Shown here piece after piece: positions 1 to 64,000 of a stretch of DNA of 64,000 nucleotides. The notes below the pieces were generated by a model. That model was not told the DNA's origin and made no database searches. It worked only from the letters and a program-made list of their open reading frames with translations. The position numbers and the translations under genes were made by a program. The DNA lies in assembly GCA_018268955.1 (NCBI GenBank), contig JAFDVO010000035.1, forward strand, positions 27,427-91,426. The letters run 5' to 3'. The stretch's first letter is position 1; every line of letters starts with the position of its first letter. Origin of the DNA: Acidobacteriota bacterium (GTDB lineage Bacteria; Acidobacteriota; Vicinamibacteria; Vicinamibacterales; CAVVIG01).

Positions 1-28
1 CATCGCCATCCCCGGCGAGCCCTAGCGC

Positions 29-1261
29 GTGCTGTCGTTCCTCCTCTCGCTCGTGCTGTTCGGCCAGCCCGCGCCCGAACATGTCGTAGGCGTTCGCATC
101 CAGGGCAACACGCTCACGTCCGACGCGGCCATCGAGCAGATGGCCGATGTCCCTCCGGGGACTGCCGTGACGCCGACGCTCATCGCTGACGTGGAGGCAC
201 GGCTGAAGGCACGCGGCCGCTTCGAGCGGGTCGAAATCCTCAAGCGGTACGCCTCGATTTCAGACCTCTCCCAGATCCTCCTCGTCATCGTCGTCGACGA
301 AGGCCGGGTGGCGATCGCGCCGATGAAGAACGGTCAGCCGGCACGGGCGGTGCGGAGGCGCGGTCCACCGCTCATGTACCTGCCGATACTCGGGTCGGAC
401 GAAGGCTACGGGTTTACCTATGGCGCACTCGTCTCGATGCCGAACGTCGCCGGCCCGAGAACGCGCGTGTCGATTCCGCTCACGTGGGGCGGCGAGCGGC
501 GTGTGGGCGCTGAGGTCGAGAAGCGGCTCGATACGCCGCGACTCACCAGGCTGCGGACCGGCGGATCGTTGATCCGTCGTGAGAACCAGGCGCTCGATGC
601 GGTCGACACGCGTGCGCAGATCTGGGTGCGCGGCGAACGCGAAATCGTGCGGGCCCTGCGCGCAGGTGCATGGGGGGGATTCGATCGTGTGGCGTTCGGG
701 CCCGACACGCAGGTCGTCCGACGAGCCGGCGTGGACGTCGCGCTCGACACCCGCGTGGACCCGATGCTCTCTCGGAACGCGGTGTTCGTCCGCGGGTCGC
801 TCGAGCGGCTCGGACTCGACGATGGCCGCGCGCCGATCCGTACCATTCTCGATGCGAACCTCTACCTGCCAGGATTCGGTGCCAGCACCATTGCACTCCG
901 CGCCTATCGCGACGGAGTGAACGAGCCTGTGCCTGGGTTCCTGCAGGTGCTGCGTGGCCGCGAGTCGACCCTGCGTGGGTTCAGGGCGGGAGAAGTGGCC
1001 GGCGATTCAACAGCCGCCGGGTCCATCGAACTGCGAGTGCCGGTGACGAACCCGCTGAGCCTCGGCAAGCTCGGCGTCCGTGCCTTCGTCGATGCGGCCG
1101 CGGTGTATGACGCGGGCGCCCGTTTCGCCGATCAGCGGTTCGATCGAGGGGTGGGCGGCGGCGTCTGGTTCACCGCAACGGTCCTTCGGCTCGCGCTCGA
1201 TGTCGCGCACGGCTCCAATGGCTCGACGCGCGTGCAGGTCAGCTCAGGGCTGCTCTTCTGA
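29..1261 (+). CDS. Omp85/BamA-family outer-membrane protein (single POTRA + surface-antigen beta-barrel)
   Basis: 410-aa ORF with an in-frame stop at 23-25 just upstream. Hydrophobic N-terminus. POTRA-like segment [16 protein letters not shown]...[13 protein letters not shown]-terminus ends in the aromatic SSGLLF typical of beta-barrel OMPs. Confidence 0.6.
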
Positions 1262-1639
1262 GCGTGTCAGTTCGTGCGTCGTGATGAGGTGGTCCTGGAC
1301 CGGATTGCCGGCAATCAGGTGCTCCTGGATGATGCGCTCGAGCACCGGCGGGTCGCACTCGCCGTACCAGGTGCCTTCCGGGTAGACCACCGCAATCGGT
1401 CCGCCTTCGCAGATGCGCAGGCAGTTCGCCTTCGTGCGCAGCACCCCACCCTGTTCCGAAAGGCCCAGCGCTTTCAGGCGTGCCTTGAGGTAGTCCCACG
1501 CCGCGAGGCTCCTCGCCTTGTCACAGCATTTCGGCGTCGTCTGGTCGCAGCAGAGGAAGATGTGCCGCCTTGCCACCGGCACGCCAATCGACTCGGCCAC
1601 CCGCCGCTGTGCGTCGCTCATCGCATCACCACTCCACAA
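1244..1639 (-). CDS. thioredoxin-like [2Fe-2S] ferredoxin / sucrase-ferredoxin-like protein
   Basis: 131-aa ORF with Cys clusters [13 protein letters not shown] and CLRICEGGP. An alternative ATG at 1621 (MSDAQRR) is possible. Confidence 0.5.
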
Positions 1640-1681
1640 CTTACCAATTCACCAACTCACCAACTCACCCATTGGGTGACG

Positions 1682-2101
1682 TCAAATCATATTGGGACAT
1701 CCCGGCCTGCAGCGGCACGGCATCGTGCGGTCGCCGATGATCGAGTAGTCGTAGGTGAGTTCCTCGCCGCGGCGGATGTTGCGGCCCGCGCGGATCCAGA
1801 TGGTCTTGTCGACCACCTCGAACCAGCAGTTCGGCGTGCACGAGTGATTGATGAAGCGCGCGATGTTGCCACCGACGTTCGCGTCGCGGCTCCAGTTCCG
1901 GTTCACGCGGAACACCCAGATGCAGCCCTCTGCGAGGTAGCGCTCCTCGCGCTCCTCGCTGACGCTGTTGTGAATCAGCTCGCCCGCGTAGTCGATGATG
2001 CGCGTGTTCTTGGAGATGTCCTCGGCCGCGAACACGCCCCATCCCGCGATGTTCGACTTGCGACGGGCGATCTTCGGCAACGGCTTCTGCGATCGAGCCA
2101 T
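1682..2101 (-). CDS. SET-domain protein-lysine methyltransferase-like protein
   Basis: 139 aa carrying GWGVFA, RFINHSCTPNC (NHSCxPN), ELTYDY and a post-SET Cys cluster CRCRPGC. Confidence 0.8.
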   Translation of the reverse strand: MARSQKPLPKIARRKSNIAGWGVFAAEDISKNTRIIDYAGELIHNSVSEEREERYLAEGCIWVFRVNRNWSRDANVGGNIARFINHSCTPNCWFEVVDKTIWIRAGRNIRRGEELTYDYSIIGDRTMPCRCRPGCPNMI

Positions 2102-2264
2102 TCGATCATTCTAGGGGACGGTCGGCGGGGCTGAAGCCCCGCCGCTACGAGGCCTGAATCCTGCGCCGCTGCGGGGGCTGAATCTCTCTGCCACAACCAG
2201 GGATTGGGTTCATCCCCCGGTTCCCGACGCTCCAGTCCTCTTAGGACTGCTGACTTCCAACTTC

Positions 2265-2966
2265 TCAGTTCCGAATTCGGAACGCGGTCATCCAGTTCGC
2301 AACCGTCTCACAAATCCCGCGTTCGATCGCCGCCTGCCCGTCGCGTCCCGCGCGCGCGACCTTGAAGGAATGGTCGCCGCCATCCACAACGTGAATGGTC
2401 GCAGGCGGGTCGAGTCTGCTGAAGAACGGCATCAGCTCCTCCGGGCCGCCGAAGGTGTCGCGGCTGCCCTGTACCACCAGGATCGGACGGCGGATGGATG
2501 CGAGGTGCGCGGTGCGCAGCTGCGCCGGCTTGCCGGGCGGATGCAGCGGGTATCCGAGCAGCACGAGCCCTGCGATCGGCAGCGTGCCCTCGCTCGCGGC
2601 CAGGTGCGTGGCCATCCGGCCACCCATCGACTTGCCGCCGATGAACAGCGCGCGTCGCGCGGATGGAACGCGTGCGAGCACGTCTCGAACCACCGCCGCG
2701 TAGCAGGCTTCGAGCACCGGTGCGCGGTCAGGAAGCTTGCGCCCCTCCGCCATGTAGGGGAAGTCGAAGGTGACGACGTCGAAGCCGAGCACCGCGATGC
2801 CGGTCGCCAACGTCACCATGAACGGATGGCGTTGGCCCGCGCCCGCGCCATGCGCCAGGATGAGAGTGGCCGCCGCCAACTCACCGGCGTTCTCTGCCGC
2901 CGCGTAGTGCCGCGCCGTCACCTCGCGGCCCTCGCCCGACCCGACGCGGAAGGTTACCGTGGACAT
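2265..2966 (-). CDS. alpha/beta hydrolase (dienelactone-hydrolase / KANL3-like fold)
   Basis: 233 aa with nucleophile elbow GKSMGG and a late GGDHSF His motif. Confidence 0.65.
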   Translation of the reverse strand: MSTVTFRVGSGEGREVTARHYAAAENAGELAAATLILAHGAGAGQRHPFMVTLATGIAVLGFDVVTFDFPYMAEGRKLPDRAPVLEACYAAVVRDVLARVPSARRALFIGGKSMGGRMATHLAASEGTLPIAGLVLLGYPLHPPGKPAQLRTAHLASIRRPILVVQGSRDTFGGPEELMPFFSRLDPPATIHVVDGGDHSFKVARAGRDGQAAIERGICETVANWMTAFRIRN

Positions 2967-3043
2967 GGCCTCACTTCCGAGTTCCGAATTCCTGACTTCT
3001 GAATTCCCACGTCTAACGTCTAACTTCTAACGTCTAACTTCCC

Positions 3044-4180
3044 TTAAGCAAACGCCAGCCCGAGCCCGTACGTGATTGCCGCTTCGATGATGCCGACGGC
3101 GGTCATCTCCAGCCCCGATGCCCACCAGGGTCGCGTGGTCACCAGCGCCTTCGAGGCGCCGACCGCGAAGTGGGCCACGGTGCTGATGACGAACGACGCG
3201 ATCACCGCGGGCATGCCGACGGTGAAGAAGAAGGGGATGATCGGGATGAAGCCGCCGATCGCCGTCGAGATGGTCGCCGAAATCGTCGAGCGCAGCGGGT
3301 TGGGGAACGACTCCTCTGACAGCCCAAGCTCCTCGTGGACGAGCGTGCGGAGGAACTGCGTCGGCTCCTTCTGCAGGCGTTCGGCCATCGCGTGCGCCTC
3401 GTCTGGCGAGAACCCCTTCAGCTGATAGAACAGCTCGAGTTCGACGAGCTCCTCGTGCGGATCGGCTTCTATCTCCGCCTGCTCACGAGCGACCTCGGAC
3501 TCGTAGACCTCGCGCTCGGACTTCGACGCGAGGAACGCGCCTGCGCCCATCGAGAGGGCGCTCGCCAGCGTGCCCGCGAGCCCTGCCGCCAGCACCACCT
3601 CGCTGCCCCCGGTGTAGCCCGCCATGCCGGAGACGATGCCGAAGACGGCCCCGAGGCCATCGTTCACGCCGTAGATCGCGTCACCAATCCAGCCCGTGCC
3701 GCGGACGTGCCACCGTTCGCGCCTGAGGATGGTATCCAGCGCCGAGCGTGGCGACGGCATCGCACCACCCGCGAGCCCACGCAGAATCACGGCGTGGTCG
3801 GCTTCCTCGAGCTTCGCTTCCTCGGCGATGCGGCGCTCCTCCGGATCACTGAGCCGCGCCATCAGTGAGTCGTACTCGGCCTCCGCGCGGTTCTCTTCCT
3901 GTTCCAGCCGGTGAAGGACGACGGAGGTGTCGGAGATCCGCTGGAACCAGGTGAGGCCGCGCTCGACGCTGGCGCGATCGGGCCGCCTCCCGGTCGCGAG
4001 CTCGATCCGCGTCGCCCAGCGCTCTGCGTGCGTGTCTTCCTGGTCCGCGAGCCTGTTCAGGATGTCGCGCCGCTTCGGGTCGCGCTCGCGATCCGCGAGA
4101 TGGCGATAGGTGGTGGAGGCCTCCACCTCGCGCCGCCACATCTTCTCGATTGTCGACAGCTGCGGGTGATCGCCAGGCAT
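3044..4180 (-). CDS. VIT1/CCC1-family iron/manganese transporter with N-terminal ferritin-like domain
   Basis: 378 aa. The N-terminal half is helical and rubrerythrin/ferritin-like. The C-terminal half has GVNDGLGAVFGIVSGMAG and several TM helices typical of VIT1. Confidence 0.7.
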   Translation of the reverse strand: MPGDHPQLSTIEKMWRREVEASTTYRHLADRERDPKRRDILNRLADQEDTHAERWATRIELATGRRPDRASVERGLTWFQRISDTSVVLHRLEQEENRAEAEYDSLMARLSDPEERRIAEEAKLEEADHAVILRGLAGGAMPSPRSALDTILRRERWHVRGTGWIGDAIYGVNDGLGAVFGIVSGMAGYTGGSEVVLAAGLAGTLASALSMGAGAFLASKSEREVYESEVAREQAEIEADPHEELVELELFYQLKGFSPDEAHAMAERLQKEPTQFLRTLVHEELGLSEESFPNPLRSTISATISTAIGGFIPIIPFFFTVGMPAVIASFVISTVAHFAVGASKALVTTRPWWASGLEMTAVGIIEAAITYGLGLAFA

Positions 4181-4190
4181 CAGGGCCCTC

Positions 4191-4937
4191 TCAGTGGACG
4201 AAGCGTTCGAAGACGACGACGGTGCCGATGCCGGCTGCGATGAGGAGTACCTGCCGGAGCGAGTTGCGGTCGACCGTGCCTCGATGAAGATCCGGAATCA
4301 GGTCGGACATCGCGATGTAGAGCATGCTGGCGGACGAGAAGGCGAGCACGAACGGCCTGATGCTCGGCAGCACACTGACGGCTGCAAACCCGAGGAGCGA
4401 CCCGGCGACTCCGGCAGCTGCGGACGCCAGGTTGAGGATCAGCGCCCGTCGCCTGGAGTAGCCCGAGTGCAGCAGGATGGCGAAGTCGCCGACCTCCTGC
4501 GGAATCTCGTGCGCGGCGATCGCGATGGCGGTGTTGAGCCCGAGCGGCACCGAGGTCATGACGGCTGCGGCGATGATCGCGCCGTCGATGAAGTTGTGGA
4601 ACGCGTCGCCGAGGATGACGAGCTGCGCGGCAGCACCGTGCACGTGACAGTCGTCCGTGTGGCAATGCCGCAGCAGGACCAGCTTTTCGAGGATGAAGAA
4701 GACGACGATGCCGGCGAGCAGGGAGCCGAGGACCTGTTGGGGCGAGAGCTCGCTGAGCGCCTCAGGGATGAGGCCGAGCAGCGACGCCCCGAGGAGGGCG
4801 CCCACGGCGTAGCTCACCAGCCACGGCACGATGCGTGTCCGGAGCGATTCGTTGAAGAGCAGGAGCGTGGACGCGACGAGCAGTCCACCGAAGCTGCCGA
4901 GGAGGCTCAGCCCCAGGGCAGTGACGAGAAGCGGCAC
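4191..4937 (-). CDS. ZIP-family divalent metal transporter (ZupT-like)
   Basis: 248 aa, polytopic, with HNFIDGAIIAAA and AAHEIPQEVGDFAILL signatures. Confidence 0.8.
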   Translation of the reverse strand: MPLLVTALGLSLLGSFGGLLVASTLLLFNESLRTRIVPWLVSYAVGALLGASLLGLIPEALSELSPQQVLGSLLAGIVVFFILEKLVLLRHCHTDDCHVHGAAAQLVILGDAFHNFIDGAIIAAAVMTSVPLGLNTAIAIAAHEIPQEVGDFAILLHSGYSRRRALILNLASAAAGVAGSLLGFAAVSVLPSIRPFVLAFSSASMLYIAMSDLIPDLHRGTVDRNSLRQVLLIAAGIGTVVVFERFVH

Positions 4938-4946
4938 CGCGACATT

Positions 4947-5987
4947 CTAGCGTGCGACGTACCCGCGCCGCGCGCGCACGCGCCACGCGCGGTTCCTGAC
5001 GTCGACCCGGATGTCGTGCCAGCGGCCGTCGCGCTCGAGGGAGGAGACGTAGCCGAGCGAGTACTGCTTGCTCAATTCGTCGGCGATGCTGGTCGTCGCG
5101 CGACCCAGGTCTCGGCCGGAGCGCACGATCTCGGTGCGCCCGCCGTTCTCCCCCGTCATGTCGCGCAGCGCGACGTCATTGACGTGGTCGTCGCCGCCGG
5201 TGGAAGAGACGCGACCACCCGGCTGTCCGAAGATCTGCGGGAACACCGGCCAGCGACCGCCCGGCGTGCCGGGCATGCGCGGCGGGAATGGCGTCGGTGG
5301 ACGTCCGGGCATGCGGGGCGTCGGCGGCACGCGTCGGTAGTCCTGGATGGCATCTGCGTCGATCCCGATCGCGTAGACGAGCACCGGGCTATCCCGTAGT
5401 GCGTTGCGCACGTCGCGCAGCGTCGCGATGCTCGACGTGTCGTTGCCGTCGGAGATGACCACCAGCGCCTTCTTCTGGTGCTGCCCGCGTGCGGCGAGCG
5501 GAAGCGCTTCAAGGACGGCGTCGTACATCGATGTCCCGCCGTTGGGCGTGATGCGCGACATGGCGCGCGACAGGCTCGCGCGGTCAGTCGTCCAGTCCTG
5601 GACGAGCACCGGATGATCGCTGAAGCGGTAGAGGAAGACCTCGTCGCGCTCGTCGAGCAGGTCGAACACGAACCTGTCCAGTGCGGCGCGAGCGTCGTTG
5701 ATCTTCTCGCCCGCCATGCTGCCGCTGGTGTCGAGGATGATGCCGAGGCTGACCGGTACGCGCTCCGCGCTGAAATACGAGATCTCCTGCTGGATGCCGT
5801 TCTCGAAGATCGAGAAGTCCTCCTGCCGGAGCCCAGGCACGAAGCGCCCCGCGGCATCCGAGACGGTCGCCGTCACGTCGACGAGGTCGACGCCGCTCCG
5901 GAACCGCGGCAGCTCGGGCTGCTGTCCCGAGACCGTCACGGCCGCCGCCACGAACGCCAGCGCCGCCAGCGGTGCGCGCATCCTCAC
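4947..5987 (-). CDS. secreted VWA-domain protein (VWFA-related Acidobacterial-domain type)
   Basis: Signal peptide MRMRAPLAALAFVAAAVTVSG. MIDAS motif ILDTSGSM. Pro-rich linker. C-terminal KQYSLGY...HDIRVDV...ARRGYVA block. Confidence 0.75.
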   Translation of the reverse strand: MRMRAPLAALAFVAAAVTVSGQQPELPRFRSGVDLVDVTATVSDAAGRFVPGLRQEDFSIFENGIQQEISYFSAERVPVSLGIILDTSGSMAGEKINDARAALDRFVFDLLDERDEVFLYRFSDHPVLVQDWTTDRASLSRAMSRITPNGGTSMYDAVLEALPLAARGQHQKKALVVISDGNDTSSIATLRDVRNALRDSPVLVYAIGIDADAIQDYRRVPPTPRMPGRPPTPFPPRMPGTPGGRWPVFPQIFGQPGGRVSSTGGDDHVNDVALRDMTGENGGRTEIVRSGRDLGRATTSIADELSKQYSLGYVSSLERDGRWHDIRVDVRNRAWRVRARRGYVAR

Positions 5988-6102
5988 CGAACCACCTCTT
6001 CGCGCGTGTCCTGCACGTCCCGGCCCTCCCGCACGGCCTGGCTCTCCTGACCTGTCAGCCCCACCTGCCCGACCAGCCCGATGTGCCGTGTCAGCCCAGC
6101 CC

Positions 6103-6151
6103 GCCCAGCCTGCCCAGCCTGCCCAGCCTGCCCAGCCTGCCCAGCCTGCCC
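6103..6151. repeat. (GCCCAGCCT)n 9-bp tandem repeat, about 5.4 copies
   Basis: Units read directly at 6103, 6112, 6121, 6130 and 6139, followed by a partial copy. Confidence 0.9.
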
Positions 6152-6373
6152 TAAGTGTGAACGCCCCCGATCGAGCAAAAGGACTGCCGGCAAAAGCCCG
6201 AGGAATTTGCCAGCGAGCGCGCCCGACCGTCGCCCTTTCAGTCCGACGAGCTGTGCTCGTCTGGCGACAACGGCGCGGGGCCGGGCAAGGGCGGGAGGGT
6301 CGCGAGGGGAAGGTCGGGAGGGTCGGGGGGCCGGGAGGGCCGGGAAACAGAACTTCCCGTTAGACTGTCCCGC

Positions 6374-7147
6374 ATGTCCTCATCCTTTTCCGGCAAGTCA
6401 GTTGTCGTTACCGGTGCGACCAGCGGGATCGGCCGCGCTGCGGCCCTTGAGTTCGTGACGCGCGGCGCGCGGGTGCTGCTGGTCGGGCGCAGCGAATCCG
6501 CGCTGGCCGAGGTCTCCGCGGAGGCAGGCGCCGCTGACGGATCCGTACGGACCATCGCTGTCGATATCACGACCGACGATGCGGCGGAGCGGATCGTCGC
6601 GACCGCGGAAGCGGCATTCGGCGGGGTGGACGTGCTGGTGAATGCGGCGGGCGTCATCGCGACCGGCACTATCGAGAACACTGACGATACGAAGTGGGAC
6701 GCGATGATGGACGTGAACGTGCGCGCCCCGTTCCGCCTGATGCGCGCGGCGGTGCCGCACCTGAAGGCGCGCAAGGGATGCGTCGTGAACGTCTCGAGCG
6801 TGAACGGCCTGCGGGCCTTCGCCGGCGTGCTCGCCTACAACGTGAGCAAGGCCGCCATGGATCACCTCACGCGATGCGCGGCGCTGGAGATGGCGCCGTT
6901 CGGCGTGCGCGTCAACTGCGTGAACCCGGGGGTGACGATCACCAACCTGCATCGCCGTGGCGGCATGGACGAAGCGGCCTACGCCACATTCCTGCAGCGC
7001 GCGAAGGAGACGCACCCGCTCGGGCGCCCCGGCCAGCCCGAGGAGGTCGCCGCGATGATCGTGTTCCTCGCGTCAGAGGACGCCGGCTGGATGACCGGCG
7101 AGACGATCCCGGTGGATGGGGGAAGGCACCTGACCTGTCTCAGGTAG
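6374..7147 (+). CDS. SDR-family oxidoreductase (FabG-like)
   Basis: 257 aa with TGATSGIGRAAA (TGxxxGIG), NAAG and YNVSKAA (YxxxK). Confidence 0.85.
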   Translation: MSSSFSGKSVVVTGATSGIGRAAALEFVTRGARVLLVGRSESALAEVSAEAGAADGSVRTIAVDITTDDAAERIVATAEAAFGGVDVLVNAAGVIATGTIENTDDTKWDAMMDVNVRAPFRLMRAAVPHLKARKGCVVNVSSVNGLRAFAGVLAYNVSKAAMDHLTRCAALEMAPFGVRVNCVNPGVTITNLHRRGGMDEAAYATFLQRAKETHPLGRPGQPEEVAAMIVFLASEDAGWMTGETIPVDGGRHLTCLR

Positions 7148-7161
7148 AAGGGCGTTTGCGG

Positions 7162-7250
7162 AAATGCAGCAATGCAGCAATGCCAGAATGCAGAAGCGCG
7201 AGACCAGCGCCCGCCGGGTGCATTCCTGCATTCGGCGTTCCTGCATTGCG
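7162..7250. terminator. inverted word-repeat hairpin between convergent genes (possible bidirectional terminator)
   Basis: The left arm gaaatgcagcaatgcagcaatgccagaatgcagaa pairs imperfectly with the right arm gtgcattcctgcattcggcgttcctgcattgcg. It lies between the SDR stop (7147) and the methyltransferase stop (7268). There is no clear U-tract. Confidence 0.4.
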
Positions 7251-7267
7251 AGAGGTAGCGGAGCGCC

Positions 7268-7822
7268 CTAGTTCCGTGCCTTGGTCCCCTCGACGAACCT
7301 GAGCCCCTCTTTTTCGCCGAGCACGCGGACGAAGCGGCAGCCGCCGGCCTTGAGTGCGGGTTCCGCATCGAAGAGCGGACCTTTGTTGCCGCCCAGCAAC
7401 GCGGCGAGCCCCTCGGCTGGCATCGCGCTGATGACGAGCACACGCCCGCCAGGCTTCAGGATCCGGATCGCGTCGGCAACGATGGCGGCCTGCGTGCCTG
7501 GCTCCTCCGACGCGAACTGTCGCTGCGCATCGTCGATCACGACGAGATCGAAGTCCGTGTCCTGGATCGGGAGCGCGGTGGGTGGCGCGACCTCCACCTC
7601 GATGAGGACACCGAGCTTTTCGCCCCCCTTGCGTGCGCGCACGGCGGCCGCGACATCCGGCACCACGGCGACGGCACGCCCGGACAGGCCGACCTTCGCG
7701 GAGACCGCCGCGAGCGCGCCGCCATCGCCGCAGCCGATCTGCAGCAGGCGGTCGCCCATCTTCACGCCGGTCATGCCGACGACGAGCATATACGGGTTGG
7801 CTTTTCCGCGCAGGGAGAACAT
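7268..7822 (-). CDS. class I SAM-dependent methyltransferase (small, 184 aa)
   Basis: LLQIGCGDGG motif I and ILKPGGRVLV. Start set at the ATG at 7822 (MFSLRG). The longer 623-aa ORF upstream is antisense to ino1 and was rejected. Confidence 0.65.
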   Translation of the reverse strand: MFSLRGKANPYMLVVGMTGVKMGDRLLQIGCGDGGALAAVSAKVGLSGRAVAVVPDVAAAVRARKGGEKLGVLIEVEVAPPTALPIQDTDFDLVVIDDAQRQFASEEPGTQAAIVADAIRILKPGGRVLVISAMPAEGLAALLGGNKGPLFDAEPALKAGGCRFVRVLGEKEGLRFVEGTKARN

Positions 7823-7849
7823 CAACCGTTGATGATATAGTTTTTCTTC

Positions 7850-9163
<1,314 letters not shown>

Positions 9164-9240
9164 GCAATCTCAGATTGCCAATTGCTGATTGAGGGCGGGA
9201 CTGGGCGCTCGCGCCGTCCCGCGCGGCTCTGAGACACGAA

Positions 9241-9276
9241 CGGCCTGACCAGGTTCCATCCGGTCAGGCCGTTTTT
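9241..9276 (+). terminator. rho-independent terminator after ino1
   Basis: CGGCCTGACC (9241-9250) pairs with GGTCAGGCCG (9262-9271) and is followed by TTTTT. Confidence 0.75.
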
Positions 9277-9378
9277 CGTTTCTGGAGCACGCCCTCGTCT
9301 CTGTCCAACCAGGAAGTAAGGACCATGTGTGTTGCCGTGCGATGATGAGCCGCGGCGGTTCGGCAGTGAGGAGCCCTT

Positions 9379-9819
9379 ATGAAGCTGCAAAGGCTTGACG
9401 ACGCAATCGAGGCGAGCCACCGTGCGCTCGCGGCCATCATCCGCGGCGACCTCGAGCCGTTCATGGCGCTGTACTCGGATGCGGACGACATCACCATCGG
9501 CAATCCCTTCGGACCGTTTGCCATCGGGCGCGACGCCACGAGAGCCGCCGGCACCCGTGCCGCCAGCAACTACAGGGACGGCGAGATTGTCGGCTTCGAT
9601 CGCATCGCCACTCACGAGGCCGATACGTTGGCGTGCGTGGTGGAAGTCGAACGCTTCTCGGTTCGGCTGGCGAACGCGACCGAGCAGGCGTCCGTCGCAC
9701 TGCGTGTGACCAGCCTGTATCGGCGCGACGCGGACGGCTGGCGGCTCGTGCACCGCCACGCGGACCCGATCACCAGCGTCCAGCCCGCGCAGTCGGTCGC
9801 GCGCGCAACGCAGGCGTAG
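9379..9819 (+). CDS. SnoaL-like / NTF2-fold (DUF4440-like) protein
   Basis: 146 aa. The size and the ...WRLVHRHADP C-terminal motif are typical of ketosteroid-isomerase-like proteins. Confidence 0.45.
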   Translation: MKLQRLDDAIEASHRALAAIIRGDLEPFMALYSDADDITIGNPFGPFAIGRDATRAAGTRAASNYRDGEIVGFDRIATHEADTLACVVEVERFSVRLANATEQASVALRVTSLYRRDADGWRLVHRHADPITSVQPAQSVARATQA

Positions 9820-9865
9820 CTCCCACACTGACCGCCCATCGGCGGAGAGGTAAGCAGGCCAAACG

Positions 9866-10207
9866 ATGACGAAGTACCTCATTTCATTCCCCGCATGCGC
9901 GATGGACATTCCTGCCGAGGACCTTGCCGCCGTCAGCGACGCTTCGCACGAGGTGATGCGCGAGGCGAAAGCTGCAGGCGTGTACGTCTTCGGCGGTGGC
10001 ATCAACGCGGATGTCGCGCCACTCATGGTCGCGTCCGACGGCACCATCACCAACGAGACCTATCCCCAGACGAAGGAGTTCGACGGCGGCTTCTGCGTCC
10101 TGCAGCTCCCGTCGCGCGAGGCAGCCATCATGTGGGCTGCCAGAATCGCGAAAGCCTGCCGCTGCGCGCAGGAACTCCGCGAGTTCGGGTACGACCCCGA
10201 GAGCTGA
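9866..10207 (+). CDS. YciI-like / DGPF-domain protein
   Basis: 113 aa with a YLISF start and an AGVYVFGGGI block. Weak recognition. Confidence 0.4.
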   Translation: MTKYLISFPACAMDIPAEDLAAVSDASHEVMREAKAAGVYVFGGGINADVAPLMVASDGTITNETYPQTKEFDGGFCVLQLPSREAAIMWAARIAKACRCAQELREFGYDPES

Positions 10208-10320
10208 CGGGTGAAGTGCACATGAGGAAGGCGCGGTCAGGGCCAGCCCTTCCGCGACAGCAACAGGCACGCCGGGCCCGTGACACCCGCCGCCTTTCCA
10301 TCCGCGTGTAGAATCGCGGC

Positions 10321-12279
10321 ATGAGCGACCCGCGCACAGCCGAGTTCAGCGACCTGCTCCGAGAAGACCGTACCTTCCCGCCGCCGGACAGCTTCCGCGC
10401 GAACGCCCATGTCCGCGACGAGCGCATCTACGCGGAGGCCGAGCGCGACCCGGAGGCGTTCTGGGCGCAGTTCGCCAGCGAACTCGAATGGTCCACCCCG
10501 TGGACGCAGGTGCTCGACTGGCGACCACCGCACGCGAAGTGGTTCGTCGGCGGAACGCTGAACGCCAGTGTCAACTGCGTCGATCGGCATGCACGCAGCC
10601 ACCGCCGGAACAAGGCTGCGATCATCTGGGAAGGAGAGCCGGGTGACCGCCGTACGCTGACCTACTGGGACCTCTACCGGGAGGTGCAGCAGTTCGCGAA
10701 CGTCCTGAAGAAGCTGGGCGTCAGCCGTGGCGACCGCGTGGCCCTGTACCTGCCGCTCATCCCCGAACTCGCGATCGCGATGCTGGCGTGCGCGCGCATC
10801 GGCGCCGTGCACAGCGTGGTGTTCGGCGGCTTCAGCTCGGAGTCGCTGCGTGATCGCATCAACGACGCGCAGGCGAAGTTGCTGGTCACGGCTGACGGCG
10901 GCTATCGGCGCGGCCAGATCGTGCCGTTGAAGCAGATGGCGGACGAAGCGCTGCAGGACACCCCCTCAATCCGGAACGTCATCATCGTCCAGCGTGGCGA
11001 CCGCTCGATGCCGGTCCACGTGCAGGAGGGGCGCGACCACTGGTACCACCGCCTGATGCAGGACGCCTCGCCCGTGTGCGCACCGGAGGCGATGGACGCG
11101 GAGGACATGCTGTACATCCTCTACACGTCCGGCACCACCGGAAAACCCAAGGGGATCGTCCATACGACGGGCGGCTACCTCACCGGCACGTATGCGACGA
11201 CGAAGCTGGTCTTCGACATGAAGGACGAGGACGTCTACTGGTGCACGGCCGACATCGGCTGGGTGACCGGTCACAGCTACGTCGTGTACGGCCCGCTGGC
11301 GAACGGCGCGACGGTGCTGATGTACGAAGGCGCACCGGACTGGCCGCAGAAGGACCGCTTCTGGTCGATGATCGAGAAGTACGGCGTCACGATCTTCTAC
11401 ACGGCGCCAACGGCAATCCGCGCCTTCATGCGCTGGGGAGTCGACTGGCCCGCGAAGCACGACCTCTCCACGCTTCGGCTCATCGGATCCGTTGGTGAAC
11501 CCATCAACCCGGAGGCGTGGGTCTGGTACTACCGCTACATCGGTGGCGAGCGTTGCCCGGTGGTGGACACCTGGTGGCAGACCGAAACCGGCGCGATCAT
11601 GATTTCGCCCCTGCCCGGCATCACGACGACCAGGCCGGGCTCGGCCTCCCGCCCGTTCCCCGGCATCAAGGCGGAGATCAAGAACGAGCGGGGTGAGACA
11701 GTGCCCTCCGGCGGCGGACTGCTCGCGATCACGCGGCCGTGGCCCGCGATGCTGCGCGGCATCTATGGCGATCCGGAGCGCTATGTGCGGCAGTACTGGA
11801 ACCGCTGGGGGCATGACGTCTACGTCACCGGCGACGGCGCGAAGCTCGACGCCGACGGCAACTTCTGGCTGCTCGGTCGGGTGGACGACGTGCTGAACGT
11901 GGCGGGGCACCGCATCGGCACGATGGAGGTTGAAAGCGCGCTCGTCGATCACCCGAGCGTGGCGGAAGCGGCCGTCGTCGGCAAGCCGCACGAGATCAAG
12001 GGGCAGGCGATTGCGGCGTTCGTCACGCTGAAGGAGGGGATCTTCGGTACGAAGGCGCACGTCGACGAATTGCGCGAGCACGTCGCCCGCAAGATCGGCG
12101 CGATTGCCAAGCCGGACGACATTATCTTCACCGCGGACCTGCCGAAGACCCGCTCAGGCAAGATCATGCGGCGCCTGCTGCGCGACATCGCCGAGGGCAA
12201 GGCGATCGGCGACACCACGACACTGGCCGACGCGTCAGTGATGGCGAAGCTGAAGACGCAGTACGAAAACGAAACCTAG
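10321..12279 (+). CDS. acs: acetyl-CoA synthetase
   Basis: 652 aa with [14 protein letters not shown]-binding motif, WWQTETG, and a C-terminal [11 protein letters not shown]. Confidence 0.9.
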
Positions 12280-12281
12280 GG

Positions 12282-12351
12282 GAACTCAGAACTCAGAATT
12301 CAGAGTTCAGAATGAATCACTTCTGACTTCAGAATTCCGAGTTCTGAGTTC
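12282..12351. terminator. long inverted word-repeat hairpin between convergent acs and SNF2 genes
   Basis: GAACTCAGAACTC at 12282 is the exact reverse complement of GAGTTCTGAGTTC ending at 12351. The arms extend imperfectly to about 31 bp. Built from the heptamers CTCAGAA/TTCAGAA. Confidence 0.5.
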
Positions 12352-15300
12352 TATGAGAGTAGCAGCTCGAGGTCTTCGCGCTTGAGGCTGCGGACGACGC
12401 TGTTGTCGGCGGTGATGATGGCGTCGGCGAGTTCCTTCTTCCGGGCCTGCAGCTCCAGGACCCGTTCCTCCACCGTGTCCTTCGCAATCAGCCGGTAGGC
12501 GAACACGTGCTTCGTCTGGCCGATGCGGTGCGTGCGGTCGACCGCCTGCGCCTCCGCGGCCGGGTTCCACCACGGGTCCAGGATGAAGACGTAGTCGGCG
12601 GCCGTGAGGTTGAGCCCCACGCCGCCAGCCTTGAGGCTGATCAGGAACAGGCGGCAGTCCGGGTCGGTCTGGAAGTGATGGACCCGCCCCTCGCGATCCT
12701 TTGTCTTACCATCAAGGTACTCGTAGCTCACCCCGTCCTCGTCCAGCCGGTCGCGCAGCAGCGACAGGAAGCTGGTGAACTGCGAGAACACGAGCGCCTT
12801 GTGCCCTTCGTCGATCGCCTCGAGCAGCCGCGGCACGAGTATGTCGAGTTTGGCCGACGGAACATCGACGCGCTTGGGGTCGACCAGCCCGGGATGACAC
12901 GCCGCCTGACGAAGGCGGAGCAGCGCCTCGAGGACCTGTAGCTTCGACCGCTGCCAGTTCGACGCACGGCCGAGGAGCGTGCGGCGATAGTGGTCGCGGA
13001 GTTCGTTGTAGAGGCTGCGCTGCTGGCGCTCGAGGTCGCACACGAGCGTCTGTTCCACCTTGGGCGGCAGTTCGGTCGCGACCTGCTCCTTCGTGCGGCG
13101 CAGGATGAACGGACGCAGGGCCTGGCCGAGGAGCCGCAGTTCGTCGCTCTCTGCATCGTTCGCGAACGACCGCCCGAACGCCGTGGCTCCGCTGAGGAGA
13201 CCTGGGTTCAGGAACTCGAAGATGCTCCAGAGATCCGCGATGCGGTTCTCGACCGGCGTGCCGCTCAGCGCCAGGCGATGGCGCCCGCGCAGCAGCCGTG
13301 CGGCCTTCGCGGCGGCCGTGTTCGCGTTCTTGATCGTCTGCGCCTCGTCGAGCACCACGTAGTCGAACTCCACGTCCGCGAGGGCAGCGGCGTCGCGGCG
13401 TAGTGTGCCGTAGGTGCTGAGGACGACATCGCTCTCGGCGATGCGCGAGTGCTGTTCGGCGCGGCCGGCGCCAGAGAAGTCCAGCACCCGCAGCTTCGGC
13501 GCGAAGCGCGCCGCTTCCTGCTGCCAGTTGAACAGCACGGATCGCGGGACGACCACGAGCGACGGTTGCTGCGGGAGCCCGTCGCGTTCCCGCTCCGCGC
13601 GGCGTGCGTCGAGCAGGGCGAGCACCACGACCGTCTTGCCGAGGCCCATGTCGTCGGCGAGGCACCCGCCGAAGTCGAAGTCGCGCAGGAATCGCATCCA
13701 GCCGAGCGCCTCGCGCTGGTACTTGCGAAGCGTGCCAGTGAAGGTGGCCGGCGGATCGAGCGGCGCGATCGTGGTGACGGCGCGCAGGCGCTCACGCACA
13801 GCTGCGGCCTTCTCATCCCACGACACGGCGGGTCGCGACGCCAGCAGCGCATCGAGGATGGCGACCTGGCTCCGCGTGAAGCGGACGTGATCGTCCTCGG
13901 TCTTTCCGAGCGCGAGCGGGGCGAACTGGCGGACCCAGTCTTCCGGCAGGAGGCCGTAGCTGCCGTCACCGAGCAGCACGGTGCTGCTGCGTTTCTGGAT
14001 GGCCTCGAGCAGGCGCGGCAGTGCCACCGACTCGCCGCCGAAGGTCGCATCCCCCCGGAGTTCGAACCAGTCCAGCCCGGAGCGAACCGCGAGTTCCGGG
14101 ATCGACCCGGCGAGGCGGTACCGCCTGCCGTCGGCCTCCACCTGCCATCCCTCGTCGATCAGCGTTCGCACCACGCGTGGAACGTCGGCAGCGGAGACGA
14201 CGACGCGCTGGCGGCGCTCCCAGTGATCGACCGTCCGCTTGGCGCCGACCGAGTACAACCGGTCGACCGCTCGTCGCTCTGTCTCGACCGCACGTTTGGC
14301 GACCACCTGCGGCGTGGCGGTCGCCACGAGCGGCGTGCGTGCATGTGGCTGGAGCGGCCCGCCTGCGTAGGAGAAGCGGACCTCCGCGTCGAGCGCACGG
14401 GCGTCGGGTTGGGGTGCGCGCAGCGTGAGGTGCGGCACCGGGTCCACCTCGACGACCGTCGTCCGAAGTTCATCGGGAACGTCGGCGTCGTCGGCAGCGC
14501 CCGACGCGAGCAGCGCTTCACGGAGCGCGTCGCGTTCGCCGACGGGAATCCGCAGTGGTCCGTTGTCCCGGACCTGCAGCGCCCACGCGAGCGCGCCGGT
14601 CTGCGCGAGCGCGATGACGCGGGTGCCGGCGAGGGCGATGCCTTCCGCGGGGCGCAGGACCGAGATGTCCGCGAGGGGAAGCGACGATTCACCGCGTTCG
14701 AGGTTCACGCCGACGATGTAGTGGGTGCCCTTCGGATCGCGCGAGATGTGGAGGCGTGCGTGGAAGGGGGTGTCGGCGTCCCAGGTCACGTGTCGGCTGC
14801 TCTGGTCCTCGCCCTGCGTTGCGGGGACGTCTGCGAAGTCCACGAAGCAGCGGTTCGTGCCGCAGATCAGCGGGAGGATATCCCTGGTCGTGACGCCTTT
14901 CAGTTGGAAGACCGCATTCACCTGCCAGCCCCAGCCCGGGAATGACGCGGCTCCGTGCAGGCGACCGAGGATGAGCCGGTCGCTGTCGTCCATCATCGAC
15001 TCGCGGGTGCTGCCGGTGTTGGCGGTCCGCATCACGCCCCACTCGCCGTTCTGCTTGAGCGGCTGGGTCATCACGGTGATGACGATGGTCTGCGTGCGCT
15101 GTGCGGTGGTCGGGTCGAGGATGTACAGCAGGCGGCCCTTTGATGGTCGCTCGTCCTCTGCGGTGGCCTGCGCGCGCGAGGCGATGTCGGCGAGCGCCTT
15201 GCGCCATCCGGCGTCGCGCGCTCCGCCGCGTGTGCTGGCGGCGCTTCCGCGGGGGACGACGAACTCCGGGTCATCGTGGGCCCACTCGTCTGGCAGTTCC

Positions 15301-15632
15301 TCGCCGAGGTTCGATGGGAGGAAGCGAACAGACGTCGGACGAATCGTGTCCGGCAACTGCAGGAGGTTCTTGCGGTCGCACTCGAGGACCACGGCCCAGA
15401 GGTGCTTGCAGAGCTCGAGGTGATCGGCGAAGTACGGGCAGCTACACGACCCCCGCACGTCGCGGCCGGCCAGGTCCAGCCGGACGACGTAGTCGTCTCC
15501 CCCGCGGACGACGGCGTACACGAATGTGGGGGCCGGGTCGAAGTGGACGATCGCGCCGGAGCGGGCGTAGTCGGCGCCGCGCGCGCGGGTCCCTGGGTTT
15601 GCGAGCGGGGCCAGGGCGCTGGAGAGCTGCAT
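12351..15632 (-). CDS. SWIM zinc-finger / SNF2-family DEAD-like helicase
   Basis: 1093 aa. N-terminal SWIM CSCPYFADHLELCKH. VVLDEAQTIKN (DEAQ box). LALSGTPVENR. Helicase-C motif QAVDRTHRIGQ. Confidence 0.85.
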   Translation of the reverse strand: MQLSSALAPLANPGTRARGADYARSGAIVHFDPAPTFVYAVVRGGDDYVVRLDLAGRDVRGSCSCPYFADHLELCKHLWAVVLECDRKNLLQLPDTIRPTSVRFLPSNLGEELPDEWAHDDPEFVVPRGSAASTRGGARDAGWRKALADIASRAQATAEDERPSKGRLLYILDPTTAQRTQTIVITVMTQPLKQNGEWGVMRTANTGSTRESMMDDSDRLILGRLHGAASFPGWGWQVNAVFQLKGVTTRDILPLICGTNRCFVDFADVPATQGEDQSSRHVTWDADTPFHARLHISRDPKGTHYIVGVNLERGESSLPLADISVLRPAEGIALAGTRVIALAQTGALAWALQVRDNGPLRIPVGERDALREALLASGAADDADVPDELRTTVVEVDPVPHLTLRAPQPDARALDAEVRFSYAGGPLQPHARTPLVATATPQVVAKRAVETERRAVDRLYSVGAKRTVDHWERRQRVVVSAADVPRVVRTLIDEGWQVEADGRRYRLAGSIPELAVRSGLDWFELRGDATFGGESVALPRLLEAIQKRSSTVLLGDGSYGLLPEDWVRQFAPLALGKTEDDHVRFTRSQVAILDALLASRPAVSWDEKAAAVRERLRAVTTIAPLDPPATFTGTLRKYQREALGWMRFLRDFDFGGCLADDMGLGKTVVVLALLDARRAERERDGLPQQPSLVVVPRSVLFNWQQEAARFAPKLRVLDFSGAGRAEQHSRIAESDVVLSTYGTLRRDAAALADVEFDYVVLDEAQTIKNANTAAAKAARLLRGRHRLALSGTPVENRIADLWSIFEFLNPGLLSGATAFGRSFANDAESDELRLLGQALRPFILRRTKEQVATELPPKVEQTLVCDLERQQRSLYNELRDHYRRTLLGRASNWQRSKLQVLEALLRLRQAACHPGLVDPKRVDVPSAKLDILVPRLLEAIDEGHKALVFSQFTSFLSLLRDRLDEDGVSYEYLDGKTKDREGRVHHFQTDPDCRLFLISLKAGGVGLNLTAADYVFILDPWWNPAAEAQAVDRTHRIGQTKHVFAYRLIAKDTVEERVLELQARKKELADAIITADNSVVRSLKREDLELLLS

Positions 15633-15895
15633 CGAACTTCAAATCATGATGGGAACGGGCCGCCGTGGCAAGTTCCCGGGCTGCACGGTGCCGAGGCCGA
15701 CGCGTTTCGGTCCATTGGCGAACGCCCCACGCGCGATTGAGCTGGATGATCGACCGTGTCGGAGTTTGTCCGACACGCTTTCACACTTGCTGCTCAAATT
15801 CATTCGATCAGCGCTGGGCATAGTGACCAGACCTGTCACGACCGTAGTAGAACATTGAGCATCTCAACAGAACGTCTACGGCAGGAGTCTTTCCG

Positions 15896-18511
15896 GTGGC
15901 TATCGACTTTGATTCAGCATTCGAAGCGCTGACGTCTCACCCGCCGCTACCTTGGCAGGCCGCGCTGTTTCAGGAGTTTCGGGCCGGGCGCTTTCCGCGC
16001 GCCATCGATATCCCGACCGGACTTGGGAAGACCTCCATTGTGGCGATCTGGCTCTTGGCGGTAGCCGCTGCTGCCGGAGAGGAGGGACTGGTACGCACGC
16101 CTCGGCGTTTGGTGTATGTCGTCAACCGCCGCACCGTCGTTGACCAGACAACTACTGAATTGGAGCGAATTCGCGAGTCGCTCCTAAATAGCGCCGCACT
16201 GGTCGGGATTCGCGAGGCGCTAATGCGAATGGGCGGCCCCCGCGAGGGTGCATTTGCCCTCAGCACGCTGCGCGGAGCCTTTGCTGACAATGCCGAATGG
16301 CGCCAGGATCCTTCCGCTCCAGCGGTCATATGCGGCACCGTCGACATGATTGGCAGTCGGCTGCTGTTTGGCGGATACGGTTGCGGGTTTAAGTCGCGGC
16401 CGCTGCACGCTGGCCTGCTCGGCCAGGACGCGCTGCTTGTTCACGACGAGGCTCACCTTGAACCAGCCTTCCAGGTCCTTGTCGAGGCGATCGCCTCCCA
16501 GCAACAGAACGACGGCGATGCTCGGCCGCTGAAGGTGACGGCGATGACCGCGTCGACGCGCGATGCCTCCGGTGTGTTCGGCCTGACCGAGGCAGATCAG
16601 CGGCACCCTCTGGTTCAAAGCCGCACGAGGGCAGCGAAGAAACTCCGGCTCCATTCCGTGTCTGAAACCAATGAGTTACCGGACACGATCGCCGCTCTGG
16701 CAGGCGGTATGAGGCAGAGCAACGGCGCGATCCTGGTGTTCCTGCGCCGGGTCGACCAGCTCGAGAAGGTGGCCGCGGCACTGGAGAAGTCCGGTTGCCA
16801 CATCCAGATGTTGACTGGAACGAAGCGAGGGCTGGAACGCGAACGATTGATGCTTTCGGACCCGGTGTTCGCGCGGTTCATCGACGTGCCCGGCGTTCCA
16901 CCAGCAGCAGGGACTGTCTACCTGCTTTGCACCGCCGCAGGTGAGGTCGGGGTGAACATGTCTGCTGACCACATGGTTGGCGACTTGACGCCCTTCGATA
17001 GCCTCTTGCAACGGCTCGGCCGCGTGAACCGTTTCGGCGCCGGAGACGCCGACGTGGAACTCGTGTTCGCGTCTGGCGACGCCGATTCGGCGTTTGACGC
17101 GGCTGTGGGTCGTACCCTCAACGTGATCCGCAACCTTCCGATGATGAAGGGCGGCCTTCTCGACGCGAGCCCTTCAGCGCTGGCCTCAATTCCGCTGCAT
17201 GAACGACTCAGCGCGTATACGCCGGCGCCAGCAATTCTTGTTGTGTCAGACATCCTGTTCGACGCTTGGTCGTCGACCACCGTGCGCGAGTACGGAGCGG
17301 CGCGCCCGCCCGTCGGTCCCTGGCTACACGGCGTCTCGCCGGTGGAACCGCCTGGGACGGCGGTCTGCTGGCGTGAGGAGGTCGAGCTGATTCGTGGGCC
17401 GGAGTTGCTTGCGGCATATCCACCTGAGGAGTTGCTGGAGGACTATCCGATAAAGGCGTTTGAGACGCTGTCGGACCGCTCAGATCGCGTCATCAAGCAC
17501 CTGCAGGCGTTGGCGGTGCGTCTGCCCGACGCGCCGGCATGGGTAATGTCGCTGAGCGGCTCGATACAAACCTTTAGCCTTCGGGAACTCACGGGGCTGA
17601 AAGACTTGCGGGACCGGCTCGCGGCAGCGACGGTGGTGTTGCCGCCCACCGTGGGAGGGCTTCGGTTCGGCCGCGACCAGCGGTCGCTGGGCACATTGGA
17701 CGGACGCGCAGAATTCCTGCCCGAGCGTCGGGCCGACTACGACGTTTCAGGCGAGTGGGTAGATGCTGCGGGATTGCCAAAGCGGGTCCGAACCTGGGAT
17801 GCGCAACCTTTACCTGGGATGCGGATGGTCCGGCAACTGACGTTCGCCTCCACCGACGAGAACGACGATGAGGCCAGGCGGTGGGCATGGTGGGTGCGCA
17901 GTGTGGCGGCCGACGACGATGGTTCGCGCACGGCCGCACGCGCCGTCAATCTAGATGCGCATTTGGCCCAGACGGAATCCACAGTGGTCAGGTTTTGCGA
18001 AGCTGCGGCCCTGCCGCCTCGCGAAGCCCACGTACTCCGCCTCGCAGCTCGCTGGCACGACCTCGGAAAGAACCGCGCCGTATGGCAGCGCTCGATCGGT
18101 AATCAGTCCTGGCCAGATACGGTGCTCGCGAAATCGGCGGCGCCGATGAGCGTTCCGCTCAGCCCGTATCGCCATGAGGTCGGCTCGCTCATCGACCTGA
18201 CGCGACTTGATGAGTTCACGGCGTTGGCCCCCGATGATCAAGAACTGTTGCTGCACATCGTGGCTGCGCACCACGGGCGCGCTCGACCGCACTTCACCGA
18301 CTGGGAATCAATGGACCCTGAGTCGGAAGACCATCTGGTTCGCGCGATCCTGAACGAAGTGCCGTTGCGGTTTGCGAAGCTCCAGCGTCGGTATGGTCGG
18401 TGGGGGCTCGCTTACCTGGAGTCGTTCCTCCGAGCCGCCGATGCTGCAGCATCGAGCGGCGCGGTGAACGGGACGAACGCGTCATTGAACCTCGAGGCTG
18501 GTGTGCCATGA
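15896..18511 (+). CDS. cas3: CRISPR-associated helicase/nuclease Cas3 with C-terminal HD domain (I-U/I-G type)
   Basis: 871 aa. Walker A PTGLGKTS. DEAH box LLVHDEAHLEP. C-terminal HD motifs ARWHDLGK and IVAAHHGRARP. GTG start preceded by AGGAG. Confidence 0.85.
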   Translation: MAIDFDSAFEALTSHPPLPWQAALFQEFRAGRFPRAIDIPTGLGKTSIVAIWLLAVAAAAGEEGLVRTPRRLVYVVNRRTVVDQTTTELERIRESLLNSAALVGIREALMRMGGPREGAFALSTLRGAFADNAEWRQDPSAPAVICGTVDMIGSRLLFGGYGCGFKSRPLHAGLLGQDALLVHDEAHLEPAFQVLVEAIASQQQNDGDARPLKVTAMTASTRDASGVFGLTEADQRHPLVQSRTRAAKKLRLHSVSETNELPDTIAALAGGMRQSNGAILVFLRRVDQLEKVAAALEKSGCHIQMLTGTKRGLERERLMLSDPVFARFIDVPGVPPAAGTVYLLCTAAGEVGVNMSADHMVGDLTPFDSLLQRLGRVNRFGAGDADVELVFASGDADSAFDAAVGRTLNVIRNLPMMKGGLLDASPSALASIPLHERLSAYTPAPAILVVSDILFDAWSSTTVREYGAARPPVGPWLHGVSPVEPPGTAVCWREEVELIRGPELLAAYPPEELLEDYPIKAFETLSDRSDRVIKHLQALAVRLPDAPAWVMSLSGSIQTFSLRELTGLKDLRDRLAAATVVLPPTVGGLRFGRDQRSLGTLDGRAEFLPERRADYDVSGEWVDAAGLPKRVRTWDAQPLPGMRMVRQLTFASTDENDDEARRWAWWVRSVAADDDGSRTAARAVNLDAHLAQTESTVVRFCEAAALPPREAHVLRLAARWHDLGKNRAVWQRSIGNQSWPDTVLAKSAAPMSVPLSPYRHEVGSLIDLTRLDEFTALAPDDQELLLHIVAAHHGRARPHFTDWESMDPESEDHLVRAILNEVPLRFAKLQRRYGRWGLAYLESFLRAADAAASSGAVNGTNASLNLEAGVP

Positions 18512-19323
18512 GTGGGGAATGTGGATTCCAGGTTGACGTGGACCCGAGAAGCCCCGGACAGTTCCTGGCGTGCTGTGGCCTCCTCGAGATTGCGGACCGG
18601 CTTTGGGGCGCCTCGGGTTGGTTCGAATCTGAATGCTTTCGTGTGACTACGAGCGGTTCTCTCGCCGAGACTCTCGGCGCACTGACACACCGGGACGCCG
18701 AACCCGATCGCGTCGTCCTCCCCGACGGGTGTGATGTCGAGGCGAAGGACCTGATATCGCCGTTGAGGATCACTCTTTCCAGTGCTCCGCCGCGTTCGAT
18801 CAGGCTCGACGCCTGGTTGAAGATCCAACCCGACCGGGGTGAGATCATCGCGGTCGGAAATCCACCGTGGAACTTCTGGTCGGGACAGCAAACATCGCTC
18901 GGCATCTGGAGAACCCTTGCACAGGCGTTGAAACAGCTGCCCCTCAGCAGCGTCGGAAGACAGCTCTTTTCAGTTCGGCTTCCGTTGTCGGGACGTTTCG
19001 GATTTGATCCTGGCGCTGCGTGGAACGCCCTCGACGTGGGGTTCTCGCCGAACGAACAGGCGATGGCGGTCGCGTCATCTCCTGCCATCGAGATGCTGGC
19101 CGCAGTCGGTGTTCAGCGATTTCGTCCGGATGTCGACGGCAACTTCGAGACCTTCAGGTATGCGACGTGGGGCGCGCCTCTTCCACCACAGGCGGCCTCG
19201 GTGGCATTTCGAAGTTCGTGGACGGGAACAGGCGGCCAACGGTTCGTCGGGCGGGTGGTGTCTCGAGGCAGCTACGCTGCGCTAGGACTTTCAACTCTTG
19301 AGAAAGGATTCGATCGTGGGTGA
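18508..19323 (+). CDS. Csb3-like protein occupying the large-subunit slot of the Csb (Dpsyc) effector module
   Basis: 271 aa. ATGA overlap with the cas3 stop. It sits between cas3 and csb1. The N-terminus PGQFLACCGLLEIADRLW is as I recall for Csb3, but the family assignment is unverified. Confidence 0.5.
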   Translation: MSGECGFQVDVDPRSPGQFLACCGLLEIADRLWGASGWFESECFRVTTSGSLAETLGALTHRDAEPDRVVLPDGCDVEAKDLISPLRITLSSAPPRSIRLDAWLKIQPDRGEIIAVGNPPWNFWSGQQTSLGIWRTLAQALKQLPLSSVGRQLFSVRLPLSGRFGFDPGAAWNALDVGFSPNEQAMAVASSPAIEMLAAVGVQRFRPDVDGNFETFRYATWGAPLPPQAASVAFRSSWTGTGGQRFVGRVVSRGSYAALGLSTLEKGFDRG

Positions 19324-20419
19324 TGCGTTGACTCAGTTTGATAACTGGCTCGATATCGGCGGGCCCGCCGCTCTCGTCTTACGGGAGCCCCTCATTCCTG
19401 TCGAGGGACGCGACGGCATCCTGTTTCCTGCGACATTTGCCGCAAGCGAGGACCGAACGTTCCGAGGCGGCTATAACATCGATCGTTTTGACGATGGGAC
19501 GAGCATTTGCCTGATCGACAGTGTTGGATCGCAGGCGAATCGCCTCGAGCCCCTCTTCGCGACTCCGCCTTATTCGAGCCTCATCCCTCAATTGGTGATT
19601 ACAGCCGGCGAGAAGAGGATCAGCATCCTCGAAGCCGGACATCGGGCGGGCGATGCACTCGTGCGTTCGTCTTCGCTACAAGAGGAGCTCCGTTCGGCAT
19701 TCAAGGCTGCCCAGCAGAACGACGCTCTGCCGCTTGCCAGGATCGCTCCTACGTCGCTGGTGTTCGGCGCATGGGATTCTCGAGATACTCAAGCGAAACT
19801 TCCCAGGCTGATCGCATCGACCATACGAGCTTTCAACGTGAAAGCGTTGACCCGTTCTGCGCAATACGTCCCCGCGACGGATTACGTGAAAGGAGGCATG
19901 CTCGAAGAACCTGCCGACGAGAAGACCCGGAAACTGCACGCCGAGCGTGGCTTCGCGCACGTCCCCTCAACTGCTGTCCCAGGTGGAATCATTGCGGAGT
20001 CGATACGGCGTGATGCGACCCTTCACCTTGGAGCCCTCCGGCTGCTGGCGGCCGACCCTGCAGACCAGACGATGGTGCTCAGGCGGTACGTGCTTGGCTT
20101 GTCTCTGGTTGCGCTGACGGCATCCGCCACAGGGTATCTGCGGCAAGGCTGCAACCTCGTGCCTGATCCCGACCAGCCATCAACATTGACGCTTGTCGGC
20201 TCGGACGGAGCTCGTCAGGCGGCGAACCTTACGCACTCCGCCGCGCTTGCCTTTGCTCGGGAGGCGGCCTCCGCATTCGGGCTCGACGTGGACCGCGCCA
20301 TCTCGTTCGGCACGGCTCCCGATCGCCAGGTGCCATTCGATAAGGCACTCGCGGCGCGCGACCTTGCCGGCGATGAATCAGGGGAAAGGAAGAGTAAGAA
20401 GAGCAAGAAGGCCAACTGA
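19316..20419 (+). CDS. Csb1 (Cas7-type RAMP backbone subunit, subtype I-U/I-G)
   Basis: GILFPATFAA and IDSVGSQANRLEPLF blocks match the Csb1 N-terminus. GTG at 19316 follows AAAGGA. An in-frame TTG at 19298 is an alternative start. Confidence 0.7.
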   Translation: MGDALTQFDNWLDIGGPAALVLREPLIPVEGRDGILFPATFAASEDRTFRGGYNIDRFDDGTSICLIDSVGSQANRLEPLFATPPYSSLIPQLVITAGEKRISILEAGHRAGDALVRSSSLQEELRSAFKAAQQNDALPLARIAPTSLVFGAWDSRDTQAKLPRLIASTIRAFNVKALTRSAQYVPATDYVKGGMLEEPADEKTRKLHAERGFAHVPSTAVPGGIIAESIRRDATLHLGALRLLAADPADQTMVLRRYVLGLSLVALTASATGYLRQGCNLVPDPDQPSTLTLVGSDGARQAANLTHSAALAFAREAASAFGLDVDRAISFGTAPDRQVPFDKALAARDLAGDESGERKSKKSKKAN

Positions 20420-20426
20420 GGTAGGC

Positions 20427-21995
20427 ATGCAGACGCTGTTCGCGCTCGCAGTGCAGTTTCTGGACCCTGTGCCGATGTTCCACGGTCGCGGGGATGGTGG
20501 TGTCCCGGAGTGGCCACCGTCTCCATTTCGGTTGTTTCAGGCCCTCGTTGCCGCAGCCGCGAGACGGGATCCGTCACTCGCGGACGAGGAACGTCGTGCC
20601 TTGGAATGGCTGGAGTTGCAGCCACCGCCACGCATCGTGGTGCCAGCAGCAGTGACGGGAACACCAGTGCGGATCGCGGTGCCCAACAACGACCTCGATA
20701 CGTTGGCGAAGTCATGGGCGCGCGGTCAGGAGGCACGTAAACAGCCGAGCGAACTCCGGACACTCAAGACGATTCGGCCCACTTACCTGAGAAGCGGAGA
20801 CACGATCTTTTTCGAATGGTCCGGGGACGACAGTACTGACAGCGAACATCGGGAGACGCTGGCCGGCATCGCTGCGCGGGTGGCATCCCTTGGCTGGGGC
20901 GTGGACTTGGTGAGTGCGCGCGTGCAGCGGGGCAGCGCTGCCAGAAACGAGCGCCAAGAGGAATGGCTGCCACTGGGCGACAATGGGCGACGTCTCCGGG
21001 TGCCCACCGCAGGGTCCGTGAACGAATTGGTACAACGCCACCGCCAATTCACGACGCGCGTCGGAGACGATGGCTTCAGCCCGCCTGGCGCACCGTCTCA
21101 GTTCAGGGCCGTGGCGTATCGTCGAGCAGGCGCGCCAGTCGCCCAGCCGTGCGCGGCGTTCGCCTTGCTCGCGCCGGATTCCGGCCGGACGGTGTCTTTC
21201 GATGCTGCCCGGAGAAACCTGACGACAGCTGGAATGGTCAGGCATGCGGTCGCACGGGCGGCTCGTGCGTCCGGGTGGATTGAATCGCGGGTGAATGAGA
21301 CGATCCTCGGTCACGCTGAGGCTGCTGGCGAGAAGCATAGACCAGTGGCTGGTGTCAGGTTCGCCTACTTACCGATCCCGACGCTGGCGCGCCACAGTAG
21401 CGGCGACCGATCGGTGGGGCGAATCCGGCGTGTTCTCGTGACGTCGTTTTCAGAAAGCGCTGCCGAAGAGCTGCAGTGGGTGCAGCGCGCCCTCCCTGGC
21501 GCCGGGCTGCAGTCGGAGGCCGGCCGTCTCGAAGCGTTGCTCTCGCCGATCGCGGAGGTGGACACCGGAGTCGCCCCGTACCGTCAATCGGCGGCGGTGT
21601 GGACATCGGTAACGCCGGTCATCCTGCCGGGCTTCGACGACCCGGCCCACTATCGCCGCCGGATCGCTGCCGGCGTCTCTGCTGAGGAGCAGCGGCGACT
21701 TTTCTCGAAGCTCGGTTCACGTATTGAGCTTCTGCTGCGCAAGGCCATCGCTCAGGCAGGCATTCCGAGCACGCTTGCGGAACAAGCCGAAATCGAATGG
21801 CGGCGCAGCGGCTTTTTGGCCGGGGTCGAGTCGGTGTCAGCGTATGGGGTGCCCGACCACCTCAGAGCGTTTTCGCGTGTCCACGTTCGGATCACATGGA
21901 AGACGGCAGACGGCTCGCCCATGCGGATCCCGGGGCCGATCTGCATCGGCGCCGGCCGGTTCTACGGCCTCGGTTTGCTCGTGGGCGACGAATAG
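20427..21995 (+). CDS. Csb2 (Cas5-Cas6 fusion, subtype I-U/I-G)
   Basis: 522 aa from the ATG at 20427 (RBS GAGGTAGG). Hallmark EWPPSPFRLFQALVAAA near the N-terminus. Confidence 0.75.
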   Translation: MQTLFALAVQFLDPVPMFHGRGDGGVPEWPPSPFRLFQALVAAAARRDPSLADEERRALEWLELQPPPRIVVPAAVTGTPVRIAVPNNDLDTLAKSWARGQEARKQPSELRTLKTIRPTYLRSGDTIFFEWSGDDSTDSEHRETLAGIAARVASLGWGVDLVSARVQRGSAARNERQEEWLPLGDNGRRLRVPTAGSVNELVQRHRQFTTRVGDDGFSPPGAPSQFRAVAYRRAGAPVAQPCAAFALLAPDSGRTVSFDAARRNLTTAGMVRHAVARAARASGWIESRVNETILGHAEAAGEKHRPVAGVRFAYLPIPTLARHSSGDRSVGRIRRVLVTSFSESAAEELQWVQRALPGAGLQSEAGRLEALLSPIAEVDTGVAPYRQSAAVWTSVTPVILPGFDDPAHYRRRIAAGVSAEEQRRLFSKLGSRIELLLRKAIAQAGIPSTLAEQAEIEWRRSGFLAGVESVSAYGVPDHLRAFSRVHVRITWKTADGSPMRIPGPICIGAGRFYGLGLLVGDE

Positions 21996-22058
21996 AGCGA
22001 GCACAGTACAGCGTGTACCGCCAACACCGGCGACTTCGGCATGCCTCCCGTCAGGCGA

Positions 22059-22640
22059 TCACGCTTGAAAACATTCTTTCACCATCAAACTCCAGCCCGG
22101 CATAAGCGGCGTGGTCAGGGCGTCGCCACCCGCCGCTGTCAGCCGGGCCGCTTCGCGGTAGATCCCGTTCTCCAGCCGCAGCACGACGACTGTCTGAGTA
22201 TCCGGATCCACCAGCCAGTACTCATCGACGCCAAATCGTTCGTACAGGCGCCGCTTCAGCGTCTCGTCCCGGCGCTTCGTGCTCGGTGACGCGACCTCCA
22301 TGACGAGGTTGGGAGCACCCTTCACCCAGTCCGACGGCTCGAATGTTCGCTCACGTTCGCGGGAGAAGTAGAGCAGGTCCGGCTCCACCACGTCGTGCGG
22401 CGACAGGATGACATCCATCGCCAGGAACATCACGGTGCCGATCCGGTGCGTGCGAAGGTATGAGTGAATCGCAACGCCAACGTTCGTGACGATCGCCTGG
22501 TGCTTCCACACGGGCGACGGCGTCACGAAGTGCTCCCCGTCGATGATCTCGTGCCTGAGCCCGTCCTCCGGGAGGAACCGTAAGTCGTCCCATGACAGCC
22601 TGGCGCCCGACGCGTGCGGCATCCGGTCCCTCCCCAACAT
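22059..22640 (-). CDS. Uma2-family (DUF820) PD-(D/E)xK endonuclease
   Basis: 193 aa with HEIIDGEHFVTPSP, D...MEVASPSTKRRD...K...Y...GVDEYWLVDP, the canonical Uma2 pattern. Confidence 0.8.
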   Translation of the reverse strand: MLGRDRMPHASGARLSWDDLRFLPEDGLRHEIIDGEHFVTPSPVWKHQAIVTNVGVAIHSYLRTHRIGTVMFLAMDVILSPHDVVEPDLLYFSRERERTFEPSDWVKGAPNLVMEVASPSTKRRDETLKRRLYERFGVDEYWLVDPDTQTVVVLRLENGIYREAARLTAAGGDALTTPLMPGWSLMVKECFQA

Positions 22641-22834
22641 GCGCTCATTCTACCGTCGTCGCTGCGACGGTCATGCCCACGGCTGATGTTTGGAAAACGG
22701 CCGAAATGTGGGGTGCGACTCCGCTAGGTCTACGCCGCTGCCACACCACCGGCCGGGGCGCACGGCAAATCCTGCCATGTCAGACAGCTGCCGACAGGAG
22801 CGGCGACGCGTCGGCGCCGATACACCAAGGCGCG

Positions 22835-23152
22835 ATGCGCAAGACCTATCTGGTCACCTACGACATCTGTAACGACTATCGCCTCGCACGCGTGTACAAG
22901 ACGATGCGCGGCTTCGGGGAGCACTTGCAGTACTCGGTGTTCGAGTGCCAGATGAATGAGACCGACCTGGTGCGATGCCGCCACCTGCTCGGTCACATCA
23001 TCGATCACCGCGAAGACCAGGTGCTCTTCGTTGACCTGGGACCGACGGAAGGCCGTGGTGACCGTGTGATTACGGCATTGGGTCGTCCTTACACCTCCAT
23101 CGACGCGCCCTGCATCGTCGTGGACGGCGTCATCGTGGACGAGGAGGAGTAA
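22835..23152 (+). CDS. cas2: CRISPR-associated endoribonuclease Cas2
   Basis: 105 aa from the ATG at 22835: MRKTYLVTYDI...YSVFEC... Confidence 0.8.
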   Translation: MRKTYLVTYDICNDYRLARVYKTMRGFGEHLQYSVFECQMNETDLVRCRHLLGHIIDHREDQVLFVDLGPTEGRGDRVITALGRPYTSIDAPCIVVDGVIVDEEE

Positions 23153-24966
23153 TGGCAGAACCGGCTCCCGCACGGCTCCAACCGACGTTTCCCCGACCGA
23201 GGCCCGCATCCGCACACCTGAAGACCACGCTGCCAGACTACCTGCCGGCGCGGATGTTGAACGAGTACGTCTACTGCCCCCGGTTGTTCTTCTACGAATG
23301 GGTCGAAGGCGTCTTCGCGCACAGCTCGGACACCGTCAGTGGAAGCCTGCGCCACGAGGTGGTCGACGCGCGCACCGATGGACTGCCGGGCCCGGAAGAC
23401 GTGGAAGGGCTGACGCTGAAGGCGCGGGCCGTCACGCTCTCCAGTGAGATACACCGGTTGATCGCCAAGATGGACCTGGTGGAAGTAAGCGACGGCGCCG
23501 TCGCACCGATCGACTACAAGGTTGGCAGGCCGAAAGACGGCGCAAGCGGACCCGAAGCCTGGCCGGCCGACCGTGCGCAGTTGTGCGCGCAGGCACTGGT
23601 CCTTCGCGACAATGGCTACGAGTGCCGCGAGGCCATCGCTTACTACCACGCGACGAAGCAACGCGTCCGGGTCGCGATCGACGAACCGTTGGTGTCCGAA
23701 ACGGTTGCCGCGCTGGATGCTGCGCGGCGGCTTGCCGAGCACGGGCGCATTCCGGCGCCCCTTCAGGACAGCCCGAAGTGCCCGCGGTGTTCGCTCTCCG
23801 GCATCTGCCTTCCTGACGAAACGGCGGCAGCGCTCGCGTGGCAGGAGGAAGAGACGGGCGACCAGCTGCTGCTCTTCAGTGAGGAGTTCCTGCACGTACC
23901 GGGTCCGCTTGCCTCATCTCCTGAGCGGGACCTGCGCAGGCTGGTCCCGGCGCGGGATGATGAGCGGCCACTCTACGTGACCGGCTACGGACTCACAGTC
24001 GGCAAGTCGGGCGAGGTGCTCGAGGTCCGGGACAAGAAGCAGCTGATTCAGGAAGCCCGGATCAAGGACGTGTGCCAGCTGAACGTCTTCGGCACGGTGC
24101 ACGTCACGTCGGCGGTCATCGAGGCGCTGTGCTTTGCAGAGAAGCCGATCGCGCACTTCTCCATGGGCGGATGGTTCTACGGGCTCACGCAGGGGCTCGG
24201 ATTGAAGAACGTGTTCCTGCGGCGCTCGCAGTTCGAGCAGGCGGACGACGAGGCGTTCTGCATTCGGGCCGCTCGCGCGTTTATCACCAGCAAGATCAGG
24301 AACCAGCGCACGTTGCTGCTGCGGAATCACATCGAACCGCCACCCATCGCTCTCGCGCGGCTCAAGACGCTCGCCGCGTCGGCTGCAGAGTGCGACAGTC
24401 TCGAGTCGCTGCTCGGCGTCGAGGGCACGGCCGCCCGGGTGTACTTCGAGCATTTTCCCGGCATGCTGAAGGCGGAGAACTGCGACGGGTCCATGGCTTT
24501 CGACTTGGAGCACCGCAACCGTCGTCCTCCGCGGGACCCGGTGAATGCGATGCTGTCGCTCGCCTACGCGTTCCTGACGCGGGACCTGACGATCATCTGT
24601 CACGCGATCGGGTTCGACCCGTTCATGGGGTTCTACCACCAGCTTCGCTTCGGCCGTCCGGCGCTCGCCCTGGACCTGATGGAGGAATTCCGGCCGCTGA
24701 TCGCGGATTCCGCGGTCATCACGGCGATCAACACACGGATGGTCACGGCTGACTGCTTCGTACGGACGGGATCGGCCGTGTCGCTGGACAAGCGCGGACG
24801 AACCGGTCTGATTCGTGCCTATGAGCAGCGGATGGATGCGTTGGTGACGCATCCGCTCTTCGGCTATCGTGTGTCCTACCGCCGGATTCTCGAGATACAG
24901 GCCCGGATGCTGGCCCGCGTTGTGACCGGAGAGGTTCCGCGATATGCAGGGTTCGAGACGCGATGA
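23152..24966 (+). CDS. cas4-cas1: Cas4-Cas1 fusion protein
   Basis: 604 aa. The N-terminal Cas4 part has YCPRLFFYEW, a MDLVE...IDYKVG nuclease motif and a CPRCSLSGIC Fe-S cluster. The Cas1 body starts at RPLYVTGYGLTVGKSGE. TAATG overlap with cas2. Confidence 0.85.
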   Translation: MAEPAPARLQPTFPRPRPASAHLKTTLPDYLPARMLNEYVYCPRLFFYEWVEGVFAHSSDTVSGSLRHEVVDARTDGLPGPEDVEGLTLKARAVTLSSEIHRLIAKMDLVEVSDGAVAPIDYKVGRPKDGASGPEAWPADRAQLCAQALVLRDNGYECREAIAYYHATKQRVRVAIDEPLVSETVAALDAARRLAEHGRIPAPLQDSPKCPRCSLSGICLPDETAAALAWQEEETGDQLLLFSEEFLHVPGPLASSPERDLRRLVPARDDERPLYVTGYGLTVGKSGEVLEVRDKKQLIQEARIKDVCQLNVFGTVHVTSAVIEALCFAEKPIAHFSMGGWFYGLTQGLGLKNVFLRRSQFEQADDEAFCIRAARAFITSKIRNQRTLLLRNHIEPPPIALARLKTLAASAAECDSLESLLGVEGTAARVYFEHFPGMLKAENCDGSMAFDLEHRNRRPPRDPVNAMLSLAYAFLTRDLTIICHAIGFDPFMGFYHQLRFGRPALALDLMEEFRPLIADSAVITAINTRMVTADCFVRTGSAVSLDKRGRTGLIRAYEQRMDALVTHPLFGYRVSYRRILEIQARMLARVVTGEVPRYAGFETR

Positions 24967-25148
24967 GCCGCGCGAGCGGCGAGGTGGCGCGCCCGGCCGC
25001 ACCCCCGCTCGAAGGGCGCAAGTTGTTGATGGCTGAAGGTTTCCGTGGAGTGATGTTCGCCGGCGCATGGCCTGTTCGGGCTGCGCGTGGGGGGCGCTCG
25101 CGATTGCGCCCGGAAGCGATTGAGAACAGAATACTTGGCGGGCGCGCC
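24967..25148 (+). promoter_or_regulatory. putative CRISPR leader
   Basis: 182-bp non-coding gap between the cas4-cas1 stop and the first repeat. The degenerate repeat is at the opposite end of the array. Confidence 0.5.
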
Positions 25149-28100
25149 CTCTCCGCGGTTGAAGAACCGCGGCCTCATTGAAGCGAGAGCAGCGGGCCGA
25201 CGAGCGAGCCGAGCGCCGCCTCTCCGCGGTTGAAGAACCGCGGCCTCATTGAAGCAACTTCTCGCCGACCCACGGCAGATTCGATCCGAGCCTCTCCGCG
25301 GTTGAAGAACCGCGGCCTCATTGAAGCTCGTTGATCGTCTCGTTGCCGACGATGGGCTGCGGCTCTCCGCGGTTGAAGAACCGCGGCCTCATTGAAGCGC
25401 GCCCTACCAGCGCGGGATCATGGATGCGTTCCACCTCTCCGCGGTTGAAGAACCGCGGCCTCATTGAAGCGACCTGTGGGACCGCCTCGCGGAGAAGGAC
25501 CCGCGCCTCTCCGCGGTTGAAGAACCGCGGCCTCATTGAAGCACGTCAGCCGAATCAGCACGACCCGGCCCAAATTCGACTCTCCGCGGTTGAAGAACCG
25601 CGGCCTCATTGAAGCCCGTCCTGCACGCGGGCGCTCCCTGGCACCACGGCGCTCTCCGCGGTTGAAGAACCGCGGCCTCATTGAAGCTTCCTGGGGCTGG
25701 AGCGGACGACGGTCATTCCGCGGACTCTCCGCGGTTGAAGAACCGCGGCCTCATTGAAGCCGGTGACCGTGTCGCGTCGATTGGTCGTGGCCCGCTGCTC
25801 TCCGCGGTTGAAGAACCGCGGCCTCATTGAAGCCCGCTGGTCTCGTCGGCCCCAACGGCGCCGTGGACGAACTCTCCGCGGTTGAAGAACCGCGGCCTCA
25901 TTGAAGCAAGATGGTGGCGAGTGATGGCAGACTGAGCGGAGCCGCTCTCCGCGGTTGAAGAACCGCGGCCTCATTGAAGCCTGGCATTGGCCGCCCACTC
26001 ATGGCGGGCGACCGCCTCTCCGCGGTTGAAGAACCGCGGCCTCATTGAAGCTGGTACCAGGGGAACGTGACGGCGTGGAACCCGGCCTCTCCGCGGTTGA
26101 AGAACCGCGGCCTCATTGAAGCGAGCTGTTTGAGCTTTGCTACCGTGTCCATGTCCCCTCTCCGCGGTTGAAGAACCGCGGCCTCATTGAAGCGCGCGCG
26201 CGCTGGCACGGCACGGGCTGTACGCGGACTCTCCGCGGTTGAAGAACCGCGGCCTCATTGAAGCGAGTCGAGAAGTGCCCAGACTGCGGCACCCTCATCC
26301 TCTCCGCGGTTGAAGAACCGCGGCCTCATTGAAGCACCCGCATCGCCGACGCGCTCGAGCGGATCGCCGCCTCTCCGCGGTTGAAGAACCGCGGCCTCAT
26401 TGAAGCCGGCCCTCTCGGGGATGTACCGTGTCGCGCTGCAGCCTCTCCGCGGTTGAAGAACCGCGGCCTCATTGAAGCTGATCGAGCGTGCGGGCTTCCG
26501 CCACCTGCGGAGACCTCTCCGCGGTTGAAGAACCGCGGCCTCATTGAAGCGTCGAGCAGCTCGCGGCGCTCCCGTCGACCGTGACCTCTCCGCGGTTGAA
26601 GAACCGCGGCCTCATTGAAGCGCGTGCGGCCCGTGCCGCCCGCCGATACGCGCCCCGCACGGCCTCTCCGCGGTTGAAGAACCGCGGCCTCATTGAAGCC
26701 GAGGGTGTCGGGCGGCAGTGCCCGCGAACACCTACTCTCCGCGGTTGAAGAACCGCGGCCTCATTGAAGCGGCATGTAGCCGAGGACCGCCGCCACGTCG
26801 AACGGCCTCTCCGCGGTTGAAGAACCGCGGCCTCATTGAAGCGGCGGGCTCATGCGAATCATCAACGCGAGCCTCGGCACCTCTCCGCGGTTGAAGAACC
26901 GCGGCCTCATTGAAGCGCGGCACTCGGCACACCCGGTGCCACGAAGCCCGCCTCTCCGCGGTTGAAGAACCGCGGCCTCATTGAAGCAAGCTCACCACAC
27001 GGGAGTTCAGCGACTACATGGACTCTCCGCGGTTGAAGAACCGCGGCCTCATTGAAGCCGGCTCCGGGGCCATCGTCGTCCACACCGTCTGCCCTCTCCG
27101 CGGTTGAAGAACCGCGGCCTCATTGAAGCCGAGACAAGCGGCGATCTATCTGATGCGTTCAGCGACTCTCCGCGGTTGAAGAACCGCGGCCTCATTGAAG
27201 CCCGCTGGTCGGGGACCTCATGGTCGGCATGATGGACCTCTCCGCGGTTGAAGAACCGCGGCCTCATTGAAGCGCACGAGCGATGCGGGCGGTCACGACC
27301 GTCAACGGCTCTCCGCGGTTGAAGAACCGCGGCCTCATTGAAGCCTGCATCGTCATTACGCAACCATCGCTTTCCGGCGCCTCTCCGCGGTTGAAGAACC
27401 GCGGCCTCATTGAAGCGTCCAACCCGGACGCGTGGCGTTACTGTACGGCGTCTCTCCGCGGTTGAAGAACCGCGGCCTCATTGAAGCAGTTCGGCGCGGA
27501 TGGCCCGCTTGTCGCACTACGACTCTCCGCGGTTGAAGAACCGCGGCCTCATTGAAGCCCCAGAGACCCACCCTATGGATTCCCTGGGCCGCCCACTCTC
27601 CGCGGTTGAAGAACCGCGGCCTCATTGAAGCGGGAACTTCGGCGGCGTCCGCGGCGTGTTCCAGAAGCGCTCTCCGCGGTTGAAGAACCGCGGCCTCATT
27701 GAAGCCACAGCAACCGCTCGAACGTCGGCACCGGCGCGGCCTCTCCGCGGTTGAAGAGCCGCGGCCTCATTGAAGCGAGCACGCGGGCGCACTCATCAAT
27801 CGCATCCTCCTCTCTCCGCGGTTGAAGAACCGCGGCCTCATTGAAGCCCGACCGGCTGTTACGCGTCGGCGTCGGCGCCGACGACTCTCCGCGGTTGAAG
27901 AACCGCGGCCTCATTGAAGCGCTAGCCGCTCCATCAACGGCAGGACTTCGCGGCTCCTCTCCGCGGTTGAAGAACCGCGGCCTCATTGAAGCCAGAAGCC
28001 GCCGAAGATCGGCGTGCCGTCCTCGGTCCTCTCCGCGGTTGAAGAACCGCGGCCTCATTGAAGCAACGCGACGAGTTGGCCGACGGCGAGTTCGCTCAGG

Positions 28101-28209
28101 GTCTCTCCGCGGTTGAAGAACCGCGGCCTCATTGAAGCGCGGGTGCCATAGTGACTGCGATGCGATGGGTGTCCTCTGCGCGGTTGAAGAACCGCGGCAT
28201 CATCCGAGA
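25149..28209 (+). CRISPR. CRISPR array, 43 repeats (42 intact + 1 degenerate terminal), 42 spacers
   Basis: The 36-bp repeat is CTCTCCGCGGTTGAAGAACCGCGGCCTCATTGAAGC. I located every repeat start by hand from 25149 to 28174. Periods are 71-78 bp, giving spacers of 35-38 nt plus one of 42 nt. The repeat has an internal 8-bp stem CCGCGGTT/AACCGCGG with a GAAG loop and a 3' ATTGAAGC tail. Confidence 0.97.
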
Positions 28210-28277
28210 TCGTCCGGTTCATCGCGCCGACACGCTCGTCGACTCCGCGCGGAGCGCGGTTGGGCCGACCGGTGGGT

Positions 28278-28457
28278 CTACTTGACGCGCTCGGTCGAGG
28301 ATGACGGCGAAGACGTTGGCGTAGTCGGCGGCACGGCGGGCGAGTTGCTGGGCGGGAGTTTCCCGTCCGGATGCCGGAGCGCTTGGCGCAACGCGACTGT
28401 GGGCGGGACTCCCTGTCTCGCCAGGCGTTTCGCCAGTGCTTTCTGTTCCGGCGTCAT
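28278..28457 (-). CDS. 59-aa ORF with HTH-like N-terminus (possibly a decayed gene)
   Basis: ATG at 28457 lies 6 nt after GGAGG. It translates as MTPEQKALAKRLARQGVPPTVALRQALRH. The C-terminal half is low-complexity P/S/T, while the -1 frame looks better coded (LARRAADYANVFAVILD). It is below the 60-aa cut-off of the ORF track. Confidence 0.25.
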   Translation of the reverse strand: MTPEQKALAKRLARQGVPPTVALRQALRHPDGKLPPSNSPAVPPTTPTSSPSSSTERVK

Positions 28458-28736
28458 TGCTCGCCTCCGGGTTTACGGCTTGATGATCCCGGCCCGCACC
28501 TTTTGGTTGAAGGCTTCCAGGTCGCGGTCGATCATCGCGTCGATTTCGTCCGCCGTCGGCGCCGAGGCCCGCGGCGTGGGCGTGGGCGTCAGAGGCCCGG
28601 CCTTCGGCGTCGGCGCGGGCGAGTCGTTGGGCGAGCGTGACGTCGACATCGGTGAGATTGTAGCGCTCGTGCGGTCGACACTCGGTGTATAGCCGGAAGC
28701 GGCGCCGCCCACCGTGCTGAAGCGTCCCGTTAAGGA

Positions 28737-30100
28737 CCGCTCACGTGTGCGGCTCGGCGTTTAGCGGCGCACGCTCGTGCAGGACGTCGTGCCGGAGGCC
28801 AGCCGTGGGAGCGCCGCGAACGCAGACCGTCAGGCGGAAACGGCCCGCAGGCGCTCAATACGCGGCGAGGGACGGCATTCCGTCCCGAGGCGCACGCCCA
28901 CAGACGACGGCCGAGGAGCCGTTTCCCGCGGCGCGGACCCGGCTGCGCCGGAGGCACGACGTCCTGCGGCACGCGAGCGGCTCACCGAGGACGGCCCGGC
29001 AGGCTGAAGCCTGCCGGCTACGATCGAAGGGCGCGGCTGCCCAATCTCCCGGCGACGATCGAAGGACGGCGCGGCTGCCCGATCTGCCGGCTACGCTCGA
29101 AGGCCGCACGGCTGCCCAATCCCGCAGCCTGCGAGTTCAAGTGCAGCGACTGAAGCCTGGCGGCCACGACCGCTCACGTGTGCGGCTCGGCGCCCAGCGA
29201 CGCACGGTCGTGCAGGACGTGGTGCCGCAGGCCAGCCGTGGGAGCGCCGCGAACGCAGACCGTCAGGCGGAAACGGCCCGCAGGCGCTCGGTACGCGCCG
29301 AGGGACGGCATTCCGTCCCGAGACGCAAGCCCACAGACGACGGCCGAGGAGCCGTTTCCCGCGGCGCGGACCCGGCTGCGCCGGAGGCACGACGTCCTGC
29401 GGCACGCGAGCGGGCCACCGAGGACGGCCCGGCAGGCTGAAGCCTGCCGGCTACGCTCGAAGGGCGCGGCTGCCCAATCTCCCGGCGACGATCGAAGGAG
29501 GCGCGGCTGCCCGGTCTGCCGGCTACGCTCGAAGGCCGCACAGCTGCCCAATCCCGCAGCCTGCGAATTCAAGTGCAGCGACTGAAGCCTGCCGGCAAGA
29601 ACCGCTCACGTGTGCGGCTCGGCGCCCAGCGACGCACGGTCGTGCAGGACGTGGTGCCGGAGGCCAGCCGTGGGAGCGCCGCGAACGCAGACCGTCAGGC
29701 GGAAACGACCCGCAGGCGCTCGGTACGCGCCGAGGGACGGCATTCCGTCCCGAGGCGCAAGCCCACAGACGACGGCCGAGGAGCCGTTTCCCGCGGCGCG
29801 GACCCGGCTGCGCTGGAGGCACGACGTCCTGCGGCACGCGAGCGGCTCACCGAGTAGGCCCGGCAGGCTGAAGCCTGCCGGCTACGATCGAGGGAGGCGC
29901 GGCTGCCCGATGTGCCGGCTACGCTCGAAGGGCGCAGCTGCCCGATCTGCCGGCTACGCTCGAAGGGCGCAGCTGCCCAATCTCCCGGCGACGATCGAAG
30001 GACGGACGGCTGCCCGATCTGCCGGCTACGATCGAAGGGCGCGGCTGCCCAATCCCGCAGCCTGCGAGTTCAAGTGCAGCGACTGAAGCCTACCGGCTAC
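28737..30100. repeat. three head-to-tail copies of a ~432-bp composite non-coding element
   Basis: Units start at 28737, 29170 and 29602 (CCGCTCACGTGTGCGGCTCGGCG). Periods are 433 and 432 bp. Hand alignment gives about 94-95% identity. The third unit is lengthened by extra 35-37-bp sub-repeats. Confidence 0.9.
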
Positions 30101-30112
30101 GCTCGTGCGACA

Positions 30113-30326
30113 ACCCAGAGCCCAGAGCCTGCAGCCCATCGCCCATCGCCCATCGCCCATCGCGCACGCCGCCTACCCAGAGCCGACCAGCCCAGGAGCC
30201 TGAAGTCCGAAGCCCAGAACCCAGAGCCCAGAGCCCAGAGCCTGCAGCCCATCACCCATCGCCCATCGCCCATCGCCCATCGCCCATCGCCCACGCCAAC
30301 TACCCAGAGCCGACCAGCCCAGGAGC
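30113..30326. repeat. duplicated block of heptanucleotide microsatellites (CCCAGAG)n-(CCCATCG)n
   Basis: Copy A (30113-30198) has CCCAGAG x2 and CCCATCG x4. Copy B (about 30220-30326) has CCCAGAG x3 and CCCATC[GA] x5-6. Both end in ...CTACCCAGAGCCGACCAGCCCAGGAGC. Confidence 0.85.
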
Positions 30327-30416
30327 GCCGACGCCCGAAGCCCAGAGCCAGAGCCCTGACGCGAGCGCGCCACGCGGAACCACCCCGCCGTACCCGTCGT
30401 CTATGATGGAGACCGT

Positions 30417-31103
30417 ATGGCCCTCATCGAAACCGTGGACCTGTGGAAGACCTACCAGATGGGCGAGGAGGAGATCCACGCCCTGCGCGGCGTCTCGATC
30501 CAGATCGAGCGCGGTGAATACGTGGCCATCATGGGGCCGTCCGGCTCGGGGAAGTCGACGCTGATGAACCTGATCGGGTGCCTGGACACACCGAGCAAGG
30601 GCTCATACCTGCTCAACGAGAAGCAGGTCAGCACGATGGACGACAACGAGCTGGCCCGGATCCGCAACGAAGAGATCGGGTTCGTGTTCCAGACCTTCAA
30701 CCTGCTCCCGCGTGCCACCGCGCTGCGGAACGTGGAACTGCCGCTGGTCTATGCGGGTGTTCCGGCAAAGGAACGAGAGCAGCGTGCCCGTGCGGCACTC
30801 GAGAAGGTCGAACTCGCCACGCGCATGAACCACCGGCCGAACGAGCTCTCTGGCGGTCAGCGCCAGCGTGTCGCCATCGCCCGCGCCCTCGTCAACAACC
30901 CGTCCATCCTCCTCGCCGACGAGCCCACAGGTAACCTCGACTCGAAGACCGGCGTGGAAATCATGGCCCTCTTCGAGCGGCTCCACAAAGCCGGCAACAC
31001 CATCGTCCTCGTCACGCACGAACCGGACGTCGCCGCCTACGCGTACCGCACGATTCACATCCGTGATGGACAGGTGGAGCAGGACGTTCGCCGGGCCGCG
31101 TAA
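30417..31103 (+). CDS. ABC transporter ATP-binding protein (MacB/LolD-type)
   Basis: 228 aa with [24 protein letters not shown] and [12 protein letters not shown]. Confidence 0.85.
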
Positions 31104-31189
31104 GCCACACAGCAACCGGCAAGGCACTACGGCGCCAGGGCAGTAAGGCACGCCGGAGCCTCCCTGAGCGGCAACGGCATGTGTCGGGC

Positions 31190-32068
31190 TCAGATCGCCG
31201 CGACGTGGTTGTCGCCGACCGGCCTCAGGGGAGCGTGCGGATCGAACGTCGATGGGTCTAGCGGCTTCCGAACCGACCGATCGTCCGGGTCGAGCCGCGG
31301 CACCGCCGAGAGCAGCGCCTGCGTGTACGGATGCTGCGGGGACGTGAACAGCGCCTCTGTCGCGCCCATTTCCACGATCCGCCCCCGATACATCACCGCG
31401 ACCCGCTGGCAGATGTGCTCGACCAGTCGGAGGTCGTGCGCAATGAACAGGTAGGTGAGCCCAAGCCGCACCTGTAGATCCACGAGCAGGTTCACGACCT
31501 GCGCCTGCACCGACACGTCCAGCGCGGACACCGGCTCGTCCAGCACGATGAACTGCGGCCGCAGGGCGAGTGCGCGCGCCAAGCCGATGCGCTGACGTTG
31601 CCCACCACTGAACTGATGCGGGTAGCGCTCGAGGTGCGCCGCGTCGAGCCCCACGAGGGTGAACAGCTCTTCGACCCGTGTGCGCCGCTCAGGCCGGCCG
31701 CCGACGCCGTGAATGACCAGCGGCTCCTCGACGATGTCGCGGACGCGCATGCGCGGGTTCAGCGAGCCGTAGGGATCCTGAAAGACGATCTGCATGTCGC
31801 GCCGCGCAGCCCGCAGTCGCGAGGCATCGAACGCCAGCACGTCCTCACCCTTGAAGTGCACCGATCCGCTGGTCGGCTCGATCAGGCGCAGCAGGCAACG
31901 GCCCGTTGTGGTCTTGCCGCTTCCAGATTCGCCGACGAGCCCGAAGGTCTCACCCGCCTCGATCGCAAAGCTCACATCGTCCACCGCACGGACTGACGTG
32001 CGAGGGCCGGCGAGGCCACCCCCGCGCGTGAATTCCCTGGTCAGATGCGAGACGTCAACGAGTGCCAT
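31190..32068 (-). CDS. oligopeptide/dipeptide ABC transporter ATP-binding protein (OppF/DppF-like)
   Basis: Start set at the ATG at 32068 (MALVDVSHL), overlapping the upstream gene by 14 nt. Motifs GESGSGKTT and [15 protein letters not shown], plus an Opp C-terminal extension. Confidence 0.8.
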
Positions 32069-33035
32069 GGGCGTCGTACAGGAAGCACCGGACCGACCGG
32101 TCGGCAGCCGTGTGATAGGGCGCGGGAATCGCCTGATCGCACGGTGTGAAGCGCCGCGGACACCGCGGGTGGAACGTGCAGCCTCTCGGAAACGCGCCGA
32201 GCAGCGGGACGCTTCCCGCGATCGGCCGCAGCGCCGACCCTCGACTCGCATCAGGCAATGACGCGATCAGCCCCTGCGTATACGGATGTTGCGGCTCCTT
32301 CAGGACCGCGCGCACGGGCCCGTGCTCGACGATGCGGCCGGCGTACATGACGGCGACGTGATCGGCGTGACCAGCGACGACGCCGAGGTCGTGCGTGATG
32401 AGCAGCAGTGCGAGCCCAAGCTCACGGCGCATCTCGCGGAGCAGGTCGAGGATCTCCGCCTGAATCGTCACGTCGAGCGCTGTCGTCGGCTCGTCGGCGA
32501 TCAGCAGGGCAGGCCGGCACGCAATCGCGATGGCAATACAGACCCGCTGGCGCATGCCGCCGGAGAGTTGATGGGGATAATCCGAGAGCCGCTGTGCCGC
32601 GTTGGGGATGCGCACGGCTTCGAGCAGTTCGAGGGCACGAGCCCAGGCCTGCTGTCCATGCGCGAGGCCGTGCACCCGTAGCGCCTCGACAATCTGGTCG
32701 CCGACCGTGTAGACCGGATCGAGCGCCGTCATCGGTTCCTGGAAGACGAACCCGATCGACGCGCCGCGCACGGCGCGCATCTCACGCTCGCCGAGCGCCA
32801 GCAGGTCCTTGCCGTTGAAGTGCACGTGCCCACCGCTGACCCGCCCTGGCGCGCGCAGCAGGCGCATGATGGACAGCGCCGTCACCGACTTCCCGCTGCC
32901 CGACTCGCCCACGAGCCCGAGCGTCTGCCCTGCGTTGATCGCGAAGCTCACCTGATCCACCGCCACGGCAGGGCCGGCGGGCAGATCGAAGGTGACCGAC
33001 AGGTCGCGCACGGAGAGGAGGGGGGAGGACAGCAC
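32055..33035 (-). CDS. oligopeptide/dipeptide ABC transporter ATP-binding protein (OppD/DppD-like)
   Basis: 326 aa with [24 protein letters not shown] and a C-terminal CxFxxRC motif. Confidence 0.8.
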
Positions 33036-33042
33036 GGAACTC

Positions 33043-33091
33043 AGACGTTAGACGTTAGACGTTAGAAGTCAGAAGTCAGAAGTCAGAAGTA
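33043..33091. repeat. compound heptamer microsatellite (AGACGTT)3(AGAAGTC)3-4
   Basis: Read directly from the sequence. The same words occur in reverse complement (CGTCTAA/CTTCTAA) at 3010-3037. Confidence 0.9.
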
Positions 33092-33185
33092 CGGATGCTT
33101 CGGTAACGTGAAACTCCGCGGTCTCGTTGCCTCCGCGGTGGGATGTTGCAAGTGGAATCGCACTCTGAATTCAGAATTCTGAGTT

Positions 33186-34691
33186 CTAACTTCGGAACGT
33201 GTCCGCGTGTTCGCCGAACACGACGCGCATGGCGTCGGAGATCTCGCCGACGGTCGCGCGGGCTTCGACGGCCGCGATGATCGGTGGCATCAGGTTGTCG
33301 CTGCTGCGAGCCGCTGCGGTGACAGCAGCCAGTGCCGAGCGGCATGCGTCGGCGTCGCGTGTCGCGCGGACCGCCTGTGTTCGCGCAATCTGCTGACGTT
33401 CGATCGTCGGGTCCACCTGGAACACATCGATGTGCGCGGCGTCGTCGGCCTGGAAGCGGTTCACGCCGACCACAACGGTGTCCCCGCTGTCGATCGCCTG
33501 CTGCGCGCGGTAGGCCGAGTCCTGGATTTCCTGCTGGATGAGGCCGGTCTCGATCGCGCGGAGCGTGCCACCGGCGTCGTCGATGCGTGCGATGATCGCG
33601 GCCGCCTCGCGCTCGATCCGGTCTGTCAACGCCTCGATCACGTACGACCCACCCACCGGATCGACGGTGTTCGCGACGCCCGTTTCCGCGGCGATGACCT
33701 GCTGTGTCCGCAGCGCCAGGCGTGCAGCATCTTCCGTCGGGAGGCCGAGCGCTTCATCCAGCCCGTTGCAGTGCAGCGACTGCGTGCCGCCCAGCACCGC
33801 GGCCATCGCCTGCACCGCCACGCGCACGATGTTGTTGTTCGGTTGCTGCGCGGTGAGCGTGCTGCCGGCCGTCTGCGTGTGGAAGCGGAGCTGCTGCGCG
33901 CGAGGATTCGTCGCACCGAAGCGATCGCGCATGATGGTGGCCCACAGCCGGCGCGCGGCCCGGAACTTCGCGATCTCCTCGAGGAAGTTATTGTGGGCGT
34001 TGAAGAAGAACGAGAGCCGCTGTCCGAACCGGTTCACGTCGAGGCCGGTGTCGATCGCTGCCTGTACGTAGGCGATGCCGTCCGCCAGCGTGAACGCAAC
34101 CTCCTGGACGGCGGTCGCACCCGCTTCCCGGATGTGATAGCCGCTGATGGAGATGGTGTTCCAATTGGGCAGCTCGCGCTCGCAGAACGCGAAGATGTCC
34201 GTGATGATCCGCAGCGACGCCCGCGGCGGGTAGATATAGGTGCCGCGTGAGACGTACTCCTTGAGGACGTCGTTCTGAATCGTGCCGGAGAGGTTCGAGA
34301 GCGGGACGCCCTGGCGGCGCGCCACTGCGATGTAGAGCGACAGCAGGATGGCCGCCGTCGCGTTGATCGTCATCGATGTCGAGACCGAGCCGAGCGGGAT
34401 GCCGTCGAACAGCACGGCCATGTCGTCGAGCGAATCGATGGCGACGCCGACCCGTCCGACCTCCCCCTGCGCGAGCGGGTGGTCCGAGTCGTACCCCATC
34501 TGCGTGGGCAGGTCGAACGCGACGCTCAGGCCCGAAACGCCCTGGCCCAGCAGGTACTTGTACCGGGCGTTGGACTCGGACGCCGTCCCGAACCCCGCGT
34601 ACTGCCGCATCGTCCACAGCCGCCCGCGGTACATGGTCGGCTGGATGCCGCGCGTGAAGGGGAACTCTCCGGGGAAGCTGCGGTCGGCCAT
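33186..34691 (-). CDS. methylmalonyl-CoA mutase-family catalytic (large) subunit without B12-binding domain
   Basis: 501 aa with [24 protein letters not shown] and other MCM TIM-barrel blocks. It ends before any cobalamin-binding DxHxxG module. Confidence 0.8.
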
Positions 34692-34849
34692 GGGGTGGTT
34701 CGATTGTACAAGGGGCAGGCAGGGCAGGCGGGGCAGGGAGGCCGGGATCGCGTTACGGCTCAGTGGACCCGGCGGCCGGCTTCACCGATAAGCACAGTGG
34801 GTGGGCCGAACCGTGCACTGGTGGGGAACCGAGCTGTCCTCGTAACTCC

Positions 34850-34878
34850 TTGACAGGCCTTGTATTCGGTCCTAGACT
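34850..34878 (+). promoter_or_regulatory. near-consensus sigma-70-type promoter
   Basis: TTGACA (34850-34855), a 17-nt spacer, then TAGACT (34873-34878). It lies about 125 nt upstream of the 35006 start. Confidence 0.45.
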
Positions 34879-35005
34879 CGACGTACCGAATCGAACAACG
34901 ACCAGTCGACGATCAGGCAGCCAGACGCTCCTGAGCGGCACGCTCAGCCGCCGGAGGTCCAGGCGTCGCGCCCCCGCAGGTCAACGGTGGCGTAGGAGGA
35001 AGGAC

Positions 35006-35338
35006 ATGGAAGACGTCGTCAACCGGTTCGCCCGGGAACTTGCCGACGCAATCGCCGCCGCCGTTGCCGCCAACCCGCAGGTCGAAGCGGTGCGCGGGCG
35101 TGCTCGCGCTGCCGGCTACGAGATGAAGGTCACGCTCGAGGCGGTGGTCGGCTTCGCCTCACGCACCGAGCAGGGCGCCAGCGAGCCTGCTGACGCCGCA
35201 GCGCCGTTGGCCCGTATCGTGACGCCGGCGCGCGTCGCGACCCCGCGTCGCGCGGCGTTCGAGGTCACAGCCAATGATCGCCGGTTCCTGCGGTCCCTGC
35301 GGATCGCCGCCGACGAAACGACAGAGCCGGTCGAGTAG
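35006..35338 (+). CDS. small hypothetical protein (110 aa)
   Basis: ATG at 35006 is preceded by AGGAGGA. Ala-rich helical sequence. Followed by a strong terminator. Confidence 0.45.
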   Translation: MEDVVNRFARELADAIAAAVAANPQVEAVRGRARAAGYEMKVTLEAVVGFASRTEQGASEPADAAAPLARIVTPARVATPRRAAFEVTANDRRFLRSLRIAADETTEPVE

Positions 35339-35365
35339 CGCTCGACACGGGCTGAAGAAACAAAA

Positions 35366-35401
35366 GGGCACGCCGACCATCTGGTCTGCGTGCCCTTTTT
35401 T
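35366..35401 (+). terminator. rho-independent terminator
   Basis: GGGCACGC (35366-35373) pairs with GCGTGCCC (35388-35395), followed by TTTTTT. An A-tract upstream suggests bidirectional capability. Confidence 0.75.
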
Positions 35402-35543
35402 CGTACTCTCCGTAATTCACAAACGCCAACGCCACAACGCACGCCGCACCTGGTGTGACACGTTCCGGCGTCCTTGGTCCCTGCGTTTCCGCGTTCTTGC
35501 GTTTTTGCGTTCCTGCGTTTTTGCGTTTTCTCGTTACAGGTTC

Positions 35544-36290
35544 TTACTTCTGCCCCGCCTGCTTCGCCACCCGCTCGGCTGCGGCCGCGGCGGCGGCTGC
35601 GTCGCCCAGGTAGTAGTGCCGGATCGGCTTCAGGTTGGCGTCCAGCTCGTACACGAGCGGGATGCCGGTCGGGATGTTGAGCTCGACGATCTCCGCGTCA
35701 GAGATGTTGTCGAGGTACTTCACCAGCGCGCGCAGGCTGTTGCCGTGCGCGGCGACGAGGACCCGCTTCCCGGACGTGATGGCCGGCGCGATCGTGCCGT
35801 GCCAGTAGGGGAGGAATCGTGCGACGGTGTCCTTCAGCGACTCCGTCAACGGCAGCTCCGCCTGTGACATGCCGGCGTAGCGCGGATCCCGCGACGGGTG
35901 CCGCTCATCGTCAGCGGCCAGCGGCGGCGGCGGGATGTCGTAGCTGCGCCGCCAGATCTTCACCTGATCCTCGCCGTGCTTCGCGGCGGTCTCGGCCTTG
36001 TTCAACCCCTGCAGCGCGCCGTAGTGGCGCTCGTTCAGCCGCCAGTTCTTCTCGACCGGAATCCACATCTGATCCAGCCGGTCGAGCGCGATCCACAGCG
36101 TGCGGATCGCCCGCTTCAGCAGGGAGACGTACGCCTGATCGAAAACGTAGCCGCCTTCCTTGAGCAGGCGGCCGGCCTCGGCCGCTTCCTCGCGGCCACG
36201 GTCCGACAGGTCCACGTCGGTCCAGCCGGTGAAGCGGTTTTCCTTGTTCCAGGTGCTCTCGCCGTGGCGGAGCAGGACGAGCTTGTACAT
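35544..36290 (-). CDS. gpmA: 2,3-bisphosphoglycerate-dependent phosphoglycerate mutase
   Basis: 248 aa with [10 protein letters not shown] and [12 protein letters not shown]. Confidence 0.9.
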
Positions 36291-36301
36291 AGATCCTCTG
36301 G

Positions 36302-36366
36302 GAAGTCAGAAGTCAGGGACCCGGACTCCGGTCGGAGTTCAGTTCTGACTTCTGAGTTCTGACTTC
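36302..36366. repeat. intercistronic inverted word-repeat hairpin (GAAGTCA words) between eno and gpmA
   Basis: GAAGTCAGAAGTCAG (36302-36316) faces CTGACTTCTGAGTTCTGACTTC (36345-36366). The centre is the palindrome CCGGACTCCGG. Confidence 0.6.
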
Positions 36367-36379
36367 TCGGTTCGGAATG

Positions 36380-38970
<2,591 letters not shown>

Positions 38971-38973
38971 GGG

Positions 38974-39636
38974 TCAGCTCCTCCTGAGCACGACGCGCGC
39001 CGGTGCGCCATCTGCGCCCACCACTGGCAGCGGCAGGCAGAACATCTCGTAGATCCCCGGGTCGACGTCGCGCAGGTTCAGCCCCTCGATGACAATCGTG
39101 CCGGCGCCGAGGAGCACGTGATGCGCCGGCGCGCCGGGCGCCTTGAACGGCTCGACGGACAGGTAGTCCACGCCGAGCACCTTGACGCCCCGATCCACCA
39201 GGAAATGGGCGGCGCCCTCGCTCACGCCGATGAAGTCCTCATGAAAGACCGGCGAGCCCCAGAGGCGCGAGTTGTGCGTCTTCAGGAGCAGGCGCATGTC
39301 CTCCCGGAGATCGAAGCCGGCGAGGTCCTCCGGGGTGACGACCCGCCGCGTCGTCAGCTCGATGACACGCGTGCGGCCGCAGAGCAGGTCGAGCGGCAGC
39401 GACTCGGCGCCAGGGCGATCGTCGAAGAAGTGACGCGGGGCATCCACATGCGTCCCGGCATGCGCGCTCATCCGCAGCGTGGACACGTTGGAGCTGTCGC
39501 CACGCGCGATCCGCTTGATCGCCTCGAGCGCGAACGGGGTGTTCCCCGGATAGGTCGCGAGGCTGGCATCGATGGGAACGCTGATGTCGATGAGTTTCAT
39601 CGGGGCGCCGTGGCGGGACGCTAATAGCATAAGCAA
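38974..39636 (-). CDS. cyclase-family protein (kynurenine formamidase-like)
   Basis: HAGTHVDAPRHF motif. An alternative ATG at 39600 (MKLIDIS) is likely the true start. Confidence 0.7.
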   Translation of the reverse strand: MLMLLASRHGAPMKLIDISVPIDASLATYPGNTPFALEAIKRIARGDSSNVSTLRMSAHAGTHVDAPRHFFDDRPGAESLPLDLLCGRTRVIELTTRRVVTPEDLAGFDLREDMRLLLKTHNSRLWGSPVFHEDFIGVSEGAAHFLVDRGVKVLGVDYLSVEPFKAPGAPAHHVLLGAGTIVIEGLNLRDVDPGIYEMFCLPLPVVGADGAPARVVLRRS

Positions 39637-39750
39637 AGCCCGGTGAATTCGGGCGAAATACTGTCGGGGCCGGTGTTTGACTTGGCTTCTCCCGGACGCC
39701 TATGATTGGCTGTTTTCGTATTGTCGATTTCTTTCTGGAGCTGACTGTTT

Positions 39751-40677
39751 ATGGTGATTCGGCGACGCGCACTCGCCCTGGCTTCCGCAGCGTTCCTGCT
39801 TTTCGTGTCGACAGCCTCGAACTCGGCTGCGCAGGGGCGTCAGCTCACCAAGGATGAAGAGCGGGAGGCCAAGGCGGCCACCAGCGCTCTGGCCAACGCG
39901 TTCGCTGGCAAGCCGGTGACCAACGACCTGGGGCTCACCTGGCTGCGCAGCGACCCGATGCAGGCGCAGGGCGACAAGAACATCATGGCCTTTGCGCTGA
40001 GCCTCGATCCGTCGAAGGCACCGTCCGGCAAGGTCTTCATGATCTGGCGCGTCCTCCCATCGGGGGCCGACCCGAAGGACAAGAAGGTCCAGCCGATCTT
40101 CGAGAGCTTCTCCACGGCCACACTGGAAGGGCAGACGCCGTTCATCGGCCGCCTCTTCCTGGCGCCCGCAGGCAAGGTGGACGTGCTCGTCGCCGCGCAT
40201 GAACTCACCGAAGGCAAGAGCACCAAGGCGCCGGTGTCGGTGATCCGCCAGACGGTGGAGGTCCCCTCGCTCACCGGGGGCGACTTCATGCTGTCGAACC
40301 TCTACATCTTCCGCTCGCGCAAGTACGACGCCCCGCTGGCCGACGTGATGGAGCACCCGTACGGCACGCCCGAAGAGGAGAACCTTCCGCTCGCGAGCCC
40401 GACCCTGGCGAAGACCGAGCCGCTGCGCATCAACGGCATGCTCTTCAACGCGAAGGGGCGCGTGGCTGTCGAGTATGCGGCCTACAAGGACGGCGTCGCC
40501 GAGCCGTTCAAGCGTTGGGCCGCCGCCGAGATCGACCCGGCACGCCAGGGCATTCCGGATCGCGTGCCGTTGACCGACTTCGAGCCCGGCAAGTACCGCC
40601 TCGAGATCAAGGTGACCGACAAGGGTTCCGACAAGACGATCACCCAGTCGCTCCCGTTCACGGTCTCCGGCTCCTAG
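39751..40677 (+). CDS. secreted hypothetical protein, paralog 1
   Basis: Signal peptide ...FVSTASNSAAQG. Homologous along its length to the next ORF. C-terminal EPGKYRLEIKVTDK...FTVSGS. Confidence 0.65.
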   Translation: MVIRRRALALASAAFLLFVSTASNSAAQGRQLTKDEEREAKAATSALANAFAGKPVTNDLGLTWLRSDPMQAQGDKNIMAFALSLDPSKAPSGKVFMIWRVLPSGADPKDKKVQPIFESFSTATLEGQTPFIGRLFLAPAGKVDVLVAAHELTEGKSTKAPVSVIRQTVEVPSLTGGDFMLSNLYIFRSRKYDAPLADVMEHPYGTPEEENLPLASPTLAKTEPLRINGMLFNAKGRVAVEYAAYKDGVAEPFKRWAAAEIDPARQGIPDRVPLTDFEPGKYRLEIKVTDKGSDKTITQSLPFTVSGS

Positions 40678-40758
40678 CCAGCAGCCGGCCCGGCCGGCAC
40701 ATGGCGGCGCGGACCCCGGTCCGCGCCGCACTTCACTCAAAGGAGTGACTGCGGTTCT

Positions 40759-41769
40759 ATGGTGATGTGGCGACAGGCACTCGCCGTCGTGTCAGCCCTG
40801 CTGCTGACGACGCCGCTGTTGTACGCCCAGCCGAAGGACCAAACAAGAAAGCTCGCGAACGACGAGAAGAAGGAACTCCTCGCCATCACGGCGCTGCTCG
40901 GCGCCGCGCAGCCCCCCGCCAACGAGCTGGCCCTCACCTGGGTCGGCAGCGACCTCCTCAAGGCGCAGGGCAACAAGGAATACATCCCGTTCACGCTGAC
41001 GCTCGACGCGTCACGGCTCAGCCAGCGCCGTGTCGCGCTGTACTGGCGCGTCGTCCCGCGCACGCCCGGCGAGGAACCGCGGCCCGCGCGCAAGGATGAC
41101 AAGGCCGCGTCCTATACGTTCGAGAACATCCACATGGTCGACCTGCCCGCCGGCGCGATGGTTCGGGTCAGCCGCTCGGTGGTCGTACCTCCGGGCGAGT
41201 ACGACCTCGTCGTCGTCGCCAAGGAGCTCGAACAGAAGCGACGGGCGGAGGGCGGCACGGTCGGTTACCTCCGACAGCCGCTCACGGTGCCGGACCTCTG
41301 GAACGGTGAGCTGACGACCAGCTCGGTGATTGTGGCGGAGCGGATCGATCAGTTGAGCGCCCCGCTGACCCCGGCGCAGCAGGAGGAGCGGCCCTACGCG
41401 CTGGGCAACATGGAAATCGTGCCGGCGACCGGCACGCGCTTCACGAAGAAGAACGATCTCTCTGTCTTCCTCCTGATCTACAACGCGAAGACCGACCCGT
41501 CGACCGACGCGCCGAACGTGGCCGTCGAGTACAACTTCTACTCGGTCGTGAACGGCTCGGAGAAGTTCTTCAACAAGACGACCCCGCAGGCACTCAATGC
41601 GCAGACGCTGCCGGCGGGGTTCGACGCCACGGCCGGCATGACGAACGGGCAGACCATCCCGTTGGCCTCCTTCCCCGAAGGGGACTACCGGATGGAGATC
41701 CGCGTAACGGACAAGCTCGCGAGCAGATCGATCACCCGGGACGTGAAGTTCTCCGTCTCGGGCACGTAA
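40759..41769 (+). CDS. secreted hypothetical protein, paralog 2
   Basis: Signal peptide. LALTWVGSDLLKAQGNKEYIPFTLTLD aligns with LGLTWLRSDPMQAQGDKNIMAFALSLD in paralog 1. C-terminal PEGDYRMEIRVTDK...FSVSGT. Confidence 0.65.
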   Translation: MVMWRQALAVVSALLLTTPLLYAQPKDQTRKLANDEKKELLAITALLGAAQPPANELALTWVGSDLLKAQGNKEYIPFTLTLDASRLSQRRVALYWRVVPRTPGEEPRPARKDDKAASYTFENIHMVDLPAGAMVRVSRSVVVPPGEYDLVVVAKELEQKRRAEGGTVGYLRQPLTVPDLWNGELTTSSVIVAERIDQLSAPLTPAQQEERPYALGNMEIVPATGTRFTKKNDLSVFLLIYNAKTDPSTDAPNVAVEYNFYSVVNGSEKFFNKTTPQALNAQTLPAGFDATAGMTNGQTIPLASFPEGDYRMEIRVTDKLASRSITRDVKFSVSGT

Positions 41770-41808
41770 ACGCAGATCGGCGGGACGGCACCCGCGGGTT
41801 CACGAAAG

Positions 41809-43740
41809 ATGGCAGGAACACCCAGCGTTCTGGCGTCGGCGGCGGTCGGCACCCTGCTGGTTGCTGGCACCACGACAGGAGCGGCGGCCCAGACGCGGCC
41901 CCCGGTCGCTCCGATCGTGCGCCCAGTCGCCTCTGCCGCTCCTGGTGCGCTCTCCGGGGTCGTTCGCGACGAGCGCGGGCAACCGGTCGAGCATGCCGTC
42001 GTCTCGGCCCTTGGCGCCAGCACCACGGTCGCCGTCACTGACGCTTCAGGCCGGTTCGAGTTCGGTGCGTTGACGCCCGGTCCGTATCTCGTTCGCGCGC
42101 ATCTCGCCGGCTACGTGGCCCCGCGTGCACAGATGGTCGAGGTCCGGTCGAGCGCCCGGGCTACCTCCGCGATTGCCGTGCGGCGCGAAGGGGCCGCCCC
42201 GATCCTCGCCGCCGGATTCGGCGTCCCGTCCGATCTCGGCAGCGTGCCGACGACCAGCACTGCGGAATCCACGTCCGCGAGCGGTCAGCCACCTGAATCG
42301 GCCGCATCGAACCCGCCAACGGATACGGAGAACCACACCGAAACGGCGTGGCGCATCCGACACGGTCGCCGCGGCATCCTGAAGGACGCGACGCTACCCG
42401 AGGATCTGGCCGCGGCCGACGATGACCGCGAGCCGGCCTCGATCTTCGCGCAACTCGCCGGTACATCCGGGCGCGTGGCCAGCCTCTTCACCGAGGCGCC
42501 GCTCTCCGGCCAGGTGAACATCCTCGCCTCAGGCGTCTTCGACGCGCCGCAGCAGCTGTTCTCGAACACCACCGTGGCGCGCAACACGACCAACGTGCGG
42601 GTCGGCGCCCCCGCCGGGGACAACGCCGACTGGACGGTTGCCGGGGCGCTGAGCCAGGCCGACATCTCGTCGTGGGTCGTTGCCGGCGCCTACACGATGC
42701 GTGCGCCTGCGCGGCACCGCTACGACATCGGGATGAGCTACAGCACGCAGCGCTACGGTGGGGGAAACCCCTTGGCGCTGCGTGACGTCACGGACGGCAG
42801 CCGCAACGTCGGAACGGTCTACGCCTACGACAGCCTCACGCTGGCACCCGCCGCAACGGTGGCCTTCGGAGCGGAGTACGCGCGCTACGACTACCTCGCA
42901 AGCCGCTCGCTGCTCAGCCCGCGCGTCGAGATGACGCTCTCGCCCGCGGCTCGGACCCGCATCACGGCCGCCGTCTCCCAGCGCGCCCTCGCCCCGGGTG
43001 CCGAGGAGTTCCTCGCGCCGCCCGACGGCGGAATCTGGTTGCCGCCACAGCGTACCTTCTCACCGGTCGATTCGCGGCAGGGGTTCAAGGCGCAGCGGAC
43101 GCTCGCCGCCTCTGCCGGGCTCGAGCGCGACTTCGGTGTCTCCACGCTTGCCGTGCGCGGCTTCAGCGAACGGGCCGCCGACCAGCTCGTGACCGTGTTC
43201 GGCGCAGAGCTGCCAGGGGAGCCGACCGCGAAGGTCGGCCACTACCTCGTGGGCAACGCGGGGCAGATGGACGTGCGCGGGGTCAGCGCCGAATTCCGTG
43301 CGGTGATCGCCAGCCGGGTCCATGGCTCACTGCGCTATTCGGTCGCGCGCGGACAGCTCCTCCGGTCCGGTGACGACACGCTCATGCTGCTGGCGCCTGC
43401 CGCAGCCGCAGGAGGCACGGCCGCCATCCAGGACGTCACCGCCAGGATAGACGCGGATGTCCCCGAGACGGCCACCCGTGTCATGGTCCTGTATCGGCTC
43501 AGCAACGGCTTCATCCCGCCCGCAGGGGCGGCGGCGTCATCGCCCGGCCTCGATGGACGTTTTGACGTGCAGGTCCGGCAATCACTGCCGTTCCTGAACT
43601 TCACGAGCGCGCGCTGGGAGATGCTGCTGGCCGTTCGCAACTTCTTCAGGGACGCCACCGCCGAACAGGCATTCGTCGACGAACTCTTCGTCCTCCGTCC
43701 ACCCAAGCGGGTCGTCGGCGGCGTCACGCTGCACTTCTAA
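41809..43740 (+). CDS. outer-membrane beta-barrel protein with N-terminal carboxypeptidase-regulatory-like domain
   Basis: Signal peptide. GVVRDERGQPVEHAVVSALG...TDASGRFEFGALTPGPYLVRAHLAGY (CarboxypepD_reg). C-terminus ends in VTLHF. Confidence 0.65.
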   Translation: MAGTPSVLASAAVGTLLVAGTTTGAAAQTRPPVAPIVRPVASAAPGALSGVVRDERGQPVEHAVVSALGASTTVAVTDASGRFEFGALTPGPYLVRAHLAGYVAPRAQMVEVRSSARATSAIAVRREGAAPILAAGFGVPSDLGSVPTTSTAESTSASGQPPESAASNPPTDTENHTETAWRIRHGRRGILKDATLPEDLAAADDDREPASIFAQLAGTSGRVASLFTEAPLSGQVNILASGVFDAPQQLFSNTTVARNTTNVRVGAPAGDNADWTVAGALSQADISSWVVAGAYTMRAPARHRYDIGMSYSTQRYGGGNPLALRDVTDGSRNVGTVYAYDSLTLAPAATVAFGAEYARYDYLASRSLLSPRVEMTLSPAARTRITAAVSQRALAPGAEEFLAPPDGGIWLPPQRTFSPVDSRQGFKAQRTLAASAGLERDFGVSTLAVRGFSERAADQLVTVFGAELPGEPTAKVGHYLVGNAGQMDVRGVSAEFRAVIASRVHGSLRYSVARGQLLRSGDDTLMLLAPAAAAGGTAAIQDVTARIDADVPETATRVMVLYRLSNGFIPPAGAAASSPGLDGRFDVQVRQSLPFLNFTSARWEMLLAVRNFFRDATAEQAFVDELFVLRPPKRVVGGVTLHF

Positions 43741-43746
43741 ACCGAC

Positions 43747-43772
43747 GCGCCATCCGGGATTCCGGATGGCGC
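43747..43772 (+). terminator. perfect 11-bp-stem hairpin after the beta-barrel gene
   Basis: GCGCCATCCGG-gatt-CCGGATGGCGC. No U-tract follows, so terminator function is uncertain. Confidence 0.35.
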
Positions 43773-43880
43773 GAACAAAAAGCCGAATATCATCGTCGTT
43801 CGGCTCCATTCCCGTCGGAAATTGAACGCCACCTTACGACCGGCCCTCATAGGATGTGACCATACGCGGCGTGCATCGTC

Positions 43881-46800
43881 GTGCGAAGCGCGATGAGCAC
43901 GTCCAGATCTGCGTCCATGGGGCCGTCACCCGTCACCAACCCGATTCACATCGAGCCTGCTGCGTCCGGCGGACTGTACCGTCAGGACGCGCGCGAGCCG
44001 CTGTGGCGAACCTGGGCGCGCCCGCTTTTCATCGTCGCGATCCTGAGCGTCCTGGTATCGCTCGGGATTGCGAACGTCGTGATGCGGGCCCGGTGGCATG
44101 AGGTCGAGGACGGCGTGCTCTGGGGCGCTCGCGCACAGGGGGTCACGGCCCTCGAAGTGGCCATCGACTCGCCCGCGGCGACCTCGGGCGTGCGGCCGGG
44201 CGACGTGCTGCTGGCGGTCAACGGTGAGCCGATCGAGACCCCCGCAGACGTCGTCGAGTACCAGCATCGCGGCACCGCCGGCCTGACGCTCACCTACACG
44301 CTGCTGCGCGTGGGCAGCCGCGAGGCCATCGAGGTGTCACTGGCGGAATCGGCCCGTCCGGCATCGATGTACTTCGTCCTGGCGGCCGTCGGGCTGTTCA
44401 CGCTGATCGTGGGGGCGTCGGTGCGGCTGCGGCGACCGCGCGATCAGGCGACGCTGCACTTCTTCTGGCTCTGCGTCGCATTCTTCGGCGCCTTCACGTT
44501 CTCCTTCAACGGCCCGTTCGACCGGCTCGACTGGATCTTCTATTGGGGCGACGCGGTGTCGATGGCGCTGCTCCCGCCGTTGCTCCTTCACTTCACGCTC
44601 GTGTTCCCGGAACGCCCTGGCCTCGGGTCCACGGCGCTGCCGCTCCTGCGTCGCTGGCTTCCCGCCATGTATCTGCCGGCGATCGTGCTCGGGGCTGCGC
44701 GGATTGCGGCGATTGCGAGAGGCGCATCCGACGGTGCCCTCCTCTCGCGGACGCTGGACCTGCTCGATCGGCTCGAGCCGGTCTACCTGCTGGTCTGCGG
44801 CATTGCCGCCGTCGTGGTGCTCGCGCGCGGATTCCGGGAGATCTCCTCGCTCACTGGTCGGCGGCAACTGCGCTGGATCGTGTGGGGGTCGGTCCTCGGC
44901 GTTGGTCCGTACGCGTTGTTCTATGCGCTCCCGTGGGCGCTTGGCGCGAACCCACCACTGGCGCTCCAGCTCACGGCGATCCCGCTCGGCCTGGTTCCCC
45001 TCGCGTTTGCGTCGGCCATCGTCCGGTACCGGCTCCGCGACGTGGAGGTCATCATCAAGCGCGGCCTTGCCTACACCGCCTTCCTTGCCGCGAGCGGACT
45101 CCTGTACCTCGCGATGCGGAAGGTGGTGGGCGTCGTGTTCGCGGACGATGCCGATCAGCACAACTGGATCATCGCGGCGCTGGCGACGATGGTGATCGTG
45201 CTGCTGGCGCAGCCGGTCAAGGATGCCGTGCAGAATGCGCTGGACCGCGTCTTCTATCGCGACCGCTACGACTACCGGCGTGCGCTGGTTGGGTTCGCGC
45301 GCGACCTGAACACGGACCTCGACGTGGTGAGGCTCAGCCAGCGACTCGTCACCCGCGTGGTCGAAACGCTCGTTGTCGACCAGATGGCGCTGATGCTCGC
45401 CGACGAACGTCGCGGCGACTTTGCTTCGATTGGCGACTTCGGATTCGCCCAGCCGGTGCCGGGCCTCTGCCGCACGTCCTCCTTCATCTCGAGGCTGGAT
45501 ACGAACCACACGATCGCGCTCGACGATCCGATCGCGGCGGCCCGGTTCGACGCGGAGGAGGTCGAGTTCTGGCGCGACCGCGGCATCTACTACTTCGTGC
45601 CCTGCGTATTCGAAGGCGCCGCGATTGCGGTGCTCGCCCTGGGGCGCAAGGAGTCGGGAGAACCGTTCAACAGCGAGGACCTCGCGCTCCTCACCGCTGT
45701 GGCCGGCCAGGTGGCCACCGCGATCGAGAACGGTCGGCTCTACCGGCAGCTGCACCTGAAGGCCGAGGAACTCGGGCGCATGCGCGAGTTCAACGAGAAC
45801 ATCCTCGAGTCCCTGGACGACGGGCTCGTCGTGTTCGACGATGAGGAACGGATTGTCCGGTGGAACCACGCGCTCGAGGCGTTCTACGGGGTTGCCCGTG
45901 CAGACGCAGTTGGGCGTTCGCTCCGTGACGTGTTCGACGCGGAGTTCGTCGAGGCGCTGCGTGCCGCTCGCGAAGAGCATCCACTGGGGGCCACCCTGTT
46001 CAAGGTGCCCCTGCAAAGCCGGCTGGCAGCCGACCATGGCGAGGCTGCATCACGGCTGCTCGTGAACGCCACTGTCGTTCCGCTCCAGGCGCACGCGGGC
46101 GGCGACCTCGTGGAAGGCACCATTCTCCTGCTCGACAACGTGACGGAGCGGATCCATCTCGAGGAGCAGCTGCAGATCTCCGAGAAGATGGCGTCCATCG
46201 GCCTGCTGGCTGCCGGCGTGGCACACGAGGTGAACACTCCGCTGACTGGCATCTCCAGCTACACGCAGATGCTGCTGGAGAACGCGGACCCCGCGGATCC
46301 GAGGACGCAGGTGCTCGAGAAGATCGAGCGGCAGACCTTCCGGGCCGCGAAGATCGTGAATGGGCTGCTCACGCTGTCCCGCCCGGGCACGCCAGGCGGC
46401 GAGCGGACGGCTGTCGATCTGAACAGCGTGGTGAACGATGTCTACTCGCTGCTCGAACACCAGTTCGAGGTCGGCCGCATCAGGGTCCGTCGTGAGCTGT
46501 CGGCCGAGCCGTTGCTGGTCTTCGCGATCGAGCACCAGCTCCAGCAGGTGTTCCTCAACCTGTTCCTGAATGCGCGCGACGCCATGCCCAAGGGCGGATG
46601 GCTCACCGTGTCCACCCGGACGGATGGGGCGTCGGTCATCGCCGAAGTCGCGGATACCGGATCGGGGATTCCGCCCGAGCAGCTTGCGCGCATCTACGAC
46701 CCGTTCTTCACGACCAAGGCGATTGGACGCGGCACCGGGTTGGGCCTGTCCATCTCCTACGGCATCGTCCGCGAACACGACGGCACGATCCGCTGCGACA

Positions 46801-46883
46801 GCACGGTCGGCCAGGGCACGAGGTTTACCCTGGCGCTGCCGGTCCTTGCACAGCCGGTCCGACGGACCGCGGCCCGTACGTAA
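43881..46883 (+). CDS. polytopic sensor histidine kinase with PDZ, GAF and PAS domains
   Basis: 1000-aa ORF with an uncertain start. PDZ-like GVRPGDVLLAVNGEPIE. About 8-10 TM helices. GAF block (...ALGRKESGEPFNSEDLALLTAVAGQVATAIEN). PAS. H-box GVAHEVNTPL. N and G boxes DTGSGIP and GTGLGLSI. Confidence 0.85.
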   Translation: MRSAMSTSRSASMGPSPVTNPIHIEPAASGGLYRQDAREPLWRTWARPLFIVAILSVLVSLGIANVVMRARWHEVEDGVLWGARAQGVTALEVAIDSPAATSGVRPGDVLLAVNGEPIETPADVVEYQHRGTAGLTLTYTLLRVGSREAIEVSLAESARPASMYFVLAAVGLFTLIVGASVRLRRPRDQATLHFFWLCVAFFGAFTFSFNGPFDRLDWIFYWGDAVSMALLPPLLLHFTLVFPERPGLGSTALPLLRRWLPAMYLPAIVLGAARIAAIARGASDGALLSRTLDLLDRLEPVYLLVCGIAAVVVLARGFREISSLTGRRQLRWIVWGSVLGVGPYALFYALPWALGANPPLALQLTAIPLGLVPLAFASAIVRYRLRDVEVIIKRGLAYTAFLAASGLLYLAMRKVVGVVFADDADQHNWIIAALATMVIVLLAQPVKDAVQNALDRVFYRDRYDYRRALVGFARDLNTDLDVVRLSQRLVTRVVETLVVDQMALMLADERRGDFASIGDFGFAQPVPGLCRTSSFISRLDTNHTIALDDPIAAARFDAEEVEFWRDRGIYYFVPCVFEGAAIAVLALGRKESGEPFNSEDLALLTAVAGQVATAIENGRLYRQLHLKAEELGRMREFNENILESLDDGLVVFDDEERIVRWNHALEAFYGVARADAVGRSLRDVFDAEFVEALRAAREEHPLGATLFKVPLQSRLAADHGEAASRLLVNATVVPLQAHAGGDLVEGTILLLDNVTERIHLEEQLQISEKMASIGLLAAGVAHEVNTPLTGISSYTQMLLENADPADPRTQVLEKIERQTFRAAKIVNGLLTLSRPGTPGGERTAVDLNSVVNDVYSLLEHQFEVGRIRVRRELSAEPLLVFAIEHQLQQVFLNLFLNARDAMPKGGWLTVSTRTDGASVIAEVADTGSGIPPEQLARIYDPFFTTKAIGRGTGLGLSISYGIVREHDGTIRCDSTVGQGTRFTLALPVLAQPVRRTAART

Positions 46884-46904
46884 TCGACCGTCACTCCGAC
46901 ATCC

Positions 46905-48332
46905 ATGCCGAACACCCGCAAAGGCTCGATCCTCGTCGTCGACGACGAGGAGATCATGCGCGAGATCCTGGAGACACTGCTTACCCGCGAAGGGTACGAC
47001 GTGAAGCTCGCCGCGTCAGGCGAGGAGGGGCTGGAACTCGCGCGGTCGCTGCCATTCGACGCGGCGGTGGTCGACATCATGATGCCGGGGATCAGCGGCA
47101 TCGAGACGCTGGATGAACTTCGTCGCATCGACGAGGAGCTGCCGGTCATCATCATCACCGCATACGCGTCGGTCGAGAGTGCGATTGCCGCGATGAAGAC
47201 CGGCGCGTTCGACTACATCACCAAGCCGTTCAAGAACGACGAGGTGATCGTCGTCATCCGCAACGCGATGGAGCGGCGCCGTCTCGTCAACGAGAACCGC
47301 TCGCTCAGGCAGAACATCCAGGAGCGGTACCACAAGTTCGCCAACATCATCGGGCGCAGCCCGAAGATGCGGCAGGTGTTCGACCTGATCATCCAGGCCG
47401 CCCCGAGCCGCTCGAGCATCCTGATCCAGGGAGAAAGCGGCACCGGCAAGGAACTGGTCGCACGGGCCATCCACGCGAATTCCTCACGGTCCGAGCAGCC
47501 GTTCGTCGCCGTGAATTCCGGGACGGTCTCCGGAGAGCAGCTCGAGTCCGCACTGTTCGGCCACGTCCGCGACGCGTTCGCCGGCGCCGTCTACCCGAAG
47601 AAAGGGCAGTTCGACCTCGCCGACCACGGCACGCTGTTCCTCGACGAGATCGGCAACGTTCCGCTCGACACCCAGGCGCGGCTCATGCGGGTCATCCAGG
47701 ACCGCGAGTTCACGAGGCTGGGCGGCGTGGAGTCCGTGAAGGTCGACGCCCGCATCATCGCCGCGACGACGATGGACCTGCGGCAGATGATGGAGGAGGG
47801 GAAGTTCCGCGAGGATCTCTTCTACCGACTGCACGTCATCACGATCTCGATGCCGCCGCTCCGCGCGCGCAAAGACGACATCCCGCTGCTTGCGCAGCAC
47901 TTCCTCCGCAAGTACGAAGAGGAGAACCACAAGGCGGACCTCGAACTCGCCCCTGATGCGCTCGACCTCCTCACGGAGTATGACTGGCCGGGAAACGTTC
48001 GGGAACTCGAGAACGTGATCGAGCGGGCGGTCGTGCTCGCGTCAGGCCCGAAGATCGGTGCGGAGCTCATTCCCGATCACGTGCGCCGGGCGCCGAGCTT
48101 CCACATGCCGCAGTTCGTCGTGCCCCCAGAGGGGATCTCGTTCAAGGACGTCATCACCGACTTCGAGAAGCGACTGATCGAGTCGACCCTCGAGGCCGCA
48201 GGCGGCGTCCAGAAGCGCGCGGCCGAACTGCTGCACATCAAGCCTACGACGCTGAACGAGATGATCAAGCGGTACGACATCCGTCCCCGGCGCAAGCGGC
48301 AGTCTGGCAACGGCGACACGACGGCTGACTGA
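46905..48332 (+). CDS. NtrC-family response regulator (REC + AAA+ sigma-54-interaction domain + Fis HTH)
   Basis: 475 aa with ILVVDDEE...D57-type REC, GESGTGKELVARAIH, RIIAATT and C-terminal RAAELLHIKPTTLNEMIKRY. The GAFTGA position reads DAFAGA. Confidence 0.85.
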   Translation: MPNTRKGSILVVDDEEIMREILETLLTREGYDVKLAASGEEGLELARSLPFDAAVVDIMMPGISGIETLDELRRIDEELPVIIITAYASVESAIAAMKTGAFDYITKPFKNDEVIVVIRNAMERRRLVNENRSLRQNIQERYHKFANIIGRSPKMRQVFDLIIQAAPSRSSILIQGESGTGKELVARAIHANSSRSEQPFVAVNSGTVSGEQLESALFGHVRDAFAGAVYPKKGQFDLADHGTLFLDEIGNVPLDTQARLMRVIQDREFTRLGGVESVKVDARIIAATTMDLRQMMEEGKFREDLFYRLHVITISMPPLRARKDDIPLLAQHFLRKYEEENHKADLELAPDALDLLTEYDWPGNVRELENVIERAVVLASGPKIGAELIPDHVRRAPSFHMPQFVVPPEGISFKDVITDFEKRLIESTLEAAGGVQKRAAELLHIKPTTLNEMIKRYDIRPRRKRQSGNGDTTAD

Positions 48333-48373
48333 GTCCTCTGTCGCCTCCGTCGTCGAGCTTTTCGACGCAGGCT

Positions 48374-49690
48374 CTACGTGCGTGCCGGTGCGTTCCTGAC
48401 CTTCGCGAACGTGCGCTCGAACTTCCCGAGCACGACGTCCCACCGATAGTTCTTCCGGACGTAGTCGCGTCCGTTTCTGCCCATTGCCGCCCGAAGGCGC
48501 GGGTCGGCCACGAGCAGCTTCAGGCACTCAACGAACTCGTCGCGGTTGGCGTACCAGAGGCCGCCGTTGCTGCGGACGCAGTGTTCGACGAGCACCTCGC
48601 TCCGGGCGTTCACGAGGACTGGTGTGCCGACGGCCAGCGCCTCGAGGGCCAGTAGCGACAGGCTCTCGTACGGGGAGGGGCAGACGACCACGCTGGCGGC
48701 TTCGAGCGCCTGGATGCGTTCGCTGTCACTGAGCAGGCCAGCAAAGCGGACGGCCGGGTCCTCGGGCAGTGCCATGAGCTTCGCGCCCATCAGCACGAGG
48801 GCTGCGTCGCCGCCCTCGCCCACGTAGGTGCTGAAGTACTGCAGCAGTTCCTCGCAGCCCTTGCCAGGGTCGATGCGGCCGCCGTACAGCGCGAACGGCC
48901 CGTGCAGGCGATGTCGCCTGCGGAACACCGCTCCGCGTGACGTGAGGTGCGACGGGAACTCCCGCGCGCCCGGCTCTGCCGCCTGCGTCTCGGACGACGC
49001 CGTCTCGCCGCCGCCATCGTCTGCGGTCGGGGCGGCCTCGTCGTCCACGCGCTCTGGCATCCTCGGGTACGGCTGCTGCTGCGGGATGTCGATGCCGACA
49101 CCCACCAGTTCCTCGAGCAGCGGGCGATCCGGGAACTGCTGCTGGACGAACTGCCGCTCGGCGTCCGTGAGGTAGAAGATCGCCGCGGGCTTCGTGAAGA
49201 CGTCCTTGTAGATCCCGAGGTGGATCGCCGGCTCGTCGTGCGCCGTGGACACGAGAATGCTGCGGCCGGGATTCACCTCGAGGCCAAGCACCGTGGTGGC
49301 GTACAGGTAGGTGAAGAAGACCAGGACGTCGTACTGCTGGTGGTGCCGCTTGAGGTGCTCGATGAGTGCCGGGCACCAGGGGCCCTGCTGCTTCAGCCAC
49401 TCCATCTCGTCCTGCGACGTGTGCGCGTGGTTGAAGATCCAGTCCGAGTACTTGTTGAAGGCGTCGAGCTCGCGCGTGCGCGTGCTCGCGAACCGGCGGA
49501 CGGTGACGCCCTTCACCCGGTCGGTCCCCTCCGGGTATTCGTTCTTCCACGTGATGTAGTCCCGCGCGCAGGTCGTGAGGACGTCCACTTCGTGCTGCGT
49601 CGCGAGCCGCTCGGCCAGCAGCCGGCAGAGCTGCTCGGATCCGCCGAGCACGTCGGCGCCATAGCGCTGGATGACAAAGGCAAGCTTCAT
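48374..49690 (-). CDS. GT4-type glycosyltransferase (paralog class A, copy 2)
   Basis: 438 aa from the ATG at 49690 (MKLAFVIQRYG). EX7E motif PYESLSLLALEALAVG. ATGA overlap with the upstream gene. Confidence 0.75.
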   Translation of the reverse strand: MKLAFVIQRYGADVLGGSEQLCRLLAERLATQHEVDVLTTCARDYITWKNEYPEGTDRVKGVTVRRFASTRTRELDAFNKYSDWIFNHAHTSQDEMEWLKQQGPWCPALIEHLKRHHQQYDVLVFFTYLYATTVLGLEVNPGRSILVSTAHDEPAIHLGIYKDVFTKPAAIFYLTDAERQFVQQQFPDRPLLEELVGVGIDIPQQQPYPRMPERVDDEAAPTADDGGGETASSETQAAEPGAREFPSHLTSRGAVFRRRHRLHGPFALYGGRIDPGKGCEELLQYFSTYVGEGGDAALVLMGAKLMALPEDPAVRFAGLLSDSERIQALEAASVVVCPSPYESLSLLALEALAVGTPVLVNARSEVLVEHCVRSNGGLWYANRDEFVECLKLLVADPRLRAAMGRNGRDYVRKNYRWDVVLGKFERTFAKVRNAPART

Positions 49691-50769
49691 GACGGGTAAC
49701 CGCCCCCAGAGTACGTGAGCAGCGAGGCGAGCGCACGCTCGATTCGCGCATCGCTGAAGTCCGCGAGGCGGCGTCGCTGCCCCGCGATCACCTGCGCCCG
49801 CAGGGTGTCGTCGAACGTGAGCAGGCCGAGGAGTTCGGCCGCCTGTTCCATGTCCTTCGGCGCGAACTGCACGCCAGCGCCGCCCAGTGTCTCGGGAACG
49901 GCGGCTGCGGCGTAGGCAAGGATGGGCACGTCCGTCGCCATGGCTTCCAGCAGCGGCGCGCAGAACCCCTCGTGCTCGCTGAGTGAGATGTAGACCGCCG
50001 CGTGCCGGTAGTACACGGCGAGGTCCTCGTCGGGCACGGGCCCGGTGAAGACGAACCGTTCGTTCAGCAGCCGGAACTGCGCCATCATGCCGCGAATCGA
50101 CTGGTAGTACCGCGGCACCGCATCGTACTTGCCGACGAAGATGAACCGGTAATACGCATCGACGTATCGCTTGTAGTGCTCCGCGAGCTTGAGGTGATCC
50201 TCGATCTTCTTGTTCGGGGCGATACGCCCCACGAAGAGGAAGTTGATCAGGTCGTCGGTCTGGAGCACCTTCTCCAGTGCGGGCCGTCGCACGTGTCGGG
50301 TCACGCGCGACAGGTCCACGGCGAGCGGCAGCACGCCGGTCGGCGCAAATCCCATTGCGTCGAGTTCCGATCGGTTGAACTCCGAAACCCCGAGCGCGAG
50401 GTCGACACGGCCCACAAGCGTGGCCAGTTCCTGGCGTGCAAGCGAGGCGAGCCGGAACAGGCCGGGATCGTACGGCGCGAAGTAGTGCGCCGGCGTCACG
50501 TTGTGGTAGAGCATGACGCGGCCGCGGGTGAGGCGAGCGAACGCCTCGGTCATCGGCGACGGGAGTGCGTAGTGGAAGAGCGTCAGGTCGCCGCGGGTCG
50601 CAGCCGGATCGTCGAAGCGCCTGACGTCTCCGCGCAGGACGTCGTCGATCGTCAGGGCGAAGATGTCGGCATCGTGCCCCATCGCGCGCAGCATGTCGCG
50701 CATCTTCCGCGCGCTGTCGCCAATCGCGTCTCCCTTGTGGGCCGCCGGCACCCACTGGTTGACGATCAC
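49687..50769 (-). CDS. GT4-type glycosyltransferase (paralog class B, copy 2)
   Basis: 360 aa from the GTG at 50769 (GTGA overlap, CAGGAG RBS). EHEGFCAPLLEAMATDVPILAY. Confidence 0.7.
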   Translation of the reverse strand: MIVNQWVPAAHKGDAIGDSARKMRDMLRAMGHDADIFALTIDDVLRGDVRRFDDPAATRGDLTLFHYALPSPMTEAFARLTRGRVMLYHNVTPAHYFAPYDPGLFRLASLARQELATLVGRVDLALGVSEFNRSELDAMGFAPTGVLPLAVDLSRVTRHVRRPALEKVLQTDDLINFLFVGRIAPNKKIEDHLKLAEHYKRYVDAYYRFIFVGKYDAVPRYYQSIRGMMAQFRLLNERFVFTGPVPDEDLAVYYRHAAVYISLSEHEGFCAPLLEAMATDVPILAYAAAAVPETLGGAGVQFAPKDMEQAAELLGLLTFDDTLRAQVIAGQRRRLADFSDARIERALASLLTYSGGGYPS

Positions 50770-51971
50770 GTCGGCTCCTGCGGCAGCGCGAAGTAGGCCG
50801 AGGGGCGGTAGCGGCGGATTTCCTCCAGCTGTTCGAGGGCATCGAACTGCTGCCAGAAGTCGAACGACACGTGTGCGGTGCCCTGCCGCGGGGAGGAGAG
50901 GATCCCGTCGACGAAGGTCAGCAGTGTCCGGTCGAAGTCCTGCGCCTGAAGGCGGTCGACGGCCTTCAGCTGTTCGTCGACGATGGCGTCCTGGAGGTCG
51001 GGATTGGACAGGATGCCGTCCATGACCGCCGCGACGTAGCCCGGTTCCTTCGTCTCGAACAGGACGCCCGCACCGTCCATCGTCGCCGGGACGGCGGTCG
51101 CGGCGTAGGCGAGGACCGGGATCTGCTTGTAGAAGGCCTCGATGAGCGGGACGCAGAAGCCTTCGTGCTCGCTGCAGCAGAGGAACAGGTCCGCCAGTTC
51201 GTAGTAGGCGATCAGCTCGGCGTCGGACACGTGCCCGGCAAAGTGGACGTGCTCGAGCCCCAGCTCGCTGACCATGTGCGTCAGCGCCGCGAAGTAGCGC
51301 TCGAACACGCTGAAGACGCCGGCGATGATCAGCCGGCTCCGCGGATTGAACCGGGTGTGATACGCGTGGAAGCAGCGGATCACGTCCTCGATCTTCTTGT
51401 TGGCGATCACGCGCCCGACGAACAGGATGTTGGTCCAGTCGTCGTCGAACTGCCGGGCGACCAGCCAGTCGGCCGGGTTGTCCAGATGCGCGAGATCGGG
51501 GACCACCGGCAGGACCGCGGTCCGTGGGAAACCGAGCGCCTCGAGGTCCTGCCTGTTGAACTCCGAGTCGCCGAGCGCCATGTCGCAGCGGTTCACGTAG
51601 GCATGGAGCTCGCGCCGCCCTCGGAAGCACTGCCGCGCGAGCGTCCGGTGGACGGCGGCGAAGTACTCCGGCGGCGTGATGTTGTGGTAGATGAGCGCCA
51701 TGCGATCGGGCAGGGCGTACGCGGTGCGTGAGGCCTTCGACCCGATCGAGAAATGGTGCAGCAGCAGGTTGTCCGGGTGGCTCGCGTCCACGAGCTCCCG
51801 ATAATCGCGCGTCAGCGACTCGAGACGCGGGTCGGCCGTTTCGACGAAGATGTCCGACTCGAATCCTGCGGATCGCAGGACGCGTTGTATCCCGAGGACT
51901 TCGTGGCCGATGGCGTCGCCGTACCCCAGCGTCGCCAGCACCTGGTGCACGGCTGGCTTCGAGGTGCTCAT
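50766..51971 (-). CDS. GT4-type glycosyltransferase (paralog class B, copy 1)
   Basis: 401 aa with EHEGFCVPLIEAFYKQIPVLAY. Aligns with 49687-50769. Confidence 0.75.
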   Translation of the reverse strand: MSTSKPAVHQVLATLGYGDAIGHEVLGIQRVLRSAGFESDIFVETADPRLESLTRDYRELVDASHPDNLLLHHFSIGSKASRTAYALPDRMALIYHNITPPEYFAAVHRTLARQCFRGRRELHAYVNRCDMALGDSEFNRQDLEALGFPRTAVLPVVPDLAHLDNPADWLVARQFDDDWTNILFVGRVIANKKIEDVIRCFHAYHTRFNPRSRLIIAGVFSVFERYFAALTHMVSELGLEHVHFAGHVSDAELIAYYELADLFLCCSEHEGFCVPLIEAFYKQIPVLAYAATAVPATMDGAGVLFETKEPGYVAAVMDGILSNPDLQDAIVDEQLKAVDRLQAQDFDRTLLTFVDGILSSPRQGTAHVSFDFWQQFDALEQLEEIRRYRPSAYFALPQEPT

Positions 51972-53440
51972 CGCGATGCGCCCGTGCTCCGACCTGACGG
52001 CCGGCGGCCGCGGTGTCCCTGGTTCCGATGCGGTGCCGACTGTTGCGGTCGCCCCTGGTGCGGACGACCCTTCGGCGGGTCGTGACGTTCAGGAACGGGC
52101 GCACGTTTCGGTAGCGGCGGCGAGACCGGTCCGGTCGGCCGGGGGAGCGTCATCTCCGGTGCGGTGGACGGTCCCGAAGGTGTCGCAGCCACGGCGTCGG
52201 CAGCCGGAGGGCAGGACTCCTTGCGTCGTTCCATCCAGCCAGGCAGCGGCTCGAATCCGCCGGACGCAGGCTCCTTCGAGAGCCGCTCCAGCATGTCGAG
52301 GTACTTGCGCTCGATGACCGGCCAGTCGTAGTTGTCGCGATAGTACTGGCGGCCGTTCTTTCCAAGGCTGCCAGCCACCCACTTGTTGAACTCCAGGGCG
52401 CGCAGCGTCTCGACGAACTCCGCGGTGCTGTCGTAATACAGGCCCGCGTTGCTCCGGATGCACTGGCCCTTGAGGACGTCGCACTTGGCGTTGGCGAGCA
52501 CAGGCTTGCCGAGCGCCCACGCTTCGAGCGCCACCATGGACAGGCTCTCGAAGAAGGACGGCATGATGAGCACGTCGGCTGCGGCGATGCCGTCGAACTT
52601 GTCCGAGTCGTCCACGAAGCCGAGATGTCGGATGCGCGGGTGCTTCGGGATGTCGAGGATCGAGTTGCCGATGAGGACGAGGGTCAGCTTGCCCGCCCCG
52701 TTTCGCAAGTACGAATCGAAGTGCCGGAACAGATCGCGGCAGCCCTTGTTTTCGTCGATCCGCCCGACGTAGATGGCGAACGGACCCCGGATGCCGTACT
52801 TCTGGCGGAACCGCTGTGGCTGCGGGTTCGGGGGCACTTCGGACCCGATGCCGACCACCACGGACGGGACCTGCTCGTTGTGCGCGAGCGCCTGGATCAT
52901 CGTGCGCTCTTCGGGCGAGTTGTACATGAGCGCCCGAACGCCCCGGAAGATTGGGGCGAAGATCGACAGGCCCGCCGCCGGGTCGCGCTCCGCCGTCGGC
53001 ACGAGGATCGCCTTCGTGCCGGCCGCCCGCGCGCCGTGGAACGCGTGGTAGTACCGGTAGCTGAAGAAGATGCAGAAGTCGAACTCGCCCGCATGCTTCG
53101 TGATGTGCGCGACCAGTGCCGGACTCGTCGGTCCTTCGGCTTCGAGCCAGTCGAGTTCGTCGGCAATCGAATGAGGCTGATGAAACACTCGCTCCGACAA
53201 ACGGCCGAAGGTCAGTGGATCGCGCTCGTGCTTCACCGGGAAGCGACGGACGACCACCTTGTTCACCCGATCCTCGCCGGCCTGGAGCTCGTTGCGCCAG
53301 GTCACGTAGTCGGTGGCGCACGTGGTCCACACTTCGACCTCCGCGTGGCGGGCGAGGTGCTCGGCGACGTAGCGGGCGTGCAGTTCCGCGCCCCCGTTGA
53401 TCGCAGGGCCGTACCGCTGGACGACGACGGCGACCTTCAC
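51968..53440 (-). CDS. GT4-type glycosyltransferase (paralog class A, copy 1) with Pro/Arg-rich C-terminal tail
   Basis: 490 aa with MKVAVVVQRYGPAINGGAELHARY and FFESLSMVALEAWALG. The last ~90 aa are low-complexity. Confidence 0.75.
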   Translation of the reverse strand: MKVAVVVQRYGPAINGGAELHARYVAEHLARHAEVEVWTTCATDYVTWRNELQAGEDRVNKVVVRRFPVKHERDPLTFGRLSERVFHQPHSIADELDWLEAEGPTSPALVAHITKHAGEFDFCIFFSYRYYHAFHGARAAGTKAILVPTAERDPAAGLSIFAPIFRGVRALMYNSPEERTMIQALAHNEQVPSVVVGIGSEVPPNPQPQRFRQKYGIRGPFAIYVGRIDENKGCRDLFRHFDSYLRNGAGKLTLVLIGNSILDIPKHPRIRHLGFVDDSDKFDGIAAADVLIMPSFFESLSMVALEAWALGKPVLANAKCDVLKGQCIRSNAGLYYDSTAEFVETLRALEFNKWVAGSLGKNGRQYYRDNYDWPVIERKYLDMLERLSKEPASGGFEPLPGWMERRKESCPPAADAVAATPSGPSTAPEMTLPRPTGPVSPPLPKRAPVPERHDPPKGRPHQGRPQQSAPHRNQGHRGRRPSGRSTGASR

Positions 53441-54759
53441 GGCTCTGGCGTGGACGCCGGGTCGCTGCCGGCCGGCGCGGGAGTATCTGAACCCTGGGCC
53501 GAGGTGGACTCGGGTGCGGGCGCGGGCTGCGCCGGATCGCTGGCCGCAGATTCCGCGGGGTGGGCCTGCGCGCCGAACGCGTGCTCGAACGGTTCGGGGC
53601 GGGTGACCCGGACGTCCGGCACCGCAGCCGTGTCTGCGACCGGTGCGTCAGTGACGGCAACGGCCGGCTGTGCGGCCGGGGCCGCAGGTGCGCTCGTCGT
53701 GTCGGGCGTCACGTCCGTGTCCGACGCGTCCGTGTCGTCGCCGGCATCTTCGCCTTCGCCACCGTTGTCAGGACCGCCATCCGCGGAGCCGGCTGCACCG
53801 CCCATGATCGCGGCGGCGGACCCGCTGCCACGACGTCCGCGGCGGCGACGGCGCCTGCGGCTGCGCTGACCGGGACCTTCAGTCGACGTCCCGGCCTGCG
53901 AGGCGTCGGACGCGGGCGACTCAGCATCCGGGGGCGCGACAGCGGTGGCGGCAGGCGCAGCAGGCGCTGCGGCCGGTGGAGCAGGACGTGAGGGCTCCGA
54001 TCGATCCGAGCGATCCTGCCGGTCCTGACGATCGCCGCGGTCCTGGCGCTCGCCCCGTTCCTGCCGGTCCTGACGCTCCTGCCGGCGGCCGTCCTGCCGC
54101 CGCGGTTCGTCGCGTCGATCATCCCTGCGCTCCTCGCGTCGGGTCTCTTCGGAGCGGCCGGTCTTCTCCTCGCCAGACGGCTTGTACACGACAGCGCTTT
54201 CGAGTGCCCGGGCGCGCCGCTCGTTGAACTCGAGCCGGCTCGCCAGCGACTCGATGCGCATCTTGAGGTTCTTGACCTCTATGCCGAGCCGCGTGGTCTC
54301 GAGCACGAGGTTGTGCATGACCTCGTAGTAGAGCTGATCGAAGGCGTACCGGGCGGCATCGCGCTTCGCCTCGCGCTCGGCGAGGCTGGCATTCAGCTTC
54401 GACTGGATGTTGAGCGCCTTGATCAGCGGGTTGGGGTTGAAGAACAGCTTCAGGATCGGCAGCAGCAGCCGCCGGATGAAGCGCAGCGGCCCCCGAGTCG
54501 ACTCGAAGAGCGTCTGGTCCTCGAAGGCGAAGTTGGGCAGCTCCGGCGGAGCGTAGGGCGGTTGCGACTTCCGGAACTGCTCGAGCAGATCGGACCGCAC
54601 GCCGCGCGGGTCGAGGAACTTCTCGAGCTTCACGCTCGCGAGTTCCCGGATCTCGGCGTCGGTGTAGTCCACGCCGCGCTTCTCGCGAATGCGGGCGCGG
54701 ATCTGCTCCATGATCTGCTCGACGTTGACCGCGTCGGAACGGACGTTGAAATCAGGCAT
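53437..54759 (-). CDS. hypothetical protein: conserved-looking helical N-domain + highly charged RD/RQ-repeat and Ala/Pro-rich disordered tail
   Basis: Start set at the ATG at 54759 (MPDFNV), 2 nt after the UbiA stop. ERQDRQERGERQDRGDRQDRQDRSDRSE run. RSRRRRRRRGRRG run. Confidence 0.55.
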   Translation of the reverse strand: MPDFNVRSDAVNVEQIMEQIRARIREKRGVDYTDAEIRELASVKLEKFLDPRGVRSDLLEQFRKSQPPYAPPELPNFAFEDQTLFESTRGPLRFIRRLLLPILKLFFNPNPLIKALNIQSKLNASLAEREAKRDAARYAFDQLYYEVMHNLVLETTRLGIEVKNLKMRIESLASRLEFNERRARALESAVVYKPSGEEKTGRSEETRREERRDDRRDEPRRQDGRRQERQDRQERGERQDRGDRQDRQDRSDRSEPSRPAPPAAAPAAPAATAVAPPDAESPASDASQAGTSTEGPGQRSRRRRRRRGRRGSGSAAAIMGGAAGSADGGPDNGGEGEDAGDDTDASDTDVTPDTTSAPAAPAAQPAVAVTDAPVADTAAVPDVRVTRPEPFEHAFGAQAHPAESAASDPAQPAPAPESTSAQGSDTPAPAGSDPASTPEP

Positions 54760-54761
54760 GG

Positions 54762-55724
54762 TCAGGGTACGAACGGGTGGTAGATGATCAGCACCACCGC
54801 GATGACCCACAAGGTCACGCAGGCAAGCAGCGGTCGGTCATTGAGCAGCAGGTCCGACGGACTTCCGCCCTCCTCGCGCTGGTGCACGAGGTACAGGTAC
54901 CGGAAGATTCCATAGATGGCGAATGGAATCGTGAGACCCAGCCACGCGGTGCCGAACTTCTGCTCGGTCTCCGGGCTGATCGTGTAGAAGGTGTAAGCGA
55001 TCAGCGTCGACGCCGTGACGACGGCGATCATCTGATCAAGGAGATACGGCGAGTACTCGTCGAGGATCGGTCGATGGCTCGCGGCTCCATCCGCGAGCAG
55101 CACCAGCTCGTGCCGGCGCTTGGCGAGTGCGATGAAGAGCGCGCCGAGAATCGTGCAGACGAACAGCCAGTGGCTGATGACCACGTTGATGACGACCGCC
55201 CCGGCGATGGCGCGCAGCACGAACCCGATGGCGAGCGTCAGGGCGTCGAGAATGACGATGTGCTTCAGGCTGGCCGAGTACCAGGTCTGGAGCACGAGAT
55301 AGATCGCGGCGACGGCGCCGAACCGCCAGTCGAGCAGGAACGCACTTGCGAGCCCGGCGGCGGCGAGCGTCGCGGCCGCGCCGATCGCCAGCGTGACCGA
55401 CACGTCGCCGGCGGCGATCGGGCGACGGCATTTCAGCGGATGGAGGCGGTCGCCTTCGCGGTCCATCACGTCATTGATCAGATAGACCACGCTCGAGAGC
55501 GCACAGAAAACGGCACACCCGCCCGTGGCGCGCAGCACGGACGGCAGGTCGAACAGCTTGACCGCAAAGACGAGCGGCGCGAAGACCAGCAGGTTCTTGG
55601 TCCACTGGCTGGGCCGCAGGGAGAGAAAAAGGCTGAGAGCGGGCGAACGTCGCCCCGACGCCGCCTGCCGGGAACGGGCGGCCGCATCGGGGGACGTCAT
55701 GCTCGAAAGGGTAGTGCGCGCCAT
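54762..55724 (-). CDS. UbiA-family prenyltransferase (decaprenyl-phosphate phosphoribosyltransferase-like)
   Basis: 320 aa, about 8-9 TM helices, NDVMDREGDRLHP (NDxxDxxxD) motif. Confidence 0.7.
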   Translation of the reverse strand: MARTTLSSMTSPDAAARSRQAASGRRSPALSLFLSLRPSQWTKNLLVFAPLVFAVKLFDLPSVLRATGGCAVFCALSSVVYLINDVMDREGDRLHPLKCRRPIAAGDVSVTLAIGAAATLAAAGLASAFLLDWRFGAVAAIYLVLQTWYSASLKHIVILDALTLAIGFVLRAIAGAVVINVVISHWLFVCTILGALFIALAKRRHELVLLADGAASHRPILDEYSPYLLDQMIAVVTASTLIAYTFYTISPETEQKFGTAWLGLTIPFAIYGIFRYLYLVHQREEGGSPSDLLLNDRPLLACVTLWVIAVVLIIYHPFVP

Positions 55725-55740
55725 CTAGCGCGGTCGGCGA

Positions 55741-56091
55741 CTAGACCTTCGCCGAGGAGAAGCTCTGCACCGCGTCGCTTTCGGACTCGTACGTCTCGAA
55801 CACCGTCAGCAGCTTGGTGATCGAGAGGAGGTCCGTAATGCGCTTCGTGAGGTTCAGCAGCTTGAGGCTGCCGCCCTGGCGGCTGACGGTGGTGTAGGTC
55901 CGCACAATCTCGCCCAGGCCGGCGCTGTCCACATACGGCACATCGGCCAGGTTCAGGACGATCTTCTTGCGACCGCCGTTGAGCAGCGTATTCACCTTGT
56001 CCTTGAGGATTTCGTCACCCTCGCCGAGCGTGATGCGGCCCTTCACGTCGAGGATCGAGACATCACCAACCGTTCGTTCGTCGATCTGCAT
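55741..56091 (-). CDS. STAS-domain anti-sigma-factor antagonist
   Basis: 116 aa from the ATG at 56091. VLNLADVPYVDSAGLGEIV with the conserved phosphorylatable Ser context. Confidence 0.75.
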   Translation of the reverse strand: MQIDERTVGDVSILDVKGRITLGEGDEILKDKVNTLLNGGRKKIVLNLADVPYVDSAGLGEIVRTYTTVSRQGGSLKLLNLTKRITDLLSITKLLTVFETYESESDAVQSFSSAKV

Positions 56092-56210
56092 GAAAACGCT
56101 CCAGATGTGTGCGTGCACGTGAGCTTAACACACCCCGCGGCGTGGTACTGGCCGCGGAGTGCGATGAGCTGCTGTTGCGTAACGAGGAGGAACCGGCGGG
56201 GAACCCGAGG

Positions 56211-56528
56211 TCAGAGACTTCCTGCCCCAGCAAGTTTCCGGGACTGGAAGCACTCCTTGCAGAACACCGGTCGACCCTGTGTCGGACGGAACGGCACGGT
56301 GGTTTCCTTGCCGCACGCCGAACAGTTGGTGACCGTCTCCACCCGCTCGCGCGCCATGACGGCACCGACCGGGCGGCTCGCCCTGCTGGCTTTGCAGGAC
56401 TTGCAGCGCTTGGGTTCGTTCTTGAAGTTCTTGTCAGCGAAGAACTGCTGTTCTCCGGCTGTCCACATGAACTCCGCTCCGCAATCCACGCACCTGAGGG
56501 TCCTGTCCTGGAACTCCATCGGTCCCAC
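56211..56528 (-). CDS. zinc-ribbon protein with two CxxC...CxxC modules
   Basis: CVDCG...CKSCK and CSACG...CKECF within 105 aa. Confidence 0.6.
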   Translation of the reverse strand: MGPMEFQDRTLRCVDCGAEFMWTAGEQQFFADKNFKNEPKRCKSCKASRASRPVGAVMARERVETVTNCSACGKETTVPFRPTQGRPVFCKECFQSRKLAGAGSL

Positions 56529-56546
56529 CTCGCCTGGGTCGGTCTG

Positions 56547-56744
56547 CTACTCCAGTTCTCGCCGGAGCTTCTTCCGATTGCGCTTGCGGGCCAGCGCCTG
56601 CTTGGCGCGACGCTTGTCGCCCGGCTTCAGGTAGAAGGAGTGCTTCTTGATGTCCTTGATGATGTCTTCCTGCTGCACCTTCCGCTTGAAGCGTCGGAGA
56701 GCGCTTTCGATCGATTCGCCCTCCTGAATCTTCACTTCAGCCAC
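56547..56744 (-). CDS. rpsU: 30S ribosomal protein S21
   Basis: GTG at 56744. VAEVKIQEGESIESALRRFKRKV...KPGDKRRAKQALARKR. Confidence 0.85.
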   Translation of the reverse strand: MAEVKIQEGESIESALRRFKRKVQQEDIIKDIKKHSFYLKPGDKRRAKQALARKRNRKKLRRELE

Positions 56745-56928
56745 GTAAATCACACCCCTTTCGGGTGGCTCAACTCGCGGTATCACGATGAATATCCGCT
56801 ACTGCCAAATATGCTAGGCTATCACGGCAACGGCGGATTCTAGGACCAAACCCTGACCGCGTCAACGAAATACCTCCCGCGGACGCTCGGGCCCTCCCAG
56901 CCAGCTCGTCCGACAACTCGCTGACACA

Positions 56929-58206
56929 ATGAGAGTTCTCGTTCTTGGAAGCGGCGGGCGCGAGCACGCGCTCGTCAGGCGGCTGTCCGCCGACCCGGAT
57001 GTCACGGTGATTGCCGCCCCGGGCAACCCGGGGATCGCCGGCATCGCACCGGTCTTTCCGGTGAATTCGACGGATCCCGACGCGGTGCTCGCCGTCGTGG
57101 CGCAGCAGGAGGTCGACCTGACGGTCGTGGGCCCGGAACTGCCGCTGAGCGTCGGGATCGCGGACGCGTTCGCGCGCGCGGGACGCCTGCTCCTTGGACC
57201 GACCGCTGCGGCCGCCCGGCTCGAGACCAGCAAGGCGTTCGCGAAGGCCTTCATGGCGCGCCACGGGGTTCCAACCGCGCGCTTCCACACCGCCGACTCC
57301 GCAGACGACGCACTGGCGGTCGTCCGCTCGGGGAGCTTCGGGTTTCCGGTCGTGATCAAGGCGGACGGGCTCGCTGCTGGCAAGGGGGTGGTGATCGCGA
57401 CCAGCCTGCCGGACGCGGAAGAGGCAGTGCTCGCCGCGATGACCGGCAACCGCTTCGGCAGCGCCGGCAATCGGGTGGTCATCGAGGAGTGCCTGACCGG
57501 ACCCGAGGTGTCCTTCTTCGTCCTGAGTGACGGGACGCGTGCCCTGCCCATCGGTACCGCGCAGGACCACAAGCGGATCTTCGACAACGACGAAGGGCCG
57601 AACACCGGCGGCATGGGCGCGTTCGCACCGAGCCCGCTGATGACGTCGGCGTTGCACGCGCAGGTGATGCGGGAGGTCGTCGACCCGGTCATCGCTGGCA
57701 TGGCGGCGGAAGGCCACCCATTCCAGGGCTTCCTGTACGTGGGGCTGATGCTGACGCCGTCCGGCCCGCGGGTGATCGAGTTCAACGTCCGCCTTGGTGA
57801 CCCCGAGGCCCAGGTCATCCTTCCCCGTATCGCCGATCCCCTCACGCCACTCCTTGCCGCCGCCGCACGCGGCTCTCTGGAGGCCAGCACCTGCGCGCTC
57901 GCGGACGATGTGCAGGTCGGAGTCGTGATTGCATCCCGCGGATACCCGGAGTCGTCCGAATCGGGACAGCCCATTCGGGGGATTGCCGAGGCAGAGGCGA
58001 TGGGCACATCCGTGATTCATGCGGGTACGGCAGAGCACGGGGGGCAGGTCGTCACGAATGGCGGTCGCGTGCTCACGGTCGTCGCTTCCGGCGCGCGATT
58101 CAGCGACGCGATCGACAGGGCGTACGCCGGCGTCCGCGCCATCAGCTTCGACGGCATGCAGTACCGCACCGACATCGGGCGGAAGGCACTCGCCATCAGC
58201 GGCTAG
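56929..58206 (+). CDS. purD: phosphoribosylamine--glycine ligase
   Basis: 425 aa with MRVLVLGSGGREHAL and an ATP-grasp body. Confidence 0.9.
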   Translation: MRVLVLGSGGREHALVRRLSADPDVTVIAAPGNPGIAGIAPVFPVNSTDPDAVLAVVAQQEVDLTVVGPELPLSVGIADAFARAGRLLLGPTAAAARLETSKAFAKAFMARHGVPTARFHTADSADDALAVVRSGSFGFPVVIKADGLAAGKGVVIATSLPDAEEAVLAAMTGNRFGSAGNRVVIEECLTGPEVSFFVLSDGTRALPIGTAQDHKRIFDNDEGPNTGGMGAFAPSPLMTSALHAQVMREVVDPVIAGMAAEGHPFQGFLYVGLMLTPSGPRVIEFNVRLGDPEAQVILPRIADPLTPLLAAAARGSLEASTCALADDVQVGVVIASRGYPESSESGQPIRGIAEAEAMGTSVIHAGTAEHGGQVVTNGGRVLTVVASGARFSDAIDRAYAGVRAISFDGMQYRTDIGRKALAISG

Positions 58207-58265
58207 GAGGCCGGCCGCGCCCGCCAATCCTCAAATTCGCAATCAGCAATCAGCAATTACCTGCT

Positions 58266-59585
58266 GTGAAGTACTCCGTCATCACCTTCGGATGTCGCGT
58301 CAACCAGTCGGACTCGCTCCGGGTGGAGGAGGAGCTTCTCGCGTCCGGTGCCCAGCCGGCCGCGGCCGAGGTGGCAGACCTGGTCGTCGTGAATACCTGC
58401 TCGGTGACAGCGAGCGCGGATCAGGGTGCACGGCAGATGATCCGGCGGATCGCGCGCACGAACCCCGGCGTCCGGATCATCGTCACGGGCTGCTACGCAA
58501 CCAGGGAGCGCGAGGCGGTGGCGTCGTTGCCGAATGTGCGGGAGGTTGTCTCCAACGACGACAAGCCCCGGTTGCTGGCGCTGATGCGCTCGTCTCCTGA
58601 CGGGGCAGTTGACCAGCAATGGGTCAGCTCCGCGGAACGATACGGGCATGGTGATGGGAGTTGCGGCGCGGCGATCGAGCCCGGATTGGCCGGGCGTACC
58701 GCATTCACGCTGCGCGTCCAGACCGGCTGCGCGGAACCGTGTTCCTACTGCATCATCCCCGAAACGCGGGGGGCGCCTCGCAGCCTGCCTGTGGCGCAGG
58801 TGCTCGCCGAGGTCGCGCGGGTGGCCGACGCCGGATTCCGTGAGGTCGTGCTCACCGGAGTCCACCTCGGATCGTACGGGCGCGATCTCGGCCCACGCAC
58901 CGACCTCCCTGCCCTCCTCGAGTCACTGCGACACTGGGCGGATGCGGCGCTCGACGCGCATGGGCAGCGCGTGCGGTTTCGCATCAGTTCGCTCGAGCCA
59001 ATGGACTGCACGGCCGACGTGGTCGATCTCGTGCGCGACGCCGACTGCTTCGCGCCGCATTTCCACCTGCCACTGCAGCACGCCAGCGGCGGCGTGCTCG
59101 CGGCGATGCGTCGCCCGTACGACCTCGCGTTCTACCGCGCCCTCGTCGATCGCATCCGTCACGACCTGCCGAACGCATCCATCGGCTCTGATGTGATCGT
59201 CGGTTTCCCCGGAGAGCAGGACGCGGACTTCGAGGAACTGGTGGCGTACCTCGAGCAGTCGCCGCTCACGCATGTTCACGTCTTCCCCTATTCCGACCGT
59301 CCTGGGACGGTGGCTTCCCGCATGGGTGATCGTGCGGCCGGAGGAGTCGTCAAGGCGAGAGGCCTGGAGATCCGCAGCGTTGCCGCCCGGCTCTCGAGAC
59401 GGTTCGTCGCCGGTCAGCAGGGGACCGTTCATCGGGCGTTGACGCTGGAGGACGGAAGGCGTGCGGTCACCGGGAACTACCTGAAGGTGCGGATACCCGC
59501 AGGGCAGCCGCGGAATCGCTGGGTCGACGTGCGTATCACGGCAACCGAGCCCGACATCCAGGGGGAGATCGTCCGCGCCTACTGA
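58266..59585 (+). CDS. mtaB: radical-SAM methylthiotransferase of the MiaB/RimO family (MtaB-like)
   Basis: GTG start. ITFGCRVNQSDS. CSYCIIPETRG radical-SAM cluster. C-terminal TRAM-like segment. Confidence 0.6.
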   Translation: MKYSVITFGCRVNQSDSLRVEEELLASGAQPAAAEVADLVVVNTCSVTASADQGARQMIRRIARTNPGVRIIVTGCYATREREAVASLPNVREVVSNDDKPRLLALMRSSPDGAVDQQWVSSAERYGHGDGSCGAAIEPGLAGRTAFTLRVQTGCAEPCSYCIIPETRGAPRSLPVAQVLAEVARVADAGFREVVLTGVHLGSYGRDLGPRTDLPALLESLRHWADAALDAHGQRVRFRISSLEPMDCTADVVDLVRDADCFAPHFHLPLQHASGGVLAAMRRPYDLAFYRALVDRIRHDLPNASIGSDVIVGFPGEQDADFEELVAYLEQSPLTHVHVFPYSDRPGTVASRMGDRAAGGVVKARGLEIRSVAARLSRRFVAGQQGTVHRALTLEDGRRAVTGNYLKVRIPAGQPRNRWVDVRITATEPDIQGEIVRAY

Positions 59586-59619
59586 GCTGGCGGTGCCGCG
59601 CGGGGGCGGCGTCGGCCGG

Positions 59620-60765
59620 TCAGCGGAAGGCGAGCGTCGCCAGGCGCTGGGCAGGAGACGGGCGCTGGCCTTCGACGATGAGCTGTCCGCAGGCGGCCCG
59701 GATGTCGCGGCCGCGGCTCTTGCGCACCGACACCGTGACCCCGCGCTCCGCAAGGGTCCTCGCGAAGCGGTCCACGACGTCGTCGGATGGACGCTCGAAC
59801 GGGATCCCCGCGGCGGCGTTGAGCGGGATCAGGTTCACCTTGGCTTTCACCCCATCGAGCAATCGCGCCAGCTTGCGCGCATCATCGACCGAGTCGTTCA
59901 CGCCGGCGAGCATCACGTATTCGAACGTGATGCGATCGCGCTTGCGGACCGGAAAGCGCTTGCAGGCGGCAATGACCTCGGCAACACCGTACTTCTTGTT
60001 GATGGGGACGAGCGCACCGCGCTGCGCATCGGTCGGTGCATGCAGCGAGATCGCGAGGTTCGGCATCAGCTCTTCGCGTCCGAGCTTCTCGAGCGCGGGC
60101 AGGATGCCGACCGTGGACAGCGTCACTCGACGAGGCGAGAGGTGGAACCCGTGCTCGTCGCAGAGGATCCGCATCGCCTGCATGACGGCGTCGTAATTGT
60201 GCAGCGGTTCGCCCATCCCCATGAGGACGATGTTGAAGGGGCGGTCGAGGAAGCCGAGCGACCGCGCCAGCACCCGCACCTGACCGGCGATCTCGCCTGC
60301 AGTGAGGTTCCGCACGAGCCCCATCTTTCCGGTGAGGCAGAAGGCGCAGGCCATGGCGCAGCCCACCTGGGTCGAGATGCAGAACGTCATCGACGGCGTG
60401 TCCGGAATGAACACGGACTCGATGTGTCTGCCGTCTGCGAGCGTGAGCAGGAACTTCTCCGTGCCGTCCGCCGACTGTTCCCGTGAGGCGACCTGAGGCG
60501 TGCCGATGGTGAACTCAGTGTTCAGCGCTGTCCGAAGATCGCGTGGCAGGTCGGTCATCGCGTCCACGTCCGTGACGCCGCGCCTGTAGATCCAGGCGAA
60601 GACCTGTCGCGCGCGGAAACGCTCCCAGCCCCTGGCGGCGAAGGCCTCCTCGAGGCCGGCCAGGTCGAGTTCCGCGAGATCGGTTGAGGTGGGGGCGGTA
60701 TCCTTCACGGCCTGAATCACTTCCAAGAACTTCTCGATCTTAGCGCGCCTGTCCAGCCGAACCAT
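59620..60765 (-). CDS. rlmN: 23S rRNA/tRNA (adenine-C2)-methyltransferase RlmN
   Basis: 381 aa from the ATG at 60765. GCAMACAFCLTG. C-terminal CGQL motif. Confidence 0.85.
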   Translation of the reverse strand: MVRLDRRAKIEKFLEVIQAVKDTAPTSTDLAELDLAGLEEAFAARGWERFRARQVFAWIYRRGVTDVDAMTDLPRDLRTALNTEFTIGTPQVASREQSADGTEKFLLTLADGRHIESVFIPDTPSMTFCISTQVGCAMACAFCLTGKMGLVRNLTAGEIAGQVRVLARSLGFLDRPFNIVLMGMGEPLHNYDAVMQAMRILCDEHGFHLSPRRVTLSTVGILPALEKLGREELMPNLAISLHAPTDAQRGALVPINKKYGVAEVIAACKRFPVRKRDRITFEYVMLAGVNDSVDDARKLARLLDGVKAKVNLIPLNAAAGIPFERPSDDVVDRFARTLAERGVTVSVRKSRGRDIRAACGQLIVEGQRPSPAQRLATLAFR

Positions 60766-60910
60766 GCGCGGCAGCCGGATGCTTGCCGGAACGGTCGGGC
60801 GCGTGTTATATTCGGCATCTATTGGCGTAATTCCTTCTGTGTCAATCACTTGCGGCGCCGTTCCAGCGAAGGCGCCGCGCCGGAAACCGTCCCTGCAGCG
60901 AGCCATCATC

Positions 60911-62182
60911 GTGTCGAACACTCCGGTCGTCCGCGGCGCTCTCGATAACGGCCTTCGGCTTCTCACCGAGCAGATGAATTCGGTGAGGTCGGTGAGCATC
61001 GGCGTGTGGCTTGCCCGTGGGTCGCGCCACGAGACCGCGGAGCGCGGCGGCATCGCCCACTTCGTCGAGCACATGCTCTTCAAGGGGACGCACAACCGCT
61101 CGGCGGAGGACATCGCCCAGGCGATCGACTCCATTGGCGGGCAGCTCGATGCGTTTACCGCGAAGGAGTACGCCGGCTACTACATCAAGGTGCTCGATGA
61201 GCACCTGCCGCTCGCCCTCGACATCCTCTCCGACATCGTCCTGAACCCCGCGTTCGATCCCGAGGACGTCGAGCGCGAGAAGAAGGTGGTGATCGAGGAG
61301 ATCAAGATGGTCGAAGACACCCCTGACGATCTCGTGCACGAGATCTTCACGCAGGGGTTCTGGGAGGACCATCCGCTCGGCCGGCCGATTCTCGGCACGC
61401 GTGAGACCGTCGAATCGTTCACGTCCTCACTGCTGCACGCGTACTTCCGCGACACCTACGCACCGCGGAACCTGATCATCTCCGCCGTCGGCAACCTGCA
61501 GCACGAGCACGTGCGCGCGCTCGTCTCGGAGCGGTTCGGCCACCTGGCGCCGGCCGGGTCGCCGTACGACGATGTGGCGCCGACCGTGGTGCCGAAGGTC
61601 CTGATCCGCCGGAAGGAACTCGAGCAGAGCCATGTGTGTGTCGGGACGCCGTGCTATCCCCAGGACCACGAGGACCGCCACGCCGCTTACGTGCTGAACA
61701 CGGTGCTCGGCGGGTCGATGAGTTCGCGGCTCTTCCAGAACATTCGTGAGAAGCGCGGACTGGCCTACGCGGTGTTCTCCAGCCTGAGCGCTTACCGGGA
61801 CGCCGGGTCGTTCACGATCTACGCCGGTTGCGCCAATGAGGCGGTCGGGGAAGTTGTGGACCTGATTGTCGAGGAACTCCGCAGCGTGCGCCAGGCACCG
61901 GTTCCGGATGCGGAACTCCGGCGGGCCAAGGACCACCTGAAGGGCAGCCTCATGCTCGGCCTCGAGAACACGGCCAGCCGCATGTCTCACGTGGCGCGGC
62001 AGGAGATGTACTTCGGGCGGCAGGTCAGCCTGGACGAGACGCTGCAGGGCATCGAGCGGGTCACGCCCGACGACCTGCAGCGCGTGGCTGCCGACCTGTT
62101 CCGTGACGGCGCGCTGTCGGCCACCGTGCTCGGCGATGTGAACGGATTGCGGATCCCCCCCGAGCGTCTCGATTTACAATAG
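60911..62182 (+). CDS. M16-family zinc peptidase (insulinase-like)
   Basis: HFVEHMLFKGT (HxxEH). Start uncertain; GTG at 60911 was chosen by typical spacing before LDNGLRLL. Confidence 0.75.
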   Translation: MSNTPVVRGALDNGLRLLTEQMNSVRSVSIGVWLARGSRHETAERGGIAHFVEHMLFKGTHNRSAEDIAQAIDSIGGQLDAFTAKEYAGYYIKVLDEHLPLALDILSDIVLNPAFDPEDVEREKKVVIEEIKMVEDTPDDLVHEIFTQGFWEDHPLGRPILGTRETVESFTSSLLHAYFRDTYAPRNLIISAVGNLQHEHVRALVSERFGHLAPAGSPYDDVAPTVVPKVLIRRKELEQSHVCVGTPCYPQDHEDRHAAYVLNTVLGGSMSSRLFQNIREKRGLAYAVFSSLSAYRDAGSFTIYAGCANEAVGEVVDLIVEELRSVRQAPVPDAELRRAKDHLKGSLMLGLENTASRMSHVARQEMYFGRQVSLDETLQGIERVTPDDLQRVAADLFRDGALSATVLGDVNGLRIPPERLDLQ

Positions 62183-62314
62183 AGGTCCTATTCACCACAC
62201 ACGACATCGAGCACTCAGGAGGATCGGGCCGGACGGCGCCCCGCACGGGCTCCGGCGGTCACCGGCTGGTCTGTCCCTCGCTGTCATGCGTGTCTTTCGC
62301 GTCAGGACTTTCGC

Positions 62315-63658
62315 GTGATCCAGCGCTACACACATCCCGAAATGGGCCGGATCTGGAGCGAGCAGAGGAAGTACGAGACCTGGCTCCTCGTCGAATCCGC
62401 GGCTGCCGACGCCATGGCGGCGGCCGGTATCGTCCCTCCTGAAGCCGCCCGCGACATCCGCGAGCGCGGCGCTTTCGACATCGCGCGCATCGAAGAAATC
62501 GAGCAGGTCACCCAGCACGACGTGATCGCGTTCACGACCGCGGTGGCCGAGAAGGTCGGCGACTCTGCGCGCTGGATGCACTTCGGGATGACCTCGTCCG
62601 ACGTCATCGATACCGCACAGGCACTCCAGATGCGGGAGGCGTGTGACCTGATCCTGAAGGATCTGGCGCAGCTGTCCGATGCGATCCGGGATCGGGCCTT
62701 CGAGCACCGGATGACGCCCATGATCGGCCGTACCCACGGCGTGCACGCTGAGCCGATGACCCTCGGTCTCAAGCTCGCGCTCTGGTTTGCGGAGGTGCAG
62801 CGAGACATCGAACGGGTCGGCCGCGCTCGCGCGGTCGTGTCGGTCGGGAAGCTCTCCGGCGCCGTCGGCACCTTTGCGCACCTGCCCCCCTCGATCGAGG
62901 CGGACGTGTGTGCGAAGCTGGGACTGGCGCCCGCGCCGGTGGCCTCACAGGTGGTGCAGCGGGACCGGCACGCCGAGCTGCTGGCGGCGCTGGCGATCAC
63001 AGCCGCGTCGCTGGAGAAGTTCGCGCTCGAGATTCGCGGCCTGCAGAAGACCGAGATCGGCGAGATCGAGGAGCCGTTCGCCAAGGGGCAGAAGGGCTCC
63101 TCGGCGATGCCGCACAAGCGCAACCCGATCGGCTGCGAGCAGATTGTCGGGATGGCTCGGCTCATCCGCGGCAACTGCCACGCGGCGTTCGAGAACATCG
63201 CGCTCTGGCACGAGCGCGACATCTCGCACTCGTCGGTCGAACGGGTGATTCTGCCGGACAGCTTCATCGCGCTGGACCACATGCTCCGGCGGATGACCCG
63301 GATCGTTCGAGGGATGGTCGTCTATCCGGACCGCATGCGGGAGAACCTCGAGCGGTCGCGCGGCGTGGTGTTCTCAGGGACCGTCCTGCTCGAGCTCGCC
63401 AAGAAAGGCATTTCACGAGAGCAGGCGTACGAATGGGTCCAGCGGAACGCGATGCGGTCGTTCCATGAGCAGCGGGACTTCAAGCAGCTGCTCCTCGCGG
63501 ACGCCGATGTGAGGCGGGTGCTGTCGACCGCCGAGATCGAGCTCGCATTCGACCTGCAGGAGCAGTTCAGGCACGTGGACCACGTGTTCGCGCGAGTCTT
63601 CGGCCCGGTGGCCGATGCCGGATCCGCCACGGCGGGGACGGCGCAGTCGAGGGTGTAG
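62315..63658 (+). CDS. purB: adenylosuccinate lyase
   Basis: 447 aa with the SSAMPHKRNP signature. GTG start. Confidence 0.9.
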   Translation: MIQRYTHPEMGRIWSEQRKYETWLLVESAAADAMAAAGIVPPEAARDIRERGAFDIARIEEIEQVTQHDVIAFTTAVAEKVGDSARWMHFGMTSSDVIDTAQALQMREACDLILKDLAQLSDAIRDRAFEHRMTPMIGRTHGVHAEPMTLGLKLALWFAEVQRDIERVGRARAVVSVGKLSGAVGTFAHLPPSIEADVCAKLGLAPAPVASQVVQRDRHAELLAALAITAASLEKFALEIRGLQKTEIGEIEEPFAKGQKGSSAMPHKRNPIGCEQIVGMARLIRGNCHAAFENIALWHERDISHSSVERVILPDSFIALDHMLRRMTRIVRGMVVYPDRMRENLERSRGVVFSGTVLLELAKKGISREQAYEWVQRNAMRSFHEQRDFKQLLLADADVRRVLSTAEIELAFDLQEQFRHVDHVFARVFGPVADAGSATAGTAQSRV

Positions 63659-63768
63659 CGGCGTGCGACCGGCGGCGGGCCCGGAACTCATCGATGCTGA
63701 CGCGGCGGTGCGGCGGCAGCGAACCACGGTTGGCGCCGCCGGCATCTTCACGGGGAAAGCAGCCTGAC

Positions 63769-64000
63769 ATGCTGGACAAGTTCAAGGATGAGTGCGGCGT
63801 CTTCGGCATCTTCGGACACCACGAGTCCGCGAACATGACATACCTCGGGCTGTACGCGCTGCAGCACCGGGGGCAGGAGAGCGCTGGCATCGCCGTGTCG
63901 GACGGCAAGCTGGTGCGGGTGTCGAAAGCGATGGGATACGTCGCCGACATTTTCAGTGGCCCGATGCTCTCGCAGCTCCCCGGGCATGCCGCCATCGGGC
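63769..64000 (+). CDS. purF: amidophosphoribosyltransferase, 5' fragment (runs off the window)
   Basis: MLDKFKDECGVFGIFGH...LQHRGQESAGIA, with the catalytic Cys after the propeptide-like start. Confidence 0.8.
   Translation, partial: MLDKFKDECGVFGIFGHHESANMTYLGLYALQHRGQESAGIAVSDGKLVRVSKAMGYVADIFSGPMLSQLPGHAAIG

Follow-up and report, generated by a model that had tools for sequence, protein, structure and literature searches.

We found that the three tandem units beside the type I-G CRISPR array of the window (the whole 64-kb stretch of DNA that was analysed) are non-coding and probably represent selfish palindromic repeats that were amplified in tandem, rather than a dedicated machine. The unit is modular, each 432-bp copy combining a ~190-bp palindrome, a REP-like hairpin, three to five sub-repeats and a degenerate second REP at its end, and both of its palindromes also occur outside the array. 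This striking complex repeat beside a CRISPR would thus be nested selfish DNA, in which a REP cluster captured a MITE-like palindrome before amplification, and would not constitute a new CRISPR accessory.

The units are arranged head-to-tail, starting at 28737, 29170 and 29602 with periods of 433 and 432 bp, and the array lies ~530 bp beyond the last degenerate CRISPR repeat, which ends at ~28203. These values, proposed in an earlier note on this DNA, were confirmed with Tandem Repeats Finder (28717-29982, period 433, 2.9 copies, 93% matches), a repeat search between units (spacings of 433 and 432) and exact matches to the head CCGCTCACGTGTGCGGCTCGG (28737, 29170 and 29602), the perfect hairpin CCGGCAGGC-TGAA-GCCTGCCGG (28996, 29429 and 29860) and the unit tail (29133, 29565 and 30066). 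None of these three motifs has another copy in the window, and shuffled sequences gave 0 expected matches for each. The note had estimated unit identity at ~94-95%; measured identity from head to hairpin is 95.0% between units 1 and 2, 95.0% between units 1 and 3 and 97.2% between units 2 and 3. On the + strand, unit 1 (28737-29169) spans 433 bp and unit 2 (29170-29601) 432 bp, and unit 3 (29602-30100) reaches 499 bp because it holds five sub-repeats instead of three. Periodicity sets in at 28717, where Tandem Repeats Finder starts the array, 20 nt before unit 1, as a degenerate version of the sequence that joins the units (28717-28736, + strand; CTGAAGCGTCCCGTTAAGGA versus CTGAAGCCTGCCGGCAAGAA in alignment A1).

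The four-part anatomy described in the note was accurate, with sub-repeats measured at 35-38 bp and present in 3, 3 and 5 copies. They form nested arrays on the + strand at 29011-29121 (3 copies of ~37 bp), 29444-29553 (~3 copies) and 29875-30054 (5 copies of ~35 bp), which Tandem Repeats Finder delimited as 29011-29121 (3.0 copies), 29447-29553 (2.9) and 29875-30054 (5.0) at a period of 35-38. The sub-repeats consist of the REP 3' arm CTGCCGG, then CTACG(A/C)TCGAAGG, then ..GCGCGGCTGCCCRAT, and are reiterations of the REP 3' arm, the CTACG tag and the adjoining flank. Tails on the + strand at 29118-29163, 29550-29595 and 30051-30096 end in a degenerate REP copy (..GTGCAGCGA-CTGAAGCCTGGCGG in unit 1) that makes up the unit junction, such that junctions fall within the REP-derived sequence CTGAAGCC(T)GCCGG. 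The last letters of unit 3, CTGAAGCCTACCGGCTACGCTCG, comprise half a REP and, after it, the beginning of a further sub-repeat.

GC content by codon position was flat across the array (0.70-0.79 at the three positions, compared with 0.66/0.40/0.86 in neighbouring genes) and Pfam returned no protein family match over it, and a protein-coding repeat was rejected on these grounds, in agreement with the note, which had argued against a repeat protein. The 433- and 432-bp periods also break the reading frame between units. Gene callers nevertheless place a 231-aa ORF across units 1 and 2 in two other assemblies (L002 and L095), but searches of 5.8 billion clusters and 1.84 billion representatives recovered no homologue of this ORF apart from the ORF itself. 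Protein-space searches with ORFs of the unit and the palindrome in three frames recovered the locus itself and one chance match, to a eukaryote-like repeat protein (P0122). The triplication is no assembly artefact either, as five assemblies, made independently and from different samples, all contain it: L001 (GCA_046331445.1, a 1.6-Mb contig) and L095 (100%) have the identical array, L002 differs by 1 SNP, and L003 and L004 hold part of it. Together, a coding repeat or an artefact is hardly credible as an account of the array. Such arrays break short-read assemblies and draw spurious gene calls like the 231-aa ORF, and recognizing them improves annotation. No match to the array was returned by blastn searches of plasmid and phage collections, and scans of viral contigs with the apex, head and tail gave 0 matches each.

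The short hairpin is 22 nt long and perfect, with a 9-bp stem and a TGAA loop, and lies in modules on the + strand at 28989-29022 (GGACGGC, the hairpin, CTACGA), 29422-29455 and 29853-29886. A separate, intergenic module at 2116-2150 (+ strand; GGACGGT, CGGCGGGGC-TGAA-GCCCCGCCG, CTACGA) holds the only other such hairpin, at 2123-2144, with the same flanks, loop and tag and a stem that differs at four pairs, all of them compensated. Every perfect TGAA-loop hairpin in the window (4/4) is flanked 5' by GGACGGY and 3' by CTACG(A/C), and the CTAC directly 3' of all four on the + strand corresponds to GTAG on the minus strand. By resemblance, the 9-bp hairpin appears to be a GTAG-tagged REP-like element. 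We counted 2 REP-like loci within ~71 kb of the source genome (the window plus ~7 kb adjoining), the additional ~7 kb containing no more REP or palindrome copies. Aligning 2100-2200 with the segment from REP to tail gave a score of 65 (shuffles 44.6 +/- 5.8, maximum 68.8), too weak to claim extended homology. A scan of a genome collection with the hairpin 20-mer returned 82 loci from many phyla, none of them from the source species, which matched over the hairpin only and included none with the 432-bp unit. Other MAGs carry this 20-mer in multiple copies, and it occurs in REPIN-like doublets in other genomes, as in the GTGGAGC-hairpin...hairpin-GCTCCAC arrangement on 17 contigs of one Thermoanaerobaculia MAG.

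The larger palindrome occupies 28775-28971, 29208-29404 and 29640-29836 on the + strand (covariance model R1, 186, 187 and 189 bits). Terminal inverted repeats of the first copy, GCAGGACGTCGTGCC / GGCACGACGTCCTGC, are 100% complementary in unit 1, its apex is GGGACGG-CATT-CCGTCCC, and the family consensus ends in TGAGGCGGGGCGTCGTGC...GCACGATGCCCCGCCTCA. The element is ~190 bp long and has neither a transposase gene nor a protein family match. Scanning metagenomes with the apex 20-mer identified 6 contigs (L096-L101, with L096 and L099 representing the same locus) and thereby 6 distinct copies at 5 loci, all from one metagenome assembly set (WBZO01/WBZM01), with two copies in opposite orientation in L100. 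These copies match the array over the ~170-195-bp palindrome only, with 77-83% identity, and are never tandem. They are intergenic, at unrelated sites and in both orientations relative to flanking genes, which encode a porin, a molybdo-enzyme, an ECF sigma factor and an SMP-30 protein (Pfam) as well as a DsbA-like protein (read from the translation). A search with model R1 across the window and all 104 loci found no palindrome beyond the known copies. The 190-bp palindrome is thus a dispersed MITE/REPIN-like family, previously uncatalogued and from Vicinamibacterales-type metagenomes, with a conserved hairpin that is well supported (alignment A2, model R1).

Direct repeats of 5-6 bp were present at the same palindrome boundary in two of seven copies (GCACGC in the window, GGCGG in L097) and in none of the rest, so that a consistent target-site duplication was not found among the 7 copies. 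The only transposase near palindrome copies belongs to an IS1595 family element in L100, which was rejected as the parent element as it does not carry the palindrome ends, and no cognate transposase was found near the copies. A GTAG/GTGG tag was absent from the palindrome ends.

In the consensus structure of the palindrome, 60 pairs were predicted and 96.7% of cells were paired. Both sides had changed in 12 of the 60 pairs, compared with 6.0 +/- 1.4 in shuffles (0/500 reached 12) and 0-3 pairs in slid controls. The rod-like hairpin is under constraint and is kept by compensatory changes, and its loop and bulge sequences are conserved as well. Conservation of this kind would also be seen if the units were structured non-coding RNA genes, each giving a ~190-245-nt rod-like + strand RNA from its own transcript or by read-through from the CRISPR array, with a role as a multi-copy sRNA, a sponge or a protein-binding RNA. 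G-U outnumbered A-C among palindrome cells on the + strand (19 versus 7), a count biased by the prediction of the structure on that strand, and units folded slightly better than shuffles on the + strand (z = -2.7), but the minus strand folded equally well (z = -2.9). The Rfam search suggested earlier was run and yielded nothing relevant: no family reached the gathering score anywhere in the window, and when the cut-off was relaxed to E <= 10, the 28100-30450 segment gave only a sub-threshold CRISPR-DR16 match to the last CRISPR repeat and five chance-level unrelated families (E 1.2-9.4). No sigma-70-like promoter or intrinsic terminator was found in 27900-30700, conservation in the family sets in precisely at the base of the hairpin and does not extend to a promoter upstream, and the dispersed copies take both orientations relative to flanking genes; MITEs and REPINs, moreover, keep hairpins too. 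A structured RNA keeps its standing as a reading because the hairpin covaries, but nothing points specifically to RNA, and we consider it unlikely. The more specific proposal that the ~190-nt rod is an undescribed strand-specific structured RNA family of Vicinamibacterales, or the ssDNA hairpin substrate of an HUH-type transposase, seems quite improbable. If the RNA reading were true, the three units would together make up a multi-copy RNA locus that is either transcribed along with the type I-G CRISPR array or insulates it.

The CRISPR array itself (25148-28203, + strand, 42 repeats) has its leader at the cas end and follows a type I-G cas operon (15896-24966, + strand) with genes for Cas3 with a C-terminal HD domain, Cas8g2, GSU0053, GSU0054, Cas2 and a Cas4-Cas1 fusion. 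The tandem units are bordered on one side by the CRISPR trailer and two small minus-strand ORFs and on the other by an ABC ATPase gene, and lie within lineage-specific DNA at the right-hand border of the CRISPR-Cas island. This position, 530 bp from the terminal repeat and inside island-specific DNA, would fit a CRISPR-linked element such as a regulatory or recombination site at the trailer end, a mimic or decoy of the repeat, or what remains of one end of a mobile element that delivered the island. However, local alignment scores of the sub-repeat, REP module and tail with the CRISPR repeat were within the shuffle range, and the units were rejected as a CRISPR-repeat mimic or solitary repeat on the grounds that the similarity is no better than that of shuffled sequence. 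No recombinase or transposase was present near the array, and the two small ORFs had no match in Pfam, NCBIfam or PHROGs. The L091 locus, where the ATPase is 99% identical, carries a different, related type I-G array and no unit. Nor are copies always CRISPR-adjacent, as had been raised for checking: the dispersed palindromes are never beside a CRISPR, and the CRISPR repeat of the window was not found near any of them (L096-L101). A CRISPR-linked element is accordingly very unlikely, and among the candidates put forward in the note the amplified MITE/REP-type element is the one that the evidence favours. Since the array is located at the border of a lineage-specific island, its adjacency to the CRISPR looks incidental, and a functional tie is not supported.

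A function for the host, as in BIMEs, would make the array a DNA platform that binds nucleoid proteins or gyrase, or that insulates the CRISPR array from the ABC transporter gene. Its location agrees with such a platform, as the trailer and two divergent small ORFs lie to one side and the ABC ATPase gene to the other, and roles of this kind are reported for REP/BIME clusters (PMC3733652, PMC2817692). The array is also perfectly conserved among strains with differing spacers: it is unchanged between strains that differ in the leader-end part of their CRISPR arrays, and 23 of the 45 spacers of L001 are common to L001 and the window. The sampled strains are nevertheless too closely related for identity to show selection. 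The closest relatives also do without the array, as in relatives whose ABC ATPase is 97% identical the site holds three other genes and neither CRISPR nor array, and conservation upstream of the ABC ATPase is limited to ~50 nt. REP copies in the array are all direct and do not alternate as in BIMEs. We therefore regard a host-function platform as improbable. Any activity of the amplified selfish repeats would most likely be a by-product, as for REP/BIME and MITE hairpins, for example transcription attenuation or insulation, stabilization of mRNA ends or a recombination hotspot; attenuation or insulation would separate the CRISPR array from the two small minus-strand ORFs and from the ABC ATPase gene. 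The persistence of the units despite 3-5% divergence leaves room for a selected role.

The statement in the note that no described element has this architecture was too strong, as REP clusters, MITEs and REPINs are comparable. GTAG-tagged REP clusters (Di Nocera et al. 2013, PMC3733652; Nunvar et al. 2010, PMC2817692) share with the array a short G+C-rich, extragenic hairpin with GTAG at one end that is reiterated in tandem with flanking DNA, and the second copy in the window has a covarying stem. The array differs from these clusters in that its REPs are all head-to-tail, and a second element embedded in every unit makes its 432-bp period unusually long; the REP-like loci seen in the source genome number 2 in ~71 kb. 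BIMEs of enterobacteria are likewise mosaic intergenic clusters of REP units and linker motifs. Their REPs are regularly spaced in alternating orientation, according to PMC2817692, whereas all REP hairpins, tags and REP-derived sub-repeats in the array point the same way. For the palindrome, the long-hairpin MITEs Correia, ERIC and RUP (Delihas 2011, PMC3184786) are similar in being small, non-coding and intergenic, with terminal inverted repeats, both orientations and a long stable stem-loop, but the palindrome has no consistent target-site duplication or identified parent IS. Its pairing is kept over the full length by compensatory changes, which places it closer to REPINs than to classical MITEs. 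Like REPINs (Bertels and Rainey 2011, PMC3116915), it is dispersed and non-autonomous and forms one long conserved hairpin with no evident target-site duplication; it is about twice their usual length, its ends are untagged, and it does not have the REPIN architecture of two inverted GTAG/GTGG-tagged REPs around a spacer.

The amplification may have begun when the palindromic element landed in an intergenic stretch flanked on either side by a REP copy in direct orientation. These two REPs would then have recombined unequally, or served as sites of replication slippage, and so duplicated the ~430-bp segment, a mechanism that we infer from junction positions inside REP-derived sequence. A second round of duplication is suggested by the 97% identity of units 2 and 3 compared with 95% to unit 1, and slippage would subsequently have grown the sub-repeats to 3, 3 and 5 copies. 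Tandem duplications joined at REP sequences were reportedly described by Shyamala, Schneider and Ames in 1990 (EMBO J), as large and unstable chromosomal duplications obtained by laboratory selection. These duplications reportedly resemble the array in having join-points in short direct REP-derived repeats, in contrast to which the array is a small, fixed triplication with 3-5% divergence. The locus would thus be an example of higher-order tandem arrays arising from REP-derived direct repeats, here at the border of a defence island. Recombination between units is shown by L004, which carries a mosaic of units 1 and 2.

The earlier note described 28.7-30.1 kb as three head-to-tail copies of one composite unit with periods of 433 and 432 bp and about 94-95% identity, a description borne out by the sequence, Tandem Repeats Finder and exact-match counts. 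Tandem Repeats Finder reported a period of 433 over 28717-29982 (2.9 copies, 93% matches), with nested arrays of period 35-38 inside the units (3.0, 2.9 and 5.0 copies), and the same unit spacings (433 and 432) came out of a repeat search. Within the 64-kb window the perfect hairpin CCGGCAGGC-TGAA-GCCTGCCGG occurs exactly three times, always in the array, and the unit head and unit tail likewise have three exact occurrences each and none elsewhere in the window, with 0 expected by chance for each. From head to hairpin, unit 1 is 95.0% identical to both unit 2 and unit 3, and units 2 and 3 are 97.2% identical. Periodicity sets in at 28717, where the inter-unit junction is present in degenerate form, and unit 3 is 499 bp long because it carries two extra sub-repeats.

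Independent assemblies of the array locus were obtained by look-up of the ABC ATPase gene downstream. The 1.6-Mb contig of GCA_046331445.1 (L001) showed zero differences from the window across 2.3 kb upstream of the ATPase start, L095 was 100% identical over 28140-30416, L002 differed by one SNP, and L003 and L004 covered part of the array, which rules out the assembly artefact that had been raised as a possibility. L001 is a different strain from the window: 23 of its 45 CRISPR spacers are common to both, and the differences fall at the cas-proximal end, confirming a + strand reading of the CRISPR array, with its trailer adjoining the repeat cluster. The repeat array is stable across strains, and L004 has a unit 1/unit 2 mosaic as its middle unit, which shows recombination between units. 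GC hardly differs between codon positions in the array (0.70-0.79), unlike in the ATPase gene (0.66/0.40/0.86), and the array ORFs matched no Pfam family and only themselves among 5.8 billion protein clusters and 1.84 billion representatives. These results rule out a protein-coding repeat, against which the earlier note had also argued, and the array is non-coding. Between window 25148-28203 and L001 240-3790, trailer-side spacers are common and L001 has 21 different leader-side spacers, a pattern that also indicates a few internal losses and recent spacer turnover in the population.

Upstream of the array lies a type I-G CRISPR-Cas system with a 42-repeat CRISPR array, encoding Cas3 with a C-terminal HD domain, Cas8g2 (TIGR04106), GSU0053 and GSU0054 proteins, Cas2 and a Cas4-Cas1 fusion. 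The source names of ATPase homologues with 91-99% identity place the organism in Vicinamibacterales, phylum Acidobacteriota. In two relatives (L092 and L093, ATPase 97% identical), three unrelated genes (for a 237-aa protein, a DUF4256 protein and an M28 peptidase) separate the SNF2 helicase gene from the ATPase, with neither CRISPR-Cas nor the repeat cluster at this site, while in a third (L091, ATPase 99% identical) the locus is rearranged, with a different type I-G repeat, GCTTCAACGAGGCTGCGGTTCGCACCGCAGATAGAG, and no copy of the array unit. Upstream sequence common to these genomes is limited to ~50 nt before the ATPase start codon, such that the array is part of lineage-specific DNA, at the right-hand edge of the CRISPR-Cas island. 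Compared with these three relatives, the whole type I-G region from SNF2 helicase to ABC ATPase (window 15.7-30.4 kb) is a lineage-specific island.

On sequence grounds the perfect hairpin is classed as REP-like. All perfect TGAA-loop hairpins in the window are preceded by GGACGGY and followed by CTACG(A/C) (GTAG in reverse complement), and a fourth REP-like copy, at 2116-2150 between two unrelated genes, differs from the array stem at four pairs, all compensated (4/4). Such a hairpin with its tag is the signature of GTAG-tagged REPs (PMC3733652), which the array hairpin resembles in its GTAG tag, shared flanks and covarying stem. The module was present at 2 loci in ~71 kb of the source genome. 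Scanning a genome collection with the exact 20-nt hairpin CGGCAGGCTGAAGCCTGCCG gave 82 loci, compared to a few by a rough chance estimate, spread over many phyla, among them Acidobacteriota, Planctomycetota (with Kuenenia), Dormibacterota and Nitrospira; these loci had nothing else in common with the array unit. Many matches were multi-copy REPIN-like doublets within single MAGs (e.g. GTGGAGC-GGCGGGCTTCAGCCCGCC...CGGCAGGCTGAAGCCTGCC-GCTCCAC on 17 contigs of a Thermoanaerobaculia MAG), and GTAG-tagged hairpins were found among those from Planctomycetota and Kuenenia. Doublets in several MAGs had hairpins with a common GGCT(G/T)(A/T)AGCC-type core and GTGG or GTAG tags. The remaining parts of the unit are REP-derived; each 35-38-bp sub-repeat opens with the hairpin 3' arm and tag (CTGCCGG-CTACG) and then reiterates the adjoining flank, and a degenerate REP, GTGCAGCGA-CTGAAGCCTGCCGG, closes the tail. 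All unit junctions, as well as the start (28717) and end (30083-30105) of the array, lie within CTGAAGCC(T)GCCGG sequence.

A metagenome scan with the apex 20-mer of the ~190-bp palindrome matched six contigs (L096-L101), which represent six distinct copies since L096 and L099 are the same locus. The matching region was the palindrome alone (170-195 bp, 77-83% identity), and head, REP hairpin, sub-repeats and tail were unmatched in these contigs. Dispersed copies were single except in L100, which has two, 9 kb apart in opposite orientation, and all were intergenic, often 40-65 nt past a gene end and in either orientation. Their neighbours are unrelated housekeeping genes, by Pfam those for a porin, a molybdo-enzyme, an ECF sigma factor and an SMP-30-like protein, and presumably also for a DsbA-like protein and LeuC, recognised from translations only. 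In L096/L099 the palindrome adjoins a truncated DPPY-motif DNA methyltransferase gene, which suggests a gene truncation or rearrangement point; at L096 280-660 (and in L099) the palindrome begins where the methyltransferase frame (..IYIDPPYNTGNDFIYPDNYADPLRAYL) stops. The window's CRISPR repeat was not found near any copy in L096-L101, and the palindrome is not otherwise CRISPR-associated. Sub-repeats, REP module and tail resembled the CRISPR repeat no better than shuffled sequence did, and both results speak against the CRISPR-tied platform listed as a candidate in the earlier note. A covariance model of the palindrome (R1) found no further copies in ~0.8 Mb of sequence searched, and Rfam, in which a cmscan had been suggested, contains no such family.

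Across an alignment of nine copies, the palindrome consensus forms a rod-like hairpin of 60 pairs with 96.7% of cells paired. Twelve pairs were changed on both sides, compared to 6.0 +/- 1.4 in column shuffles (0/500 reached 12) and 0-3 in slid controls, and several double changes were independent of the window lineage, as in one L100 copy (L100a; GGAACGG/CCGTTCC vs. GGGACGG/CCGTCCC elsewhere). This covariation, and a modest excess of G-U over A-C cells on the + strand (19 vs. 7), would be compatible with a transcribed structured RNA, but no promoter or terminator signal was found, no upstream sequence is kept in the palindrome family, copies occur in both orientations relative to their neighbours, and folding is about equal on both strands, making this main rival improbable. 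The palindrome ends are inverted repeats (family consensus TGAGGCGGGGCGTCGTGC...GCACGATGCCCCGCCTCA). Neither a consistent target-site duplication across copies nor a parent IS among nearby genes was found. An IS1595-family transposase gene lies between two inverted palindrome copies at L100 5384-6379; it was rejected as the parent element, as its ends are unlike the palindrome's terminal repeats. Several copies have the hairpin lengthened by copy-specific flanks, and in the window the head CCGCTCACGTGTGC pairs with GCACGCGAGCGG; insertion of the palindrome into pre-existing palindromes would fit.

The unit combines two palindromic repeat types, each of which also occurs independently, with a REP-derived minisatellite, and the array is probably an amplified cluster of palindromic repeats that originated by recombination or slippage between direct REP copies. 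Among the origins listed in the earlier note, the amplified MITE/REP-type element is favored, the CRISPR-tied platform is not, and the structured ncRNA array is the rival already weighed. A ~190-bp palindromic element would have come to lie between two direct REP copies, and a ~430-bp segment would then have been duplicated twice by unequal recombination or slippage between them, with units 2 and 3 as the likely younger pair and sub-repeat number perhaps changing later by slippage. BIMEs carry REPs in alternating orientation (PMC2817692), unlike the array. REP clusters, MITE/REPIN-like hairpin elements and REP-mediated tandem duplication are kinds already known, which tempers the claim that no described element has such an architecture; the ~190-bp palindrome family seems not to have been catalogued, and a higher-order period of 432 bp is unusual.

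Two small minus-strand ORFs, 28278-28457 (59 aa) and 28473-28712 (58-79 aa), separate the CRISPR trailer from the array and diverge from the latter. Their GC3 is coding-like (0.77 and 0.90) and they are annotated as genes in L001, L002 and L095, with no match in Pfam, NCBIfam or PHROGs. A gene for a putative endonuclease of the Uma2 family (22059-22640, minus strand) sits within the cas operon on the opposite strand, between the GSU0054-family gene and cas2, and a Uma2 gene adjoins the Cas4-Cas1 gene in L091 as well. Directly downstream of the array (30101-30360) are two ~113-bp blocks of heptamer runs, (AGCCCAG)n and (GCCCATC)n, with further intergenic micro-repeats at 33037-33090, (GAAGTCA)x7.7, and 35461-35529 (8-mers). 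GAAGTCA and GAACTTA heptamers also directly adjoin the palindrome copy in L101, and heptamer runs look like a general intergenic feature of these genomes.
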